Positions 1 through 64,000 of a stretch of DNA of 64,000 bases are shown here, in pieces. The translations under genes and the position numbers were made by a program. Origin of the DNA: Gemmatimonadales bacterium. GTDB lineage: Bacteria > Gemmatimonadota > Gemmatimonadetes > Gemmatimonadales > GWC2-71-9. The DNA lies in assembly GCA_041615815.1 (NCBI GenBank), contig JBFJCP010000018.1:31350-95349 (forward strand), read 5' to 3'. Within the stretch, counting starts at the first letter, position 1; every line of letters starts with the position of its first letter. The notes under the pieces were generated by a model that had not been told where the DNA came from, searched no databases, and saw only the letters and a list, made by a program, of their open reading frames with translations.

Positions 1-1409
1 GGGATCTCTTCGACCCAGGGCTCCTTACATACCGGACAGAGTCGACGCATGAGCCGCTGCGCTATCACCCCCCGCAGTGCGCTGGCGATCTTGTAGCTCT
101 CCACCCCGATATCCACCAGCCGCGTCACCGCGTTCGGCGCATCGTTGGTGTGCAGAGTGGACAGGACTAAATGCCCTGTCAGTGATGCCTGGACCGCGAT
201 CTGGCCCGTTTCCCGGTCTCGAATCTCCCCCACGAGGACCACGTCCGGATCCTGTCGCAGAATCGATCGCAAGGCCGAGGCAAACGTCAGCCCCGCTTTC
301 TCATGCACCTGCACCTGGACGATTCCCTGCATCCGGTATTCCACCGGATCTTCGACCGTCACGATGTTCACGCCCTCGCTTTGGATGTGTCGAATAGCCG
401 AGTACAGCGTCGTCGTCTTCCCCGATCCTGTGGGCCCCGTCACGAGAATGACGCCGTCGCGGTTGTCCAGAAGGTCTCGAATGGCGGCACCTTCATACTC
501 GGGAAGCCCGAGGGCGTCGAGGGAGAGCACGGTCTTCGAGGAATCCAACACTCGCACCACCACCTTCTCACCGAGGGCGGCAGGCAGAGTCGAGACGCGG
601 AGGTCGACGGGAATCCCGTTCACCGCCACCCGGGCCCGGCCGTCCTGGGGCCGGAGGCGGTCCGCGATGTCCATGCCGGACATGATCTTGATCCTGGAAA
701 TCGCCGGCAGTCCCACACCCCGCGGCAAGGTCATGGCTTGCCGCAGCACGCCGTCCACCCGGTATCGGACGGCGACCCCGCGTTGTTCGGGCTCGATGTG
801 GATGTCACTGGCTGCGCCGGAGATGCCTTGCGAAAGGATAAGGTCAACGAGCCGTACCACGGGGCGCTCCGACGCCTGCTCGGCCGACACGATCAACTCG
901 TCGAGCGTATCGTCCTCGACTTGCATGATCTGAGCATTGGAGCTCATACCTTCGAGCAGCTGCTCGATGACGTTTTCGGGTTCGACTTCCTCCTGATAGA
1001 CCCGGTCCAATGCCTCGGCAATGCACCGTGGGCTCGCCAGGAACGACCGGACCGCGCGCCCAGTGGCGAAGCTCAACTTGGTCTCGCAGTCGAAATCGAA
1101 CGGATTGGCCGTCGCGATTTCGAGATGGGAATCACTGAGCCGAAGCGGAACGATCTGGAAGCGACGCGCCACTACCTCGGGCACCAGCTCCCGCGCGAGC
1201 GCCTGACTGTGTGCGAGGTCGGCGCGCTCGATATGAAACCGATTCGAGAGCAAGCTCATGATCTCGTCGTCGGTCACGACACCACTGACCACGGCCGCTT
1301 CCCAGAGCGAGTCGGTCTCCAACGCGGATTCCCGAAGCGCAGTGAGTTTGTCCGTTCCGACGAGGTCGGCAAGGGTCTTACTGAGCCATTCGTCCCGAAA
1401 ATCTGTCAT
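1..1409 (-). CDS. GspE/PulE/PilB-family secretion/pilus assembly ATPase (3' end runs off the window)
   Basis: Not in the ORF track. Read manually from ATG at 1409: MTDFRDEWLSK...ASDIHIEP...VRYRVDGVL...ILVTGPTGSGKTTTLY (Walker A)...TVEDPVEY...LRQDPDVVLVGEIRD (Walker B)...TGHLVLSTLHTND (His box)...RRLCPVC. Confidence 0.95.
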   Translation of the reverse strand, partial: MTDFRDEWLSKTLADLVGTDKLTALRESALETDSLWEAAVVSGVVTDDEIMSLLSNRFHIERADLAHSQALARELVPEVVARRFQIVPLRLSDSHLEIATANPFDFDCETKLSFATGRAVRSFLASPRCIAEALDRVYQEEVEPENVIEQLLEGMSSNAQIMQVEDDTLDELIVSAEQASERPVVRLVDLILSQGISGAASDIHIEPEQRGVAVRYRVDGVLRQAMTLPRGVGLPAISRIKIMSGMDIADRLRPQDGRARVAVNGIPVDLRVSTLPAALGEKVVVRVLDSSKTVLSLDALGLPEYEGAAIRDLLDNRDGVILVTGPTGSGKTTTLYSAIRHIQSEGVNIVTVEDPVEYRMQGIVQVQVHEKAGLTFASALRSILRQDPDVVLVGEIRDRETGQIAVQASLTGHLVLSTLHTNDAPNAVTRLVDIGVESYKIASALRGVIAQRLMRRLCPVCKEPWVEEI

Positions 1410-1532
1410 TCCTCTGTCTCCTCAGGGCTGGCCGGCTTTACAGCGGCCCACGAGCAAAACAGCAAGACCGATGCCCCGACGCCCGAATGGTGCTGGGGGC
1501 CTAACGTGAAGTGTCTCAAGCGGTTTGAAAGG

Positions 1533-1548
1533 TGTGATACATGTCACA
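1533..1548. promoter_or_regulatory. CRP-family operator-like palindrome TGTGA-N6-TCACA
   Basis: GG-TGTGA-TACATG-TCACA-CC is intergenic, ~125 nt upstream of the ATPase start, and matches the canonical CRP consensus exactly. Confidence 0.6.
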
Positions 1549-1602
1549 CCGGGTGCCAAGCTGGTGAACTGCGAGGCGCGGCATCACAGTGCGACGAGGG
1601 AC

Positions 1603-1629
1603 GGGGTGAGGGTTAGGGGCTAGGGGCTA
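1603..1629 (+). repeat. Short G-rich heptamer tandem repeat (GGGGYTA-like)
   Basis: GGGGTGA GGGTTA GGGGCTA GGGGCTA; a similar array lies at 49224-49251. Confidence 0.6.
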
Positions 1630-1694
1630 GCGCCGGTGGGTGGATCGGGGGGTGGGGGCTGCGGTCCCACGATGGTCCAGGCTTCGTCGGAACC

Positions 1695-3221
1695 TCAGGG
1701 GTCTCCGCGGCGGATGACCCGTCCGGGCCTCGCACCAGTCACGATGCCATCCCGATACACTTCCACGCCGTTTACCCACACACGGGCAATGCCCACCGAG
1801 GTCCGGTGGGGGTCGTCGGGCGTGGCACGGTCGGTAATCACCTGCGGATCGAACAGGACCATGTCCGCGCGGGCGCCCGGACGGAGCACACCGCGGTTGA
1901 CAATCCCCACGTGTTCCGCGGAGAGACCGGTCATCTTGTGAATGGCCGTCGCGAGAGACAGGACGTCGCGCGCTCGGACATAGCGCGCCAAGATTCGTGG
2001 AAACGCTCCGAATCCACGTGGGTGGCGTCCGTGGAGCGCGCCGTCGGACGAGATATTGCTATGCTCCCACGCGAGGAAGCGGCTCACGTCACCTTCGTCC
2101 ATGCTGGTTCCCAGCATGCTCTCGTCCGCCCCGACCCGTTGTGCCTCGGCGATCAAGGTCATGAACGTGGTGACGGGATCCCGGCCTTGCAGCGCCGCAA
2201 CCTCGGAAAGGGTCTTGCCTTCGAGCTCCGGATCGAGCTGGTAACGGGCAATGCGCACCCCTTCCGGCGGCACGATCTCGTCGAGCACGAACGTGACGGC
2301 CTCGCGGTTGTCCCAATCCCGCTCGGGAAACAAGACGGTCATGGTGGATTGCCAAAAGGTGTAGGAGTAGACGTCAGCAGTGATCGCGATGCCACGGGAC
2401 CGCGCCTCGTCGAGCCGGCTGAGGAGCCGTCCAGCGTCGCCCCAGAGCCCGCGCATGGCCAGTTTCATGTGGGAGATCTGAACCGGGATCTTGGCGGTAC
2501 GGCCGATCTCGATGATTTCTTCGATTGCCTCCCACACATAGCGGTCCTCACTGCGGATGTGGCTGATATAGCGACCACCGGCGCGCGCGGTGGCCTGCGC
2601 GAGGTCGATGACTTCCGCGGTGGTGGAATAAATCCCCGGGTCGTACTCGAGGCCCGTGGAAAGTCCCAGGGCCCCCGCCGCCAGTTCGTGCTCGAGCAGG
2701 AGGCGCATGTACGCCGTTTCGGCTGCCGTGGCCGGACGGTGGAACTGGGTAGCCATGACTCGCCCGCGCAGCGTATTGTGACCCGCGTAGGCCGCCACGT
2801 TGACGCTCGGCGGGGCTCGCTCGAGGCCTTGGAAAAAGTCGGCAAGTGGAAACGGAGAACTGCCGTCCTGACCCACGACGATGGTCGTGATGCCCTGACT
2901 CACCGCGGCGAGCGCATCGCGGAGCGTATCGAGCCCCCAGTCGTGATGACTGTGGGTGTCGATGAATCCAGGTGACAGCACGAGGCCGCCCGCTTCCACC
3001 ACCGGCTCTCCCGTTGTGGGCTGCAGGTTTCCGACCTCGACGATCCAGCCGTCTCGAATACGCACCGCGGCCGGGCGCGGTGGAGCCCCTGTGCCATCGA
3101 CAACCGTGGCTCCGGTAATCAGCCAGGCGCCGGACACGTCGCTTTGTTGTGCACCGGCGGGTGTCCAGCTGAGCGCGGCAAGCGCCACGAGCATGAGTGC
3201 CGGTACGGGATTCGACTTCAT
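1695..3221 (-). CDS. N-acyl-D-amino-acid deacylase (D-aminoacylase) family amidohydrolase, exported
   Basis: Signal peptide; PGFIDTHSH, GLSTGLEY, SHIRSE, ISHMK, HPRGFGAFPR motifs. Confidence 0.9.
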   Translation of the reverse strand: MKSNPVPALMLVALAALSWTPAGAQQSDVSGAWLITGATVVDGTGAPPRPAAVRIRDGWIVEVGNLQPTTGEPVVEAGGLVLSPGFIDTHSHHDWGLDTLRDALAAVSQGITTIVVGQDGSSPFPLADFFQGLERAPPSVNVAAYAGHNTLRGRVMATQFHRPATAAETAYMRLLLEHELAAGALGLSTGLEYDPGIYSTTAEVIDLAQATARAGGRYISHIRSEDRYVWEAIEEIIEIGRTAKIPVQISHMKLAMRGLWGDAGRLLSRLDEARSRGIAITADVYSYTFWQSTMTVLFPERDWDNREAVTFVLDEIVPPEGVRIARYQLDPELEGKTLSEVAALQGRDPVTTFMTLIAEAQRVGADESMLGTSMDEGDVSRFLAWEHSNISSDGALHGRHPRGFGAFPRILARYVRARDVLSLATAIHKMTGLSAEHVGIVNRGVLRPGARADMVLFDPQVITDRATPDDPHRTSVGIARVWVNGVEVYRDGIVTGARPGRVIRRGDP

Positions 3222-3324
3222 GCGCGGATCTCTTCGAGAGCAGCAGGATGAGAGAGCTTCATCTCACGGGCCGTGGCCTGTCAAGCAACTAGCGCATTCC
3301 GGTAGCGGGTTTCATCGTTCCATC

Positions 3325-4473
3325 ATGCTTGCTTGTCAGAGAGATGCGTTCTCGCTTCCCCAAGGCAGCCATTATCTGAACTGTGCCTATATGTCACCGC
3401 TGTCTCGGCGGGTGGTAGCGATTGGGCTCGAAGCGGTTCAACGCAAGGCTGTCCCATTTACGATCCGTCCACGCGACTTCTTTCAGGACGTAGATCGGTC
3501 GCGAGCGCTGTTTGCCCAACTCGTGCACGTGCCGGCGCCTGAGCGCATCGCGGTGATTCCCTCCGTCTCGTACGGCCTTGCGCAGGTGGCCAGGAATACC
3601 GCGGTCGAGCGGGGGCAGGAAATACTGCTCGCGGACGAGCAGTTCCCGTCCAACGTCTACATCTGGCATCGCATCGCTGCCGAGCGCGGCGGCCGAGTAG
3701 TCGTGGTGAAACCACCAGTGGCTGGTCGGCGCCGGGCCGCGACGTGGAACGAAGCCATCTTGGAGGCGATCAGCGGAAAGACGGCGGTGGTGGCCCTCGC
3801 GCACGTCCATTGGACAGATGGCACTCGCTTCGATCTCGAGGCTGTGCGGCGTCGCGCGGACGACGTGGGTGCGGCCCTCGTCGTGGACGGCACGCAGTCC
3901 GTGGGTGCGATGCCGTTCGATGTCCAGACGATCCGTCCGGATGCCCTCGTGTGCGCGGCATACAAGTGGCTGATGGGGCCCTACTCGGTGGGCGTCGCCT
4001 ACTTTGGCCCTCGCTATGACGACGGGGTACCTCTCGAGGAGACATGGATCGGGCGTGAGGGCAGCGACGACTTTTCCGGACTCGTCCATCATCAGGCGCG
4101 CTACCGAGGAGGGGCCATTCGATACGACATGGGTGAGGTCAGCAACTTCGCTCTGATGCCCATGTTCGTCGCGGCGCTCGAACAGGTATTGGCGTGGGGT
4201 CCCGAACGGATCCAGGCGTACGGACACGCGCTCAGTGGCGATCTGATCGCGGCACTCGAGGCCCGGGGGCTCGAGATTACCGACGTGGCATGGCGAGGCG
4301 GTCACCTGTTTGGGATTCGACTTCCCCCCGGGATGGACCCAAGGGTGCTGAAGGAGCGGTTGGAATCGCGACAAGTGTACGTGTCGGTCCGGGGAAGCGC
4401 AGTCCGCGTATCCCTTCATGTGTTCAACGATACGGCGGACGTCGACGCCCTCGGCGCGGTGCTCCTGGATTGA
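3325..4473 (+). CDS. PLP-dependent class V aminotransferase (cysteine desulfurase/kynureninase-like fold)
   Basis: YLNCAYMSP, DGTQSVG, AYKWLMGP (PLP Lys). Start moved to ATG 3325 to avoid overlapping the divergent gene. Confidence 0.85.
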   Translation: MLACQRDAFSLPQGSHYLNCAYMSPLSRRVVAIGLEAVQRKAVPFTIRPRDFFQDVDRSRALFAQLVHVPAPERIAVIPSVSYGLAQVARNTAVERGQEILLADEQFPSNVYIWHRIAAERGGRVVVVKPPVAGRRRAATWNEAILEAISGKTAVVALAHVHWTDGTRFDLEAVRRRADDVGAALVVDGTQSVGAMPFDVQTIRPDALVCAAYKWLMGPYSVGVAYFGPRYDDGVPLEETWIGREGSDDFSGLVHHQARYRGGAIRYDMGEVSNFALMPMFVAALEQVLAWGPERIQAYGHALSGDLIAALEARGLEITDVAWRGGHLFGIRLPPGMDPRVLKERLESRQVYVSVRGSAVRVSLHVFNDTADVDALGAVLLD

Positions 4474-4479
4474 CGATCG

Positions 4480-5028
4480 TCAGGTTGGAGGAAACCGTTG
4501 GAGGATTTGCTTCACGGCGTCTCGGATCCGGCGGTCCATCTTTTCCTGGCTCAGCGTCCAGTCGACCTCGTCGCGCGCGGACCCCCGCCAAATCACCCGC
4601 TCCGTCGACGGCTCGATCATATCGATCACCAAGGTACCGACATCGAACTCGCGGGCGTAGCGATTGCCCGGGCCGATGCTCACCAAGTCCGTGTCCGCCT
4701 CTCCTGGGTGCATCTGGGCCAGCGCCTGTACCATCCGGTGCTCGAGAATGGCGTGATAGTCGATCAGGAAGTTCGGCGCCGTCGTGTCCTGCTCGTATCC
4801 CTTGGCCCACAGCTCCGATTGGACGGCGTCCCGGATCGTGGCATTGATATGTGCCGTGTCGAGACGAGTGTCGGCAACACCGAGGGTCGCCACCTCCGTC
4901 CACCGGTAGGTCTGTTGGGCGGCCCAATCCGTGTCGGGGGCGTACTCCGTGTCGACGGTCATCGTGCCACACGCGAGGACGGCTGCCAACAGGGATGCAG
5001 TGGGCAATGCGAGAGTTCGTAGCCTCAT
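4480..5028 (-). CDS. DUF4136-like lipoprotein
   Basis: Lipobox VLAC; GTLVIDM...VIWRG...IRDAVKQILQRFPP pattern; ATG at 5028. Confidence 0.8.
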   Translation of the reverse strand: MRLRTLALPTASLLAAVLACGTMTVDTEYAPDTDWAAQQTYRWTEVATLGVADTRLDTAHINATIRDAVQSELWAKGYEQDTTAPNFLIDYHAILEHRMVQALAQMHPGEADTDLVSIGPGNRYAREFDVGTLVIDMIEPSTERVIWRGSARDEVDWTLSQEKMDRRIRDAVKQILQRFPPT

Positions 5029-5225
5029 GGCGTCCACCGTCCGCAAGGTGGCGGATGCGACGTGAATTCTCGGTGAAGCAGCCCCGAATGCTCCTATTTC
5101 TGGTTCCCAATGGAACGCGGTCATCACCGCGTGTTTGACGCCTCGCGGCGATACCGCGCATATTCCTTTCTTAGCCCTCCGATGGCGGCCATCATGCCCG
5201 AGCCTCGGCTCGCACGCGATACCTT

Positions 5226-5867
5226 ATGACTCCGGCCAAGCGCCAACAGCGCACTGCCGGGGCCTTCCTGCGCCCACCTCTCCCGCCCGATGAACCGGAG
5301 CGGCTCGAGGCCTTGTCGAGTTATGAGATACTCGATACGCCTGCCGAGGAGGCATTCGACGATCTCACCCTCCTTGCGGCCCACATCTGTCAAACTCCCG
5401 TGGCGCTGGTGAGCCTCATCGATCGCGAGCGTCAGTGGTTCAAGTCCCGCGTGGGCACCGACATCACCGAGACACCCAGGGACCTGGCATTTTGCGCCCA
5501 CGCGGTGGCAGCTCGCGAGACGCTCATCGTCCCCGACACGTTGCAGGACGAGCGGTTCGCCAACCATCCCCTCGTCCAGGACGATCCCAGGGTCCGCTTC
5601 TATGCCGGTGCACCACTGCGCGCAGACAACGGACACTGTCTCGGGACGCTCTGTGTCATCGACCGGGTCCCACGAGAGTTCACCGAGGGCCAACGCGCGG
5701 CTCTGGAAGCGCTCTCCAGACAGGTGATGGCGCAGATGGAGCTCCGCAAGCAGCTGGCGGAGGTGAAGCGACTGGGTGGAATGCTGCCGTACTGTTCCTC
5801 TTGCGGTAAACTCCGTCTCGATCTGGGAGACGTCTGTCCCGACTGTCTTCGCGAACAAGAAAACTGA
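5226..5867 (+). CDS. GAF-domain protein with C-terminal CxxC-x10-CxxC motif
   Basis: ERLEAL..YEILDT..EEAFDDL, RQWFKS, AFCAH, RFYAGAPL, GTLCVID; ends LPYCSSC...CPDC. Confidence 0.9.
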   Translation: MTPAKRQQRTAGAFLRPPLPPDEPERLEALSSYEILDTPAEEAFDDLTLLAAHICQTPVALVSLIDRERQWFKSRVGTDITETPRDLAFCAHAVAARETLIVPDTLQDERFANHPLVQDDPRVRFYAGAPLRADNGHCLGTLCVIDRVPREFTEGQRAALEALSRQVMAQMELRKQLAEVKRLGGMLPYCSSCGKLRLDLGDVCPDCLREQEN

Positions 5868-5871
5868 CGCA

Positions 5872-7587
5872 GTGCGGAATCCATTGACCCGGCCCGCCCG
5901 CCCGGCCGGGCGCCGGCGGAATCACTACCTCGCGCTCGCCCTCCCATGGTTTTTGGGGGTGGCAGGGTGCGCCCGTCTTCCTCCAGCTCCGGAGCCGGCG
6001 TTTGGCGGCGTCGTGGCCGCGGCGAGTCCCGAGGCGGTGTTGGCCGGCATATCCGTGCTCGAGGCCGGCGGGAACGCGGTGGACGCGGCCGTGGCCGTGT
6101 CTTTCACCCTGGCCGTGACGGAGCCGGCGATGTCAGGGTTGGGAGGACAGACCCAGTTGTTGCTCGCCTTTCCCGACGGCCGAACCGCGGTCATCAATGG
6201 CACGTCCTTCTCGCCGCGGGGCACGCCGACGGATGCTGCACGGGAGACGATTACCGGCCACCGCGCTACCACGGTGCCGACGACGGTTCGCGCACTGGAC
6301 TACGCCTGGCGCCGCTACGGAAGTGGGAGCCAGGCTTGGGCATCACTCCTCCGACCGGCTATCACCTATGCCGAGGCCGGCTTTGGCGTCGGGCCGTTTC
6401 GACACAAGGTCTGGCGACGGCACGAGGCAGATTTGCGTGCGGACCCCGTCGTTGCCGGTCTCTTCCTCACGTCTGGGGGCACCTCCCCAATCGAGGGCGA
6501 GCGGTTTCGTCAACCGGTGCTCGCGGCCACCCTCCGTGGTCTGGCAGATCGGGGTGCCGACGATTTCTATCGCGGGGAGATCGCTCAACGAATCGCAGCG
6601 GACATGCGCGCGAATGGTGGATGGATCACCCGGGAAGATCTGGAGTCGCTGCCTGAGCCACGCGAGCTCGCGCCGCTCCAGGGGACGTTTCGGAACGCGG
6701 AGATCCTCACGCTGCCGCCCCCCGGTGGGGGATGGGTGGCGCTCCAGATTCTCAATCTTCTCGAGCTGTCCTCACCGAGCGAGCTCGCGCCGGGATCGTC
6801 CACGCGGGTCGTCCGGCTGGCAGAGGCGTTGCGGATAGCCCATCGGAGCCGTCGGCGCGATCCCGTGACAGATCTTCGCAATTACGATCGCGAGGTCCGC
6901 CAACGGATCGGCAAAGCCACAGCGGCGCGGTTGCTGGCCGAGGAACGCGAGAGCCGTGCGCAGACTGAGGGGGAAACGACCCACTTCACTATTGTCGATG
7001 GTGATGGCATGGTGGTGAGCGTCACGGCGAGCATCAACGCTTACTTCGGATCGCGCACGGCGAGCCCGGATCTCGGGTTCCTCTATAACAGCTACATGCA
7101 TGAATTCGAGCTCGGGCAGCCCGATCATCCGTTTGCGCTACGGGGGTCGGCGATGCCGTACTCATCCATGAGCCCCACGGTGGTGCGGATGGATGGACGC
7201 CCCGTGCTCGGCCTTGGGAGCCCGGGAAGCTCTCGCATCATTTCAGCCGTTGCGCAGGTGGTGCAGCGTTGGGTGGACGAAGGAGGGGGGATCGCTCGCG
7301 CGGTGGCGGCGCCGCGCATCCACGTGGTGCCGGATAGCTCCCTATATGCGGAGCTCCAATCTGTTCCGCTGGCCACAGCGAACGAGCTCGCGCGGCTCGG
7401 TTTCGTGTTCCGCCAGCCGAGTCTCGATCTCGCCCAGCAGGACCGTAACGCGTACTTCGGTGGTGTCCACGCCGTAGCGCTGGAGGCCGGTGTGTGGGTG
7501 GGCGCGGCGGACCCCCGTCGAGACGGGACCGTAGGACGGGCGGTGCGCCTGGATCCGGTGGTCGCCGCCGCGGTGGGGATGAATTGA
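5872..7587 (+). CDS. ggt: Gamma-glutamyltransferase family protein (probable lipoprotein)
   Basis: GGNAVDAAVA, EPAMSGLGG, catalytic ETTHF, SSMSPT, GAADPRRDG. The start codon is uncertain (GTG 5872). Confidence 0.85.
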   Translation: MRNPLTRPARPAGRRRNHYLALALPWFLGVAGCARLPPAPEPAFGGVVAAASPEAVLAGISVLEAGGNAVDAAVAVSFTLAVTEPAMSGLGGQTQLLLAFPDGRTAVINGTSFSPRGTPTDAARETITGHRATTVPTTVRALDYAWRRYGSGSQAWASLLRPAITYAEAGFGVGPFRHKVWRRHEADLRADPVVAGLFLTSGGTSPIEGERFRQPVLAATLRGLADRGADDFYRGEIAQRIAADMRANGGWITREDLESLPEPRELAPLQGTFRNAEILTLPPPGGGWVALQILNLLELSSPSELAPGSSTRVVRLAEALRIAHRSRRRDPVTDLRNYDREVRQRIGKATAARLLAEERESRAQTEGETTHFTIVDGDGMVVSVTASINAYFGSRTASPDLGFLYNSYMHEFELGQPDHPFALRGSAMPYSSMSPTVVRMDGRPVLGLGSPGSSRIISAVAQVVQRWVDEGGGIARAVAAPRIHVVPDSSLYAELQSVPLATANELARLGFVFRQPSLDLAQQDRNAYFGGVHAVALEAGVWVGAADPRRDGTVGRAVRLDPVVAAAVGMN

Positions 7588-7627
7588 TGGGTTCCTGAGT
7601 TGCGCGGGCGGGGTGCCACCTCCCTGT

Positions 7628-8281
7628 TCAGGGAGCCACGCGTGTCACTTCCCAGCCACTCTCCTGTCGTCGATATACCAGCCGATCGTGCAGCCGGTTC
7701 AAGCGGCCTTGCCAGAACTCCATGCGTCGCGGCGTGAGACGGTAGCCGCCCCAGAAGGGTGGCAGGGGGACCTCATGGTTCGCAAATTTTGCTTCGTACT
7801 CTTTCACCCGTGCGATGAGCTCGTCGCGGCTGGCGAGTGGTGAACTCTGCTCGGAGGCCCACGCGCCGATCTGGCTTCCGCGGGGACGGGTGCGAAAGTA
7901 CGCGCGCGATTCGTCGGTCGTCTGGCGAGTGACGCGGCCCTCGATCCGAACCTGTCGTTCCAGCACGGCCCAGTAGAAGGTGAGCGAAGCCCGAGGGTTT
8001 TCGTCCAGCTCGCTCGCCTTTCGGCTGCCGTAGTTCGTGTAGAAGAGAAACCCGTCAGGTCCGAATCCCTTCAACAGCATCATCCGCGACGAGGGAGTCC
8101 CGTCCTTGGTGGCCGTGGCCACCGCCATCGCTTCAGGATGTAGCATCCCGGACGATCGGGCGTCCTCGAACCACTTGCCGAAAAAGGCGATCGGATCGTC
8201 CGCCACGTCGAGCTCGGTGAAACCCTTGGTGACACCCACGCCCATCGTGAGAATGGTTTTCAGTTTGGCCGTGATGGACAT
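7628..8281 (-). CDS. pdxH: Pyridoxine/pyridoxamine 5'-phosphate oxidase
   Basis: RMMLLKG, FYTNYGSRK, RQVRIEG, RPRGSQIGAWAS, EFWQGRLNRLHDR. Confidence 0.97.
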   Translation of the reverse strand: MSITAKLKTILTMGVGVTKGFTELDVADDPIAFFGKWFEDARSSGMLHPEAMAVATATKDGTPSSRMMLLKGFGPDGFLFYTNYGSRKASELDENPRASLTFYWAVLERQVRIEGRVTRQTTDESRAYFRTRPRGSQIGAWASEQSSPLASRDELIARVKEYEAKFANHEVPLPPFWGGYRLTPRRMEFWQGRLNRLHDRLVYRRQESGWEVTRVAP

Positions 8282-8326
8282 GCACGCTCGCCGGTTTGCG
8301 TCGTTGTGAGAGATAGCGTTGGGACG

Positions 8327-9409
8327 TTAGACCATCAACTCGAGACGTCGCACGGTCGGCTCGTCGGGGCTCGGTTCGGCCTCCCCGCGCTCGGCTCGTC
8401 GCAGCAGGCGCCAGATTTCACGACCCAGGACGTCCACATCGGTGGACATGAACTGCTCGCCGCCAAACCGTCGAATCGCGTCGGTTTGGCGCTCGAGAAT
8501 CTCGGCGTCCTGTCGGAAGATTCGCATCGCGAGAGGGGTGAGAAACAGCTTGACGAGCCGACTGGGAAGGCGGAGTCGGAAACTGATCACGGCAATCATC
8601 CGAGTGTCGAAATCCGACACGGGCGTCATGGCTGTCGTGACGAGGATGTGGTTCTCGGGGCCCAGTCGATACTCGACCTGGGCAACGGACGGGAGATAAA
8701 AGCGATCCCAGTGTTCTACGGTGCCGCCACTGGGCGAGAGCAGCCGCCCCACGAGTCCGGGTGGCCGAGGCTCACCCACGTATTCCGCTTCGACCCGATC
8801 GTGCCAGCGCCGCACGACGGCCTCGATCTTGTTACGGGTGCCCGATCGAAAGAGGCCCCTATGCAGGTACGCTGTATGGGGGACATCCAGCGCATTCTCC
8901 GCCGCCGCATGGACGCTAGCGGTCACGGAGACCTCTCGGACCACCGTTGTGTATTCGCGCTGCGACACGAGTGGCAAGGAGAAAGGTTCTCGCTGGGGCG
9001 CGGCGTCGGGAGTAGGGTAAACCCAAATCAGACCATCTTGTTCCCGGACCGGGAACCCCTCGGCCCGGCGTCCCTTGGCCTCACTTGGCCCACAGAGTCC
9101 CGGCACGAGCTTGCAGAGGCCGGTGACATCGAACTGCCAACCGTGGTATCGGCATTCGAGATAGCCCGTCTCGAGGACCTTGCCTTCGGATAACGGGACG
9201 TTCCGATGGGGACACCGGTCCAGCAGCGCCCCGATCTGCCCTTGGCCATTGCGGAAGAGGGCGATCGGGATCCCGAGGATCGTGCGCCGTGTGGGCTGGG
9301 TACCCAGTTCCCGCGATTGGCACGCGACGTACCAAAACGCGGGGAGCCGCGCCACGGAGGTATGGCCGCGCGTGGCCGGTGGGGTGAGGCGGGGCTCGAG
9401 TTCCGTCAT
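8327..9409 (-). CDS. Rieske non-haem iron oxygenase alpha subunit (VanA-like)
   Basis: DRCPHR...CRYHGW Rieske motif; ENALDVPHTAYLH mononuclear Fe site; FRQD. Confidence 0.92.
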   Translation of the reverse strand: MTELEPRLTPPATRGHTSVARLPAFWYVACQSRELGTQPTRRTILGIPIALFRNGQGQIGALLDRCPHRNVPLSEGKVLETGYLECRYHGWQFDVTGLCKLVPGLCGPSEAKGRRAEGFPVREQDGLIWVYPTPDAAPQREPFSLPLVSQREYTTVVREVSVTASVHAAAENALDVPHTAYLHRGLFRSGTRNKIEAVVRRWHDRVEAEYVGEPRPPGLVGRLLSPSGGTVEHWDRFYLPSVAQVEYRLGPENHILVTTAMTPVSDFDTRMIAVISFRLRLPSRLVKLFLTPLAMRIFRQDAEILERQTDAIRRFGGEQFMSTDVDVLGREIWRLLRRAERGEAEPSPDEPTVRRLELMV

Positions 9410-9506
9410 GGTTCGAATTGTACCGGCACGATTACGCCACGATCAAGCGCCGACTTGCGGTTCCCCTTTCCTCGGCCAATACCTGGGGTAGAGGAGTACG
9501 AGATCC

Positions 9507-9848
9507 ATGCGCATTGTGAGTCTCAGATCACGACTGGGCGTCGTGAGCGCGATGATCCTGCAAGGCTGCGCCATGGCTGCCGCCAACACCGGTGAAGGGG
9601 ATGTGAATCCCGAATGCCGCCAGTGGAGACTGGAAGTTGCCAACACGTCGTCAGAACGCGTACGTGTGTCCGTCAGCGGCGAGGGTGGGGAAGAGTTCCT
9701 CGGCGTCCTGGGACCCCGAGAAAGCCGAATCTGGGTGCTCTCGACCGAGCCGGAACGGGTGATGGTGCTGGATGAACTCCGTGGTGCCGCGACGGGTGTG
9801 GAAGTGCGCCAGCGCTGTCTGAGTGCGTCCGCGGGAGGCGCGGCGTGA
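9507..9848 (+). CDS. Small hypothetical lipoprotein
   Basis: GAGGAG RBS; lipobox LQGC; beta-rich body. Confidence 0.6.
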   Translation: MRIVSLRSRLGVVSAMILQGCAMAAANTGEGDVNPECRQWRLEVANTSSERVRVSVSGEGGEEFLGVLGPRESRIWVLSTEPERVMVLDELRGAATGVEVRQRCLSASAGGAA

Positions 9849-9869
9849 GCCCCCAACCGGGATTCCGCG

Positions 9870-11078
9870 ATGGCCGCTAAATCGACCGGCGGGGACGCGC
9901 GCATACGACAGTTCCCCCTCGGTGCCCGGGTCCGGCTCGCCGACCTCACGATCGATCCCTACCCCATTCTGCATCGGCTTCGGGAGCATGAGCCGGTCTC
10001 CTGGGTGCCCGAAGTGAACATGTGGTTCGTCACTCGCCGGGCGGATGTGCTCTCGGTGTTGGGAGATTTCGAGACGTATACCGTCGATTCGCCCCACTCG
10101 ATCATCGCCGAGATGTTCGGCCGGCACATGATGACCGTGGACGGTCCGGAACAGATCCGGCACAAGCGGGCGTGCATGCCACCGTTCCGGCCGCGAGAAC
10201 TCAGCACCCAGGTGACTCCCGTCGTGACTGCCAAGGTGGAGTCGCTCGTGAAGGCATTCGGAGATCCAGCCGAGATCCGGTTGGGCCTCGCGAAGCCCAC
10301 GGCAATCCACACGGTGTGCGCGATCCTCGGGATTCCGGAGTCCAAGACCGACCAAATTCGTGGTTGGTACGATCGGTTTGCCCGGGCGTTGGCAAACTTC
10401 CAGGGGCAACCTGAGATCCGGAAACGTGGCCACGAGGCTGCAAGCCACTTCAGCACGCTGGTGACAGAGTTGCTGCGAACGTTCGAGACGGCCCCTGGCG
10501 TGGGACTCTTGTCCGACCTCGCACGGGCCACGCCGCGGTTTTCAGACGAGGAGATCGTGTCCAATGCGCTCATCATTCTGTTTGGCGGAATCGAGACTAC
10601 CGAAGCGGCGATCTGCAATGCCGTCTGGGCCTTGCTGCGGCACCCAGAACAGCTGGCGTTGCTTCGGAGTGAGCCCTCACTCCTCAGGAACGCCATCGAT
10701 GAGACGTTGCGGTGGGAACCGGCCGTCCAGTCGTGCACCCGTCACGCCACGAGACCCGCGGTGATCGGCGGGGTCGAGATCCGCGAGGGTGAGGTGATCC
10801 AATGCATGCTCGGCGCCGCCAATCGCGACGCCGCATACTTCGAGGCTCCCGCCCGGTTCGATATCCGCCGCCCTAATGCCAAGGATCATGTTTCGTTCGG
10901 GGCCGGCCGGCACTATTGTCTTGGAGCGTCGCTCGCTCTGCTCGAGATGGAAACGGTGCTGCGCGTTCTCCTCGAGCGATTCCCGGAGCTTTCCTTCGAT
11001 CCCGAGCGTCTCAGCGCGCCGCGCGGATACGAGTTCCGCAAACCACCAGCGTTGTGGGTGCAGCTGCGCTCCGGCTGA
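9870..11078 (+). CDS. Cytochrome P450
   Basis: GGIETT I-helix, ETLR, haem-thiolate motif FGAGRHYCLG. Confidence 0.95.
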   Translation: MAAKSTGGDARIRQFPLGARVRLADLTIDPYPILHRLREHEPVSWVPEVNMWFVTRRADVLSVLGDFETYTVDSPHSIIAEMFGRHMMTVDGPEQIRHKRACMPPFRPRELSTQVTPVVTAKVESLVKAFGDPAEIRLGLAKPTAIHTVCAILGIPESKTDQIRGWYDRFARALANFQGQPEIRKRGHEAASHFSTLVTELLRTFETAPGVGLLSDLARATPRFSDEEIVSNALIILFGGIETTEAAICNAVWALLRHPEQLALLRSEPSLLRNAIDETLRWEPAVQSCTRHATRPAVIGGVEIREGEVIQCMLGAANRDAAYFEAPARFDIRRPNAKDHVSFGAGRHYCLGASLALLEMETVLRVLLERFPELSFDPERLSAPRGYEFRKPPALWVQLRSG

Positions 11079-11235
11079 CCCGCACGAGACTCCTCGGGCG
11101 GACCGCGGGACGCAGTCCAGCCCACGCGGGCCGTCGTGGCATCCGGCTTGCGTAACGCTTTCACTTCGAGAACTTGGGGCGCACGTCGCGTCCCCGCGGC
11201 GTCGCCGCGCCCCTCAACGTTGGCGAGGACGGTCG

Positions 11236-11505
11236 ATGACGAACGACAGTCACCGTAGGTATTGGAGGGCCAATCTCCGTTACGTCGCCATGTTGCTCGC
11301 CATCTGGTTCGTGGTGTCGTATGGCGCGGGGATCCTGTTCGTCGAACAGCTGAATCAAATCCGAATCGGTGGCTTCCAGCTGGGTTTCTGGTTCGCTCAG
11401 CAAGGGGCCATCTACGTCTTCGTCGCGCTGATCTTTGTGTATGTCGGCCTCATGAACCGATTGGATCGGGCATATGAAGTGGACGAGCGCGAGGACGGGC
11501 GATGA
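11236..11505 (+). CDS. DUF4212-family small membrane subunit of a solute:sodium symporter
   Basis: YWRANL...GFQLGFWFAQQGAI...MNRLD; overlaps the start of the symporter gene. Confidence 0.9.
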   Translation: MTNDSHRRYWRANLRYVAMLLAIWFVVSYGAGILFVEQLNQIRIGGFQLGFWFAQQGAIYVFVALIFVYVGLMNRLDRAYEVDEREDGR

Positions 11506-13208
11506 ACGTTCAAGCGTGGACCTTTTTGATGGTCGCGGTCTCGTTCGCGATCTACATCGGCGTGGCGATGTGGTCGCGAGCCCGCTCCACGGGAGAGTTC
11601 TACGTCGCCGCGGCTCGAGTCCCGCCGGTGCTCAATGGGATGGCCACCGCTGCGGATTGGATGAGCGCGGCGTCGTTCATTTCCATGGCGGGGCTGATCG
11701 CGTTCATGGGACGGGATGGATCGGTCTATCTCATGGGATGGACCGGCGGTTACGTGCTGCTCGCGCTGCTGCTGGCGCCGTACCTGCGAAAGTTCGGCAA
11801 GTACACCGTGCCCGACTTTGTGGGTGACCGGTATTATTCGCAAACCGCGCGAGTGGTGGCCGTCGTGTGCGCGATATTCGTGTCGTTCACTTACGTCGCG
11901 GGACAGATGCGGGGTGTGGGCATCGTGTTCTCCCGATTCTTGGGTGTCGGGATCAACGAGGGCGTCCTGATCGGCATGGCCATCGTGTTCTTCTATGCGG
12001 TATTGGGAGGCATGAAGGGGATCACCTATACGCAGGTGGCCCAGTACTGCGTGCTCATCTTCGCCTACCTCGTTCCCGCGATCTTCATCTCGCTGCTCAT
12101 GACCGGCGTCGCGGTTCCGCAGCTCGGATTTGGTGGGACGTTGTCAGACGGGTCGGGGATGTTTCTCCTCGATCGGTTGGACGGTCTTAGCGAAGAATTG
12201 GGGTTCGGTCGGTACACCAACGGGACCAAGGCCACGCTGGACGTCTTCTTCATCACGGCAGCACTCATGGTGGGCACGGCAGGGCTTCCGCACGTGATCG
12301 TGCGGTTTTACACGGTGCCCAAGGTCCGCGCGGCCAGGAGCTCGGCGGGTTGGGCGCTGTTGTTCATCGCGCTGCTCTATACGACGGCGCCGGCCGTCGC
12401 TGCGTTCGCACGGACGAACTTCTTGAACACCGTGTCCGACGCTCCCTACGAGACGGTGCCCACCTGGTTCACGAATTGGGAGAGCACGGGACTAATCGCG
12501 TTCGACGATAAGAATGGTGATGGAATCATTCAGTATCGTGGACCGGCCTCCGAAGTGCCGAACGAGCTCACGATCGATCGCGACATCATGGTGCTGGCCA
12601 ACCCGGAGATTGCCAGGCTCCCGGCGTGGGTAGTGGGTCTCGTGGCAGCTGGAGGACTGGCCGCCGCGTTGTCCACGGCCGCCGGGCTTCTGCTCGTGAT
12701 CTCGACCTCGGTCGCGCACGATCTCCTGAAGAAAGCGATCCTGCCGTCCATCACCGAACACCGAGAGCTTCTGACGGCACGGGTCGCCGCGGGGCTGGCG
12801 GTGGTGGTGGCTGGATACTTTGGGATCAATCCCCCGGGGTTCGTGGCCGAGGTGGTGGCGCTCGCCTTTGGGCTGGCGGCGGCATCCTTCTTCCCAGCCA
12901 TCATTCTCGGCATCTTCTCAAAGCGCATGAACAAGTACGGTGCGGTGAGCGGGATGGTGGCGGGAATTACGTTTACGGCCGCCTACATCATCTACTTCAA
13001 GCTCCTCCATCCCGAGCTCAACACCGCCGCCAACTGGTGGCTTGGGATCTCGCCCGAGGGCATCGGCACACTGGGGATGCTGCTCAACGTCGGCGTCGCG
13101 CTCGCCGTTTCGAGCTACACGCCTGCACCCCCGGTCATCATCCAACAACTCGTAGAAGACATTCGGGTGCCACGTGGCGCCGGTCCAGGACACGAACTGA
13201 CCGCGTAG
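11502..13208 (+). CDS. Sodium:solute symporter, ActP-like cation/acetate permease
   Basis: NGMATAADWMSAASFISM, GGMKGITYTQVAQY, GTAGLPHV; many transmembrane segments. Confidence 0.92.
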   Translation: MNVQAWTFLMVAVSFAIYIGVAMWSRARSTGEFYVAAARVPPVLNGMATAADWMSAASFISMAGLIAFMGRDGSVYLMGWTGGYVLLALLLAPYLRKFGKYTVPDFVGDRYYSQTARVVAVVCAIFVSFTYVAGQMRGVGIVFSRFLGVGINEGVLIGMAIVFFYAVLGGMKGITYTQVAQYCVLIFAYLVPAIFISLLMTGVAVPQLGFGGTLSDGSGMFLLDRLDGLSEELGFGRYTNGTKATLDVFFITAALMVGTAGLPHVIVRFYTVPKVRAARSSAGWALLFIALLYTTAPAVAAFARTNFLNTVSDAPYETVPTWFTNWESTGLIAFDDKNGDGIIQYRGPASEVPNELTIDRDIMVLANPEIARLPAWVVGLVAAGGLAAALSTAAGLLLVISTSVAHDLLKKAILPSITEHRELLTARVAAGLAVVVAGYFGINPPGFVAEVVALAFGLAAASFFPAIILGIFSKRMNKYGAVSGMVAGITFTAAYIIYFKLLHPELNTAANWWLGISPEGIGTLGMLLNVGVALAVSSYTPAPPVIIQQLVEDIRVPRGAGPGHELTA

Positions 13209-13286
13209 CGCCAGGGCTTCGCCACGGACCCTCGCGGCCGTGGTTGTCGAGCGGCATCTTACAGCGACCCCGTCCGGAGTCTCTGC

Positions 13287-15926
13287 ATGGTCAGAGTGGC
13301 ATCGCTCCGCGTCCGAAACATCCTCACAGTTTTTTGGGCGTGCGGGCTGGCCGTTCCCGGGCCCGCGCTCTCCCAGGGCACGGTTCCCCATCCGCGTGAC
13401 TTCCTCGGCTTTACCCCGGGCGACGATTTTCGGATTGCGGACTTCGGGCAGCTCCGTGGCTACTACGAGGCACTTGCCAAGGCATCGCCACGCGTGAGGC
13501 TTTCGAGCGCCGGAAAGACACGCGCGGGAAACGACATCCTCGTACTCATCATCTCGTCGGTCCAGAACCTGGAGCGGGTGGAGCGTTACCGCGAGATCGC
13601 CCATCGCATGGCTCGTCCGCGAGGGCTTTCACCCACCGACGCACGGACGCTCGCACGTGAAGGACGAGCCATCGTATGGATCGACGCCGGTCTGCATGCT
13701 GCCGAAACCGCGCATGCCCAGCACGCACCGCTCCTGGCATTCAAAGTGGCAACCGGGGAATCGGACGAGATGCGGTGGATCCGAGACAACGTGATTCTCG
13801 TGTTGCTGCCCTGCGTGAACCCCGACGGCCTCAATCTCGTGGCGGATTGGTACCGACAAACGGTACACACGCCACATCAGGACAGCCCCATGCCCTGGCT
13901 GTTCAACGAATACGTAGGGTACGAGAACAATAGGGACTTCTTCGCGCAGACGCAGCTCGAGACCCAGATCGTGAGCGAGCTGCTGTACGGCGAATGGCTC
14001 CCCCAGGTGATGTACAATCACCATCAGGGTTTCTATCCCACGCGGATCTTCGTCCCGCCGTTTCCCGATCCATTCAATCCGAATATCGATCCCGGTGTGA
14101 TTCGCGGGATCGAGCTCGTCGGTGCGGTGATGCAGCATCGTTTCGAGCGTGAGGGCAAAGACGGGGTCATCTCTCGATACGGGTTCTCGTCTTGGTACAA
14201 CGGGTCGCTCCGCACCACGACGTACTTCCACAACATGGTCGGCATCCTCACGGAGACGACGCACGACACCCCGTCTCCGTTTGACTACGATCCTGCAGCG
14301 ATGCCGGAACAGCTGAGTAATGGCTGGTCCACTCGCCATCCATCCACCAACTACTCCCGCCCATGGAGGGGCGGAACGCTTCGTTTTCGGGATGCCATCG
14401 ACTACATGCTGACCGGGTCCATGGGGGTGCTCGAGGCCAGTGCCAAGTTCCGTGAGGAGCTCCTGTATGGCATGTATCAGATGGCCAGCCGCCAGATCGC
14501 GTTGGGAGAGTCGGAAGCACCGGTGGCGTATGTGATTCCGCAAGCGCAGCACGATGGGCCGGTGGCGGCCAAGTTTCTGGAGATTCTGATGCGTGGTGGG
14601 GTGGAGGTGCACCGCGCAGAGGAATCGTTCACGGCCGACGGTCGGCGCTTCCCGGCCGGCACCCACGTGGTGTTGCTCGCCCAACCGTTTCGCCCGTTCG
14701 TCAAGGATCTGCTCGAGCCGCAACGCTATCCCGACATCCGGGCGTATCCCGGTGGACCGCCGGTGCCGCCCTACGACAATGCCGGTTGGACGCTGTCCTA
14801 TCAGATGGGGGTGGAAGCTGTTCCTATCGAGACGTCGTTCGAAGCCAAATTGACGCTGCTTGAGGAATTCCCCACACGGTCAGGCGTCGCAACCGGGACC
14901 CCTGAGTTCGGATGGGTGCTGGATCCACGAACCAACAACACGTTTGTGGCGGTAAATCGTCTTCTGCAAGCCGGCGCGCGCGTCTCCCGATCTCCTGATT
15001 CGTTGCGACTAGGGGGCACCACGGTCCCCCCGGGCGCCTTTCTCGTGGAATCCGCCAATCGGGAGCATATGCGTGGCCTCATCACTGAACTGGGTGTCGA
15101 TGCTCGTGGCTTGGCGCGGCGACCGCAGGGGAGACTGCACGAGGTCACGCGGCCACGGATTGGCGTCTACCAGAGTTGGGTCGTCGAGTGGGTGGACGGC
15201 TGGACAGCCGCCGAGGGTTGGACCCGGTTCGTGTTGGACACGCACGAGTTCACGTACGAGCGCATCCACAATCGCGACGTGCGGGCCGGCGATCTCAGAA
15301 CAAAATTCGACGTGATCGTAATTCCCAATCAGGATGTCGGCGACATCGTCGGTGGATATCGTGCCGGCCGACGGCAGTTCGGGGTGGCGCACCAGAATCT
15401 GCCACCACCCGAGTATCAGGGGGGGATCGAGGAGGACGGCGTGGCCGCGCTCAGGACGTTCGTCGACGAGGGGGGAACGCTGTTGCTCGTGGATCGAGCT
15501 GCTGACCTCGCGACCCGGTACTTCGACCTTCCGGTTCAGGAGGTGCTCAAAGGCATTCCGGAGAATGAGTTTTTCGGACCCGGGAGCATCGTGACGATCG
15601 AGACGGATGTCGCGCATCCCGTAGCCTGGGGAATGACGGGAAGCGGAGCCGGGTATTTCCGGAAGAGCAGGGCGTACGAGTCGGACGATCCCCGGGTGCA
15701 GACGGTCGTGCGCTACGGGACGGGCGATCTCTTGATGAGTGGATGGTTGCTGGGAGCGGAGCACATGGTCGGCAAGGCGGCGGTGATCGATGTGAAACTC
15801 GGGAAGGGGCGTGTCGTGCTCTACGGTTTTTCACCCACCTTCCGGGCTTGGCCTCACGGCACCTTCAAGCTCTTTTTCAACGCGCTCATGCCCGCCAATT
15901 CCCGTGCACGGAGAGCGATGGAATGA
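13287..15926 (+). CDS. M14 zinc carboxypeptidase family protein, exported
   Basis: Signal peptide; GLHAAE (HxxE), NPDG, NRD, NHHQ; C-terminal GATase-like domain. Confidence 0.88.
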   Translation: MVRVASLRVRNILTVFWACGLAVPGPALSQGTVPHPRDFLGFTPGDDFRIADFGQLRGYYEALAKASPRVRLSSAGKTRAGNDILVLIISSVQNLERVERYREIAHRMARPRGLSPTDARTLAREGRAIVWIDAGLHAAETAHAQHAPLLAFKVATGESDEMRWIRDNVILVLLPCVNPDGLNLVADWYRQTVHTPHQDSPMPWLFNEYVGYENNRDFFAQTQLETQIVSELLYGEWLPQVMYNHHQGFYPTRIFVPPFPDPFNPNIDPGVIRGIELVGAVMQHRFEREGKDGVISRYGFSSWYNGSLRTTTYFHNMVGILTETTHDTPSPFDYDPAAMPEQLSNGWSTRHPSTNYSRPWRGGTLRFRDAIDYMLTGSMGVLEASAKFREELLYGMYQMASRQIALGESEAPVAYVIPQAQHDGPVAAKFLEILMRGGVEVHRAEESFTADGRRFPAGTHVVLLAQPFRPFVKDLLEPQRYPDIRAYPGGPPVPPYDNAGWTLSYQMGVEAVPIETSFEAKLTLLEEFPTRSGVATGTPEFGWVLDPRTNNTFVAVNRLLQAGARVSRSPDSLRLGGTTVPPGAFLVESANREHMRGLITELGVDARGLARRPQGRLHEVTRPRIGVYQSWVVEWVDGWTAAEGWTRFVLDTHEFTYERIHNRDVRAGDLRTKFDVIVIPNQDVGDIVGGYRAGRRQFGVAHQNLPPPEYQGGIEEDGVAALRTFVDEGGTLLLVDRAADLATRYFDLPVQEVLKGIPENEFFGPGSIVTIETDVAHPVAWGMTGSGAGYFRKSRAYESDDPRVQTVVRYGTGDLLMSGWLLGAEHMVGKAAVIDVKLGKGRVVLYGFSPTFRAWPHGTFKLFFNALMPANSRARRAME

Positions 15927-15996
15927 TCGCGCTCTCCCGTCCGAGCTGAGCGAGTACACGCCTGTTCTCTTCACCGATTTCACCTCGGGAGGTTGC

Positions 15997-18117
15997 ATGC
16001 TGTCGCGTTTTCGATCGTTGGTTGTCGCGCTCACGGTTGCCATCCTCTCAGGACAGACGGCATGCACGGGAGCACCTGAGCCCCTGGAGGCGCGCATTCG
16101 TCGAGTGACCACCGCCATCGATGACGCGCGCTTGACCACAGCGGATCGTGACACGGCCAATTGGCTCACGTACGGGCGGACGTACGACGAGCGTCGTCAC
16201 AGCCCGCTGGATCAGATCAGCGACACCAACGTGGATCAGTTGGGTCTCCTCTGGAGTCTCGAACTGGGCACCAAGCGGGGACTCGAGGCCACGCCCATCG
16301 TCGTGGACGGGGTCATGTTCTTCACGGGAACGTGGAGCGTGGTGCACGCGGTCGACGCCCGCACCGGAAGTCTCATCTGGCGGCATGATCCGGGTGTTCC
16401 CCGCGACAAAGCAAAGTATTTCTGCTGTGATGTGGTGAACCGTGGTGTGGCCGTGTACAAGGGCAAGGTCTACAGCGGTGTGCTCGACGGGCGGATGATT
16501 GCGTTGGATGCAGCCACGGGGGCTCCCGTATGGAGCGTGTGGACCGTCGACACGACCATGCACTATTCGATTACGGGTGCGCCACGCATTGTGAAGGGAA
16601 GGGTCGTCATCGGCAATGGAGGCGCCGAGTACGGCGTGCGGGGCTATGTATCGGCATACGATGCAGAGACTGGAAAGCTCGAGTGGCGGGTCTACACCGT
16701 CCCCGGCGATCCGTCACGAGGGTTCGAATCGCCGGCGTTGGAGACGGCGGCCAGCACCTGGAGCGGCGAGTGGTGGACGGCGGGTGGTGGGGGGACGGCG
16801 TGGGACGCCATCGTCTACGATCCGGAACTGGATCTCCTTTATATAGGGACCGGCAACGGCTCCCCTTGGAACCGCCACGTCCGAAGCCCCGGAGGTGGGG
16901 ACAACCTCTATCTGGCCTCGATCCTGGCGCTCAACCCGGACGACGGGACGCTCGTCTGGCATTATCAGACCACGCCAGGAGACAACTGGGACTATACGGC
17001 CACACAGCCGCTCATGCTGGCCGACCTCGCGATCGACGGGGAGATGCGCCAAGTGATCATGCAGGCGCCCAAGAACGGGTTCTTCTTTGTCCTCGATCGA
17101 AAGACCGGGGAGTTTCTCTCGGCTAGGCCCTATGTCGATGTGACGTGGGCCACGGGGATCGACATGGCGGGCCGTCCCCTGGAGAATCCCGCCGCGACGG
17201 TGACCGAGGCGTTCTTGGTATCGCCGGGACCGGGAGGGGCGCACAACTGGATGCCGATGTCGTTCGATCCTGCGTCGGGGCTGGTGTTCTTCCCAGCTCG
17301 CGAGGAATGGTTCGTGCACAATCCCGATTCGAACTGGACCTACGATTCCCGCACGTGGAACATGGGGATCGACGTCGGCATCTTCGTGGACCTCCCCGAA
17401 CATTTGGTCCCACCCGATCCCACCGAGGAGTTGGTAGCGTGGGATCCCGTTGCACAGGAGGCCCGTTGGCGCGTGCCGATGGATGCGCCGTGGAATGGCG
17501 GTACCCTCTCCACGGCCGGGAACCTCGTGTTCCACGGAACGGCCACCGGCAAGCTCGTGGCGTACCGTACCACCGATGGTGAGAAGCTGTGGGAGGGCGA
17601 CACGGGGACCGGAATCATCGCAGCACCAGTCACCTATCTCGTAGACGGTGAGCAATATGTGTCGGTGCTGGCAGGGTGGGGTGGCCCGCCGCTTCTGTTC
17701 AACGAGCCGGCGTTTCGGATCGCGGCAAAGCGCGGCGGACGCCTCGTGACCTTTGCGTTGGGCGGAATGGCAGCGTTGAATCTCCCTCCCAAAGTCGAGC
17801 GTCCGCCGCCGGTTCCGGCCATCGAGGTCGCGGCGACGCCGGATGAGATCAAAGAAGGGAACCGGCTGTATGGGTACCACTGCATCGTGTGCCACGGGAT
17901 GGATGCGGTGAGTGGTGGTGCGGTGCCCGACTTGCGCTACGCGTCCAAAGAGACGCACGAGCGGTTCGAAGACATCGTGCTCGGTGGTGCGCTCAGGACC
18001 AACGGGATGCCACCATTTGCACGGCAACTGAGTTCCGAAGACGTGCGGTTGATCCAGAAATTCGTGCTCGCTAAGGCCACGGCGGCGCAAAGGGATGCCA
18101 CGGCCGCCTCGCCGTGA
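15997..18117 (+). CDS. Type II quinohaemoprotein (PQQ + haem c) alcohol dehydrogenase
   Basis: PQQ propeller, vicinal CCDVVNRG, DNWDYT, C-terminal CIVCH haem motif; GGAGG RBS before ATG 15997. Confidence 0.93.
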   Translation: MLSRFRSLVVALTVAILSGQTACTGAPEPLEARIRRVTTAIDDARLTTADRDTANWLTYGRTYDERRHSPLDQISDTNVDQLGLLWSLELGTKRGLEATPIVVDGVMFFTGTWSVVHAVDARTGSLIWRHDPGVPRDKAKYFCCDVVNRGVAVYKGKVYSGVLDGRMIALDAATGAPVWSVWTVDTTMHYSITGAPRIVKGRVVIGNGGAEYGVRGYVSAYDAETGKLEWRVYTVPGDPSRGFESPALETAASTWSGEWWTAGGGGTAWDAIVYDPELDLLYIGTGNGSPWNRHVRSPGGGDNLYLASILALNPDDGTLVWHYQTTPGDNWDYTATQPLMLADLAIDGEMRQVIMQAPKNGFFFVLDRKTGEFLSARPYVDVTWATGIDMAGRPLENPAATVTEAFLVSPGPGGAHNWMPMSFDPASGLVFFPAREEWFVHNPDSNWTYDSRTWNMGIDVGIFVDLPEHLVPPDPTEELVAWDPVAQEARWRVPMDAPWNGGTLSTAGNLVFHGTATGKLVAYRTTDGEKLWEGDTGTGIIAAPVTYLVDGEQYVSVLAGWGGPPLLFNEPAFRIAAKRGGRLVTFALGGMAALNLPPKVERPPPVPAIEVAATPDEIKEGNRLYGYHCIVCHGMDAVSGGAVPDLRYASKETHERFEDIVLGGALRTNGMPPFARQLSSEDVRLIQKFVLAKATAAQRDATAASP

Positions 18118-18121
18118 TTCT

Positions 18122-18148
18122 GTAATTTGTTGTTGTACAAGTATTTAC
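18122..18148. promoter_or_regulatory. AT-rich palindrome GTAA-N4-TTG-N5-CAA-N4-TTAC
   Basis: GTAATTTGTTGTTGTACAAGTATTTAC directly follows the ADH stop and contains two inverted IHF-like CAA-N4-TTA cores. Confidence 0.4.
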
Positions 18149-18271
18149 GACCAAGGCCGTCCCACGAGGCGCCGATCGCGAACCCGGGCCTTCTAGTCGC
18201 GGGCGTGCCCGCGTTCCATCTTAGAACGTTCGTCGATTCGTTCCGATCACTCATCCTTCAGAGGAGGAACC

Positions 18272-18592
18272 ATGGAGAAGATCGGTCAGTGGGCGTTCAT
18301 TGGCGGGCTCGGCATCGCCGTGTTGGCGGGGTTCGGGCTCGAAGCGAGCTGGTTCGTGTGGGTGCTGGCGATCCTCGGTCTCATCGTGGGGTTCATGAAC
18401 GTGACGGGCGAGGAGACGCAGGGATTCCTGCTCGCGGCCATTGGACTCATGCTCTCTGCGACGGCCGTGCGGTCGCTGCCGTTTCTGGGCGATCTCGTGA
18501 CGCGTATCATGTCCAATGTCGTGCTGTTCATTGCGCCCGCGGTCCTCATCGTCGCACTGAAGGCGTTGTTCCAGACCGCCAAGCGCGCCTGA
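18272..18592 (+). CDS. Small 4-TM integral membrane protein of unknown function
   Basis: Strong GAGGAGG RBS; four hydrophobic segments; LGLIVGFMNV...E...FL and APA motifs. Confidence 0.85.
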   Translation: MEKIGQWAFIGGLGIAVLAGFGLEASWFVWVLAILGLIVGFMNVTGEETQGFLLAAIGLMLSATAVRSLPFLGDLVTRIMSNVVLFIAPAVLIVALKALFQTAKRA

Positions 18593-19163
18593 CAGCGCGG
18601 CCGTCAGGCGGCCGCTGACTCCGCCGGCTGCCTGCCCGCCAGTCCGCGGGGCACCATCGCGCCGTACGCCATGGAGGGGTTTCACTACGAGATCCGGACG
18701 TTTCCGGTCCAGTAGAAGTCGCGTCTGTCCCATCGCCGGTCTGGGGCGTACCCTGTCGCTGGCAGCGTAGCCGTCTGCATCCTGATCTTTCGGGCGGCTG
18801 GACTCGTACGGGTTGACCTGCTCGCGACGAGCGGTCGCGCGCCGATGGTGCTTCGCGCATCTCCGTCGCTCGCGTCTGAACATCGCGTGGGCGCTCGCGA
18901 CCACGTGTGCTGGGTCCTATCTTGAGCACATAGTGTGAAACGGCACGAGGAGTTGGAGGCGAAGGCGACGGATGAGCGAGATCGGGACTCGCCTCTCAAC
19001 CGTCTCTGGCTCCCGCCACGAAACAGCGCGCCAGCTCGGGCCCGGACTCGCGCAAACCCCCTCCACGCTGCATCTTAGAGGGGTCTCCAAGACTCGAGCT
19101 GTCCATTGTGATCCAGGCGGGGTATTGCGTCCCTCCCCGCCGTCTCCCGTATCGGCGCCCTGC

Positions 19164-19733
19164 ATGATCGAAGAAATCCGTGAACGCCTCTCCAAAGAGG
19201 TCCAGCAACTGAATCACGAGCTCCACGTGGTCCTCCCCGAGGTGCTCCAAAAAGCCCGGGAACTCGGCGACCTCCGGGAGAACGCGGATTTCCAGGCGGC
19301 AATCGAGCGCCAACAGTTCATTCAAGCCCGCTTGAGCCACTTGCGGGACCGGCTCGGCAGACTCTCGTCCATCGACACCAACAAGATCCCGCGTGACCGT
19401 GTGGGGCTCGGGTCCATTGTGACGGTGCTGGATTTGGAGACCCAGGACCGCGAGGTGTTCGAGCTGGTGATTCCGGATGCCATGGATGTGGATGCAGGAC
19501 ATATCTCCGTGTCGTCACCCCTGGGTCAGGCACTCTTGGGACTGCAGCAGGGCGAAGAGGCGGGTGTCCAGCTTCCCTTCGGCACGCGGCGTCTCAAGAT
19601 CGAGCGGATTCAAACGATCCACGTCCAGCTCGAGAACAACCGAGCCGGATCGGCGCCCGCGGAGGTGAAGAAGCCGTCGAAAGGGAAAACGTCGAAGGGG
19701 AAAAGGAAGAAAGCGAAGAAGAAGAAGGACTAA
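19164..19733 (+). CDS. greA: GreA/GreB-family transcription elongation factor with a Lys-rich tail
   Basis: ARELGDLRENADF acidic finger; ISVSSPLGQALLG; start at ATG 19164. Confidence 0.88.
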   Translation: MIEEIRERLSKEVQQLNHELHVVLPEVLQKARELGDLRENADFQAAIERQQFIQARLSHLRDRLGRLSSIDTNKIPRDRVGLGSIVTVLDLETQDREVFELVIPDAMDVDAGHISVSSPLGQALLGLQQGEEAGVQLPFGTRRLKIERIQTIHVQLENNRAGSAPAEVKKPSKGKTSKGKRKKAKKKKD

Positions 19734-20746
19734 CGCGTCTCCATTCCCCTGATCGCTCCCTTGATCAGGTTGTACGCTGCCTGCCGCGATCGGCCCTCGG
19801 GATCTCGTTCCCCCGCAGGTGTCGACGCGATCCCAAGACCCGCTACCTTTTCGTACCGGAACATCTCCGTCAGTGCTGCTGCCAGTTCCAAGCTCGTTGG
19901 GCCATCGGGCACGGTGAGCGGATGACCGGCTACCTCCGCGGGATCCAGCACATCCATATCCACGTGCACGTAGATCATGTCCACTAGCTCCGACAGACGG
20001 CGCATCTGGGCGTGGAGGTTCTCCGAACGGCGGCGAATGTCCTGCACGGTGATCATCTCGATCTCGGAGCGATCCACCAGATCGGCCTCGAGCGGATCCA
20101 GGTCCCGCACGGCGCCCAGTACGATATGGCGGGTGGGAATGGCCGGCTCGAGTCCCGATCTCAATCGGAGGTTGGTGAGCGCCATTCCCGCCGCCACGGC
20201 CACCGGCATCCCCCCGAGCATCCCGCTCAACGTGGTTTCGGGAGTGTTGAAATCGCCGTGTGCGTCGATGAACACCATGCCCACCTTGAGGGGACGCCGT
20301 GTGGGGCCTGAATGCTGCAAGCCGCCGAGCGTTCCAATGAGGGACGTGCAGTTGGCGAGGAGACCAACATGCAGGTACCCGAGCTTGCGGTTGGCTGCCA
20401 CCATATCCGCGAGGTGACCGTTGGCGAGTCCCATGCGGTGCCACGCGCCGTAGTCTCGCTCTTCTTCGGGCAAGAGGCGCACGGTCTCGATCGGTTTGAC
20501 CCCTACACCCATGGCCCGCAGGGTGTCGGCGATACCACCCTGCTCCAGATAGTCCGGGACGATCGAGAGCTCGGGAACGTTCCGCGCCCCCGAATACGGC
20601 ATCTTGATCAGCGCAACCTTGACCGTGTGGTCTTCCTGTGCCGCGACCGGCGGTGTGAGGGAGAGCACCGCCAGCGAAGGGATCCCGACGATGAGCAACA
20701 GGGTAAGACGCACGAGCGACCTCGCTGGACCCACGAAGAATATCAT
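19730..20746 (-). CDS. Arginase/ureohydrolase-fold protein with a signal peptide
   Basis: DAHGDFNTP and HVDMDVLDP metal motifs; N-terminal hydrophobic segment ending VAA-Q. Confidence 0.85.
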   Translation of the reverse strand: MIFFVGPARSLVRLTLLLIVGIPSLAVLSLTPPVAAQEDHTVKVALIKMPYSGARNVPELSIVPDYLEQGGIADTLRAMGVGVKPIETVRLLPEEERDYGAWHRMGLANGHLADMVAANRKLGYLHVGLLANCTSLIGTLGGLQHSGPTRRPLKVGMVFIDAHGDFNTPETTLSGMLGGMPVAVAAGMALTNLRLRSGLEPAIPTRHIVLGAVRDLDPLEADLVDRSEIEMITVQDIRRRSENLHAQMRRLSELVDMIYVHVDMDVLDPAEVAGHPLTVPDGPTSLELAAALTEMFRYEKVAGLGIASTPAGERDPEGRSRQAAYNLIKGAIRGMETR

Positions 20747-20849
20747 TCGCTAAGAAACGCCCCTTCGGGAGCCTTGGCTAGTCTCTCATGCATCCGCGCG
20801 CTATAGTTCGCGAACCCCGAATCGTCGTTCCCTTCACCGGACGTACCCT

Positions 20850-23264
20850 ATGCAACGCGTTCTTCCGGCCTCGGTGATTATCCTCGCGCTGGCCATCCTC
20901 ACGCTTCCCGCGACCGCCCAAGATCGGTTTGGTGGTGCCGTCGCAGCCGACGACGGCATGGTGTATGTACTCAAACCGTCGCTGGGCCGCGGCCCGGCCG
21001 CCGTGTACGTCTACCGTCTGACGGACGACGGGACGTGGCAGCCAGGACCGCAGCTGCTGGTTCCTGCTGGAGATCGAACCGGTGAGGGTTTTGGCCAGTC
21101 CATCGCGACGAGCGGCGACATGTTGTTTGTGGCGAGTGGAGATCCTCAGGTCCGAATCGGTGCCCACCTTTTCCGTCGGACGTCGGAAGGGAGCTGGAAC
21201 GCGACGGCGAGCATCGTTCTGCCGGGAGCCGAAGGCGCCGCGGGCCTTCCTCCAGAGGCGACCCTAGACTTCGCTGCCATCTTGCGCATCATGCAGCCGC
21301 CGCCACGCGTTGTTGCGGCCCACGGCCAATGGGCGATCGTGTCGGTACCTGGCGGCCCCGCGCCAACCCGCGGTGTGTGGGTGCTGGAACGACGATCCGA
21401 CGAGTGGGCCGAAGTCGCGAAGCTGGAAGGCCAGGACCTCGGAGCCAACGATCTCTACGGTGCTGCCGTGATGATCCGTGACGACCTGGCCGTCGTCGGG
21501 GCGCCGCGGCACGGGACCGCCGGTGCCGTCTATGTCTTCGCGCGCCACACGGCGGGCGAGTGGCACCAGACGGGAAAGCTCGAACCCGATTCCGCGGCTG
21601 CCGTCCCCCGGGGTAGCGCATTCGGCAGCGCGCTTGCGATCGACGGTGAGACAATTCTGGTGGGCGTCCCCGGCGCGCGGCAGACGACGGGCCAAGTCCT
21701 CCTGTTCGCCAGAAACACCGACGGCAGTTGGCTTCGTCGAGGCAGCCTCGCTCCCTCGAGCGGCACTGCGGGTGACGGCTTTGGCAGCTCGCTTGCCCTG
21801 CATGGTGATGAGTTGTGGATTGGCGCCCCGCGGGCCGACGAATTCCGCGGGCGGCTATATCGATATGGTCGCACGGAAGCCGGTGAGTGGAGCGGCGGTG
21901 AGTCGTTTGCGCTCGAGGGTGCCGAGCCGCGTTTTGGCGTCGGCGCATCCGTTGCGTTGAGCGCACAAGTAGCCGTCGTGGGAGCGCCGTTTGCGGATGG
22001 TGGTTTGGGGCGCGCGGTGGTGTTCGCGCGGCGGTCAGACCGCACGTGGGGAGAGCCAACGTGGTTGAGTCCCGGGACTATCCTCGAACGCGTGGTGGGG
22101 CGGGAGGTCCGGTGCGCCGAGGGCAAGGCTGAGGGCTTCTCCTGCCAGAACGTCGATTTGCTGGCGTTCCTTCCCATTCGCGCCATCGGTGGTGGGCCAG
22201 GCGAGGGCGTGAGCGACTTGTGGGGGTGGACCGATCCCCATACGAAGAAGGAATACGCCCTGGTGGGGCGCTCCGGTGGCGTGGCCATCGTGGATATCAC
22301 GAGTCCCACGGGGCCGCGCTACCTCGGCGTGATCCCCGGAAACCGCAGCGGTGCGCGCGACATCAAGGTCTACAAGGATTACCTCTTCTTCACGGGTGAC
22401 GGGGCGGGGAATCATGGCTTGCTGGTGTTCGATCTCACCCGTCTGCGCACGGTCGAGAATCCGCCAGTCACCTTCGAGCCTGACGCCCGGTACGATGAGA
22501 TCGCAAGCGCGCACAACTTGATCATCGATACGGAGAGCGGTTTTGCGTTCACAGTGGGCAACCGCGACGGCGGCAACACCTGCGGTGGCGGACTCCACAT
22601 GGTGGACATACGCGATCCGTTGCATCCGACGTTTGCTGGGTGCTACACGGACACCGAAGGACTTATTTGGCCGGGACGTACCCACGATGCCCAATGCGTC
22701 GTCTACCACGGACCTGATGAGCAATACCACGGCCGCCAGATTTGTCTCGCCGCCAATGAGACCGCCCTCCGAATCGTGGATGTGACAGACAAGGAAAACC
22801 CCATTCCCATCGCGGCCGCCACCTATCCGGGGATCAGCTATGTGCATCAGGGCTGGCTCACCGACGACCAACGTTATTTCTACTTGGACGACGAGCTCGA
22901 TGAGCTGGTAGGCAGGACAGATCGTACGCGCACGCTGGTGTGGGATATCGCAGACTTGGACGATCCGGTGCTCGTTGGCCAGCACCTGGGGAGCACGGGC
23001 GCCACGGATCATAATCTGTATGTGAAGGGCAATCGCATGTACCAGGCCAACTACTACGCCGGCCTACGCGTGCTGGACATCAGCGATCCGAAGAATCCCG
23101 TGGAGATCGGACACTTCGATACCACACCGTATGAAGGGAACCCTCCGGGGTTTGGCGGTGCATGGACGGCCTTCCCGTTCTTCGAAAGCGGCACCGTGAT
23201 CGTTTCGAGCATGCACGAGGGCCTATTTGTGTTGAAGCCCAGGATGCAGGAGTTGTTGCCCTAG
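20850..23264 (+). CDS. Choice-of-anchor-B-like protein with FG-GAP and LVIVD-type repeats, exported
   Basis: Signal peptide; repeated FG.S.A..G...VGAP; DLWGWTDP, SAHNL, YVHQGWLT, DHNLY, GAWTAFPFFESG. Confidence 0.85.
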   Translation: MQRVLPASVIILALAILTLPATAQDRFGGAVAADDGMVYVLKPSLGRGPAAVYVYRLTDDGTWQPGPQLLVPAGDRTGEGFGQSIATSGDMLFVASGDPQVRIGAHLFRRTSEGSWNATASIVLPGAEGAAGLPPEATLDFAAILRIMQPPPRVVAAHGQWAIVSVPGGPAPTRGVWVLERRSDEWAEVAKLEGQDLGANDLYGAAVMIRDDLAVVGAPRHGTAGAVYVFARHTAGEWHQTGKLEPDSAAAVPRGSAFGSALAIDGETILVGVPGARQTTGQVLLFARNTDGSWLRRGSLAPSSGTAGDGFGSSLALHGDELWIGAPRADEFRGRLYRYGRTEAGEWSGGESFALEGAEPRFGVGASVALSAQVAVVGAPFADGGLGRAVVFARRSDRTWGEPTWLSPGTILERVVGREVRCAEGKAEGFSCQNVDLLAFLPIRAIGGGPGEGVSDLWGWTDPHTKKEYALVGRSGGVAIVDITSPTGPRYLGVIPGNRSGARDIKVYKDYLFFTGDGAGNHGLLVFDLTRLRTVENPPVTFEPDARYDEIASAHNLIIDTESGFAFTVGNRDGGNTCGGGLHMVDIRDPLHPTFAGCYTDTEGLIWPGRTHDAQCVVYHGPDEQYHGRQICLAANETALRIVDVTDKENPIPIAAATYPGISYVHQGWLTDDQRYFYLDDELDELVGRTDRTRTLVWDIADLDDPVLVGQHLGSTGATDHNLYVKGNRMYQANYYAGLRVLDISDPKNPVEIGHFDTTPYEGNPPGFGGAWTAFPFFESGTVIVSSMHEGLFVLKPRMQELLP

Positions 23265-23344
23265 CGCGGTGGTGAGCCGGTGTTGCAGGGACAGAAGGTG
23301 ATAAGGCCGATCTTGAATGTACTAGGCCGGTCTGCGAGGACAGT

Positions 23345-24193
23345 TTGGACTCACAGCTGAACGCGTTGATCGCTCTCTTGGAAAATCATCGATCGGTGGT
23401 CCTCGCCGGAGCTGGCTGTTCTACCGAGTCGGGGATTCCCGACTATGGTGGACTCGGCGCCAAACGCCGACGCCGTTTGGTGCAGTACCGCGCGTTCGTG
23501 GACGATCCGAGCATTCGGGTGCGGTACTGGGCCCGAAGTACCGTGGGGTGGCAGCGGGTAGCGCGCGCCAGACCCAATCCGGCGCATGCAGCCCTGGCGG
23601 CGCTGGAGCGCATGGGTTTGCTATCTGGCGTGATCACCCAAAATGTGGACGGCCTGCATCACCGCGCCGGCAATCGGCGAATCGTCGAGTTGCACGGCTC
23701 GCTGTCCAGAGTCCGCTGTCTGCATTGTCGTGGAATCGAGCCCCGTGTCCGGATGCAGGAGCGATTGCTCGCGATGAATCCGGATTTCGGCCACGAGCAG
23801 GCGCCATTCGCACCGGACGGAGACGCCGAGGTTTCCCATGGACGCTTCGGAACCTTCAAAGTCCCGGATTGCGTGACTTGCTGTGGGATCCTCAAACCCG
23901 ACGTCGTCTTCTTCGGCGAGAATGTTCCCAAGGAGCGCCTGGCAGAAGCCTGGAGGCTGTACGAGGATGCCGACGCGCTGCTGGTCGTGGGCTCTTCGCT
24001 CGCCGTCTTCTCGGGGTACCGCTTCGTCCTGCGGGCGACCGAGGATCGACGGCCCGTCGCCATCGTGAACGTGGGACCAACCAGGGGTGACGAACAGGCC
24101 ACGGTGAAAATCGAGGAGCGGGTGGGAACGGTGCTTCCCCAACTCGCGAACCGGTTGCGCGAACCCCGATCAAGGGGACGGCGAGCGGTCTGA
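23345..24193 (+). CDS. NAD-dependent protein deacylase, Sir2 family (SIRT4-like class II)
   Basis: [41 protein letters not shown], Zn-binding Cys pairs; TTG start. Confidence 0.92.
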
Positions 24194-24996
24194 TGGGCGG
24201 GATCGGGTTCTTTCGAACACCGCTGCCCGTGATCGGCGTCGTCCACTGCCCCCCGCTTTTGGGCGCGCCTGGCCAGTGTCTCGACGTCGCAGATATCGAA
24301 GCGTGGGTCCTGCGAGATGTCGAGGCGTTGGTCGCTGGTGGTGTGGACGGGATGATTGTCGAGAATTTTGGTGACGCGCCCTTTTATCCAAGTCGCGTAC
24401 CACCAGAGACCGTGGCCCACATGACGATGATTGCGCACCGTGTGCGTTCAACCACGGACGTGCCCTTGGGTATCAACGTTCTTCGCAACGATGGCTTCTC
24501 GGCGTTGGCCATTGCCGTTGCGGTCCACGCCCAGTTCGTGCGGGTCAACGTCTTTACCGGCGCACGACTCACCGATCAGGGGATCGTGGAAGGCGAGGCG
24601 CACGGACTGCTGCGGTACCGTAAGGCGCTTGGTCATGACGTCGCGATTCTCGCGGATGTGGCGGTGAAGCACTCGGCCTCGCTGGATCGACGGCCTCTCG
24701 CGACACAGGTCGAGGATACGATCCGGCGCGGCAAAGCCGATGCGGTGATCGTGTCCGGCGAAGGGACTGGTAAACCCGTAGCCGTCGAGACCGTACGGGA
24801 GGCGAAGCGAGCAGCGTCCGCGACCCCGGTAGTCGTGGGTAGTGGAGTGACGGTGTCCACCATCGATACCTTGGCAACGATCGCCGACGGGTTCATTGTG
24901 GGAACGGCATTCAAACACGACGGTGATGTCATGAATCCCGTCAGCACTTCCCGTGTCCGGGAGATCGTGAGCCGGGTGAGCGCGTACAGAGCATGA
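24193..24996 (+). CDS. BtpA/SgcQ family TIM-barrel protein
   Basis: VENFGDAPF, GINVLRND, DQGIVEG, ADVAVKH, VGSGV. Confidence 0.92.
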   Translation: MGGIGFFRTPLPVIGVVHCPPLLGAPGQCLDVADIEAWVLRDVEALVAGGVDGMIVENFGDAPFYPSRVPPETVAHMTMIAHRVRSTTDVPLGINVLRNDGFSALAIAVAVHAQFVRVNVFTGARLTDQGIVEGEAHGLLRYRKALGHDVAILADVAVKHSASLDRRPLATQVEDTIRRGKADAVIVSGEGTGKPVAVETVREAKRAASATPVVVGSGVTVSTIDTLATIADGFIVGTAFKHDGDVMNPVSTSRVREIVSRVSAYRA

Positions 24997-26081
24997 AAAT
25001 CTGCACTATCCTGCTGATCGTCGGCACGTCGAGTCCCTGGCTGCCTCTTGTGTCTCAGGAAATCTCATTCGAGAGCTACGAGCCCCGATCTACGCTCGTG
25101 GTCCCCGCGCATCCAGTGTCTCGCGCGAGATTCCCATTCATCGATGTCCACGCCCATCCTGACGGGCGCATGCCACCGGACTCGCTCGATCAACTGATCC
25201 GGGACATGGACGGACTCAACATGGCGGTCATGGTGAATCTCAGCGGCCGGAGCGGCGATCGGCTGCGCGAGATCGTGGAGAACATGAAGGGCCGGTATCC
25301 CGGTCGTTTCGTGGTTTTTTCCAACGTGAGTTTCGAGGACGTGGACGAGCCAACGTTTGGAAGGCGTGCGGCGCAGCAACTCGAAGATGATGTCCGAAGT
25401 GGGGCCAGTGGGCTCAAGATCTTCAAGAGTCTGGGGATGTGGATCACTGACCGCGACAGTAATCGCGTACGCACCGACGATCCACGACTCGATCCCATTT
25501 GGGCCAAGTGTGCGGAGTTGGGGATCCCCGTGCTGATTCATACCGGAGATCCTGCACCGTTCTGGGAGCCCCACGATCGATTCAACGAGCGGTGGCTGGA
25601 GCTCAAGGAGCGACCGCGGCGTAAACGCCCGCCCGAGCCCAGTTGGGAAACGATCATGCAGGAGCAGTGGAACGTGATTCACCGGCATCCGCGAACCACG
25701 TTCATCTCTGCGCATCTTTCCTGGCTCGGGAACGATCTGGGCCGGCTCGGGGCGCTGCTCGATTCGCTTCCCAACATGAACGTGGAGATCGGCGCGGTCC
25801 TGGCGGAGCTGGGCCGCCAACCCCGGTTTGCCAGGGATTTCTTGATTCGCTACCAGGACCGGGTGCTGTTTGGGAAAGACGCTTGGGAGCCCAGCGAATA
25901 TCACGTGTATTTTCGGACCCTGGAGACGGCGGACGAATACTTCGACTACTACCGGCGGCGGCACGCCTTCTGGCAGCTCTATGGCCTGGAACTCCCGGAC
26001 GAGGTTCTCCGCAAGCTGTATTACGGGAACGCGATACGACTCATCCCGGGGATCGACACCAGCCGTTTTACGGCGCCATGA
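24993..26081 (+). CDS. Amidohydrolase family 2 protein, probably exported
   Basis: IDVHAH, LKIFK, LIHTGDP, AELGRQP, RVLFGKD. Confidence 0.88.
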   Translation: MKICTILLIVGTSSPWLPLVSQEISFESYEPRSTLVVPAHPVSRARFPFIDVHAHPDGRMPPDSLDQLIRDMDGLNMAVMVNLSGRSGDRLREIVENMKGRYPGRFVVFSNVSFEDVDEPTFGRRAAQQLEDDVRSGASGLKIFKSLGMWITDRDSNRVRTDDPRLDPIWAKCAELGIPVLIHTGDPAPFWEPHDRFNERWLELKERPRRKRPPEPSWETIMQEQWNVIHRHPRTTFISAHLSWLGNDLGRLGALLDSLPNMNVEIGAVLAELGRQPRFARDFLIRYQDRVLFGKDAWEPSEYHVYFRTLETADEYFDYYRRRHAFWQLYGLELPDEVLRKLYYGNAIRLIPGIDTSRFTAP

Positions 26082-27787
26082 AGCGGCCGTTTGCAGGGAA
26101 AAGGACGTTCGAGACGCGGACCCCGATGAGGCTCTGCATCGTCGCAAGCGTTGCGGTCGCGGCTCTCTTCGCGATAGAGCTTTCTGCCCAAACGCCCACA
26201 CCCGAGATCCGTGCGGCCGAGTCCATCGTCGGTGATGGCATTCGCGGTCATATGGAGTTCCTCGCTAGCGACCTCTTGGAAGGACGAGGGACGGGGAGCC
26301 GCGGATACCTGATAGCTGCGCATTATGTAGCTGCGGAGTTCATGGCGTTGGGTTTCGAGCCGGCAGGTCCGGAGGCGAGTTACTTCCAACACGTCCCCTT
26401 ACGGAAATCGACGGTGGTACCGGAGGGCACTACACTCGCGTGGACACAAGCGTCGGGGACCACGACACTTACCTACGGCGAGCATTACCTAGGCTCGGCG
26501 GGATTCTGGGAAGAAGAGAGTGCGATCACAGCACCGGCCGTCTTCGTCGGTTATGGCATCACCGCACCCGAGTTCGGTTACGACGACTATGATGGCATCG
26601 ACGCCTCTGGCAAGATCGTAGTGGCCTTGGCCGGAGCGCCGCCTTCGCTTGGGCCCAACCCGGCAGCGCACTATTCCGGGGGAATCGCCAAGGCAGAGAT
26701 CGCCGTAACCCACGGTGCCGTGGGCTTCCTGTCCATCTGGACGCCCAGCTATGCGCAGCGACTGCCGTGGCTGGTGCTGCAGCGGCTCGTGCGTACCGGC
26801 TCGATGCGTTGGGTCGATCGGGAAGGTGCCCCCGCTCACGCACCATCCGAGCTACGGGGAGGCGCCACCTTGAACATGGCCGGTGCCGAGATGTTGTTCG
26901 ACGGTGCTCCACAGCCGTTGCGCACGGTCCTCGAAGCGGCGCGAGACGGGACGCCCGGATCGTTCGGACTCCCAGGACAGGTGACCCTCCGTGTAACGAG
27001 CCGTCACGAGGATGTCTCGAGTCCCAACGTCCTCGCGGTACTCAATGGCTCAGATCCTTCCCTCCGCAACGAGTATGTGGTCTTCACCGCGCATCTCGAC
27101 CACGAAGGTATTGGCGAGCCCATGGACGGCGATTCCATCTACAATGGTGCGTACGACAACGCCTCGGGGATCGCGGCCCTGCTCGAGGTTGCGAAAGCCT
27201 TTGCCAGACTTGCGGACCCGCCGCGGCGCTCCGTGATCTTCGTGGCCACGGCTGCCGAAGAGAAAGGACTCTTGGGCGCCGATTACTTCGTCGAGTATCC
27301 AACGGTGCCGCGCGAACGTATCGTCGCGAACCTCAACATCGACGGCAATCTGATGTTGTTCCCCACGGATGATCTCCTCGCCTTGGGTGATCGGCATTCG
27401 ACGCTCGGCGAGGCGGCGAAGTGGGGAGCGGCTCGTGTGGGGAGAACCGTCAGTACCGATCCCATGCCCGAGCAGACGCTGTTCATTAGGAGTGACCAGT
27501 ATCCATTCGTAAAGCGAGGCATCCCAGCACTGTTCTTCATCAATGGATTCGAGAGCACCGACCCATCGGTGAACGGCCTCGTCACCGTGCAGCGGTGGCT
27601 GGGTACCGCCTACCACACACCGAAGGACGATATGAGCCAGCCCATGCACTTCGACTCCGGTGCGGTCTTCAGTCGAGCGGTCTTTCTCATTGGGTACGCG
27701 GTGGCCAACGATCCCGAGCGGCCACGCTGGCACCCGGGTGATTTCTTTGGCGAGACCTTCGGTCGTCAGGCCGAGGCGAGGCCGTAG
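26078..27787 (+). CDS. M28 family metallopeptidase with a PA domain, exported
   Basis: LEGRGTG, AHLDH, NGAYDNASG, AEEKGLLG, NID, RSDQ, YHTPKD; alternative start at 26126. Confidence 0.92.
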   Translation: MKRPFAGKRTFETRTPMRLCIVASVAVAALFAIELSAQTPTPEIRAAESIVGDGIRGHMEFLASDLLEGRGTGSRGYLIAAHYVAAEFMALGFEPAGPEASYFQHVPLRKSTVVPEGTTLAWTQASGTTTLTYGEHYLGSAGFWEEESAITAPAVFVGYGITAPEFGYDDYDGIDASGKIVVALAGAPPSLGPNPAAHYSGGIAKAEIAVTHGAVGFLSIWTPSYAQRLPWLVLQRLVRTGSMRWVDREGAPAHAPSELRGGATLNMAGAEMLFDGAPQPLRTVLEAARDGTPGSFGLPGQVTLRVTSRHEDVSSPNVLAVLNGSDPSLRNEYVVFTAHLDHEGIGEPMDGDSIYNGAYDNASGIAALLEVAKAFARLADPPRRSVIFVATAAEEKGLLGADYFVEYPTVPRERIVANLNIDGNLMLFPTDDLLALGDRHSTLGEAAKWGAARVGRTVSTDPMPEQTLFIRSDQYPFVKRGIPALFFINGFESTDPSVNGLVTVQRWLGTAYHTPKDDMSQPMHFDSGAVFSRAVFLIGYAVANDPERPRWHPGDFFGETFGRQAEARP

Positions 27788-27790
27788 CGC

Positions 27791-28870
27791 ATGGCTACGC
27801 GACGCGAGTTCGTCCGCGCAGGAGCAGCGGCGGCGCTGACCGGGGTCATCCCTTGGGGATCTTCGCGCCGCCGGCAGGATCGAGCCATCATCATCGACGG
27901 TCTCGGTGAGATTCGTATCGATTATGAGATGGAGCTTCTCGACGAGATTCGTGCCACGGGCATGCGCGGCTGTGTCGTCACAGTGGGGAATCCCGCGCTG
28001 CATGGCTCCAAAGCCTTCCTGGATATGCGCCAGGAGATCGAGGCCTACGATCGCCATATCGCGCAACATCCGGATCGGCTGGCACGGGCCACGTCCACCG
28101 CTGGTTTTGATCAGGCAGCGAAAGACGACACAATCGCCCTTCTGTACTACACGCAGAACGCAACGCCTATTGAAGACGATCTAGCGCGACTCGAGATTCT
28201 GTACGATCTGAACGTTCGGATCGTTCAACTCACGTACAACACGAGAAACCTGCTTGGCGACGGGGCTCTGGAACGCACCAATGCGGGGCTCAGCAAGTTT
28301 GGGATCGAGGTCGTCGAGCGGCTGAACGAGCTACGGATGTTGGTCGACGTGTCACACTGCGGCGAGGCCACGACGCTCGACGGAATCCGGTTCTCCAGAC
28401 AACCGGCAGCAGTAACGCACGCGGGGTGCAAGGCAGTCTACGACCATCCAAGAAACAAGACGGATGAAGCGCTGCGGGCCCTAGCGGACAAAGGTGGCGT
28501 CATCGGTATCTATCAGATCAATCCGTATCTTGGAGCCAAGGAGCGAAACGACCTGGATGATTATCTGATGCATCTGGACCATGCGATCAACGTGGCAGGG
28601 ATCGACCACGTGGGAGTTGGGAGCGACCGGGAACACCGACGGATTCCGGATACCGCAGAAGAAAAGCAGAAGCTCATTGACGAGCTGGCAGAGCTCCGGC
28701 CAGTTACAGCGGCCACGTTTCGCTGGCCGTTTTTCCTTGCGGAACTCAATGGCCCGCGGCGCATGGAGACCATTCGCAGGGCGCTGGATCGCAGGGGACG
28801 CTCCCCTACCGAAATCGCAAAAATCCTCGGTGGAAATTTCTACCGGCTGTTCAAGGAGACGATCGGATGA
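27791..28870 (+). CDS. M19 membrane dipeptidase family protein with a Tat signal
   Basis: TRREFV twin-arginine signal; QLTYN, VDVSH, THA...HPRNK, HVGVGSD, GGNF. Confidence 0.88.
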   Translation: MATRREFVRAGAAAALTGVIPWGSSRRRQDRAIIIDGLGEIRIDYEMELLDEIRATGMRGCVVTVGNPALHGSKAFLDMRQEIEAYDRHIAQHPDRLARATSTAGFDQAAKDDTIALLYYTQNATPIEDDLARLEILYDLNVRIVQLTYNTRNLLGDGALERTNAGLSKFGIEVVERLNELRMLVDVSHCGEATTLDGIRFSRQPAAVTHAGCKAVYDHPRNKTDEALRALADKGGVIGIYQINPYLGAKERNDLDDYLMHLDHAINVAGIDHVGVGSDREHRRIPDTAEEKQKLIDELAELRPVTAATFRWPFFLAELNGPRRMETIRRALDRRGRSPTEIAKILGGNFYRLFKETIG

Positions 28871-30102
28871 ACACGAGTGTGACGAGAATGTTGCTGATCG
28901 CCGGCAGCGTGTGCATCGGATCGTCGGGCACGGCCCAAGAAGCAACGGATACGGTCGCGCTCGTGGGTGCCACAGTGGTCGATCCGGGGCGCGGTCGATC
29001 GCTGGCGAACGCCACGGTGCTGGTGGCCCATGGAAAGATCCTGCGTGTCACCGACACGCCGGGTGCGCCTCCCGCGGGAGTGCGTGTGATCCGTCTGGAC
29101 GGCCGCTACCTCGTACCCGGACTCGTTGATGGGCACGTGCACATCACCGATTTCGCAAGTGCTCGCCGGGCGCTGCACTCCGGCGTTACCACCGCCCGGA
29201 GCATGGGGGTCTCCCACTTTGCGGACGTGGGGCTGCGGGAGCTTGCGCGGGCTGGCGTCGTGGAGTCGCCGGAGATCCTCGCTGCCGGGTATCACGTCCG
29301 TCCGGAACCGGCAGAAGCGCTGTTTCTCGACGAACCCATGTTGGCGGATCTCATGCAAACAGGCGTCCACGGTGAGCTCGCCATGCGCCGGATGGGGCGG
29401 GTGATGATCGAGCGCGGGGTCGATTTCATCAAGACGAATGCCACCGAACGGGCAGGTCTTCCCGAGACGGATCCGCGGAAGCCGTTCTACAATGAAGCAG
29501 AATTGCGAGCGTTGGTGGAAGAGGCGCGGGCGGCGGAGATCCCGGTGGCTGCGCATGCCCACGGCGACGCCGGTGGCCGCGCGGCGGTGTTGGCGGGCGT
29601 CCGCAGTATCGAACACGGGACGTACCTGAGCAGCGAAACGCTCACGCTCATGGCGGAGCGGGGGACCTATCTGGTCCCCACGATCGCCGTGGTCTCGGAT
29701 CTGACGGTGCCAGGCGGTGATTACGACAATCCGGTGCTCAATATCCGCGGCCGACATATGCTCCCGAGGGTGCGCGAGATGGCGGCACAGGCACACCGAC
29801 GCCGCGTTCGGATCGTGGCGGCTACGGACACCGGGTACGGGCCGGGGAGCGTTCTGCGCCTGAGCCACGAGTTGATCGAGCTCGTGGGGATTGGCATGTC
29901 GCCCATGGAAGCCATCCAGTCGGCCACGACCGTGGCCGCGGAGTTGCTCGGTGTCGCGGACCATACCGGGCGCATCGCGCGCGGCTTGGACGCGGATCTC
30001 CTCGTCTTGGAGCGCAACCCGCTCGAGGACATTGGTGCTTATCAAGACGTGCTGATGGTGATCAACGACGGGAAGATCGTGGTCGATCGAACGTCATGGT
30101 GA
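28867..30102 (+). CDS. Metal-dependent amidohydrolase (Xaa-Pro dipeptidase-like), exported
   Basis: PGLVDGHVH, IK, AAHAHG, SIEHG, ATD; signal peptide. Confidence 0.88.
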   Translation: MNTSVTRMLLIAGSVCIGSSGTAQEATDTVALVGATVVDPGRGRSLANATVLVAHGKILRVTDTPGAPPAGVRVIRLDGRYLVPGLVDGHVHITDFASARRALHSGVTTARSMGVSHFADVGLRELARAGVVESPEILAAGYHVRPEPAEALFLDEPMLADLMQTGVHGELAMRRMGRVMIERGVDFIKTNATERAGLPETDPRKPFYNEAELRALVEEARAAEIPVAAHAHGDAGGRAAVLAGVRSIEHGTYLSSETLTLMAERGTYLVPTIAVVSDLTVPGGDYDNPVLNIRGRHMLPRVREMAAQAHRRRVRIVAATDTGYGPGSVLRLSHELIELVGIGMSPMEAIQSATTVAAELLGVADHTGRIARGLDADLLVLERNPLEDIGAYQDVLMVINDGKIVVDRTSW

Positions 30103-30227
30103 CCAAATGGGCAGAGGGCAGAGAGCGGTACGGATGTGAGTAGATGGCACAGGGTGAAGAATGCCGGTGAGAGGGCCGAGCCGCGCAGTGAGAGCTCGGA
30201 GTGCTGAAGTCAGGACCTTGTACGCAG

Positions 30228-30255
30228 AAGAAGAAAGCGCCGGCTCCCCGGCGCT
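30228..30255 (-). terminator. Probable intrinsic terminator downstream of the long GspE gene
   Basis: Stem AGCGCCGG-CTCC-CCGGCGCT followed on the minus strand by a UUCUUCUU tract. Confidence 0.55.
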
Positions 30256-30300
30256 CGGTGCATGAGAAAACGGTAGTCCCTGTGGCCTGTGCTCTCGACG

Positions 30301-33300
30301 CTAGGCCTTCGCTCGCCGGTCCGATGTGTCGCGGCGTTCGATTCCACTCCGGCGGCTGACACCGCGACGCCGCTCGCCACGGCGACGATCCCGTGCCGCT
30401 CGCCGCTCGAAGGCCACTGGCTCGGCCAAACGGCGGCGATCGAGGTAGCGGCGATCTTCGCCGGCTCGCCGATCCCGTCCCGCCCGCCGATCGGACCGTA
30501 CACCCCAGGACGACAATTTGCGCCGTTGAGCGACGCGCCGCTCTCGCTGCTGTGTGTTCGTCGTGCCGTTCATACCGTCGTTCCGTTGGTCGGAAGGAGG
30601 TGTGGGCGGCGCCACGTGCTGTCGCGCGTGCCCGGCGAGACCGTTGGCGCCGTTTGCATGCCCGTTCACTGGCGCACCATGCCCGTTCACTGGCTTGGTC
30701 GTACCACCGGCGGCGGACGGTCCCGCATGCCCGTTCGCTGGAGGAGCGTACCCACTGGCGGGTGGGACGTGCCCATTGGCCGGAGGGGCATGCCCATTGG
30801 CAGGGGCAGCGTGACCGTTGATGTGGCCACCGTTCGGTGCCGGATGCCCATTGACCGGTTTCATTTGGCTCTTGATGCCATTTGGCCCTGCAGCGGGGGG
30901 CGGGTGGCTCGCACCGTTCACGATGGGGCCGCCATTGGGATGCCCATTGGGGTGGGCCACACCATTCGCTTTCGGTGACCACGAAGATGCCCCCTTGGAC
31001 GGTGCTGTAGCGCCGTTCACGTCGGCACTCGGTCCCGCGGGTGCGGGCGGTCGCGTGTCGCTCGGCGGGGGCGAGGTGCTCTGGGAGTGCCAATCCGGCG
31101 GCGCGTGGTACGGCGTGGTTGGCGCCGCTGGCGGGGTGTTGCCTCCCGCTCCTTGCTGCGGCCATGCCGGACCGCTACTGGGTGCACCCTGATACCCGGT
31201 GCCGGCGGCAACGGGTTGCTGAACCGGCTGTCGCGGCTGCGCGGGCGGTTGGGGCGGGGGTGCCGCCGCCTGTGGCGCCGGCTGGTACGTGTAATTCACA
31301 CTCGGGCCGTGGGGTCCCCACGGACTTGGCGTCTGGAAGGGAGAGGGCGCCTGGTACGGAGCGCTAAACCCGCTGGGACCCCAGGCCGGAGGTGTATGAT
31401 AGACCGGGCCCGTCCCCACCGGCGGCCAGACCTGGGGAGCGTACTGGAACACGCCCGGATAGTGTCCCGGTAGTGGTGTTGGTTGATAGAAGACGGCGTG
31501 GCTGTACTGCGCCGCCACTTGCGGTGGCTGGTACATCTGCGGCATCACCGCTTGGCCGTACGCGTACGGATACATCTGTGGGGGCATCGGCGGGCCACCA
31601 TGCTGCCCCTCGACGACGACCACCATCACTTTGACGTCCGGCGGCACCTGAATGTTCTTGACACCGTGACCGGAGTCGAGGCGTACCTCCATTGTCCCGG
31701 GATCGTGTCCCGAGGGTCCAATGTGAATGTTGCCGTGGCCGGGACCGTCCTGCGGCTGTCGCGGCGGTTCTTCCGGCGGCTGCTGGAACCGGCCCCCCTG
31801 GTATCCACTGGGCGGCTGCTGTGGTTCGCGCGGCGGGTGGTACGCCGCCGCGGAAGGATCTGTCGATCCTGCCGGCCCGTGGACATATCCCGATGGCTGT
31901 TGATGGGGCGGTGCCGGCTGTTGGGACTGCGCCGGTTGCTCGTATTGCGGCGCCGGCTGCTGGTATGGTGGTGCCGGCGGTTGGTACGGCGGCGCCGGCT
32001 GGTCTTGTGGCGCGTGGTGCTGGTACTCGGGCGCGGGCTGCTGATACGGCGGCACCGGCTCGCGATACTCGGGAACCGGCTGCTCGTACGGCTCGGGCTG
32101 CTCGTAGCGCTCGGGCTCGGGTGCCGGCTCGGGCGCCTGGTAGTGCACGGCCGGTGCCGGCTCGACGGGTTCGGCCGGAAATGCGACGGGGCTCGGGGCG
32201 GCGAGTGGTGGTGACGTGGCCGGCTCGGCAGCCGATGGAGCTGCCATTTCCAGCGGCGCGTCCACAACGCGGAGCAACTCGTCGATCGTCGACTCACCGC
32301 GGAGGACGTGCGCCAAGCCACTCTCCCACAGAGAGTGCATTCCGCCCCGCCGCGCCGCCTGGGCGATCTTGTCCACCGTCTCTCCGGTCGCGATGAGGTG
32401 TTCCAATTCGGGTGTAACCGTCAACACCTCGAGGATTGCGAACCGGCCTCGGTAGCCGGTCATCGCGCACTTGGGACACCCCACGGCACGGTAGAGCGGT
32501 GTGTCGGTCTGAATCCACTGCTGAAGCTTGGGCGGTGCGGGTTCGAGCGCCACGTCTTTGCAGGCGGGACAGAGTTTACGCATCAAGCGTTGCGCCAGCA
32601 CACCTCGCACCGCGGTCGCGATCTTGTAGCTCTCGATGCCGATGTCCATAAGTCGCGCGACGGCGCTCGGCGCGTCGTTGGTGTGCAGCGTCGAGAGGAC
32701 GAGGTGGCCGGTGAGCGATGCTTGGACGGCGATTTGTGCGGTCTCTCGGTCGCGAATCTCACCGACGAGGACGACGTCGGGATCTTGTCGCAGGATCGAG
32801 CGGAGCGCGGAAGCGAAAGTGAGGCCGGCTTTCTCGTGGACCTGGACCTGCACGATGCCCTTGAGGCGGTACTCAACCGGATCCTCGACCGTAATGATGT
32901 TGACACCCTCGCTCTGGACATGACGGATGGCCGAGTAGAGTGTCGTGGTCTTCCCGGATCCGGTGGGTCCCGTGACGAGGATGACGCCATCACGATTGGC
33001 GAGGAGATCTTTGACTGCCTGGTCCTCGTCCGGGTTGAACCCCATCTTCTCCAACTCGAGGACGGACTTGGACGAATCGAGGATCCGGATCACGACCTTC
33101 TCGCCGAGGGCCGCCGGCAAGGTGGACACGCGAAGATCCACCGGTTGTCCGTTGATCGCGACCCGAGCGCGGCCGTCCTGGGGTCGGAGCCGATCCGCGA
33201 TATCCATCCGCGACATGATCTTGATGCGCGAGATGAGCGGCATGCCTACGCGCCGTGGCAGCGCCATGACCTGTCGGAGCACACCGTCGATGCGGTAGCG

Positions 33301-34128
33301 GACCGCTATCCCGTTTTGCTCCGGCTCGATGTGGATGTCGCTCGCGCGGGTCTTGATGCCCTCGGACAACAAATGGTCCACCATGCGGACCACCGGCCCG
33401 ATGGACGCCTCCTTGTTCCACGCGTTGAGCTCCTCGGCTTCGTCGGCTTCCTTGATCTGCGTCACTTCGGTGCCGGTGTCCATGCCTTGGAGCAGCTGAT
33501 CGATGACGCTCTCGGGTCGATAGAGCTCGTTCAGTTTTTCCGCAATCGCAGTCGGCGCGGAGAGGAGCATCCGCACTTTGCGGCTCGTCGCGAACGCCAG
33601 CGTATTCTCGCAGTCGATGTCGAACGGGTTGGCCGTGGCGATTTCCAGATACCCGTCCGTCGCACGCAGGGGGACGATCTGGTAGCGTCGGGCCACCTGC
33701 TCCGGCACCATGGCGACGGCCTGGGAGCTGCACTCGGAGAGGTCGGCAATGGGGATGCCCGTGCGGGTCGAGAGGTCCTGCAGCGCCTGATCCGCGGCCA
33801 CGCGCGTCGATGTCGTTTGACGATGGACGGCCTCTACGTTGGGGGGCGGGGGTGGTCCCTCCGACGGCCCCATGGGCTGGGTCGCCGCTGGAGCGCGTCC
33901 ATCATGCGAGGGCCGAGGGCTGGGGAGATCGCTCTTGGCGTCTTGGAGGTGGGTCAGGAATGCGGGTGGCCACGGCGTGGGGCGCCCGGATGGACCGGTC
34001 CCATCCCCGTCGAGCCGGTCGGCTCCCACGAGGCGACGCAACGAGGGCAGCCAACTCCCCGAGCCGTCTGGGGGGATGGACTGCACTCCTGGCTGCTCGC
34101 TCTTGTCGAGCGAATTAGGGCGCGTCAT
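30301..34128 (-). CDS. GspE/PulE/PilB-family ATPase with a ~650-aa low-complexity C-terminal extension
   Basis: GPTGSGKTT, EDPVEY, LRQDPDVVLVGEIRD, GHLVLSTLHTND, CPAC...CPKC Zn site, GYRGR; uninterrupted frame to the stop at 30301; AGGA RBS before ATG 34128. Confidence 0.9.
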   Translation of the reverse strand: MTRPNSLDKSEQPGVQSIPPDGSGSWLPSLRRLVGADRLDGDGTGPSGRPTPWPPAFLTHLQDAKSDLPSPRPSHDGRAPAATQPMGPSEGPPPPPNVEAVHRQTTSTRVAADQALQDLSTRTGIPIADLSECSSQAVAMVPEQVARRYQIVPLRATDGYLEIATANPFDIDCENTLAFATSRKVRMLLSAPTAIAEKLNELYRPESVIDQLLQGMDTGTEVTQIKEADEAEELNAWNKEASIGPVVRMVDHLLSEGIKTRASDIHIEPEQNGIAVRYRIDGVLRQVMALPRRVGMPLISRIKIMSRMDIADRLRPQDGRARVAINGQPVDLRVSTLPAALGEKVVIRILDSSKSVLELEKMGFNPDEDQAVKDLLANRDGVILVTGPTGSGKTTTLYSAIRHVQSEGVNIITVEDPVEYRLKGIVQVQVHEKAGLTFASALRSILRQDPDVVLVGEIRDRETAQIAVQASLTGHLVLSTLHTNDAPSAVARLMDIGIESYKIATAVRGVLAQRLMRKLCPACKDVALEPAPPKLQQWIQTDTPLYRAVGCPKCAMTGYRGRFAILEVLTVTPELEHLIATGETVDKIAQAARRGGMHSLWESGLAHVLRGESTIDELLRVVDAPLEMAAPSAAEPATSPPLAAPSPVAFPAEPVEPAPAVHYQAPEPAPEPERYEQPEPYEQPVPEYREPVPPYQQPAPEYQHHAPQDQPAPPYQPPAPPYQQPAPQYEQPAQSQQPAPPHQQPSGYVHGPAGSTDPSAAAYHPPREPQQPPSGYQGGRFQQPPEEPPRQPQDGPGHGNIHIGPSGHDPGTMEVRLDSGHGVKNIQVPPDVKVMVVVVEGQHGGPPMPPQMYPYAYGQAVMPQMYQPPQVAAQYSHAVFYQPTPLPGHYPGVFQYAPQVWPPVGTGPVYHTPPAWGPSGFSAPYQAPSPFQTPSPWGPHGPSVNYTYQPAPQAAAPPPQPPAQPRQPVQQPVAAGTGYQGAPSSGPAWPQQGAGGNTPPAAPTTPYHAPPDWHSQSTSPPPSDTRPPAPAGPSADVNGATAPSKGASSWSPKANGVAHPNGHPNGGPIVNGASHPPPAAGPNGIKSQMKPVNGHPAPNGGHINGHAAPANGHAPPANGHVPPASGYAPPANGHAGPSAAGGTTKPVNGHGAPVNGHANGANGLAGHARQHVAPPTPPSDQRNDGMNGTTNTQQRERRVAQRRKLSSWGVRSDRRAGRDRRAGEDRRYLDRRRLAEPVAFERRAARDRRRGERRRGVSRRSGIERRDTSDRRAKA

Positions 34129-34645
34129 TCGCCGTCCTATGACCAAGAGATGTGAATGGTCTGTGAGTCAGAGGGGCAAGCACCGGGCCGCGCGGCGTGC
34201 TGCTCCCCAACAGAACGCCGGCCCGGCCGAATCTCGTCCCAGGCGCTACTCGGTTTTGTTGCAACAACCACGCCAGCGTGACAACCGAAGAGTCGATGCG
34301 ACAGGCACATACGGTCGTTCCGCAAGGAAGGCGCCCACCACCGCGCAAGCCCGCTCAACCCTGGCAAATCCGGTGAAATGTGCCGCCGTTTCCGCACCAG
34401 TGGCGCGACGGTGCAACGAGACTGTACGAAGTCGAGTAATCGGAGGTCAGTGGTGTGGGAACCGTGCGACGATTCGGATGGCGACTCTGGGAAGGGCGCT
34501 GTCGCAGAGCCTCGACAGCCACGGGAGATGCCAGCGGGTTGCCGCCCCAATCGTTGCGGCAGTGCTCCCTCAGTTGGCCGCGCCCGCCCCGAGTGTGGCA
34601 CGCCCCGCGACCTCTGCCGGAGCGGGCGGCAGAGGAGCGACGGCC

Positions 34646-34681
34646 TTCAAACCCTGCCCCAGCCAGCGGCATCTCATGAAC
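34646..34681 (+). promoter_or_regulatory. Putative ECF sigma autoregulatory promoter TTCAAACC-N16-CATCTCATGAAC
   Basis: A near-identical bipartite motif with the same 16-nt spacing lies at 36794-36829. Confidence 0.7.
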
Positions 34682-34685
34682 GACC

Positions 34686-35270
34686 GTGGACGCGTGCGAC
34701 CGAGCGGGAGATCGAGAGCGTCGCCGAGATGACGGGGGCCAGACGGCACCGGCGATGAATCCGCTGGTGAGCCGCGCCCAAGACGGCGACCAGGCGGCGT
34801 TCGAGCAGCTGTATCGAGCGCACGTGGGACGAGTGTATGCCTTGTGTCTTCGTATGACGGCCGATCCCAGCCGGGCCGAGGAGTTGACGCAAGACGTCTT
34901 CGTCCGGACCTGGCGCAGGCTCGGGTCGTTTCGTGGCCGGAGCGCCTTCTCGTCGTGGCTCTACCGACTGACCGTGAACGTGGTGCTTGGAGCACTGCGG
35001 ACCGAGCGGCGCCGCGATCGACGTGTAACGCTGGCGGCGGACTTGGACGAGCTCGAGGTTGCGGCGCCGGCTCCGGCGGGCGGCACGGCGCTCGATCTGG
35101 AAGCGGGAATCCGCGCACTTCCGCCACGGGCTCGGACGGTTCTCGTGCTGCATGACATCGAAGGGTACACGCATGACGAAGTCGGCAAGCTGATGGACAT
35201 TGCGCCCGGAACGGCCAAGGCCCAGCTCCATCGTGCGCGCACCCTCTTGCGAGGCTGGCTGGAGCGATGA
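34686..35270 (+). CDS. ECF RNA polymerase sigma factor (sigma-70 group 4)
   Basis: GDQAAFEQLY, AEELTQDVF, FRGRSAFSSWLYR, LHDIEGY.H.E, GTAKAQLHRAR; the start could be ATG 34755. Confidence 0.93.
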   Translation: MDACDRAGDRERRRDDGGQTAPAMNPLVSRAQDGDQAAFEQLYRAHVGRVYALCLRMTADPSRAEELTQDVFVRTWRRLGSFRGRSAFSSWLYRLTVNVVLGALRTERRRDRRVTLAADLDELEVAAPAPAGGTALDLEAGIRALPPRARTVLVLHDIEGYTHDEVGKLMDIAPGTAKAQLHRARTLLRGWLER

Positions 35271-35908
35271 CACACCCCGACGCAACGAACCTGCACGAGT
35301 ATGCCGATGGGACACTTCCGGCGGCATCGGTGCCGGTGCTCGAAGGGCACCTGGAGGGCTGCGCCGCATGTCGTGAGGAGGTCGGGCGGCTCCGGCGCTA
35401 TCTGGCCGATGTCGCGCGGTTGCCGCGGAGCATCGAGCCCGGGCGCGATCTCTGGACCGACATTCAATCGAACTTGGTGGTGAGACGGAAACGTGACCCT
35501 ACGCATCCGTGGACTCGTCGCGTGGCACTCCTCGCCGCGGCGGTCGTGCTCGTCGTGATGTCCTCCGTGATCACACGGATGGTGGTGCAGCCTCGGGCGC
35601 CGACCCCGGCCATGGGACTCGATCGGGGGCCCGAGATGCTGGTCCGCTTTCAGCAAACCGAGCGCGAGTATGCCCGGGCGATTGCCGAGCTCGAAGAGGT
35701 GCTCGAAGTGGCCAGAAGCCGCTTGGCGCCGGAGACCGTGGTCCTGATCGAACGCAACCTGGCTGTCATCGATGCTGCGATTGACGAAGCCCGAATGACT
35801 ATCGCTCAGGATTCAGCTGGTGTGGAAGTGTTGGTGATGCTCACCCAACGGTACGAAGACAAGCTCGAGCTGTTGCGGCGCGTGACAAGGCTGGCCACTC
35901 AAAGTTAG
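35267..35908 (+). CDS. Zinc-finger (HxxxCxxC) anti-sigma factor with one TM helix
   Basis: HLEGCAAC ZAS motif, TM helix, periplasmic helical tail; ATGA overlap with the sigma gene. Confidence 0.88.
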   Translation: MTHPDATNLHEYADGTLPAASVPVLEGHLEGCAACREEVGRLRRYLADVARLPRSIEPGRDLWTDIQSNLVVRRKRDPTHPWTRRVALLAAAVVLVVMSSVITRMVVQPRAPTPAMGLDRGPEMLVRFQQTEREYARAIAELEEVLEVARSRLAPETVVLIERNLAVIDAAIDEARMTIAQDSAGVEVLVMLTQRYEDKLELLRRVTRLATQS

Positions 35909-35917
35909 GGTCGAGGC

Positions 35918-36787
35918 ATGAAACGACTGATGCTGTTGTTGCTCGGTGGCATGACGTTGGCAAACGGTGTGCTCACCGCCCAGGAGCGCGTTGCGGTGGG
36001 GCGCGGCGCGGCTCGTGACGGAACTATCAAGATCACGGCCGTGGCAGGTGTCATCCGTGTGGCCGGCTGGATGCGCGATTCGATTGCGGTGACGGGGACC
36101 ATCGGTACCGGGGTGGAACGAATCGAGGTCTTTGCCGATGACCGGACCGCCAGGGTGCAGGCTCACACTCCGCGATCCGTGGTCGACGTCGACTCCACTC
36201 TGGAGGTGAATCTCGAGATTCGGGTTCCGCGAGGGAGCTATGTGGGCGTGCGGACCGTGACAGCGTCCGTGGAAGCGGAAGGTGTCGAGGGCGGTATCGA
36301 TGTGGAGTCCGAAACCGGCGACATCCGCGTCTTGCGTGGGGGTGTGCGGAACATCTATGCGGAGACGGCCGGTGGCAACGTCGACATTGCGGCGCGCTCC
36401 AAGCTCATCCGCGCCAAAACGGTGGATGGAAACATCGGCGTTCGTAATGCACTCGGCTTCGTGGAGCTCGCGACCGTGAGCGGCCGGATCGATCTCCAAG
36501 GAGAGGCGCTCTCGCAAGCCGAGCTGTCGAGTGTCTCCGGGGACATCCTATTCGACGGCTCGTTTGAGCGCGGCGCGTTCGCGTTCTCGGTTCAGACCCA
36601 CGGCGGCACCATCGAGCTACGTCTTCCGGCCACTCTCGTTGCGGATTTCGACGTACGCGTGCTGAAGGGGCGCCTGGAAAACGAATTCGGACCCGCCACC
36701 GGCGGGCTCTTCAGCACCGGTCGCGGTGGGCCGCGTCTCGATGTCACGAGCTTCAAAGGGAGGGTGCGACTCCTCAAGCGGCAATGA
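35918..36787 (+). CDS. DUF4097-like beta-strand repeat protein, exported
   Basis: Signal peptide; repeated T.SG.I motifs; typical third gene of ECF/ZAS operons. Confidence 0.82.
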   Translation: MKRLMLLLLGGMTLANGVLTAQERVAVGRGAARDGTIKITAVAGVIRVAGWMRDSIAVTGTIGTGVERIEVFADDRTARVQAHTPRSVVDVDSTLEVNLEIRVPRGSYVGVRTVTASVEAEGVEGGIDVESETGDIRVLRGGVRNIYAETAGGNVDIAARSKLIRAKTVDGNIGVRNALGFVELATVSGRIDLQGEALSQAELSSVSGDILFDGSFERGAFAFSVQTHGGTIELRLPATLVADFDVRVLKGRLENEFGPATGGLFSTGRGGPRLDVTSFKGRVRLLKRQ

Positions 36788-36793
36788 CGGTCG

Positions 36794-36829
36794 TTCAAAC
36801 CTTTCGGGCCCGGCAGCCATCACAAGAAC
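36794..36829 (+). promoter_or_regulatory. Second copy of the putative ECF promoter, TTCAAACC-N16-CATCACAAGAAC
   Basis: Matches 34646-34681 and lies 22 nt upstream of ATG 36852. Confidence 0.7.
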
Positions 36830-36851
36830 AACTCGTCAATTGGAGACCACC

Positions 36852-37364
36852 ATGTCCCGCAAACTACTCTGGAGTCTCGTCCCGATCGGTGTTGCCGCGG
36901 TGCTTTCCGTCTCTAGCGCCACGACGGCGCCCAAGGGGGCGCCGTGGATGTCATTGGAAATGCCGGTCAACCCCTTCGATGCGTCAACTCGCGGTGCCGC
37001 CTTCCTCGTCCACGCGTACCTCCACGAACGTCCCGTAGGGTTTCCGGCGGTAGGCTCGGCGGAGGGGCTCGTCGATGGAAAACGCCAGACGATCGCTCTC
37101 GAATTCCAAGAGACGTCTCGGCCCGGCGTGTACGCCGTGCACCCGCAGTGGCCATCGAAAGGGAACTGGATCCTGACGCTCGGGCTCAATGCCAATCGAG
37201 AGATGCCCTTCCTCCTGGTCGAGCTGGGGCCGAATGGCGGTGTCGGTGACGCAGCCGCGTATGACACCAAGATCAAAACCCTCGCCATCCGTTCGGTGCA
37301 ACTCATACAGGGCGGATTGAGCGCCGCGCAGATCGAGGCGACGCTTCGAGCCATGTCGGAGTAG
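36852..37364 (+). CDS. Hypothetical secreted protein
   Basis: GGAG RBS, signal peptide MSRKLLWSLVPIGVAAVL..., beta-rich body. Confidence 0.75.
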   Translation: MSRKLLWSLVPIGVAAVLSVSSATTAPKGAPWMSLEMPVNPFDASTRGAAFLVHAYLHERPVGFPAVGSAEGLVDGKRQTIALEFQETSRPGVYAVHPQWPSKGNWILTLGLNANREMPFLLVELGPNGGVGDAAAYDTKIKTLAIRSVQLIQGGLSAAQIEATLRAMSE

Positions 37365-37366
37365 GT

Positions 37367-37417
37367 CCTCACCCCTCACCCCCATACCGTGCTCCCCTCT
37401 CCCAACGGGAGAGGGGA
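37367..37417 (+). repeat. REP/BoxC-like element (CCCTCACCCC...CCCCTCTCCC-AAC-GGGAGAGGGG)
   Basis: Perfect 11-bp stem at 37393-37417 preceded by CCTCACC repeats, immediately after a stop codon. Confidence 0.55.
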
Positions 37418-37518
37418 CGGACCGCTTCAAATTCCGGTCACACAAGCGGGCTTCCGCCCCTGGGCTAGAGGCGCTATTTGTTGGTTCGCTTATCGTGGTC
37501 TGGAATCAGGAGCGAACT

Positions 37519-38835
37519 ATGGTCAGGACGGCTGGACCCCAGCTCACCGAAGCCATCAGGGATAGCCAGCAGCGCTTCGTGTTTCCCTGTTGCGCGCCGT
37601 ACTATCGCGAGCCGCTCGTGCTGGTACGCGGCAGCGGCGTGTTCGTGGAAGATGCCGAAGGACGCCGCTACCTCGACGCCTTCAGCGGGATCCTCACGAC
37701 CTCCGTTGGGCACTGTCACCCGGACGTGGTCGAACGAGTGCGCGCGCAAGTTGGGACGCTGGGCCATACATCCACCCTCTACCTCACAGAGCCGATCGTC
37801 GAAGCGGCCCGCCGCCTCAGCGGGATCGCGCCCGGCCGACTCACCAAGTGTTATTTCACGAACAGCGGGACGGAAGCATTGGAGACCGCGATCATGACGG
37901 CTCGGATGTACACCGGGCGCACCGAGATCATCGCCTTACGCCATGCGTATCACGGTCGCACGCATCTCGCGACCGAGGTGACGGCTCAGGCTGGCTGGCG
38001 CCCACTGGCCAGTCAGATCGCGGGAATCAAACACGCGCGGGCGCCCTACTGCTACCGCTCGGAGTATGCTGGTCGGTGCGACGACGAAGCCGCCGACGCG
38101 TTTGCCCGTGACATCGAGGAAGTGATCCTCACGACGACCAACGGCCAGCCAGCGGCGTTCTTGGCTGAGACGATTCTGGGCGTGGGGGGATACGTGGTGC
38201 CACCGCCGGGCTATTTCCAACGAGCGGCCGAGATCATTCGACGGTATGGCGGGGTGTTCATCTGCGACGAGGTGCAGGCCGGCTTCGGACGGACCGGGAC
38301 AAAGTGGTTCGGCATCGAGCATTGGGATGTCGAACCGGATATCATGTTCACCGCCAAGGGCATCGCGAACGGATTCCCCGTCGGAGCTACGATCGCGACC
38401 CCCGAGATCGCCGATGCGTGGCATGGAAAGACCATCTCCACCTTCGGCGGGAATCCCGTCGCCATGACGGCAGTGGTCGCCACGCTGGATGTCATGAGTC
38501 GCGAAGACACGCCTGCGCGCTCGGCGGCGCGAGGGATTCAGCTGCGACGAGGGCTCGACGCGCTCGCGCAGCAATACCCATGGATCGGCGACGTGCGGGG
38601 CATGGGGCTGATGCAGGCCATGGAGATCGTCGAGGATCCCGAGACCAAGACGCCGGATGCCCAGCGTGCCAAAGCGGTACTCGAGGCGGCGAAGGCCGAG
38701 GGCCTGCTCGTGGGTCTGGCTGGACTGTTTGGGAACGTCGTCCGAATCGCGCCGTCCATGCTGATCACACAGGACGAGACAGCGGAGGTGGTCGAGCGCC
38801 TGGGCAAGGCCTGCCAAGCGGCGCATCTACCGTAG
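37519..38835 (+). CDS. Class III PLP aminotransferase (GabT/AGXT2-like)
   Basis: YLDAFSG, GHCHP, NSGTEA, YHG, ICDEVQAGFGRTG, AKGIANG; AGGAG RBS. Confidence 0.92.
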   Translation: MVRTAGPQLTEAIRDSQQRFVFPCCAPYYREPLVLVRGSGVFVEDAEGRRYLDAFSGILTTSVGHCHPDVVERVRAQVGTLGHTSTLYLTEPIVEAARRLSGIAPGRLTKCYFTNSGTEALETAIMTARMYTGRTEIIALRHAYHGRTHLATEVTAQAGWRPLASQIAGIKHARAPYCYRSEYAGRCDDEAADAFARDIEEVILTTTNGQPAAFLAETILGVGGYVVPPPGYFQRAAEIIRRYGGVFICDEVQAGFGRTGTKWFGIEHWDVEPDIMFTAKGIANGFPVGATIATPEIADAWHGKTISTFGGNPVAMTAVVATLDVMSREDTPARSAARGIQLRRGLDALAQQYPWIGDVRGMGLMQAMEIVEDPETKTPDAQRAKAVLEAAKAEGLLVGLAGLFGNVVRIAPSMLITQDETAEVVERLGKACQAAHLP

Positions 38836-38883
38836 GCCAAAGTGGTGGACACGGCAGACACGCCGCCAAGACGAACCCTGTGA

Positions 38884-41800
38884 CTACCGCATACCCGCGG
38901 CCGTAACCGGCCGCGCCTCTCTTTGCCAATAGAACGATCCGGCTTTCCGCTGACGAGGCCACACCTCGTCGAGCGAATTGCCGTCATAGAGCCTTCCGTT
39001 CTTCATGACCATGCGGACGCTGTTGGTGTTGCGAATGTCGTCGAGCGGGTTGCGATCGAGGATCACGAGATCCGCAAGCTTGCCTGGCTGCACGGTTCCG
39101 ATGTCATTGTCCAAGCCGATGGCGCGCGCACCCAGCGCGGTGCCCACGCGCAGGGCATCGTGCTCTGAGAGCCCACCAGCTTGTATTGCCCAAAGCTCCC
39201 AATGATATCCCAGGCCCTGGAGTTGACCGTGGCTCCCGACGCCGGCGAGGCCACCCGCTTCGACGATGTCGGTCACGAGCTTTGCCACGCGGTCCAGCGT
39301 GTGGACCTTGGGATGGAACCAGCCGGCGTTTCGCCGCAACGTCTTGGACTGAATCTCTTCGAACGGTGTGAATCGTCGAAGTTTCTCGTCCTCAAAGGGG
39401 TTCTCGGTGGCATAGAAGAAATTTTCAGCCCATGGACCACCATACGTCACGAGAATCGTGGGTGTGTACGCCGTCCCCGCCTCCACGTATAGACGCACCA
39501 CGTCGCTGTAGAACGGGAAGCCGGGCGTGTTGTGCTCCTGGCCGGGATAGCCGTCGATGGCCATAGTGAGATCCATCTGATAATCGAGGGCGCCCTCCGT
39601 GGTGGGCATCAGCTCGAGCTCTCGCGCTGCGCCGATGATCCACTGTCGCTGCTCGCGGTTCCCCGCTACGTACATCTTGATGGTTTTGGTGTCGTAGTAG
39701 TCGGCGTATCGCCGCATGACCGCCACTGCGTGATCGCGATCCTTGATGTTTTCACCGCTGAAGACACCGGGGCCGGTAGAGTACATTCGCGGGGCGAGAA
39801 TACGCCCGGCGCGCGCCAGGTCCTCGTAGGTCAAGACGTCGGTCGTGGCTGTCTGGGGGTCACGGGTCGTCGTCACCCCATACGCGAGATTGGCCGCGTA
39901 TGACCAGATCTCCCGTCGATGGATGTCCGCGGCGGCGCGTAGATGCGCATGGGTGTCTACGAAACCTGGCACGATGGTGGCCCCGCTCACGTCGATGACG
40001 CGCGCGCCGTCCGGCACGGTCACACTGCCGCGTTCACCCACCGCGGCAATCCGGTTGTTCCGAATCACGATGTCGGCCTCGCGAATCACCTCGTCGCCAC
40101 GCATCGTGATCACGGTCGCCCCACGCAGCACGGCTGTTCCTTGCGGCACGTCGCGGGGAATCTCAATCAAAATGCGGATCTCCTGGGGCTCGTACTTCGC
40201 GTCCTTTGTCTTCTTCTTCTCCGTTCCTTCCCCCTCATCGGCCTCTTCCTCTTCTGCCTCGTCCGCCTCGTCTGCCTCCTCTGCCTCTTGTTTCTTGACC
40301 AACCGCACGCTGTCGTCGAATGCCTTCGCCGCATCGAGGTCGTAGACGAAGTGCGCGTTCCCGATGGACCAGTGCACTTTCCGTCCATCCGCCCTCCAGG
40401 AGGGGAATTGGCCACCGACGATCGTGAGCTTGCGAGCTGGAAACGCCGCGTTTTCCGGGTTCGCGACGGACACCGTCGGAGTCTCCCCTCCCACGAACGG
40501 CACCGTGACGAGGTACAGATCGTTGAGAACGCTGGCAAGCGCTTGGTCTCCTTGGGGGGCCATCAGAATGACCGAGGCGCGGAACGGTTGCGTGGCGTTG
40601 GGAAGCGTGTGCCCGGTGACCTTGACATGCGCCTTCCGATCGGTCCCGTCCCACCGGAACGAGACCAGGCCATCGTCGAAGCTGTACGCGTAGATGCGGC
40701 TTGCGTCACGAGTGAAATGTGGATGCGTGAGCTCGCTGACCGGGGCAATAACGGTCGCGTCACCCCCGGTGGCGGGGACCCAGATGAGATCTTGCGCGCC
40801 CCCCGGCACGCCGCGGGTCAGCGCCTCTTCGAAGGCGCGCGCCGGGCCGCGGATGGCCACGATGCGCGCACCGTCCGGTGACCAGGCGGGTTGTTGATAC
40901 AGCGCCGTCGCCGTGGTGAGCTGCTCGGGTGCGCCACGCCCGTCGCTCCGCACGCGCATGAGATGTCCCCCCTCGCCCGTGGGCGCGGTGACATACGCGA
41001 GCCATCGGCCGTCCGGGGACCAGGTAGGGTGATGCTCGGGTACGTCTCGGTTGGTGATCAGACGCGGCGTGCCGTCGGGGTAGTCCATCACGTAGAGCCG
41101 GTCGAGAACCGTAAACGCCAACCGACGCCCATCGGGCGAAGGAACCGCGTCCCGAATCTGGCGGGCGACGAACGAGGCGGAATCCGCGATCGGATAGTCG
41201 AACGCTACTCGCGGACCCAGGTCGAGATCGACGTCGACCTCGAAGGGGATCTCGATGGCGGGGCTGCCATCGACGGGGACGCGCCAGATGCGGCCTCCGT
41301 ACGAGACGACGACCGCGCGTGAATCGGGCGTAAACGACATCCCGGGCAGAGCGTCGCGCGATGCCACCGCCTCCTGTTCGTCTCGTTGGATGGGGTACGC
41401 GAGCCAGCGCTCCGCGCCCGTAGTCAAGCTACGCAGGCGGAGACCGGTCTCGTCGACATGGCGGGACCCATACACCAGCCACTGCCCGTCCGGCGACAAG
41501 GTGGGCCGGATACCGCCGCCATATCGATGGCTCCGCATGACATGTTCACCGGTCTCCCGATCGTACACGCCGAGCTGCCATTCGCGCATGGGCGAGTTGT
41601 AGGTCCAGGTATTCCGCCGCTGCGCGAACCAGACGTAGCGGGCGTCAGGCCCAAATGCGGGACCGGTCGTGCGGAGGTTCTCGGGTTCGTCGATGAGCGT
41701 AGCCCCCGATCCGCCTTCGGCATGAAACAGGTGCAGCCGGCCGGGGCCACGGGCATCGCGCGAGACCACGATGTATGCGCCATCCGGTGTCCATTCCGGT

Positions 41801-42276
41801 GACTGATACAGGTTGTTCTTGCCTTTGCTCACCTGGACCGTGTCAGCGCGATCCATTGAGATGATCCAGATGCCCGACCCGCCCTGTCGGTCCGACACGA
41901 ACACCACCCGGCTGCCGTCTGGACTGAAGCGCGGCTGCGCGTCGAACGCCATTCCCTGGGTCAGTGGGGTCGCCTTGCCGCCTGCGAAAGGCATCGTATA
42001 GAGGTCGCCCAAGAGATCGAAGACGATGGTGCGGCCGTCCGGGCTGACGTCGAGGGACATCCACGAACCCTCGGTGGCCGTGAACTGGAGCCTCCGATCA
42101 GGCTCGAGCGGCAGACCTTCCTGGCGGGCTTTCTTGGCCTTTTTGGCCTCGTCCGCTGCCGTACTGTCCTCGGCGGCGGGATCCTGCGCGGCGGCGCGGG
42201 TGGCCAGGGGGCCCGTGGCCATCCCCGACGCGAGCACAAATGTGAACAGAGCGTAAGACGCACGGGACAGGATCAT
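38884..42276 (-). CDS. Exported amidohydrolase fused to TolB/PD40 beta-propeller repeats
   Basis: Repeated P.FSPDG motifs; PGFVDTHAH, YGVTT..DP, GSHGQLQGLG.HWE; AAGGAG RBS before ATG 42276. Confidence 0.9.
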   Translation of the reverse strand: MILSRASYALFTFVLASGMATGPLATRAAAQDPAAEDSTAADEAKKAKKARQEGLPLEPDRRLQFTATEGSWMSLDVSPDGRTIVFDLLGDLYTMPFAGGKATPLTQGMAFDAQPRFSPDGSRVVFVSDRQGGSGIWIISMDRADTVQVSKGKNNLYQSPEWTPDGAYIVVSRDARGPGRLHLFHAEGGSGATLIDEPENLRTTGPAFGPDARYVWFAQRRNTWTYNSPMREWQLGVYDRETGEHVMRSHRYGGGIRPTLSPDGQWLVYGSRHVDETGLRLRSLTTGAERWLAYPIQRDEQEAVASRDALPGMSFTPDSRAVVVSYGGRIWRVPVDGSPAIEIPFEVDVDLDLGPRVAFDYPIADSASFVARQIRDAVPSPDGRRLAFTVLDRLYVMDYPDGTPRLITNRDVPEHHPTWSPDGRWLAYVTAPTGEGGHLMRVRSDGRGAPEQLTTATALYQQPAWSPDGARIVAIRGPARAFEEALTRGVPGGAQDLIWVPATGGDATVIAPVSELTHPHFTRDASRIYAYSFDDGLVSFRWDGTDRKAHVKVTGHTLPNATQPFRASVILMAPQGDQALASVLNDLYLVTVPFVGGETPTVSVANPENAAFPARKLTIVGGQFPSWRADGRKVHWSIGNAHFVYDLDAAKAFDDSVRLVKKQEAEEADEADEAEEEEADEGEGTEKKKTKDAKYEPQEIRILIEIPRDVPQGTAVLRGATVITMRGDEVIREADIVIRNNRIAAVGERGSVTVPDGARVIDVSGATIVPGFVDTHAHLRAAADIHRREIWSYAANLAYGVTTTRDPQTATTDVLTYEDLARAGRILAPRMYSTGPGVFSGENIKDRDHAVAVMRRYADYYDTKTIKMYVAGNREQRQWIIGAARELELMPTTEGALDYQMDLTMAIDGYPGQEHNTPGFPFYSDVVRLYVEAGTAYTPTILVTYGGPWAENFFYATENPFEDEKLRRFTPFEEIQSKTLRRNAGWFHPKVHTLDRVAKLVTDIVEAGGLAGVGSHGQLQGLGYHWELWAIQAGGLSEHDALRVGTALGARAIGLDNDIGTVQPGKLADLVILDRNPLDDIRNTNSVRMVMKNGRLYDGNSLDEVWPRQRKAGSFYWQREARPVTAAGMR

Positions 42277-42527
42277 CGTGACTCCTTTGCGAACTGAAAC
42301 GGCTCGATCGACGCGGTGAGTGAGAGATACTGGCCTCTCATAAGATACCGCCACGGGCACGAGGGTTGCGTCGACGCGGTGATGCCGGGCGATGTGCTAT
42401 CGGGGGAGAGATCTTTCTCACAACCGACGCAGCCGGCGCATAGCATCGAGACGAGCGCTATTACGCCGGCTGGCGATATCGGACTGGTCTTGCTGGCTTT
42501 CCTACTTCCGCCCCACCTACGTCCCTG

Positions 42528-44969
42528 TTACGGAGTACCTGACGGCTCGGCCGCGCCTCGAATGGCATCCTTGAGCAACCGGTTCATGAGCTCGGTATGC
42601 TCATCGGTCGTGAGTCTACCCGGCGTGGCGATGGCAGCCCACAGCGCATCGTTGGTCATCTCACGGTGGCACCCCATGCAGAGACCAGTGCGCTGGAGTC
42701 GGTCACGTTCTTCGCGATTGAGTGCGCGGGACAACGGCCAGTGCGTGCCCACAGTCTGTACCTGGTTCCCGGTGCTGTCTACGATCGTGGACCAGTCGAA
42801 CGTGAGATCCGGGATCGCCTCGATTTGGATCTGATAACGCTTCGGAATGACCGCGCCAGTTCGTGCGTCGATCAGATCTTCGACGATGGGCTGTGCATAG
42901 CGAGCCTGGAATACTCCACCGGAGATGCCGTAGCCGAGGGCCTTCGGATTGTTGTGGCAACTTTCACACGTGCGCGCCTGTCGCTGGGCCGAGTGCGGCT
43001 GGACCGGAGCCATGTCGAGACCGAGCGGGACGTGTTCCTGTCCGGCGGCAACGGCTTCGTCAGGGGACCGGGCGATGGTATTGTGCGTGAGCGTTTCGCC
43101 CTTTCGGTCGATGACGGTGAACAATACCTGACACCCTGGCATCAGCGGCGTCACACGGCCCTCTCCGTTGATCCCCAGGACCGGCTCCTCCCACCGCAGG
43201 TAGGAGCGGGTCTCGAACACCTTCCCGGGGCTCGATATCCCCGGAGTGCCCAAGTGGGATTCCGCCGTCTGGCCATCAGAAGTCCGTGAGGTCCCGGACG
43301 CGACCCAGTCGATGTCGCTCAACGGTGCACCGCTGTCGTCGAGTCCGTAGTTGACTTGCACATGACATCCATAGCACTGGGGTACCCACGAGGCGTGACA
43401 AGCGTAGCACTCCAAGCGCTCGGCATGTGCCTGGACCCGCGCCATCGCGACTTCCGCATTGGGGCTGCTCCAGCTGTTCTCCGCCGCGATGGTCTTGAGC
43501 AACGGAACCAGGAAATCCGTCCCTGTCGCGGAGTGTAGGACCACGCTCTCGCCGCGCTTTACCACGTTCCCGAAGGGGTTGCCCCGTGCGGTCAGGAGAT
43601 AGCCATCACCAGCGTCGTAGAGTGTGCCAAACCCTGCCTCGATCCCGGCACGCTCGGCCAATCCACGCGGCGCCGCGGACAATTCCCGCGCAAACTCCTC
43701 ACCAAAGCCAAGGGCAAGCTCCCACGGGTACAGCTCAGGCGTCCCGTGGCAGTCGGCGCACTCGATCTCGACCTGCGCGAGGGTAGTGCCGAAGATATTG
43801 CCATCGCCGTGCATCTCGATGCTCGTGTGACAGTCCTGGCACAACATTCCGCCTTGGGGATTCTCCGGTCGGCTCTGTTGCTGATGATGGAGGTCGTCTG
43901 AGATGAATAGGTACTTCTTGGTGTGCAGCGGAGGCTGTGTGCCGCCGGTTCGGGTGAACGGGCTGCCGTAAGGGAACTCCATGAGCCCTTGGTAGGTGAC
44001 ACCGATCCGCTTCCCGCGGTTGTGGCAGGAATTGCAGGATTCCACGGGGATGCCTCCGCCCGCCTCCCGAGTTCCGATGATGCGGTGCGTCAGCATGTGG
44101 CCCTGCTCGTCCGGATCGATGGTTGGATCACCGCCCTCGTAATAGCCTTCGTTCCCATACGGGACGTGACAGGCCGAGCATCCCATGCCCCGATAGTCAC
44201 CGCGTGCTTCCCGGCCGCGCACCCCCACGTGGCAGCGCTGGCACTGCTGTCGCTGGTAGGTGTATCCGGCCAGCTTCGGATCCGCTTCGATCTCCTCGAC
44301 GGACGGGTTGGGTATCTGTGTCAGTGATGTGGGGAATTGCTTGGGGAATGCCTCGATCATCGCAGCCATGTACTGCTTGTACGCGGGTGTGCCGGCCACG
44401 GGCACCCGACCATCGGTATCGTCCACCGCGTAGTTGCCCCACGGAACGTTGTAGTCGCGCACCTCGTCGATCCCCCAAGTGTGAAGATTGCCCTGAATCT
44501 TCCCGGCTTCGGTGGCCATCAGGGCTCGTTCCATACGGTACGCGTATCCCGGGTGACATTGTCCGCACGTCCGATCCGCCACCCAAATGCTTCCGGGATC
44601 GCGGTAGAACTCGGTTGGGCCGTTGGGTGGCATGTTGGCAGGTGCACCCGTGTGCGCCGCCTCTGCGGCGGTGGCCGACGGATCGCCACCGTGACACACC
44701 ACGCAGCCCTCGGGATCGCCGTAGGCCAGGCCCATGCCACGGATGGTGGCCAACATGGCGCTCCCGTCTTCGCGGATGGGTTCGATGCCCTCATGGCAAC
44801 TCAAGCAGCCCAGCGCCTGCGCCCGTTCTGCGGTCGTACTTACGACGTCTCGACGTACTTCGGCGCCGGCCTGGGCCTGCCGGCACGCCGTGGAGGAGCT
44901 GCTGAGGCCCGCGGCAACAAGAGCAGCAGCGAGGGGGGATGCGTACTTCATGAGATTCGATTTGCTCAT
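42528..44969 (-). CDS. Dodecahaem c-type cytochrome lipoprotein
   Basis: Twelve CxxCH motifs (CLSCH, CVVCH, CGQCH, CQRCH, CSACH, CNSCH, CQDCH, CADCH, CYACH, CYGCH, CESCH, CMGCH); lipobox-like STAC. Confidence 0.93.
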   Translation of the reverse strand: MSKSNLMKYASPLAAALVAAGLSSSSTACRQAQAGAEVRRDVVSTTAERAQALGCLSCHEGIEPIREDGSAMLATIRGMGLAYGDPEGCVVCHGGDPSATAAEAAHTGAPANMPPNGPTEFYRDPGSIWVADRTCGQCHPGYAYRMERALMATEAGKIQGNLHTWGIDEVRDYNVPWGNYAVDDTDGRVPVAGTPAYKQYMAAMIEAFPKQFPTSLTQIPNPSVEEIEADPKLAGYTYQRQQCQRCHVGVRGREARGDYRGMGCSACHVPYGNEGYYEGGDPTIDPDEQGHMLTHRIIGTREAGGGIPVESCNSCHNRGKRIGVTYQGLMEFPYGSPFTRTGGTQPPLHTKKYLFISDDLHHQQQSRPENPQGGMLCQDCHTSIEMHGDGNIFGTTLAQVEIECADCHGTPELYPWELALGFGEEFARELSAAPRGLAERAGIEAGFGTLYDAGDGYLLTARGNPFGNVVKRGESVVLHSATGTDFLVPLLKTIAAENSWSSPNAEVAMARVQAHAERLECYACHASWVPQCYGCHVQVNYGLDDSGAPLSDIDWVASGTSRTSDGQTAESHLGTPGISSPGKVFETRSYLRWEEPVLGINGEGRVTPLMPGCQVLFTVIDRKGETLTHNTIARSPDEAVAAGQEHVPLGLDMAPVQPHSAQRQARTCESCHNNPKALGYGISGGVFQARYAQPIVEDLIDARTGAVIPKRYQIQIEAIPDLTFDWSTIVDSTGNQVQTVGTHWPLSRALNREERDRLQRTGLCMGCHREMTNDALWAAIATPGRLTTDEHTELMNRLLKDAIRGAAEPSGTP

Positions 44970-45027
44970 GGGAGCACCCTTCGTCTGCAGAGTTCGACCC
45001 GAATCGAAGTGATCATAAGCGATCGAT

Positions 45028-46149
45028 CTAAAAGCTCATGTTGAGATCCAACCGAAAGCGTTTCTGTAAGGTGTCGACGCGGGGGTCGTCAGTTGCACTC
45101 CACAGCGTCCAGAGATTGACAACTGCCCGGGGCCAGACCTGGACCGTCACTCCCGCAACGTGCCCACGGAAGTTGGTGCCGTTCAAGAAGTCATCGTGCA
45201 CGAACGGCGCGAACGCCGCCTCTTGGCCCAGCTGCTGATACTGGTAGAACACGCGCCAATCCCGTACTTCCCCCAGCTTGCCGACCTGAACACCAAGGGC
45301 AAACCCATCGTCGTCGAAGCCATCGGCGGCCGAGGTGTTCTTGATGAACTGTCCACTCACCAATACAGGGAATCTCGCATCGTATCGAAGCGAGGCGAAC
45401 GCTTGGACGATGTCGAAGTCGGACAAAAACAGGGTGTCACCCGCGGCGTCGATCGCCAAAGCGTTGCCCTGGTTCTCCTGCGCAAGAAGTGCAGATCCTC
45501 CGGCATCGGGCCGCTCGAATCCGTAGAATCCCAGTGCGACGGCCCCGCGCACGGGGCCCGAGATGACGTTCGACCAGTGAGCCTGACCGGCGGTGAGACC
45601 CACGCTCTTACCCGGTGATCGCTGCAGGAGGAGATACTGAGCACCCACGACCCTGAATCCCCCGATGGGTCCCAGGACCACCGCGAGCCCTTCCGGCTGA
45701 ATGTCGGCGTCCCAAACCAACTCACTGTAGATCGCAGCGTTGACAAGAGGGTTTCCGAACTTGCCGGCATACACGGTGACGGGCTGCTCGAGGGGCGGCT
45801 GCCACCGCAGGAAAGCTCGATCGAGGCGGAATTCGTAGGTCTTGAACCCATTCCCCAGGGTTTGGTGTGGCGAATTGGGGTCGCGTAGGTTGGAGCCCGT
45901 GGCCATGCGTGCCCCGACGACGAGCTGGGACGTGAGGCGGGCCTCCACACCCGCTCGGAATCGGATGCGTGGGCGAGCTCTATCTTCGCTCCCCGTCCGA
46001 TCGATATCCCACTCCCCACGAAGACGGAGGTCCCCGAAGAGTCGGATTCGCTGCGCTGGCTCGGGCTGTTGAGCGAGTGTTGGCTGAGCTGAACAGAAAA
46101 GCAGGGTCGCAAGGACGCCCACCAAATACCGCGGGAGGTGAGAGGCCAC
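45028..46149 (-). CDS. Putative outer-membrane beta-barrel porin
   Basis: Signal peptide; GDLRLRGE, R.RIRFR, LVWDADIQPEG, TN.RGH; alternating amphipathic strands; C-terminal Phe (RLDLNMSF). Confidence 0.85.
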   Translation of the reverse strand: MASHLPRYLVGVLATLLFCSAQPTLAQQPEPAQRIRLFGDLRLRGEWDIDRTGSEDRARPRIRFRAGVEARLTSQLVVGARMATGSNLRDPNSPHQTLGNGFKTYEFRLDRAFLRWQPPLEQPVTVYAGKFGNPLVNAAIYSELVWDADIQPEGLAVVLGPIGGFRVVGAQYLLLQRSPGKSVGLTAGQAHWSNVISGPVRGAVALGFYGFERPDAGGSALLAQENQGNALAIDAAGDTLFLSDFDIVQAFASLRYDARFPVLVSGQFIKNTSAADGFDDDGFALGVQVGKLGEVRDWRVFYQYQQLGQEAAFAPFVHDDFLNGTNFRGHVAGVTVQVWPRAVVNLWTLWSATDDPRVDTLQKRFRLDLNMSF

Positions 46150-46170
46150 GGTTCCTCCGACGTTGGCACA

Positions 46171-46233
46171 GGGTAATGGAGTTACCCCACTATCCGCGCG
46201 GCTGCCTAAACTCGTCGTGAAGATGTCGTTAAG
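46171..46233 (-). promoter_or_regulatory. 11-bp direct repeats plus an inverted repeat upstream of the porin
   Basis: Minus strand CTTAACGACAT CTTCACGACGA GTTTAGGCAGC (46233-46201); GGGTAA-N5-TTACCC at 46171-46187. Confidence 0.45.
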
Positions 46234-46263
46234 TGCCGGGCTTCCAATGTCAACGGAAAGCGA

Positions 46264-49203
46264 TCATGTGCCTGAGCGAGTGTCGCCCTCCTGCTCTTCG
46301 CTCGCGGTCCCGCCCAGGCCCAACGCCCGGGAAAGGATCTGGGCTACGTGGTGTGACTCACGTCCCGTCCCGTCCTCGATCTGGCGCCGGCAGCTCGTGC
46401 CATCCGCCACGATCCACGTTCGCCCTCCTGCCGCCCGCACGGCTGGAAACAAGCTGAGCTCACCCATGGCCATGGAGACGTCCTGGTGACGAGCCTCATA
46501 CCCGAACGAACCGGCCATGCCACAGCAGCTCGATTCGATCTGCTCGACGCGCAGGTGGGGAATCCACTCGAGGACCGTGCGAACGGCGTCCATGGCGCCG
46601 AAGGCCTTCTGATGACAGTGACCATGGACGAGGAGCCGGTCCACCGGTAGCGGGGGCCCGTGTTGGAGCTCGATGGGAGCGGGTGTCGTGGCGAGAAACT
46701 CCTCGAACAAGAGTGCCCGTTCGCCGAGCCGTTTTGCCGCCGTTCCCGGTACGAGTGCGTTGAGTTCATCGCGAAACGTGAGGAGGCACGATGGTTCGAG
46801 CCCCACGATCGTCCCGCCCCGTTCGAGGTGGGGCTCGAGCGCGGACAGCACTCGTTTCGCCTCCGCCCGAGCCTCGCGGATGAACCCGGCATTGAGATAG
46901 GTACGACCGCAGCAGAGAGGACGGCCACCGCTACGGGGCGATGCCACGGCGATCCGATGACCGAGATGTCGCAGGACGGCAATCGCCGCGTGAACGTTCT
47001 CAGGCTCGTAATAGCGGTTGAAGGTATCGACGAAGAGCACCACCGGGGCCGGCTCGCCATTCGCGCTCGGATCCCGGAAGGCGTCACGTCGCCAGGCCGG
47101 TAGTCGTCGTTTCGCCGAGAGTCCCAACGCGAGCTCGCTGACGCGCGCGAGGCCGGGCACGCGGTCGCGGAGGTTAAAGAGCTTCGGCAGCTTCGCCGCC
47201 CAGGGGGCGTACCGGGGAAGGTGTGCGACGAGCCGCGTGCGCAGGGGTACTCGACGCTTGTCGTAGTAGAGCCGCAGAAACTCGATCTTCATGCGGGCCA
47301 TGTCCACACCCATCGGACACTCGGTGCGGCAGGCTTTGCAGCTCACGCATAGCTCCATCGTCTCGTACATCTCGTCCGAGGTGATGGCGGTGTGACCCAA
47401 CTGTCCCGTGAGTGCGAGACGTAACGTGTTGGCGCGGCCTCGGGTCACATGAACCTCGTCGCCGGTGACGCGGTAGGACGGGCACATGACACCGGACGAC
47501 CGTTTGCGGCACGCGCCGTTGTTGTTGCACATCTCGACGGCGCCGTGCCAACCATTCCAATCCGACCAGTCGAATGCTCGCGGGACGGGTGCCCAGCCGT
47601 AATCAGGCCCGTACCGGAAGATCGTCCGATCGTCCATACGCGGCGCGCGTACGATCTTGCCCGGATTGAACCGGCCCGCCGGATCGAACGCCTCCTTCAC
47701 GGTTGCGAAGGCTCGGGCAATGCGCGGGCCCAGCATCGGCTCGAGAAACTCGGAGCGGACGAGGCCATCGCCATGTTCGCCGGAGTGTGACCCTTTGAAC
47801 TCGCGTACCAGGGCGTGGGCCTCGTCGGCGATCCTGCGCATATGCGTGATGTCACGTTCGGATTTCAGATTCAGGGCGGGCCTGACGTGGAGGCAGCCCA
47901 CGGAAGCGTGGGCGTAGAAGGTTCCCGACGTTCCGTACTTGTGGAAGATGTCCGTGAGCCGACTCGTGTACTCGGCGAGATGCTCGAGGGGTACGGCACA
48001 GTCTTCGATGAACGAAACCGGCTTCCGGTCGCCACGCATGGACATGACGATGTTGAGGCCGGCCTTACGCACGGACCATATCTCAGCCTGGGCCCGAGGG
48101 TCCACGGCATGCACCACAGTGGCGGCACCGCCCGATGGCAGCACAAGATCCAGCTCCTGAAGACGCGTCTCGAGCTTTTCGGGCTGATCGCCGGCAAACT
48201 CCACCAAGAGCAATGCCGCGGGTTCCCCGCTCACAAACCTCGAGAGGGCGCGGCGGAACATCGGGTTCTCTCCGGCGAGATCCAAGAGCGTACGGTCCAC
48301 CAGCTCCACCGCTGTGGGTTGGAGTGTCACGATGTGCTGGACGGCATCCATCGCGTCACGGAGCGATCCGAAGTGGCACACCCCGAGAACGCGGTGGCGC
48401 GGGAGGGGTGCCAACGACAACGAAATGCTCGTGAAGAAGCCGAGCGTTCCCTCGGAGCCGACGAGCAGGTGGGCCATGTTGTGACCGTCGAGCGAAACCC
48501 GGTGCAGGTTGTACCCAGCCACGTGCCGGAGCACGGTGGGGACTCGACGCATGAGCTCGTCACGTTCCTCCATGTAAACCGTTCGGATACGTTGCACCAG
48601 CTCGCGATACGCGCTGTCCGACTGCGAGAGTCGATCCAAGTCCCCCGGTTCCTGGCCAAAGGTTCGTCGCGCGCCGTCGGCCAACACCGCATCGATGCTC
48701 CGGACATTGTCCACCATCAGCCCGTACCGAAGAGAACGCGCCCCCGCGCTGTTGTTCCCGGCCATTCCGCCGAGCGTGGCCTGGGCCGAGGTGGCGACAT
48801 CCACCGGGAACCAGAGCCCGTGTGGGGCGAGAAAGGCGTTGAGGTGGTCGAGCACGACTCCTGGCTCCACCGTGATCGTGCGCGTCTCCCGATCGAAGTC
48901 CGTCCAGCGCGTGAGGTATTTGCTGGTATCGACGATCAGGGCGCGTCCCACAGCCTGTCCCGCCTGGGAGGTGCCGGCCCCACGTGGCAACACGGGGAGA
49001 TCCTCCTCCGTGGCGATCTGGATCGTCCGCACCACGTCTTCCTCGGTTCGCGGAAGCACCACGCCGAGCGGCTCGATCTGGTAGAAGGACGCGTCGGTGC
49101 TATATCGACCGAGGGTGAAGGGATCGACGTACACCTCCCCCTCGAGCTCGCGTCGCAGCCGCGTGGCCAGGCGAGGATCACCAGGGGAAAGCCGGGAGGT
49201 CAT
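46264..49203 (-). CDS. FAD-linked oxidase/4Fe-4S fusion (GlcD/GlcF- or YdiJ-like 2-hydroxyacid dehydrogenase)
   Basis: PRGAGTS, GGMAGNNSAG, GSEGTLG, SGEHGDG, CNNNGAC...MCPS, CVSCKAC...CP, CCG domains, HGHCHQ. Confidence 0.92.
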   Translation of the reverse strand: MTSRLSPGDPRLATRLRRELEGEVYVDPFTLGRYSTDASFYQIEPLGVVLPRTEEDVVRTIQIATEEDLPVLPRGAGTSQAGQAVGRALIVDTSKYLTRWTDFDRETRTITVEPGVVLDHLNAFLAPHGLWFPVDVATSAQATLGGMAGNNSAGARSLRYGLMVDNVRSIDAVLADGARRTFGQEPGDLDRLSQSDSAYRELVQRIRTVYMEERDELMRRVPTVLRHVAGYNLHRVSLDGHNMAHLLVGSEGTLGFFTSISLSLAPLPRHRVLGVCHFGSLRDAMDAVQHIVTLQPTAVELVDRTLLDLAGENPMFRRALSRFVSGEPAALLLVEFAGDQPEKLETRLQELDLVLPSGGAATVVHAVDPRAQAEIWSVRKAGLNIVMSMRGDRKPVSFIEDCAVPLEHLAEYTSRLTDIFHKYGTSGTFYAHASVGCLHVRPALNLKSERDITHMRRIADEAHALVREFKGSHSGEHGDGLVRSEFLEPMLGPRIARAFATVKEAFDPAGRFNPGKIVRAPRMDDRTIFRYGPDYGWAPVPRAFDWSDWNGWHGAVEMCNNNGACRKRSSGVMCPSYRVTGDEVHVTRGRANTLRLALTGQLGHTAITSDEMYETMELCVSCKACRTECPMGVDMARMKIEFLRLYYDKRRVPLRTRLVAHLPRYAPWAAKLPKLFNLRDRVPGLARVSELALGLSAKRRLPAWRRDAFRDPSANGEPAPVVLFVDTFNRYYEPENVHAAIAVLRHLGHRIAVASPRSGGRPLCCGRTYLNAGFIREARAEAKRVLSALEPHLERGGTIVGLEPSCLLTFRDELNALVPGTAAKRLGERALLFEEFLATTPAPIELQHGPPLPVDRLLVHGHCHQKAFGAMDAVRTVLEWIPHLRVEQIESSCCGMAGSFGYEARHQDVSMAMGELSLFPAVRAAGGRTWIVADGTSCRRQIEDGTGRESHHVAQILSRALGLGGTASEEQEGDTRSGT

Positions 49204-49223
49204 GGCGAGGTGCTGGGTGTCAG

Positions 49224-49251
49224 GGGGTCAGAGGTTAGGGGTTAGGGATTA
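49224..49251 (+). repeat. Heptamer tandem repeat GGGGTCA GAGGTTA GGGGTTA GGGATTA
   Basis: 7-nt periodicity in a divergent intergenic region. Confidence 0.6.
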
Positions 49252-49357
49252 AGCGATTGGGGGCGCCCAACGCACCTTCCGCTCCTGTAGCCCCAACCGT
49301 ACCATTGCTCAGACTTCTGCATAAGCTACGTCAAGCGGCCGATGTCGAAAGGATTCC

Positions 49358-50542
49358 GTGGCTTACCAGAGCGGACGGCACTTTCTGCAGATTCCCGGGC
49401 CCACGAACGTCCCGGACCGTGTGCTCCGCGCGATGGATCGCGCGACCATCGATCACCGTGGACCGACCTTCGCCGAAATCACGCACGACGTGTTGCGCGG
49501 CCTCCAAACGGTATTTCAGACTACTGGTGACGTTGTTGTGTTTCCCGCCTCTGGCACCGGGGGGTGGGAAGCGGCGCTTGTGAACACGCTGTCGCCGGGA
49601 GACCGGGTCCTGATGTTCGATTGTGGCATATTTGCGGGAAATTGGTGTCGGGTGGCCGAGCGTCTCGGCCTCGACGTCGAAATCTGCCCGGGTGACTGGC
49701 GGCGCGGTGTCGATCCCAAGATAGTGGGCGAGTGTCTTGTGGCGGATCGTGATCACCGATACCGCGCGGTGGCCATGGTGCACAATGAGACCTCGACCGG
49801 GGTCACCTCGCCGGTTGCGGCCGTTCGTGAGGTGATGGATCAAGCGGGGCACCCTGCGCTCCTCTTGGTAGACGCGGTATCATCGTTGGCCTCCATAGAC
49901 TACCGGCACGACGAATGGAACGTGGACGTGACGGTGGCCAGCTCGCAAAAAGGATTGATGCTCCCGCCGGGGCTGAGCTTCAATGCGGTAAGCGGTCGTG
50001 CGCTGCAAATGAGCAACGATGCCAAACTCGCACGATCGTACTGGCGCTGGGATGACATGCGCACGTTCAACCGCGATGGATTCTTTCCCTATACGCCGGC
50101 GACAAACCTGCTCTTTGGATTGCAGGAGGCGCTGACGATGCTTCAGGAAGAAGGCCTGAGCCGAGTGTTCGCACGTCACCAGCGGCTTGCGGAGGCTACG
50201 AGACGGGCGGTGACGGCCTGGGGGCTCGAGCACTATTGCGTGGAACAAGCGAATCGAAGCAACACGGTGACGACGGTACGCACCCCGGACGGAGTCGATG
50301 CCGACGGCCTCAGGCAGACCATCCGCGAGTGCTTCGATATGTCCTTGGGCGGCGGACTGGGTAAGCTCAAAGGCCACGTCTTTCGGATCGGACACCTGGG
50401 GGACTTCAACGAGTTGATGCTCGCCGGCACGCTCAGTGGGATCGAAATGGGTCTCGACGTGGCGGGCGTTCCTCACACCCCAGGTGGCGTCCGGGCTGCG
50501 TTGGAGTATCTGGCCCAAAACGCCCGGGTGGAGACGGCGTGA
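49358..50542 (+). CDS. Serine/alanine-glyoxylate aminotransferase-like class V enzyme
   Basis: GRHFLQIPGPTNVPDRVL, SGTGGWEAAL, HNETSTG, SQKGLMLPPG, FRIGHLG. Confidence 0.92.
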   Translation: MAYQSGRHFLQIPGPTNVPDRVLRAMDRATIDHRGPTFAEITHDVLRGLQTVFQTTGDVVVFPASGTGGWEAALVNTLSPGDRVLMFDCGIFAGNWCRVAERLGLDVEICPGDWRRGVDPKIVGECLVADRDHRYRAVAMVHNETSTGVTSPVAAVREVMDQAGHPALLLVDAVSSLASIDYRHDEWNVDVTVASSQKGLMLPPGLSFNAVSGRALQMSNDAKLARSYWRWDDMRTFNRDGFFPYTPATNLLFGLQEALTMLQEEGLSRVFARHQRLAEATRRAVTAWGLEHYCVEQANRSNTVTTVRTPDGVDADGLRQTIRECFDMSLGGGLGKLKGHVFRIGHLGDFNELMLAGTLSGIEMGLDVAGVPHTPGGVRAALEYLAQNARVETA

Positions 50543-51522
50543 ATCGGTTGCGCGTGGCCTACGTGGTCACCGCGACCGCGGTCGTTCTGGGCTGCGGTGG
50601 TGGCGGAGGGCCGCTGGAGCTCAAGTTCGGCCACGTCGGGGCGCCCGGTTCGCTCTTCGCCCTCTCGGCGGAGGAGTTTGCCCGACGAGCCAACGAGCGT
50701 CTCGGGGGTCAGGCCATCGTCGTCGTGTTCGGGTCCAGCCAGCTCGGCGGCGACGAAGTGATGCTGCAGAAGCTGAAGCTCGGCACCCTGCACTTCGCAC
50801 TTCCGTCGACGATCATGTCGTCCACGGTGGACGAATTCGGGCTTTTCGAGATGCCGTACCTGGTGGATGACCGAGAGCACATGCAGCGCATTACCGAAGC
50901 CGTGGTGTGGCCGGAGCTCGTCCCACTGGCGGAGGCGCAGGGATACGGCATTCTGGCGGTATGGGAAAACGGGTTCCGCCACGTCACCAACAACGTACGA
51001 CCCATCGTCGTCCCCAACGACCTGCGTGGCGTCAAGCTGCGCACCCCCCGCGGCCGCTGGCGCGTCAGGATGTTCCAGTCGTACGGGGCCAATCCCACCC
51101 CCATGCCGTTGTCCGAAGTCTTCATCGCCCTCCAGACGGGCGTGATGGATGGGCAGGAGAATCCATTCGCCCAAATCTATACGTCCAAGCTGCACGAGGT
51201 GCAGCGATATCTCTCCCTCACGGGGCACGTCTACACCCCGGCATTCGTGACGGTGGGACGCGACGCGTGGCAACGGATCCCCATCGACCTCCGCACCGTC
51301 CTCGAGACAACGGCCCGCGAGACAGAGGCCTTTGTCTACGAGACCGCGGGCCGAATGGACGCGGCGTTGCTCGACTCGCTATCGGTGGCGGGGCTCGAGG
51401 TCAACGAGACCGATCGCGCCCGGTTCGTCCAAGCCAGCGGTTCCATCTACCGCGAGTTCGCGGAGGCCGTGCCGACCGGGCGCGCACTCGTCGAGCGTGC
51501 CGTGGCCCTCAGGGCTCCGTGA
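50539..51522 (+). CDS. dctP: TRAP transporter substrate-binding protein (lipoprotein)
   Basis: WENGFRH, KLRTP, ALQTGVMDGQENP, LTGHVY; lipobox VLGC. Confidence 0.93.
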   Translation: MNRLRVAYVVTATAVVLGCGGGGGPLELKFGHVGAPGSLFALSAEEFARRANERLGGQAIVVVFGSSQLGGDEVMLQKLKLGTLHFALPSTIMSSTVDEFGLFEMPYLVDDREHMQRITEAVVWPELVPLAEAQGYGILAVWENGFRHVTNNVRPIVVPNDLRGVKLRTPRGRWRVRMFQSYGANPTPMPLSEVFIALQTGVMDGQENPFAQIYTSKLHEVQRYLSLTGHVYTPAFVTVGRDAWQRIPIDLRTVLETTARETEAFVYETAGRMDAALLDSLSVAGLEVNETDRARFVQASGSIYREFAEAVPTGRALVERAVALRAP

Positions 51523-51529
51523 CGGACGG

Positions 51530-52003
51530 TTGAGTCCCGCAGGGTTCCGGCGCGGTCTCGAGCGCCTGCTCGAGGCCATCGTGATCGTCCTGTTGGCAGG
51601 GTTGACCACCCTCGTGGTGGTTGCCGTGGCCTTTCGAAAGGGCGGTGCCGCACTCGCATGGTATGATGAAATGGCATCGGTCCTGCTCGCGTGGGTCACG
51701 TACTACGGGGCCTGTCTAGCGGCACTGAACCAGGCGCACATCGGTTTTCCCACGCTAGTAGAAGCGACCCCACCTGCGTTCCGGTTGCCGTTGCTGGTGA
51801 TCCGAGAGGTGTTTGTGGTGGGGTTTTTTGTGATCGTCGCGTACGCCGGATGGCGAGTGCAGGGGGTGCTTGCGGGGACGTCGCTCGTCACGTTGGCGTG
51901 GGTGCCGCTGCAGGTGACGCAATCGGTGATCCCCATCGGGGCGGTATTGTTCATCGTGGCGGAGCTGGTGGGATTGGGTGATCGCTTGCCGGTGCGGCAG
52001 TGA
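51530..52003 (+). CDS. dctQ: TRAP transporter small permease
   Basis: W.DE...W..YYGA......HI; four TM segments; probable TTG start at 51530. Confidence 0.88.
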   Translation: MSPAGFRRGLERLLEAIVIVLLAGLTTLVVVAVAFRKGGAALAWYDEMASVLLAWVTYYGACLAALNQAHIGFPTLVEATPPAFRLPLLVIREVFVVGFFVIVAYAGWRVQGVLAGTSLVTLAWVPLQVTQSVIPIGAVLFIVAELVGLGDRLPVRQ

Positions 52004-53283
52004 CCCTCGGGCTCTTGTTCCTGGGGCTCGTGGCCCTCGTTCTGATCGACGTCCCCATCGCGGTGGGGCTCGGCATCGTCGCCATCGTTGCCATGCTCGT
52101 GACCACCGGGCCGGCGTCGCTTCCCAACGTGGGGCTCACCATGTTCACGGGCGCCACGACCTTCCCGCTGATCGCGATTCCGCTGTTCATTCTCGCCGGC
52201 GCCATCATGAACACGTCTGGGATCTCACGCCGACTGGTGGCACTTGCCACGTCGTTGTTCGGATTCATCCGGGGTGGGTTGTCGATGGTGACCATCGGCG
52301 CGTCCATGTTCTTCGCCGAGATCTCCGGCTCGGCGGTGGCGGACGTCGCGGCGTTGGGCTCGATTCTGATTCCCTCCATGAAAGAGCGTGGGTATAGCTC
52401 CGCGTTCGCGGCAGCCGTCACGTCTTCATCTGCGACGCTCGCGGTGATCATCCCCCCTTCGATTCCCATGATCATCTATGGGGTCATGGCCAACAGCTCC
52501 ATCGTCGAGCTCTTCGTTGCCGGCATCATCCCGGGGGTGCTCGGCGGTCTCCTCATGATGGGTGTGGCGTACGTCCTGGCTCTTCGCTACGACTTCCCGA
52601 TCGAAGAGATGTTCGCGCTCCGTCGCGTCTGGATCACCTTCAAGCAGGCGGGGTGGGCGTTGCTCCTTCCGGTGATCATCCTCGGAGGGATCTTTACGGG
52701 GTGGGTGACGGCCACCGAGGGCGCGGGACTCGCCGTGCTGGCGGCGCTGGTCATTGGGGGAGCCATCTATCGGGAGCTGTCCTGGCGTCATCTCCGTCGA
52801 GCCCTGGTGGATGCAGGCGTCCAGACGGCGGTGGTCATGCTGCTGGTGGCGACATCGGCGCTGCTGGGCGAATATCTCACGGAGATTCGGTTGCCTCAAC
52901 GCGTCGCTGCCGGAATCATCGGTTTCACTCAAAGTCCGCTCGCGATCCTCGCCCTGTTGAACGTGTTCTTTCTGGTCATTGGGCTGTTTCTCCATTCCGC
53001 GGCGGCTATCATCTTGGTGGTTCCCATCGTGATGCCTCTGGTGCATGCCGCCGGCATCGATCCGGTGCATTTCGGGCTGGTGGTGACCCTGAATCTCGGC
53101 ATTGGGCAGCAGACGCCCCCAGTGGCGAGCGTGTTGGTCACGGCGTGTTCGGTGGCCAAGGCGGATATCTGGGAGGTGAGCAAGGTCAACGTCGCGTTCG
53201 TCGGGGTCCTGTTGGCCGTACTGCTCTTGGTGACCTATGTGCCGGTAGTACCGCTGAGCCTTGTCCATCTGTTCTATCGATGA
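52000..53283 (+). CDS. dctM: TRAP transporter large permease
   Basis: AIPLFILAG, SGSAVAD, IIPPSIP, TATE, GIDPVHFG, TPPV. Confidence 0.95.
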   Translation: MTLGLLFLGLVALVLIDVPIAVGLGIVAIVAMLVTTGPASLPNVGLTMFTGATTFPLIAIPLFILAGAIMNTSGISRRLVALATSLFGFIRGGLSMVTIGASMFFAEISGSAVADVAALGSILIPSMKERGYSSAFAAAVTSSSATLAVIIPPSIPMIIYGVMANSSIVELFVAGIIPGVLGGLLMMGVAYVLALRYDFPIEEMFALRRVWITFKQAGWALLLPVIILGGIFTGWVTATEGAGLAVLAALVIGGAIYRELSWRHLRRALVDAGVQTAVVMLLVATSALLGEYLTEIRLPQRVAAGIIGFTQSPLAILALLNVFFLVIGLFLHSAAAIILVVPIVMPLVHAAGIDPVHFGLVVTLNLGIGQQTPPVASVLVTACSVAKADIWEVSKVNVAFVGVLLAVLLLVTYVPVVPLSLVHLFYR

Positions 53284-53301
53284 GATCCGGGGGGTGCGTC
53301 C

Positions 53302-54078
53302 GTGCGTGATCCTGTCTTGACGGAGCGGGACGGTTCGATCGTGACGGTGGTGCTCAACCATCCCGAGCGGATGAATGCGCTCGATCTTACGGCGTGGAAG
53401 GCGTTGGCCCGCACGTTTGCCACGCTGGACGCCGAGGATCGCGTACGGTGTATCGTGGTGCGCGGGGCGGGTGATCGAGCGTTTGCCGCCGGAGCCGACA
53501 TCGCCGCGTTCGAGACCGAGCGCACCGCCACGAACGCTCGTGCATACGGGGAAGCGGAGATGGGGGGGATTCTCGGCGTCGCGCGATCCCGACACCCAAC
53601 GGTCGCACTCATTCAAGGAGCCTGTGTGGGTGGCGGGCTCGAGATTGCCTGCGCCTGTGACATCCGCATTTGCGGAACGTCCAGTCGGTTTGGCGCTCCC
53701 ATCAACAGGCTGGGCCTCACCATGGCGTACGATGAGCTTCAATTCTTCATTGGCGCCGTTGGTCGAAAGGCTGCCTTGGAGATCTTGCTGGAAGGTTCGG
53801 TGTTCGGTGCGGAACGCGCTCTTGCGCTCGGGTTGGTGAGTCGGGTAGTTGGCGATGCCGACGTCGCGGATGAGGCCTACGCGACTGCTCACCGCATCGC
53901 GGAGGGCGCGCCCTTGGTCAATCGGTGGCATAAACAGTTCGCGCGCCGCCTCATGGACCCAGCACCGCTGAGTGACGACGAGGTCGCGGAGGGGTATGCA
54001 GCCTTTCGCACCGCGGACTATCGAACCGGCTATCGCGCATTCCTCGAGAAGCGCAAACCGGAGTTCGAGGGCCGCTAG
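53302..54078 (+). CDS. Enoyl-CoA hydratase/isomerase (crotonase) family protein
   Basis: NAL, AFAAGADI, G.CVGGGLEIA..CDIR, AFLEKRKP.F.G. Confidence 0.92.
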   Translation: MRDPVLTERDGSIVTVVLNHPERMNALDLTAWKALARTFATLDAEDRVRCIVVRGAGDRAFAAGADIAAFETERTATNARAYGEAEMGGILGVARSRHPTVALIQGACVGGGLEIACACDIRICGTSSRFGAPINRLGLTMAYDELQFFIGAVGRKAALEILLEGSVFGAERALALGLVSRVVGDADVADEAYATAHRIAEGAPLVNRWHKQFARRLMDPAPLSDDEVAEGYAAFRTADYRTGYRAFLEKRKPEFEGR

Positions 54079-55311
54079 GTGGGGCCGCTTCAAGGACTCA
54101 AGGTCATTGAGCTCGGACGCATCATGGCGGGGCCGGTGTGTGGTCTCATGCTCGCCGACCTCGGGGCCGAGGTCGTCAAAGTCGAATCCCTGCCGCACGG
54201 CGATCCATCGCGGCGGTTTCTCCCTCCCGCGCTACGTGGGGAGTCGGCGGCGTTCATGATCATGAATCGCAACAAACGCGGCATCGCGGTCGATCTGAAG
54301 TCATCGGGTGGCCGACGAACCGTGCGCCGGCTCTTGCTGAAGGCGGACGTGGTGGTGGAAAACTTCCTCAAGGGCACCATGGAGAGATTGGGGCTCGGAT
54401 TCGAGGAGCTCCAAACGGAGAACCCCGGGCTCATCTCGTGCGAGATCTCGGGATTCGGCCGTACCGGGCCGGACGCGGATCGCGGCGGGTTCGACCTGAC
54501 GGCCCAGGGCTACAGCGGAATCATGAGCGTGACCGGCGAGGGCCCAGAGCGGCCACCCGTCAAGTCCGGCGTGCCGCTCACCGACATCACGGCAGGAATT
54601 CTCGGCGCATTGGGGGTGGTATCCGCCTACGTGCATCGCCTGAAGACGGGCCGCGGGCAGCGCGTCGATACCTCGCTCTTCGAAGCCGGCATCACCCACA
54701 CCTATTGGCAGTCCGCCATCGCCCTGGCTACCGGCGTGTCGCCTGGCCCAATGGGGTCGGCGCATCCGCTGAGCGCACCGTACGAAGCGTTCGAGACGGC
54801 GGACGGTTGGATCAATCTGGGGGCGTCCAGTCAGTCCACGTGGGAGCGGCTCCCCGCAGTGCTGGAACTGCCGGAGCTCCTCGACGATCCACGATTTCGT
54901 GAAAACGCGGATCGGATGGCCAATCGTGCAGCGCTCGCATCGCTGCTCGCGGCCCGGTTTCGGAAGCGGACCACCCGCGACTGGTTGGAGCGACTCGACG
55001 CGGCGAGGATACCCGCGGGACCCGTGGCGAGCATTGGAGAGATGCTGCGTCATCCGCAGACCGTCGCTCGAGCGATGGTCATGCAAGTGGAGCACCCGCG
55101 TGGGGGGCAGGTCGAGACAATTGGGTGTCCGATCAAGCTGGATGGGAGCCAACCTCACACTGGGCGTGGTGCACCGCTGTTGGGTGAACACACCGAAGAG
55201 GTCCTGCGGGAGTACGGCTTTCGAGAGGAAGAAGTTCGGGAGCTCATGGCCGCGGGCGTGGTGCAGGCTCGTGTCGAGCAAATAACGAAGAGAGAAGGGG
55301 GATCGCGATGA
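54079..55311 (+). CDS. CaiB/BaiF family III CoA-transferase
   Basis: GPLQGLKVIEL, LADLGAEVVKVE, NRNKR, GFD, catalytic-region DITAG, APLLGEHT. Confidence 0.93.
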   Translation: MGPLQGLKVIELGRIMAGPVCGLMLADLGAEVVKVESLPHGDPSRRFLPPALRGESAAFMIMNRNKRGIAVDLKSSGGRRTVRRLLLKADVVVENFLKGTMERLGLGFEELQTENPGLISCEISGFGRTGPDADRGGFDLTAQGYSGIMSVTGEGPERPPVKSGVPLTDITAGILGALGVVSAYVHRLKTGRGQRVDTSLFEAGITHTYWQSAIALATGVSPGPMGSAHPLSAPYEAFETADGWINLGASSQSTWERLPAVLELPELLDDPRFRENADRMANRAALASLLAARFRKRTTRDWLERLDAARIPAGPVASIGEMLRHPQTVARAMVMQVEHPRGGQVETIGCPIKLDGSQPHTGRGAPLLGEHTEEVLREYGFREEEVRELMAAGVVQARVEQITKREGGSR

Positions 55312-56210
55312 CGGTCGTCGTGTTGGCGTTCGCAATATTGTCCGTGCAAGCTCAGACGACATCGATGGCAGAACTCGCCCAGCGGTTAGCGGGAATGACG
55401 GCCGTCGCGGGGTTCGAGCAACAGATGACCGACACGCTCGTGAGACTCCTCCCCGAAGCCCGCACAGATCGAGCGGGAAGCGTGGTGGTGACGCTAGGCC
55501 GCGGGACTCCCAAGCGGCTTGCCGCGTGTCGGCTGGACGAGCCGGGGTTCGTCGTTGGCAACATTCACGACGAGGGATTCCTGACGCTCCGGCGGGTGGG
55601 GAGTTCGCCTTCTCCGTTGTTCGATCAATGGCACGAAGGCCACCGCGTGACCGTGTGGACCCGAACCGGTGCTCGTCCTGGGGTCGTCGCGATTCCGTCA
55701 ACCCACTTGCTTCGCGGCAGAGCCCGCCGATTCGACGACGCGTTCACCGTGGACGATGCCTACGTGGAGCTCGGAACGAAGAGCGCAGCCGACGTGGGTG
55801 CATGGGGCGTGGCTCTCCTGGATCCGGTATCCCTCACCAAGGCGCCGCATCGCTACGGCAACGGACTCATGGCGGCGCCGTGGGCGGCACGGCGGACTGC
55901 CTGCGCGGCACTGGCACATGTCGTCGCATCTCGTCCCCAGGTTCGTGGGACGGTGATTGCTCTGTTCGCGGTCGAGAGCGCCATTCGGCACCGCGGGCTT
56001 TTGACGGCGGGGAATGTTGCGGGTCCGTTTGCCGAAACGCGATTGCTCGAGTACCCAACGCCTAGGGGACTCACCGAGGCGCTCTTTGGAGGCGTGAGCC
56101 TCGACATGCTCGACGCCCGGTATCGCGACACGCCGGTGGAAACGGTGAGTTTCGAGGACGCTGAGCGCCTCGCGGCTGCCATTCGCCGGTGGATGGGAGG
56201 TGGGCAATGA
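55308..56210 (+). CDS. M42 peptidase-like protein lacking metal ligands (probable pseudoenzyme), exported
   Basis: Aligns by eye with the downstream M42 gene, but HMDE>RLDE, DDR>ARR, EE>ES, HSP>DTP. Confidence 0.75.
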   Translation: MTVVVLAFAILSVQAQTTSMAELAQRLAGMTAVAGFEQQMTDTLVRLLPEARTDRAGSVVVTLGRGTPKRLAACRLDEPGFVVGNIHDEGFLTLRRVGSSPSPLFDQWHEGHRVTVWTRTGARPGVVAIPSTHLLRGRARRFDDAFTVDDAYVELGTKSAADVGAWGVALLDPVSLTKAPHRYGNGLMAAPWAARRTACAALAHVVASRPQVRGTVIALFAVESAIRHRGLLTAGNVAGPFAETRLLEYPTPRGLTEALFGGVSLDMLDARYRDTPVETVSFEDAERLAAAIRRWMGGGQ

Positions 56211-57301
56211 GAGACACAATGTTGATACTGGTCATGGCGATGTGCGTTGTACCCCGGGCCGCCTCAAGCCAAGGAGCCGAGCGAATCGAACACGCGGCCG
56301 CGCTGCTTGGTGAGCTCGTGGAGACCTACGGGGTATCCGGTGACGAAGCCCGGGTCCGTGAGGTCATCATGCGGCATATTCCCTCGTGGGCTCGATCGGA
56401 GGTGGACACCGCGGGCAACCTGTGGGTACGAATGGGGCGGGGCGATCCGGTGGTCGTGTTCGTCGCCCACATGGACGAGACGGGCTTTCGCGTTCAATCG
56501 ATCGAGGACGACGGCTTCCTCACCATCGAGCGGCGCGGCGGGTTCTTGCCCTGGCTGTGGGAGGCGACGCCGGCGCTCGTGCACACCCCAGCCGGTCAGG
56601 TTCCCGGCGTGTTCACGCCGAGGGACTCCCTGGAACCGAACCCAACGCGAATGCCGGCTGGTGGATTCCGCGTGGATGTTGGTGCGTCGTCCGCCCGGGA
56701 GGTGGAGACCCTGGGGATCCGAGTGGGTCAGACCGTCACCAATCCCAAACAATTCGTGAGGCTCCACGGGACGCGCGCCACCGCTCGTTCGTTCGACGAC
56801 CGGGTGGGTTCGGCGGCTCAGCTTCTGGCCCTGCAAGGTCTCGATCGATCGAAGCTCACCCACGAAGTCGTGTTTCTCTGGGTGACTCGGGAGGAGATCG
56901 GGTTAGTGGGCGCATCTCGAGCGGCGGCAGCCCTTGGGACTAGGGCAGTGCGCGTGCATGCGGTGGACACGTTCGTATCTGCGGATGGTCCGCACGATCT
57001 CAGAAATTTCGCCGCCCAACCCATTGGACTTGGGCCGGTGGCCCGAGCAGTCGACAATTCGACGGTCACGCCGCCGGCCGTGGTGGACACGCTCCGCATG
57101 CTGGCTGCGCGACACGGGATTCCCCTTCAGGTCGGCACGACGAACGGCGGCAACGATGGGGCCGCCTTTACCGCATGGGGAGTCGTCGACGTCCCCATTG
57201 GCTGGCCGCTTCGGTACTCGCACTCGCCGGTCGAGGTGATCGATCTCGTGGATCTCGTAGCTCTCGGCGATCTGGTCCGGGTGATCGCGGAGGAGTGGTA
57301 G
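56207..57301 (+). CDS. M42 (TET/FrvX-like) aminopeptidase, exported
   Basis: VSGDE, AHMDE, SFDDRVG, REEIG, AVD, GGNDG, YSHSPVE; ATGA overlap with the upstream gene. Confidence 0.9.
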   Translation: MRDTMLILVMAMCVVPRAASSQGAERIEHAAALLGELVETYGVSGDEARVREVIMRHIPSWARSEVDTAGNLWVRMGRGDPVVVFVAHMDETGFRVQSIEDDGFLTIERRGGFLPWLWEATPALVHTPAGQVPGVFTPRDSLEPNPTRMPAGGFRVDVGASSAREVETLGIRVGQTVTNPKQFVRLHGTRATARSFDDRVGSAAQLLALQGLDRSKLTHEVVFLWVTREEIGLVGASRAAAALGTRAVRVHAVDTFVSADGPHDLRNFAAQPIGLGPVARAVDNSTVTPPAVVDTLRMLAARHGIPLQVGTTNGGNDGAAFTAWGVVDVPIGWPLRYSHSPVEVIDLVDLVALGDLVRVIAEEW

Positions 57302-57310
57302 GGGGGGCGT

Positions 57311-58780
57311 CTACTGGAAGTTGGGCTCCTTCAGGACTTCGACCACCTCCACCCGCCCGCGTCCTTGCGCCATCTCGACAGGTGTACGCCGCCGGGCCTC
57401 CCTGGCATGGACGTCTGCTCCGTAGGCGAGCAAGAGTTGGGTCATTTGCACGTCGCCGTTGAGCGCTGCCAAATGGAGCGGCGTGAGTCCATCCGCCTGC
57501 GTGGCATTCACGTTGGCGTGGTGGGACAAGAGCACGTCCGCCACTTCGCGATGCCGGTAGCGCACGGCGAGATGGAGCGGTGTCCACTGGCGAGAGCGCC
57601 GTGAATCGACACTGGCCCCTCGGTCCAACAAGAACTCGACAATGGCGGGATGGTTCTCGAGGGCGGCGAAATGCAGCGGAGTGCGGTCGCCCCTGTCCCG
57701 CGCGTCCACGTTGGCCCCAGCGTCGATCAGGAGGCGAACCACCGTGAGGTGACCGTCACCGGATGCAAGATGCAGCGGCGTACGGCCCAGTCCGGTGAGC
57801 GCGTTCGCCGTAGCACCCCGGGCCAACAACATCTCCACCACAGTGATGTGCCCGCGCTCGGCCGCGCGGTGCAGGGGTGTTGCGCCCACGGCGTTGGAGC
57901 GGAGCTGTGCACCGCGGTCGAGCAGGAGTTTTGTTAGGTCCCGCCGGCCGGCTGCAGCTGCGATGTGGAGTGGTGTATCACCGTGCTCATCTCGGGCGTT
58001 CACATCGGAGCCCGTCTCCAGCAGCGCAGAGACGCGGTCCATATCACCCAGCCCGACAGCGCGGTGCAGCTGATCCCGCGACAGATCTGCGATGGGACCG
58101 TGGATGCCGACGAAGGGGAGCACCCGGTCAGCCGTCGTGAGAGCACGGGCACCGTAGTTCTCCAGGAGTTGCACGACTGTTTGGTGGCCGCGCAGGCGAG
58201 CGAGATCCGCGGGTGTCGCTCCGGTCTCAGCTGGGTTGATGTTCGCGCCGGCCCGGAGCAGCACCTCCACCGATTCGCTGTGGCCCTGTTGCGCAGCGAG
58301 ATGGAGAGGCGTGAGCCCTCTGAACTCCCGTGCGGACACGCTCGCACCGGCGGAGATCAACAGCTGCACGACGGCGTCGTGCCCCGTACGGGCAGCATAG
58401 TGCAGCGGGGTTTCCTGCTCCCGCTGGCGCCCGTCGACCGCTACGCCATGCTCGAGGAGAAGCTCGGCGATGGTACCATGTCCGTTGAGGGCCGCGAGAT
58501 GGAGCGGTGACTGATCCCGAATGTCCCGTGCCTCGGGCGCGGCACCCTTCGAGAGGAGCATGCCCGCGATGGCTACACGCCCGAATTGCGCCGCGAGGTG
58601 CAGTGGGGACCGCTCCCGCTCGTCCCGCCCTTCGATGTCGGCCCCAGCGGCCAGCAGCATAGATACCTGAATGGTGTCTCCCCGGCGCGCCGCCTCGTGG
58701 AGTTCCGTGCCGAGACCGGAATCCGGTGCCTGAGCCGAGAGGACGATGAGCCCCGCGATGAGCGAAACTGCCGTCATCAC
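57311..58780 (-). CDS. Secreted ankyrin-repeat protein (14 repeats in two blocks)
   Basis: Signal peptide; recurring TPLHxAA..G....V..LL..GA motif. Confidence 0.93.
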   Translation of the reverse strand: MMTAVSLIAGLIVLSAQAPDSGLGTELHEAARRGDTIQVSMLLAAGADIEGRDERERSPLHLAAQFGRVAIAGMLLSKGAAPEARDIRDQSPLHLAALNGHGTIAELLLEHGVAVDGRQREQETPLHYAARTGHDAVVQLLISAGASVSAREFRGLTPLHLAAQQGHSESVEVLLRAGANINPAETGATPADLARLRGHQTVVQLLENYGARALTTADRVLPFVGIHGPIADLSRDQLHRAVGLGDMDRVSALLETGSDVNARDEHGDTPLHIAAAAGRRDLTKLLLDRGAQLRSNAVGATPLHRAAERGHITVVEMLLARGATANALTGLGRTPLHLASGDGHLTVVRLLIDAGANVDARDRGDRTPLHFAALENHPAIVEFLLDRGASVDSRRSRQWTPLHLAVRYRHREVADVLLSHHANVNATQADGLTPLHLAALNGDVQMTQLLLAYGADVHAREARRRTPVEMAQGRGRVEVVEVLKEPNFQ

Positions 58781-58800
58781 GATCCCAGGCGGTGGTAACC

Positions 58801-58830
58801 AAAAGAGCGGGGCACGCCCCGCTCTTCGTT
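58801..58830 (-). terminator. Intrinsic terminator-like hairpin
   Basis: AAGAGCGGGGC-AC-GCCCCGCTCTT, with a U-rich tract on the minus strand just after the stop at 58850. Confidence 0.6.
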
Positions 58831-58849
58831 TGGTCGATGCCCCGTCATT

Positions 58850-59641
58850 CTATCGGGACCACACGCGGCGAAACGAGCTCGTCCCGAAGGGGAAGAAACC
58901 GGGCGGCGCGTCGCACGAGATCCCCGTGCCAGCGGTGATCACGATGACAGGGCCGTCCGGCGATCGGCCGATTCCCTGACCGCGTGTATCGACGATCGCT
59001 GTTCCGGCACCGACACCGATCCGCGTCCGGTCGTCCGCCTGATCGTCAGTCTCGGATTCTTCCCGCACGGTTGCTGTGACGCCTTCGATCTCGTGCTCAG
59101 CATCGTTGAACGCTACAGTCGTGAACTCGAGTTCTACCCTCCCATCGCTGGCGTCCACCTCGGCAATGGTTCCGCGGAAGACCGCGCCGGCCGGGATGAC
59201 CAAGTCGCCATCATTGCTGAACACCGGTGCCCGGATCGTGGCCGAAACGGGATCGCCGACGCCCTTGTCGGCTGTGTTGATCGTCTCGAGTAGGTTCAGG
59301 TTGAGGCGACGTCCCTTCGCCAGCGTTGGCGGTGCCGGTGGTTCGGCAAACGTCGCGGGCTCGGTGGGCCGCGCGCCTGCCTCCAGCTCGGGTTCCGCCA
59401 AGGGATCGGTCTCGGGCTCGGCGGGGAGCACTGCGACCGGGTCGGACTGAGCAACCGTCTCCCGATCGGACAGGCCAACGCGCGCCGGTTCCTCTTGAGG
59501 CCGATCGTTGAAGACTGCGGCCGTTTCGTCCACGGGAGCCAGCGTGAGGTCTCGGGCCTCGTCCGCCTTCTGTTGTGGACTGCTGCACGCGACGACGACG
59601 AAGACAGAGACGGCGGCTATGGCGCTGAGGCGTGTGATCAT
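58850..59641 (-). CDS. Hypothetical lipoprotein with a Pro/Glu-rich linker and a beta-rich domain
   Basis: Lipobox VVAC; RDLTLAP; GD.V.AT...PV...VIPAGA..RGTI. Confidence 0.75.
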   Translation of the reverse strand: MITRLSAIAAVSVFVVVACSSPQQKADEARDLTLAPVDETAAVFNDRPQEEPARVGLSDRETVAQSDPVAVLPAEPETDPLAEPELEAGARPTEPATFAEPPAPPTLAKGRRLNLNLLETINTADKGVGDPVSATIRAPVFSNDGDLVIPAGAVFRGTIAEVDASDGRVELEFTTVAFNDAEHEIEGVTATVREESETDDQADDRTRIGVGAGTAIVDTRGQGIGRSPDGPVIVITAGTGISCDAPPGFFPFGTSSFRRVWSR

Positions 59642-59826
59642 GTTGGTCCCGCTCCAGATGAGTCGGTGCTGCTCGGAGGCTGGGTGCCGATGTCGAGACG
59701 GCGGAGCGATTGGGGCGATCTTGGCAGATCCGCCCCGTTCCAGGTCAACCCTTCAAACTCTCTAAGGTTCCTCTCGCGCGGACGGTTGGCAAGACGCGGA
59801 ATGATCAGGTGTTTCCATCTTGAAAC

Positions 59827-60543
59827 ATGACTCACCGGTCCCGGCCCGATCTGGCCGTGCAAAGAGCCGTGCGAATGGGTGGTTCGATGGACTCGCTCAC
59901 GATGGTCACGTTCTTCGATCCCGAGGCCACCTATCACGGAGGTGAGGGGAAGGGACGCACGCCCAACTGGTACTACTACTGGTTACAGACAAGTGCCGGT
60001 CACGGTTTTACCATGGAACCGGCTCGTTTCGAACGCCCGTGCATGCCGGGGAAGTCTGACTCTCTCAAAGTCAGCCATTACGACGGTTATGAGGGTCCCG
60101 GGAAAGCCGATTACATTCTCATTTGCGATGATGCAAAGATAGACACGAGAACCCGGCTCTCAGTCGTTCGTTCGAGGGTATCGATCATTTCGCCACTACC
60201 CTCCTCCACGAATGGGAGCACAAGAAGTATTTCGACCGCTGGTGGCGGACGACGTACGACGAACTCTACGGGTGTTGGATAAACGGCACATGGGAATTTG
60301 TCACGTTTTATGATCGTATAAAACCGATCGATGGAGATTTAGACGGCATACCCCGATGGTGAAGAGCGAGCGCTTGGGTTCGATCCCGACGAACATGCCA
60401 CCCATCCACCTAAGTACTTGAGCGACGAAGATTACCTCGTGTACAAATCGGAAGAGCGCTGGAACGTGGGTTCGGCCAACCGCGAGGACTGGTCCAAATG
60501 CGGCAGGCAGTGGAAGGACAGGACGGTTTGTCCAGCGAAATGA
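59827..60543 (+). pseudogene. Frameshifted HEXXH zinc metalloprotease-like gene with a DxDxDG Ca-binding motif
   Basis: The first frame reads ...TPNWYYYW...DDAK. A -1 shift near 60132-60150 gives ...GIDHFATTLLHEWEH...DGDLDGIP. A +1 shift in CCCC (60351-60354) returns to the first frame: DGEERALGFDP...DWSKCGRQW...stop 60543. Confidence 0.65.
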
Positions 60544-60561
60544 CTTAGGTGGCTCACTCGG

Positions 60562-60602
60562 CACAAAGAAGGCCCGGCGGAAACCGCCGAGCCTTCTTTG
60601 TG
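60562..60602. terminator. Bidirectional intrinsic terminator
   Basis: CACAAAGAAGGCCCGGCGG-AAA-CCGCCGAGCCTTCTTTGTG lies between convergent genes. Confidence 0.75.
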
Positions 60603-60617
60603 TGCGCGGAGATTTGT

Positions 60618-62129
60618 CTATCCCGCCTTTTGCGTCGCGTCCTTTCTCAGGAGCGCGACGTTGATGCTGTTGAAATTGTTGGTGGCCACATCGCGGTACA
60701 GCTTTCGGGCCTCCTCGGTCTGGCCGGCGCCCTCGAGCGCCTGCGCCAGGGAGTACCTGATGTACATATTGTCCAGGTTGCCTTCTCGCAGGTGACCCGC
60801 TGCCGCCTCGTGATTCCCCTGGTACAGATCGATGAATCCCATGAGCTCGTGGAAGGGTTCCATCTTCCGGGGGTTCTTCTCGGGCTCCACGGTGGTCCGG
60901 TAGGTGCGGGCCAGCTGGCGCGCCCGATCGTAGTTGCCGCGTTTTGCCGCGAGCCAGGCATCCATATAGATGACGCCGGCTTCTTGCTGTCGCCGGAACT
61001 CGGCGGTCGCTACGGTCTCGGCCTGTTGCATCATGAGCCCGCGGCGTGTGTCGAGAAGCTGCCGCGCGCGATCGTAGTTCCCGATGTGGGTCGCAATGAT
61101 GGCTGCGTTGCTGAGCGCGCCGATCTTGAGCCCGGTGGGTTCCGGGATGTCCATCTGGTCGATCTCGCTGACCAGTTGGGTCAGCTCATCGATCGCCGCT
61201 CGCGGGTTGCCTTCATGTACGCTCACGAATGCGCGCCACTGGGCGAAGCTAGCGCGCTGATTGGCCTTGCCTCGGGCCATCGCGGAGTCATAGTCGGCGC
61301 GAGCAGCGGCATAATTTCCCAGGAATGAATTGACGTGCCCACGTTGCTGGAGTGGCGAGGCGTTGTCCGGGTCCAGCTCATGGGCTCGGGTATACTCGGC
61401 CTTCGACTCTTCCAGCTTGTTTTGCGCCCGGAAAGCGTCGCCCAGAAAGTCATGCATCTGCTGTTCGTTAGGGGCGATGTCGACCGCGTGGCGGAAGTGC
61501 GTCTCGGCCTGGGCGAAGTCGCGGGGCTCGAGAAACAGGAACGAGTTCCCCAGGGCCGTGTGCGCCGTCACCATCCGCGGGGCCAGCTCGACCGCTTTCA
61601 ACATGGACGCACGTGCTTCCGCATTGTGGTTGAGTGTGGACTGGACGTTGGCCAAGGTGAGCCACGCGCGGGGACTCGAGGGCTGCATCTCAGCGAGTTG
61701 CATTGCCAGCGTCAGCTGCTCCTCGGTGTCGTTGTCGAAGCCTTCACGGGCGATTTGAATCATCAAACGCTCGGCTTCAGTGGCGCTGGCAGCGTGCTGC
61801 TCAGCGAGCTCGAGGTTGGTGCGGAATTCGTCCAATGACGTGGCCGTGTTGGCCGCCCGCAGATACCCGAAGGCGAAGGTTGGATCCGCCTCGACGGCTT
61901 GCTGGAAGTGGGCCTTGGCTTCCCAAAACCGCCCCACGTCCAACGCTTGCTGCCCTTGCATGAAGTGGTTCCGGGCCGCATCGGACGCCGTCGTCACGGG
62001 CATCACCATCACGGTTGTGGAGACTGCATCCAATGCGGACTGCGCGGTACCCGCCTCCCCGCCACGGTCACACCCCAGCACGAGCAACGCCGTCATCGAG
62101 GGCAAGAGTAAGCAAGTGATCGTGCGCAT
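60618..62129 (-). CDS. Tetratricopeptide-repeat lipoprotein
   Basis: AGGAGGT RBS before ATG 62129; lipobox VLGC; repeated A...LG......G..EA...F..A..L.P helical motifs. Confidence 0.88.
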   Translation of the reverse strand: MRTITCLLLPSMTALLVLGCDRGGEAGTAQSALDAVSTTVMVMPVTTASDAARNHFMQGQQALDVGRFWEAKAHFQQAVEADPTFAFGYLRAANTATSLDEFRTNLELAEQHAASATEAERLMIQIAREGFDNDTEEQLTLAMQLAEMQPSSPRAWLTLANVQSTLNHNAEARASMLKAVELAPRMVTAHTALGNSFLFLEPRDFAQAETHFRHAVDIAPNEQQMHDFLGDAFRAQNKLEESKAEYTRAHELDPDNASPLQQRGHVNSFLGNYAAARADYDSAMARGKANQRASFAQWRAFVSVHEGNPRAAIDELTQLVSEIDQMDIPEPTGLKIGALSNAAIIATHIGNYDRARQLLDTRRGLMMQQAETVATAEFRRQQEAGVIYMDAWLAAKRGNYDRARQLARTYRTTVEPEKNPRKMEPFHELMGFIDLYQGNHEAAAGHLREGNLDNMYIRYSLAQALEGAGQTEEARKLYRDVATNNFNSINVALLRKDATQKAG

Positions 62130-62476
62130 AGCACCTCCTGAGTGGGTCATACTGTTGCAAAGGTGGGAGGGGGGAGTGGTTGTGTGTCGGTGGTGACCAG
62201 GCTGGAGTCGACAAGAGTCCATTGCGGCGCCGCCGCAAAGCAGGGCGCGGTCCTGGTCACGCTGACCAGTGGATCGTAGGCCCGGGTTGCCTGAGTAACC
62301 GACATGGTTGGATCCGAGCCCCAGGGCTCAGAATCCAGAAAGAGACCAGCCCAAGTTGGGTGCGGCTCACGACGGGGGCAAGGGTTGAAACCGGTGGCAT
62401 GACATTTTGAGCCACCGGGTGGTGTGCAGGGTGTTGCAGGCGGCGACGACAATGCCGCTGCCCACGCGGGTTTGCG

Positions 62477-63892
<1,416 letters not shown>

Positions 63893-64000
63893 TCCACCGT
63901 GCGGTCGTCGTTCTCAATCCTACACGCTTGGCACCGGTGACGGCAGAGGCTGTCGCATGTCGGCGAGCCGGGCTCCCCCTTTCGCTTATCCTCTCCTCTA

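Follow-up and report, generated by a model that had tools for sequence, protein, structure and literature searches.

Control over pilus motors is usually exerted by their N-terminal MshEN domains or by separate regulators. The c-di-GMP receptor of MshEN is described as tandem 24-residue RLGxxL motifs (PMC5013675). In cyanobacteria it is a C-terminal extension of PilB that serves as a protein-docking site, for Hfq, according to the account in PMC12288463. A further input by way of an appendage is described for a different hexameric ATPase, the Rho of Bacteroides, which condenses by means of a lineage-specific intrinsically disordered region (IDR); this region has short conserved motifs and also binds ppGpp (PMC13269538). 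A linear peptide can also be the receptor: the arginine-rich region of Caulobacter Cle binds dimeric c-di-GMP through DRR-x11-(R/K)RxxD and a tandem [YF]xGP[DE][RK]R (as described in PMC7382256 and PMC5677366). For the CSP peptide, PMC7382256 gives Kd values of 338-1948 nM for single loop deletions, which keep binding, and of 4365 and 7657 nM for the Tyr and Gly mutants.

The gene described here lies in the window, the whole 64-kb stretch of DNA that was analysed, and encodes an ATPase of the PilB/GspE family with a long C-terminal tail. It has in common with the PilB/GspE extension ATPases the MshEN alpha/beta subdomain, the T2SSE core and all catalytic and Zn motifs, but it lacks the RLG motif, lies outside any pil or gsp operon and carries a tail of 500-650 aa. 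Cyanobacterial PilB1 is akin to it in having a lineage-specific C-terminal appendage that makes PilB an interaction hub; PilB1 differs in binding Hfq and in being the main motor, encoded in pilBTC, and the two are likened by description only (PMC12288463). The Rho of Bacteroides thetaiotaomicron, as far as the available account goes, is also a hexameric ATPase with a lineage-restricted IDR in which conserved short blocks stand in variable spacers. It takes a nucleotide input through this region, which for the tailed motor is a proposal, and it differs in the job of the ATPase, in a KE-rich and N/Q-rich grammar, in the N-terminal position of the IDR and in that condensation has been shown, whereas the tailed motor is known from sequence.

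Gene structure and reading frame

The frame at 30301-34146 on the minus strand holds 1281 stop-free codons. The start codon kept across the orthologous loci is the ATG at 34128 (MTRP...), with GGACGG in front at all three loci, and from there the product has 1275 aa and a computed mass of 136.3 kDa, close to the 135 kDa expected in the original prediction. That prediction, made from the sequence, was of an intact ATPase running in frame into a tail of about 650 aa, built of ordered blocks and followed by a terminator. This is borne out: 654 in-frame residues follow ELLRV, every block is present in the order given, and a hairpin stands after the stop. Hairpins like GCGCCGG..CCGGCGC are also found 3' of both orthologues. 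The features are as follows.

30301..34128, minus strand: coding sequence of a PilB/GspE-family ATPase with a long C-terminal tail (frame, Pfam, orthologues)
34021..34128, minus strand: conserved N-terminal peptide, aa 1-36, closing in an amphipathic 11-mer, aa 25-35 (alignment)
33511..33759, minus strand: MshEN domain, alpha/beta part only (Pfam PF05157, E 6e-15)
32269..33408, minus strand: T2SSE ATPase core (PF00437, E 9e-137; PilB gives the best PDB matches)
32947-32970, minus strand: Walker A (motif scan)
32119..32259, minus strand: Pro/Ala/Glu linker, poorly conserved (alignment)
31909..32118, minus strand: Tyr-Pro-Gln heptads, a 21-bp tandem expansion, in this genome only (repeat scan, alignment)
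31606..31740, minus strand: beta island, aa 797-841, a predicted three-strand meander (AF2)
31366..31518, minus strand: conserved Tyr/Trp/Pro/Gly block, aa 871-921 (alignment)
30619..31020, minus strand: Asn-Gly(-His) repeat region, conserved in composition (repeat scan)
30304..30552, minus strand: [D/E]RR repeat module, aa 1193-1275, ten triplets with a 5-6-residue period (homology to standalone small proteins)
30225..30256, minus strand: intrinsic-terminator-like hairpin (30235-30256) and T-rich run (sequence scan)

A stop or a misassembly past the core was looked for and none was seen. The assembly may stem from run X1, a contig of which is identical to the window over 29900-32686, and the junction between core and tail is bridged by contigs from two other studies, X6 (32097-32658) and X7 (32055-32418). 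The differences listed for these three contigs include no indel inside the gene. X6 departs from the window at no fewer than 11 positions in the tail; among those listed six are synonymous, five missense and none a stop.

That the tail is neutral read-through junk or an assembly chimera is very unlikely, and this explanation is already largely refuted. Long open frames do come easier at high GC, the codon scores are weak in the Asn-Gly-His (NGH) and Arg blocks, and a different frame outscores the coding one in the Arg block. Against this, the block order and the conserved islands are common to four species with pN far below pS, and independent contigs cross the junction. When the bases of the tail were shuffled, none of 2000 sequences was free of stops (mean 11.5). 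The tailed gene is confirmed as real.

ATPase core and N-terminus

Pfam places MshEN at aa 130-212 and T2SSE at aa 247-626 (numbering of the 1281-aa frame), and it finds no match C-terminal of T2SSE. Walker A, the Asp box, Walker B, the His box and the tetracysteine Zn site are all intact in the three proteins scanned. Among the orthologues the core has 84-87% identity, with pN 0.08-0.10 against pS 0.56-0.62 (three DNA sequences). Its best PDB matches, at E 1e-124 to 1e-110, are PilB (6OLJ, 5TSG, 3JC8) and GspE (4PHT), and it scores below the NCBIfam equivalog cut-offs for both PilB (541.9 vs 675.65, TIGR02538) and GspE (563.4 vs 630.25, TIGR02533). By its family membership the protein would form a hexamer that drives PilC.

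The RLG motif of MshEN (R[LI]GxxL) is absent from all four tailed proteins, while the canonical PilB of the same genome has both RLG c-di-GMP motifs. In the place of the helical MshEN_N subdomain there is a disordered N-terminal peptide, and its 11-mer at aa 25-35 has a hydrophobic moment of 0.54-0.67 in 4/4 proteins, ranking 1-6 among the first 100 windows. The peptide is a possible anchor to the membrane or to a partner.

Distribution and conservation of the tail

The two remaining genomes of the genus carry tailed orthologues, as does a fourth species-level cluster. Their tails are 506, 533 and 557 aa long, and the order of the blocks is the same except for the heptads. The expectation that relatives would have the same block order therefore holds for three further species as regards the other blocks, and the heptads are private to this genome, with five PY[QE] as compared to 1, 0 and 0 in the orthologues. 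A profile of the island and the aromatic block matched 3 of 401 genomes of the phylum, all of this genus, and gave one strong cluster among 1.84 billion representatives. Two weak profile matches proved to be unrelated repeat proteins, and a scan of metagenome contigs returned 171 pattern matches, none of them confirmed. The range is narrow, one uncultured genus.

It had also been claimed that no PilB/GspE of this architecture is described, and our literature searches agree, as far as they reach: none was found in main texts, with few subscription journals covered, and the MshEN architectures in the supplement of PMC5013675 may include the family. The tailed ATPase is a real new variation on a known motor family, narrow in range.

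The blocks differ in how they are conserved (identity, pN and pS from three DNA sequences). The beta island has 80-86% identity, with pN 0.09-0.15 vs pS 0.55-0.68, and the aromatic block 73-86%, with pN 0.07-0.15 vs pS 0.53-0.66, so both are conserved to the same degree as the ATPase. The [D/E]RR module follows with 69-74% (pN 0.23-0.25 vs pS 0.66-0.80). Identity is 36-57% in the NGH region, which is kept mainly by composition, and 19-41% in the linker. There are 17 NG dipeptides in this tail and 14-23 per tail across the orthologues, and a 21-bp array lies in the NGH region at 30728-30801. The heptads have a Tyr at each seventh residue at aa 681-702 and 715-729, above another 21-bp array at 31929-32060.

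The composition of the tail is alike in all four proteins: 68-72% P/Q/G/A/S/N/H, 17-27 Tyr and an end block with 27-31 Arg (27 Tyr and 31 Arg in this genome). In the linker, NGH and Arg blocks FoldIndex is negative over 71-100% of their length, and it is positive all along aa 842-921. The modular disordered tail that had been proposed is in most parts disordered by this measure, but not at aa 842-921. AlphaFold2, run on four sequences, gave the meander of the island at pLDDT of about 63 and left the remainder unfolded. The beta island, the aromatic block, the Arg module and the standalone proteins homologous to it belong to no family in Pfam or NCBIfam. With the low-confidence model of the island as query, fold searches found nothing at E<=0.001 (best Z 2.9), and an atlas search gave no usable match to the island.

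Each tail has 30-39 aromatic residues, and 10-11 of them are in the aromatic block. The tyrosines had been seen as dispersed stickers. Each position of the Tyr/Trp block is kept as strictly as in the ATPase, which suggests a specific interaction site more than dispersed stickers, and the heptads are not conserved.

REC-bearing relatives and the origin of the tail

The original prediction took it that these ATPases normally end just past ELLRV, which is wrong for this lineage. Of 17 best-match loci elsewhere, 16 continue into a linker and REC-like sequence, and the last is cut by a contig end. The baseline fails in cyanobacteria also, where PilB is described with a C-terminal extension (PMC12288463). 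Three more paralogues in this genome each have a receiver-like C-terminal domain, and Pfam confirms REC in three paralogues, two of them here and one in a relative (G001); it finds no PF00072 receiver in the tailed protein. Core identity to the REC-bearing relatives is 70-79%.

As the nearest relatives end in REC, it looks like a domain swap, in which the tail replaced REC, rather than the addition of a tail to a bare ATPase. A tree of 41 rows puts the four tailed proteins in a clade of their own (100/99) within the REC-bearing paralogues. The sister of this clade (100/87) is itself a REC protein, and a Tyr/Pro/Gly-rich insert is already present in its linker. AU tests did not reject a single clade of REC proteins (p 0.40 and 0.16), so that it is the best tree and the distribution that speak for the direction of the swap; the loss of REC in the tailed lineage is likely, but not proven. 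The Gemmatimonadota GspE/PilB-REC ATPases, for which no description was found in the literature, are in the same clade and are orphan genes like the tailed one. The tailed protein differs in being without REC, in having a tail with the [D/E]RR module, and in the replaced N-terminal subdomain.

The arginine-rich module

The end block had been taken for an Arg-rich sticker block of the FUS type. It has no RGG and is instead a [D/E]RR module with a period of 5-6 residues, which also occurs as separate genes. It has ten [D/E]RR; residue shuffles gave 1.8 on average, and not one of 20000 had as many. The last 484 residues of the protein had matches in 49 of 301 family genomes. Outside the genus, the matches listed cover the Arg end, and those inspected are mostly standalone ORFs of 80-140 aa. 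A standalone gene is present in all three genomes of the genus, and its non-repeat head, RR[WV]AQRRKL, is common to the tail end. The genus standalone proteins score 160-165 against the tail end, as compared to a maximum of 149 for 85 short database matches, and each exceeds all of 1000 triplet-preserving shuffles. These scores together with the shared head suggest that the module was captured from the standalone gene by fusion. The tail end fits the standalone class in its 5-6-residue period, its central hydrophobic stretch and the head motif of the genus.

A 23-row profile of the module, with the best 8000 candidates scored in each search, gave at least 85 short proteins and at least 34 longer ones. 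The 34 are three tailed ATPases, four adenylate cyclases, one sCache fragment, three REC proteins, two LuxR-type HTH proteins, five cytidine deaminases, one DUF1576 and one YdhR protein, and 14 without Pfam; among these best-scored candidates none carries GGDEF, EAL, PilZ or HD-GYP by precomputed Pfam. In the 85 short proteins 361 of 534 gaps between triplets are of 5-6 residues. Low-complexity Arg repeats may match by composition. A PDB sequence search with the Arg profile gave no matches, the atlas returned only unnamed hypothetical clusters (score 0.77-0.78), AF2 found no fold in the module (pTM 0.18), and no description of a [D/E]RR repeat family was found in the literature searched (main texts, few subscription journals).

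The nearest characterised sequence is the Arg-rich region of Cle. Both are Arg-rich linear modules at a disordered C-terminus, with DRR and RRxxD elements, and both sit on a carrier acting at a motor. The tail module has no tandem YxGP, its spacer is 10 and not 11, it has ten repeats where Cle has two, and its carrier is an ATPase, not CheY. DRR-x10-RRxxD is found at one position in 4/4 orthologues, a spacing that follows partly from the 6+6+5 period. The strict DRR-x11-(R/K)RxxD is in none of the four and in one of 116 family matches; the tandem [YF]xGP[DE][RK]R is absent in the three proteins scanned and was not seen in the alignment of the fourth. A Cle-type [YW]xGP[DE]RR is present in 3 of 31 longer family members, and the tail module has no counterpart of the Tyr and Gly that are important in CSP. 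By analogy, the module plausibly works like the Cle peptide, yet it is not a member.

Promoter and genomic context

Three elements lie upstream of the gene.

34260..34275, minus strand: sigma54-type -24/-12 promoter-like site, 132 nt before the start, at the same position in 3/3 loci
34398..34413, minus strand: upstream element, candidate activator site, kept at 3/3 loci and unique in the genome
34500..34517, minus strand: imperfect palindrome TGTCG-N8-CGACA, candidate enhancer-binding-protein site, conserved at 3/3 loci

The promoter-like site matches the sigma54 consensus. It is the single match in the 64-kb window, a number that is not significant alone (chance mean 0.22; 19/100 shuffles). 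The site and both upstream elements are kept even at the locus with a different upstream gene, and sigma54 is encoded in the genome. A sigma70 scan found no site. Rfam gave no matches in the window and six loci, so there is no known riboswitch.

The gene is monocistronic, with converging hydrolase genes beside it and a divergent ECF operon in two of three loci. The neighbours are an amidohydrolase, a dipeptidase, an M28 peptidase and the ECF sigma operon, with no platform or pilin genes; in the relative G001 the canonical pilB-pilT-pilC operon is located elsewhere. All six genomes examined have one secretin. Two-domain PilC is present once in each of five relatives, one of which has two extra single-domain matches, and in this genome pilC is unassembled because pilB runs off the contig end. 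One of the REC paralogues has a pilin-like gene in its operon, together with a hybrid kinase and a REC-HD-domain regulator. The genome (96% complete) has 14 GGDEF matches and none to PilZ.

Possible roles of the tailed protein

The explanation that we favour, tentatively, is that the tailed protein is an inducible alternative motor of the type IV pilus, gated by a nucleotide, probably c-di-GMP. It would be a duplicate, confined to this genus, of the Gemmatimonadota PilB/GspE-REC ATPase and would have traded its phospho-receiver for a long tether, which would bear two specific interaction patches and end in the [D/E]RR module from a small standalone gene. It may be made under sigma54 control and serve the one type IVa pilus machine of the cell as an alternative extension ATPase. 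The Arg module would fold upon a guanine-nucleotide messenger, most likely dimeric c-di-GMP, and the ligand would alter the tail's self-contacts or partner binding, by which the docking or position of the motor would be gated. The intact catalytic motifs, a core pN well under pS, the single secretin and PilC, the pilin-like neighbour of a REC paralogue and the nesting of the tailed clade among REC proteins speak for it. So do the standalone homologues, the fusions to signalling proteins, the x10 motif in 4/4, set beside a CSP peptide that keeps binding after single loop deletions, the Cle-type motif of some family members, the 14 GGDEF and the contrast between a canonical PilB with both RLG motifs and a tailed protein with none. 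What counts against it is the absence of the strict CSP and tandem YxGP motifs and of GGDEF, EAL, PilZ or HD-GYP fusions, the hydrolase and ECF neighbourhood, the core under the NCBIfam cut-offs, the AU tests and the matching by composition. The original prediction had mentioned only in passing that the protein is possibly nucleotide-gated, and this is the part of it that the evidence favours most.

It is rather unlikely, though compatible with a messenger-gated motor, that the protein is a condensate former or polar scaffold, with the six tails of a ring associating with one another by aromatic-Arg contacts and so clustering motors or partners, perhaps adjusted by a ligand. The polar composition with its Tyr and Arg-rich end block in all four proteins and the negative FoldIndex agree with it, and there is a precedent in the hexameric Bacteroides Rho, whose condensation is described as driven by its IDR (PMC13269538), as well as a described Tyr/Arg grammar (bioRxiv 2024.02.15.580391). 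FUS-type prion-like proteins likewise have Tyr in a polar low-complexity region and a separate Arg-rich block. The FUS grammar nevertheless fits the tail poorly: Pro makes up about 19-23%, RGG is absent, an acid stands before the Arg pairs (net charge +0.21 to +0.25 per residue), one 50-aa block of fixed positions holds a third of the aromatics, and the heptads, which are the most sticker-like part, are missing in three of the four orthologues. A long shot that joins this to a messenger is that [D/E]RR is an undescribed mobile multi-site c-di-GMP module, a sponge where it forms a small protein of its own and an attachable input where it is fused to cyclases, regulators or enzymes. Six copies on a hexamer would then make a messenger-switched condensate, where the ligand competes with Tyr/Trp-Arg contacts in assembling or dissolving a pilus-motor cluster.

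The Arg module could instead be a tether that binds RNA, DNA, polyphosphate or acidic protein surfaces, with no second-messenger gating. The module is net positive with about 35% Arg, unstructured in AF2, and fused to cytidine deaminases and a YdhR protein too, and the docking of Hfq on the extension of cyanobacterial PilB (as described in PMC12288463) is in line with such a role; a polycation would need neither the D/E that precedes every RR nor so regular a spacing, and we regard this role as improbable. We also doubt that the protein is a modulator instead of a working motor, which would form mixed rings with the REC paralogues and poison or tune them, or that the family acts in a process other than the pilus. 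It is an orphan gene in a genome with four non-canonical paralogues and a canonical PilB, and a disordered peptide stands in for its helical MshEN_N subdomain, but every catalytic motif is kept under strong purifying selection and one paralogue adjoins a pilin-like gene.

If the messenger-gated motor is the right reading, a nucleotide-binding tail is an undescribed way of controlling and positioning a motor. One lineage would have several paralogous motors on one machine with different C-terminal inputs, one of which traded REC for a tail of 500-650 aa. If the tail condenses, the Rho precedent would be extended to a pilus ATPase. Binding of c-di-GMP by the module would give a function to a widespread unnamed repeat family, and it may help to explain signalling in a genome that has 14 GGDEF and no PilZ.

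Relatives of the tailed ATPase and its [D/E]RR module

The end of the ATPase tail is likely derived from a family of stand-alone [D/E]RR genes, which encode 79-87 aa with an RR[WV]AQRRKL head. In three other small proteins, all from the window's genome (G000), a four-Cys Zn-ribbon-like motif comes after the [D/E]RR repeats, and their database relatives additionally carry a receiver (REC) domain.

L071:337-588 (G000:C24), stand-alone [D/E]RR gene
L073:2168-2407, stand-alone [D/E]RR gene
L074:2048-2311, stand-alone [D/E]RR gene
G000:C11:101580-101975, small [D/E]RR protein
G000:C26:28676-29077, small [D/E]RR protein
G000:C2 near 161700-162100, small [D/E]RR protein

The REC-bearing paralogue in G001, another genome of the genus, has a Tyr/Pro/Gly-rich linker insert; it is sister to the tailed clade and may be an intermediate. 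A second paralogue, of the GspE/PilB-REC kind and with 71% core identity, has its start inside the window at a distance of 30 kb from the ATPase gene, while the part encoding REC falls beyond the window. Further C-terminal variants of this family occur at L054, L055 and L069. By eye, these include REC plus a GAF-like domain after an ERRK/ERRR start, and one copy continuing into Nudix-like sequence, possibly by read-through.

L075:5368-7788 (G001:C31), REC-bearing paralogue with linker insert
Window 1-1409, on to G000:C18:30509, minus strand, second paralogue (GspE/PilB-REC)

Near its N-terminus the tailed ATPase has a conserved 11-mer, amphipathic by its hydrophobic moment, which we take to resemble a MinD-type membrane-targeting helix. 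The ECF sigma gene group is divergent from the ATPase gene in the window genome and G001, not in G002. Internal deletions in the ATPase core of two cluster members, P0012 and P0013, are probably assembly collapses.

Window 34024-34056, minus strand, amphipathic 11-mer
Window 34686-37364, plus strand, ECF sigma, zinc-finger anti-sigma, DUF4097 protein and small unknown gene

In G000, the GspE-REC operon comprises a hybrid PAS-kinase-REC-Hpt with a DRR..ERR pair at its N-terminus, GspE-REC, an unknown membrane protein, a pilin-like gene, a REC-HD regulator and a kinase-like gene. A PilC/GspF-like gene of this genome is an orphan that belongs to no pilus operon.

L070 (G000:C23:71453-79998), minus strand, GspE-REC operon
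G000:C12:98283-99140, minus strand, PilC/GspF-like gene, 285 aa

Follow-up and report, generated by a model that had tools for sequence, protein, structure and literature searches.

A Porin_5 barrel encoded beside an ExtM-like dodecahaem cytochrome in a Gemmatimonadales bacterium: a candidate anion channel and sulfur oxidoreductase

We analysed a window of 64,000 nucleotides (the whole stretch of DNA under study) from a Gemmatimonadales bacterium, in which two genes on the reverse strand encode a small outer-membrane barrel and a multihaem cytochrome. The features of the pair, numbered along the window, are the following.

45028..46149, reverse strand: Porin_5 (PF16930) outer-membrane beta-barrel gene; 373 aa, GTG start, signal peptide, C-terminal Phe
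42528..44969, reverse strand: gene of an ExtM-like dodecahaem c-type cytochrome, a predicted lipoprotein; 813 aa, 12 CxxCH motifs
44970..45027, reverse strand: 58-nt spacer between porin and cytochrome, with a purine-rich ribosome-binding site as read from the sequence
46150..46263, reverse strand: 114-nt region upstream of the porin, read as having a TTGACA hexamer (46253-46248) and a 6-bp inverted repeat (46171-46187)
45955..46026, reverse strand: arginine ladder of the porin, R42, R44, R57, R59, R61, R63 and R65 (also R81, R364 and R366), from the homologue alignment
44883..44885, reverse strand: Cys29 of the cytochrome, putative lipid-attachment site (relaxed lipobox match)
44007..44018, reverse strand: Arg318 and Arg321 after haem 6 (CHNRxxR); Arg318 covaries with haem 10, and both are invariant in 120 ExtM-type proteins
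43362..43376, reverse strand: haem 10 motif CYGCH (residues 532-536), a repeatedly lost haem
43206..43208, reverse strand: Arg588, a branch-specific third Arg (Glu in 120/120 ExtM-type proteins)
43131..43133, reverse strand: Cys613 (PGCQ), conserved and covarying with haem 10

The first-pass annotation had described a barrel gene lying 58 nt upstream of a same-strand gene for an 813-aa lipoprotein with 12 CxxCH motifs and an additional Cys in MPGCQ, and these reading frames and motifs are present. It had also noted that no rhodanese or quinol-oxidising gene adjoins the pair, which agrees with the neighbours that we found, an FAD/4Fe-4S oxidoreductase upstream and a PD40-amidohydrolase downstream. 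A terminator scan of the spacer gave no terminator-like site and its fold was not significant (z = +0.4). The two genes are presumed to be co-transcribed. The region upstream of the porin is a possible promoter and operator. A sigma-70 scan found no full site there, and no motif was conserved between this region and those of 8 relatives (9 aligned regions). The hairpin 3' of the cytochrome gene was not significant (z -1.4), searches for Rfam families and tRNAs gave zero matches within the window, and the locus had no plasmid match. The G+C content is flat along the locus, which thus bears no sign of recent transfer.

The haem-binding CxxCH motifs of the cytochrome start at Cys 55, 89, 135, 243, 264, 312, 377, 404, 521, 532, 668 and 764, and the only other cysteines are Cys29 and Cys613. 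The relaxed lipobox pattern around Cys29 recurs in the other Gemmatimonadota homologues examined. The protein is predicted to be lipid-anchored and to face the periplasm; which membrane carries the anchor is inferred. The ExtM profile of NCBIfam (NF040943) matched with 231 bits (E 2e-68), not reaching the equivalog cut-off of 800. Yet the homology is full-length, with around 30% identity over some 600 aligned residues, 12/12 haems colinear and, in hhalign against an ExtM above the cut-off, a probability of 100 over 562 columns. Together with the PGCQ and CHNRxxR signatures, this places the cytochrome in an ExtM-like superfamily. The resemblance to ExtM that had been suggested in the first reading was borne out in the profile match and the haem order, and it stops short of equivalog identity, which is ruled out by the score and by the lack of an ext cluster: the genes adjoining the cytochrome are unrelated to extHIJKLMNOPQS. 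An ExtP-like cytochrome b and a Rieske protein are encoded on another contig of this genome, in which no MccSep scored over its cut-off.

Compared with ExtM itself (GSU2935; part of Cbc6 in Geobacter sulfurreducens), the cytochrome shares the 12 colinear haems, the PGCQ Cys, CHNRxxR, Glu586 and the lipoprotein-type N-terminus of the named members. It is around 200 residues longer, has Arg588 in place of Glu, His387 in place of Met and Lys351 in place of Arg, and lies apart from any extHJKLNOPQS gene. We identified 2589 homologues at E<=0.001, and identities of 67-81% are found across five phyla, so that the lineage, which had at first seemed an odd one for such a system, is one of many. The family is frequent among sulfur oxidisers from sediments and among their symbionts. 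Sequence searches of the PDB returned nothing meaningful for either protein of the pair. This is a large and widespread cytochrome family, for which the literature searched (main texts, with few subscription papers covered) yielded no characterising paper, neither on the subfamily nor on the biochemistry of ExtM.

The lone Cys had been singled out early as worth attention, and rightly so. Cys613 occurs in every close homologue (120/120), and 114/120 ExtM-type proteins retain it, among them named members from Desulfuromonas acetoxidans and Geotalea. To follow it over longer distances, we used 61 diverse relatives for the tree and phi counts, having dropped four sequences with disturbed ends (P0136, P0144, P0161 and P0256) from a set of 65. 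Haem 10 is kept in 45 of these 61, while haems 1, 2, 4-9 and 11 are each missing in at most one. Haem 10 and Cys613 are both present in 39 relatives and both absent in 15; six have the haem only and one the Cys only (40/6/2/17 for both, haem only, Cys only and neither with all 65 sequences). Arg318 occurs in 33/45 relatives with haem 10 and in 0/16 without it, and Arg588 in 24/45 and 0/16. Among the columns outside the motif cysteines, Cys613 had the highest phi with haem 10 (0.74), followed by His536, Arg318 (0.65) and, lower, Arg588 (0.48). On the tree, haem 10 changed 10 times, the Cys 9 times, and joint changes numbered 13. In nine independent pairs around 6 were concordant and 0 opposite (median p 0.03), the reverse pair test being not significant (median p 0.06). 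In a mutual-information analysis (MI-APC; 289 sequences, Neff 75), the best overall pairs were gap or terminus artefacts, so we read out the pairings of named residues only; C613 ranked highest with C532, C535, R318, R588, H536 and E586.

This covariation reflects shared function, not contact. A conserved Cys outside the motifs that is tied to one haem together with Arg is a mark of sulfur enzymes with a His/Cys haem, and the covariation gives the cytochrome this mark. The joint and repeated loss of Cys613, haem 10 and Arg318 suggests that, as in TsdA and MccSep, a His/Cys haem is combined with an anion pocket. TsdA carries a His/Cys haem and has two Arg close to it (PMC6879331). MccSep (ExtKL) reduces polysulfide at such a haem and is encoded directly upstream of ExtM in Geobacter (PMC13510729). 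What the cytochrome would share with TsdA, SoxAX and MccSep is the logic of the active site, with one Cys-ligated haem, arginines nearby and a haem chain with probable His/Met centres (Met72 and Met151 here). Unlike them, it has 12 haems instead of 2-5 and no second Cys or Sec, and no sequence homology to them was found. By this reading haem 10 is probably the catalytic haem, Cys613 may be its distal ligand or a catalytic thiol, and Arg318 and Arg321 would bind an anion in its pocket.

His/Cys haems also exist as non-catalytic low-potential centres. The cytochrome could thus be an electron relay or store for anaerobic respiration, in which Cys613 only keeps the potential of a branch haem low, the chemistry falls to partners from other loci and the porin is a loosely linked solute channel. 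The scaffold seems to be useful without the haem-10 site, since 16/61 relatives do without it, as does the ExtN-like half of an ExtM-ExtN fusion, which lacks both haem 10 and the Cys. Geobacter ExtM is clustered with a Rieske protein and a cytochrome b in Cbc6 (bioRxiv 10.1101/2021.04.15.440034), and lies beside MccSep, the electron donor of which is unidentified (PMC13510729). However, the arginines are lost along with the Cys and the haem, which fits a substrate pocket better than the tuning of a potential, and an identity of 67-81% between phyla is high for a plain wire. In addition, relative P0238 ends exactly before the position of Cys613, as a selenocysteine codon would cause, an indirect sign of a selenocysteine variant. 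We consider a relay possible but fairly doubtful.

The porin matched Pfam Porin_5 with 109.5 bits (gathering cut-off 22). It ends in Phe, has 29 Arg in 347 mature residues and showed 15 strand-like peaks in a crude alternation scan. Each Arg of the ladder is present in 116-120 of 120 aligned homologues; in 18 porins adjacent to a cytochrome, R42 and R366 are nearly invariant and the other ladder arginines fully so. It is a probable anion-selective channel, which is how the small, Arg-rich barrel had been seen from the beginning, rather than a sheath of MtrB type. No NCBIfam family matched at E<=0.1, and the literature searched yielded no study of this subfamily among papers on Porin_5/PF16930 or Gemmatimonadota porins. 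The ExtI barrel of G. sulfurreducens is likewise small (380 mature residues), its gene accompanies that of an ExtM-type cytochrome, and it was proposed to be an oxyanion channel or an anchor (PMC5877670). It is set apart by family assignment, as ExtI is a Porin O/P (PMC5877670) and the barrel here matched Porin_5 only; the single Porin O/P gene (PF07396) of this genome is elsewhere, on contig C29, beside nosZ. OprP and OprO share the arginine ladder on N-terminal strands (for OprP see PMC5877670). They belong to a different Pfam family, and the locus here has no pst genes. In 12/38 metagenome loci (two of them apparently one sequence), relatives of the porin have PstS-like binding proteins as neighbours, a further likeness to OprP and OprO; one locus reads cytochrome end, two PstS-like proteins, porin, ResB and CcsA. 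These neighbours, of which this genome has no close relative, could have a meaning in phosphate uptake. The cytochrome is present in only one of the 38 loci, so the porin family is not specific to sulfur.

To assess how general the pairing is, we compared genomes. Among 401 genomes of the phylum, five carry a close cytochrome (at least 69% identity), with the porin directly adjacent in 5/5; the porin family as a whole is present in just 15, and 10 of these 15 copies have no cytochrome nearby. The adjacency is more frequent than chance (Fisher p around 1e-6 without G000, for genomes that are not independent). It is seen in Gemmatimonadota, Planctomycetota, Bacteroidota, Poribacteria and some Gammaproteobacteria, in 13/15 non-proteobacterial vs 4/41 proteobacterial loci (17/56 evaluable). 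The porin family was not found in 34/35 proteobacterial carrier genomes without an adjacent copy (34/37 over all such carriers). The first-pass idea of a two-gene module therefore stands for the close copies in the phylum and most non-proteobacterial loci, and fails as an obligate rule. Proteobacterial loci have other companions: the cytochrome is followed by a TPR gene in 58/59 and by a gene for a small exported protein in 52/54. An Atlas search with the latter gave unnamed clusters only (nearest named family DUF4946); tblastn in this genome found generic TPR matches and no small partner, and a single query over 16 non-proteobacterial genomes one weak match. Five further loci hold the cytochrome with no porin, TPR gene or small partner nearby, which again would suit a relay.

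The porin-free copies, which make up the majority of cytochrome copies, and the 37/38 metagenome loci and 10/15 phylum copies where the porin stands without a cytochrome might suggest passive linkage with no shared function. We deem this very improbable, since adjacency recurs in the five groups named above, with three kinds of gene order (porin upstream, downstream or divergent) and with porins of more than one clade. The partner porins make up four distant clades with 24-47% identity, while their cytochromes are 67-81% identical, and both a sister cytochrome (L008) and a genome of the same genus (G001) are paired with other clades. Given this, the patchy adjacency and the absence from whole genomes, the porin is an optional, swappable partner and not a sheath of MtrB type.

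The same data bear on the idea that the pair serves extracellular electron transfer, as an electron conduit or docking complex of the outer membrane. MtrAB and OmabcB also have a barrel gene adjoining a multihaem cytochrome gene, adjacency is tightly kept outside the Proteobacteria, anchoring was kept as a possible role of ExtI (PMC5877670), and extIJKLM is listed as a porin-cytochrome conduit, one not implicated in current production (PMC13194489). The lipobox, found in 14/20 porin-adjacent loci and 3/57 others, would fit a docked cytochrome, although it is confounded with phylum. Against this, MtrB has 26 strands (PMC7198977) and the barrel here is around half that size and probably Arg-lined; no match to the MtrB family was found in Pfam or NCBIfam, no second cytochrome is encoded, and the one present is a lipoprotein with a probable active site. 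The variable gene order, the swapped clades and the missing porins of proteobacterial carriers do not favour it either. Barrel size and non-obligate co-occurrence both speak against a conduit of MtrAB type. This genome also has separate multihaem clusters with unrelated barrel candidates of around 500 aa on contig C20. We regard a conduit as decidedly unlikely.

Relatives give some indication of when the cytochrome is used. An FNR-type box lies upstream in 28/57 proteobacterial loci, against 1.6% of random stretches; none was found in this window or in 13 non-proteobacterial loci, and a sigma-54 pattern in 1/70 loci equals the background. The sulfur gene dsrA is present in 31/38 proteobacterial carriers and, in a class-wide sample, in 10/15 carriers vs 113/385 non-carriers. 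However, only 11/124 dsrA genomes carry the cytochrome, 5/16 carriers lack dsrA, and so do 22/23 non-proteobacterial carriers, including this genome. The link is loose and could result from kinship and a common sediment habitat. Among the annotated families, no sulfur gene recurs beside the cytochrome in 80 loci. In this genome Sox, Dsr and NrfA were not found; N2O reductase, ACIII and quinol-linked multihaem proteins are present.

Because a small Arg-lined channel is joined to a cytochrome with an extra Cys and arginines resembling the active site for a sulfur compound, we propose that the pair imports and converts an anion, being an anion channel with a low-oxygen sulfur/chalcogen oxidoreductase and not an electron wire to minerals; we hold this to be evenly balanced between right and wrong. 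The cytochrome would be a multihaem oxidoreductase of the ExtM superfamily in which eleven haems form an electron chain and haem 10 has Cys613 as its ligand or close neighbour, with Arg318, Arg321, Arg588 and Glu586 completing an anion site of TsdA/SoxA/MccSep type. There an S-S bond would most likely be made or broken in an anionic sulfur compound (polysulfide, tetrathionate or thiosulfate); oxyanions of selenium or tellurium might be converted on the side. The porin, co-transcribed for supply, would be a separate Arg-lined channel that passes substrate or product through the outer membrane rather than enclosing the haem chain. In this genome the likely direction would be reduction under low oxygen, with electrons fed in trans. 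Of the two functions first suggested, oxyanion import or extracellular electron transfer, a form of the former is thus favoured and the latter is unlikely for this pair, given the separate large-barrel clusters.

The same design might serve a non-sulfur anion: a nitrogen oxide, or an oxyanion of selenium, tellurium, arsenic, phosphorus or a halogen. Regulators that respond to NO recognise FNR-type boxes too, and the PstS-like neighbours of the porin family would suit an oxyanion. In most diverse relatives, His or Met fills just 10 further columns; the resulting 11 conserved ligand columns for 12 haems leave room for a five-coordinate haem. The suggested link to selenite and tellurite survives in that loss of ExtI lowers the reduction of both (PMC5877670), and otherwise draws on the name of the operon; it is weakened in that no ExtM assay paper was found and the characterised enzyme of the cluster is MccSep. 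On the other hand, we found no CxxCK and only weak haem-motif matches, none of NrfA/HAO type, and Se and Te are presumably too scarce in most sediments for so wide a family. Sulfur compounds are the substrates of those catalytic His/Cys haems that have been characterised (PMC13510729; PMC6879331). A non-sulfur substrate is therefore unlikely.

More broadly, and more tentatively than for the pair itself, these proteins may form a widespread class of uncharacterised dodecahaem sulfur oxidoreductases, with the present cytochrome as its founding example, in which a His/Cys(Sec) haem goes with an Arg pocket. Sulfur oxidisers of sediments, and symbionts, would switch them on under anoxia; in heterotrophic Gemmatimonadota, Planctomycetota and Bacteroidota they would serve, with a dedicated Porin_5 channel, in the respiration or recycling of polysulfide or polythionates. 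The route of polysulfide through the outer membrane is unknown according to the 2026 MccSep paper (PMC13510729); if true, such a class would supply this missing route and a catalytic role for ExtM. Our contribution to this cytochrome family is the evidence on porin, arginines, FNR boxes and dsrA. The pair would be a minimal system in a single putative operon, in which a Cys-haem site, probably catalytic, and a channel, probably for anions, are directly testable; its characterisation would give the first function to a Porin_5 protein. Since the Cys and Arg residues are also conserved in Geobacter ExtM, a result obtained here would tell whether ExtM is an enzyme or a wire. The locus is also a warning that not every pair of a porin and a cytochrome stands for extracellular electron transfer.

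The window carries a porin gene and the gene of a 12-CxxCH cytochrome 58 nt downstream of it, both found at the positions claimed by the first-pass annotation:

45028-46149, minus strand: porin, a 373-aa barrel (Pfam Porin_5, 109.5 bits)
42528-44969, minus strand: cytochrome, 813 aa, with 12 CxxCH motifs (best curated match ExtM, NF040943, 231 bits)

Beyond its haem motifs the cytochrome has two cysteines, Cys29 and Cys613. The co-oriented flanking genes encode an FAD/4Fe-4S oxidoreductase and a PD40-amidohydrolase, and neither recurs beside the cytochrome in related loci. Immediately 5' of the porin start lies a six-base inverted repeat (46171-46187), possibly an operator, which is not conserved in relatives. 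Divergent from the oxidoreductase, an operon-like run (49358-57301: class V aminotransferase, TRAP transporter DctPQM, enoyl-CoA hydratase, CoA-transferase III, two M42 peptidases) looks like an organic-acid catabolic cluster.

A word-index search returned 2589 homologues of the cytochrome. In the best 80 genome loci the best segment is 64-81% identical, and these loci span Gemmatimonadota, Planctomycetota, Bacteroidota, Poribacteria, Nitrospinota and many Proteobacteria, including Sedimenticola, Thiosymbion and the Olavius Gamma 3 symbiont. Within the phylum of the source genome (Gemmatimonadota, to judge by its relatives) the distribution is patchy, with a close copy in 5 of 401 genomes, one more distant copy and one fragment. 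Aligned with P0249, a representative that exceeds the 800-bit ExtM cut-off (826 bits), the cytochrome shares 562 columns, ~30% identity and 12 of 12 colinear haems. Since its own score is only 231 bits, its sequence places it in the ExtM superfamily without making it an ExtM equivalog; the proposed resemblance of its haem arrangement to ExtM held. The locus is of the same kind as the Geobacter ext system, here with two genes only and a porin from another family. In the available excerpts, ExtM is given as a predicted 12-haem protein and ExtI alone was tested (PMC5877670), GSU2930-2935 is a putative quinone oxidoreductase, Cbc6 (bioRxiv 10.1101/2021.04.15.440034), and ExtM goes unmentioned in PMC11492766. 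Two relatives deserve mention. The source genome encodes a second, short lipoprotein-like cytochrome (G000:C2:107329-108423, L095:5333-6424; 363 aa, 8 haems) with weak ExtM similarity (54 bits). P0443 is an ExtM-ExtN fusion whose ExtN-like half (residues 600-985) is paralogous to the C-terminal part of ExtM and lacks both haem 10 and the cysteine, which suggests a catalytic/non-catalytic pseudo-dimer in Desulfobacterota.

The porin-cytochrome pair is real and conserved. Among evaluable loci of the best 80, 13 of 15 non-proteobacterial ones have a porin next to the cytochrome vs 4 of 41 proteobacterial ones. All five close copies of the phylum also have it adjacent (four upstream, one downstream). 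Passive linkage as the reason for the adjacency seems to us very remote. Run on 37 carrier genomes without an adjacent porin, the porin profile found strong copies elsewhere in two planctomycetes, one weak match in another genome and none in the remaining 34. One planctomycete locus (L114:6244-9106, G066:C18) has two tandem Porin_5 genes, with the cytochrome elsewhere, near an Rrf2-family regulator. In Proteobacteria the cytochrome is usually accompanied by a TPR protein (58/59) and an exported ~200-aa protein (52/54), orthologues of which were not found in the source genome; five more distant loci lack any partner. The exported protein (L075:13094-13711 and 58 other loci) carries the conserved motif DPHxAAPxPNH and matches nothing in Pfam or NCBIfam, and in most proteobacterial and planctomycete loci its gene lies 3' of the TPR gene that follows the cytochrome. 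Partner porins are 24-47% identical to the window porin and form four clades; those of the sister cytochrome locus and of a same-genus genome belong to other clades than the window porin.

With 347 mature residues and ~15 strand-like segments in a crude scan, the window porin indeed looks too small for an MtrB-like sheath, MtrB having 26 strands (PMC7198977, excerpt). Because the porin is optional and exchangeable between loci, a role as shape-matched sheath is unlikely. The same two points weigh against the pair being an outer-membrane conduit, a reading we regard as quite improbable, as does the presence of separate electron-export candidates on contig C20 of the source genome. There, 16- and 18-haem proteins surround ~500-aa genes unrelated to the porin, with a Rieske protein and a cytochrome b. 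These two clusters (~55000-89000; L092, L093) encode proteins of 16+18+8 and 8+9+16+9+8 haems, each with one unannotated ~500-aa gene and the second with the Rieske protein and ExtP-like cytochrome b; true electron export in this organism probably runs through them. PMC13194489 lists extIJKLM as a conduit that has not been linked to current production, and cable bacteria have ExtM homologues without a nearby porin (PMC11976967). A lipobox is present on the cytochrome in 14 of 20 loci with an adjacent porin vs 3 of 57 others, a distribution that follows phylum.

The porin had also been read as a likely anion channel, and its conservation agrees with this: ten of its arginines are each kept in 116-120 of 120 homologues, recalling the arginine ladder of OprP (PMC5877670, excerpt). 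In 38 metagenome porin loci a divergent PstS-like protein is nearby in 12 and the cytochrome in only one (L121, which has both); hence the family looks like a general anion channel recruited by the cytochrome. The PstS-like proteins beside Porin_5 have a C-terminal extension (L121 (1-5639), L122, L123, L125, L128-L130, L132, L137, L139, L140, L145), and no pst permeases are among their annotated neighbours. In L122, two genes of the di-haem peroxidase/MauG-like type come next. The combination is possibly an undescribed module of oxyanion capture or sensing. The sole Porin O/P gene of the source genome lies immediately upstream of clade II nosZ (G000:C29:42428-45999, L160).

Cys613, in the PGCQ motif, is kept in 120 of 120 close homologues. 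Among 120 ExtM-type proteins its equivalent is present in 114 (Ser in the other 6), and Arg318, Arg321, Glu586 and haem 10 (CYGCH, 532-536) are invariant. We analyzed 61 diverse representatives (65 before four were removed for their disturbed ends). Haem 10 is the sole internal haem often lost outright (kept in 45/61); haems 1, 2, 4-9 and 11 are each absent from at most one, haem 3 scored 50/59 and terminal haem 12 scored 39/48. Haem 10 and Cys613 occur together in 39, are missing together in 15 and are discordant in 7; apart from the motif cysteines, no column correlates with haem 10 better than Cys613 does (phi 0.74). Arg318 occurs in 33/45 representatives with haem 10 vs 0/16 without it, and Arg588 in 24/45 vs 0/16. 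Haem 10 undergoes 10 changes on the tree, Cys613 9 and the pair 13; in nine phylogenetically independent pairs ~6 go in the same direction and none in the opposite one (median p 0.03), and the reverse test has 6 pairs (median p 0.06). By MI-APC over 289 sequences, the top partners of C613 are C532, C535, R318, R588, H536 and E586. In the majority of diverse relatives only 10 other columns hold His or Met, for 12 haems, and therefore Cys613 would be an eleventh distal ligand. From these alignments we infer that haem 10 may be a His/Cys haem in an arginine pocket, ligated by Cys613. TsdA has this arrangement (PMC6879331, excerpt), and in MccSep, the product of extKL beside extM, a His/Cys haem is the site of polysulfide reduction (PMC13510729, excerpt). 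That the cytochrome is instead a pure electron relay is the less favored possibility, to which we still give some weight. A 549-aa relative (P0238) ends at the residue directly before the conserved Cys, as an in-frame UGA would have it, and is a candidate selenocysteine form.

In 28 of 57 proteobacterial loci the 450 nt upstream contain a TTGAY-N4-RTCAA box, which occurs in 1.6% of random stretches of that length. None of 13 non-proteobacterial loci, including that of the window, has one. In Proteobacteria these boxes point to anoxia or NO as the inducing signal. The dsrA gene is over the cut-off in 31 of 38 proteobacterial carriers vs 1 of 23 others. In an even draw of 401 genomes from one proteobacterial class (centre excluded from carriers), it occurs in 10 of 15 carriers vs 113 of 385 non-carriers (odds ratio 4.8, p 0.004, genomes not independent). 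The cytochrome is in only 11 of the 124 dsrA genomes of this sample, which makes it less likely that sulfur oxidation centrally depends on it. A non-sulfur anion as substrate seems to us unlikely.

In the source genome (95.7% complete) none of dsrA, SoxB, NrfA and MccSep is over the cut-off; it encodes clade II NosZ, an ACIII-like complex and, elsewhere, several rhodaneses. The simplest reading is that the cytochrome is used reductively under low oxygen in this host. Two tandem molybdopterin proteins (G000:C31:21808-25879, L159) each have an in-frame TGA at the selenocysteine position of a formate-dehydrogenase-like motif; since it is read through in both genes, the genome probably uses selenocysteine.

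Overall, we give roughly even chances to an anion channel feeding a lipid-anchored cytochrome: the porin would supply the substrate, and the cytochrome would act at low oxygen as an oxidoreductase on a sulfur or chalcogen compound via a Cys-ligated haem. Among the main texts covered, our literature search found no study of the cytochrome subfamily, the PGCQ cysteine or Porin_5 function. The cytochrome family is nonetheless widespread, and the pair is open to direct test.
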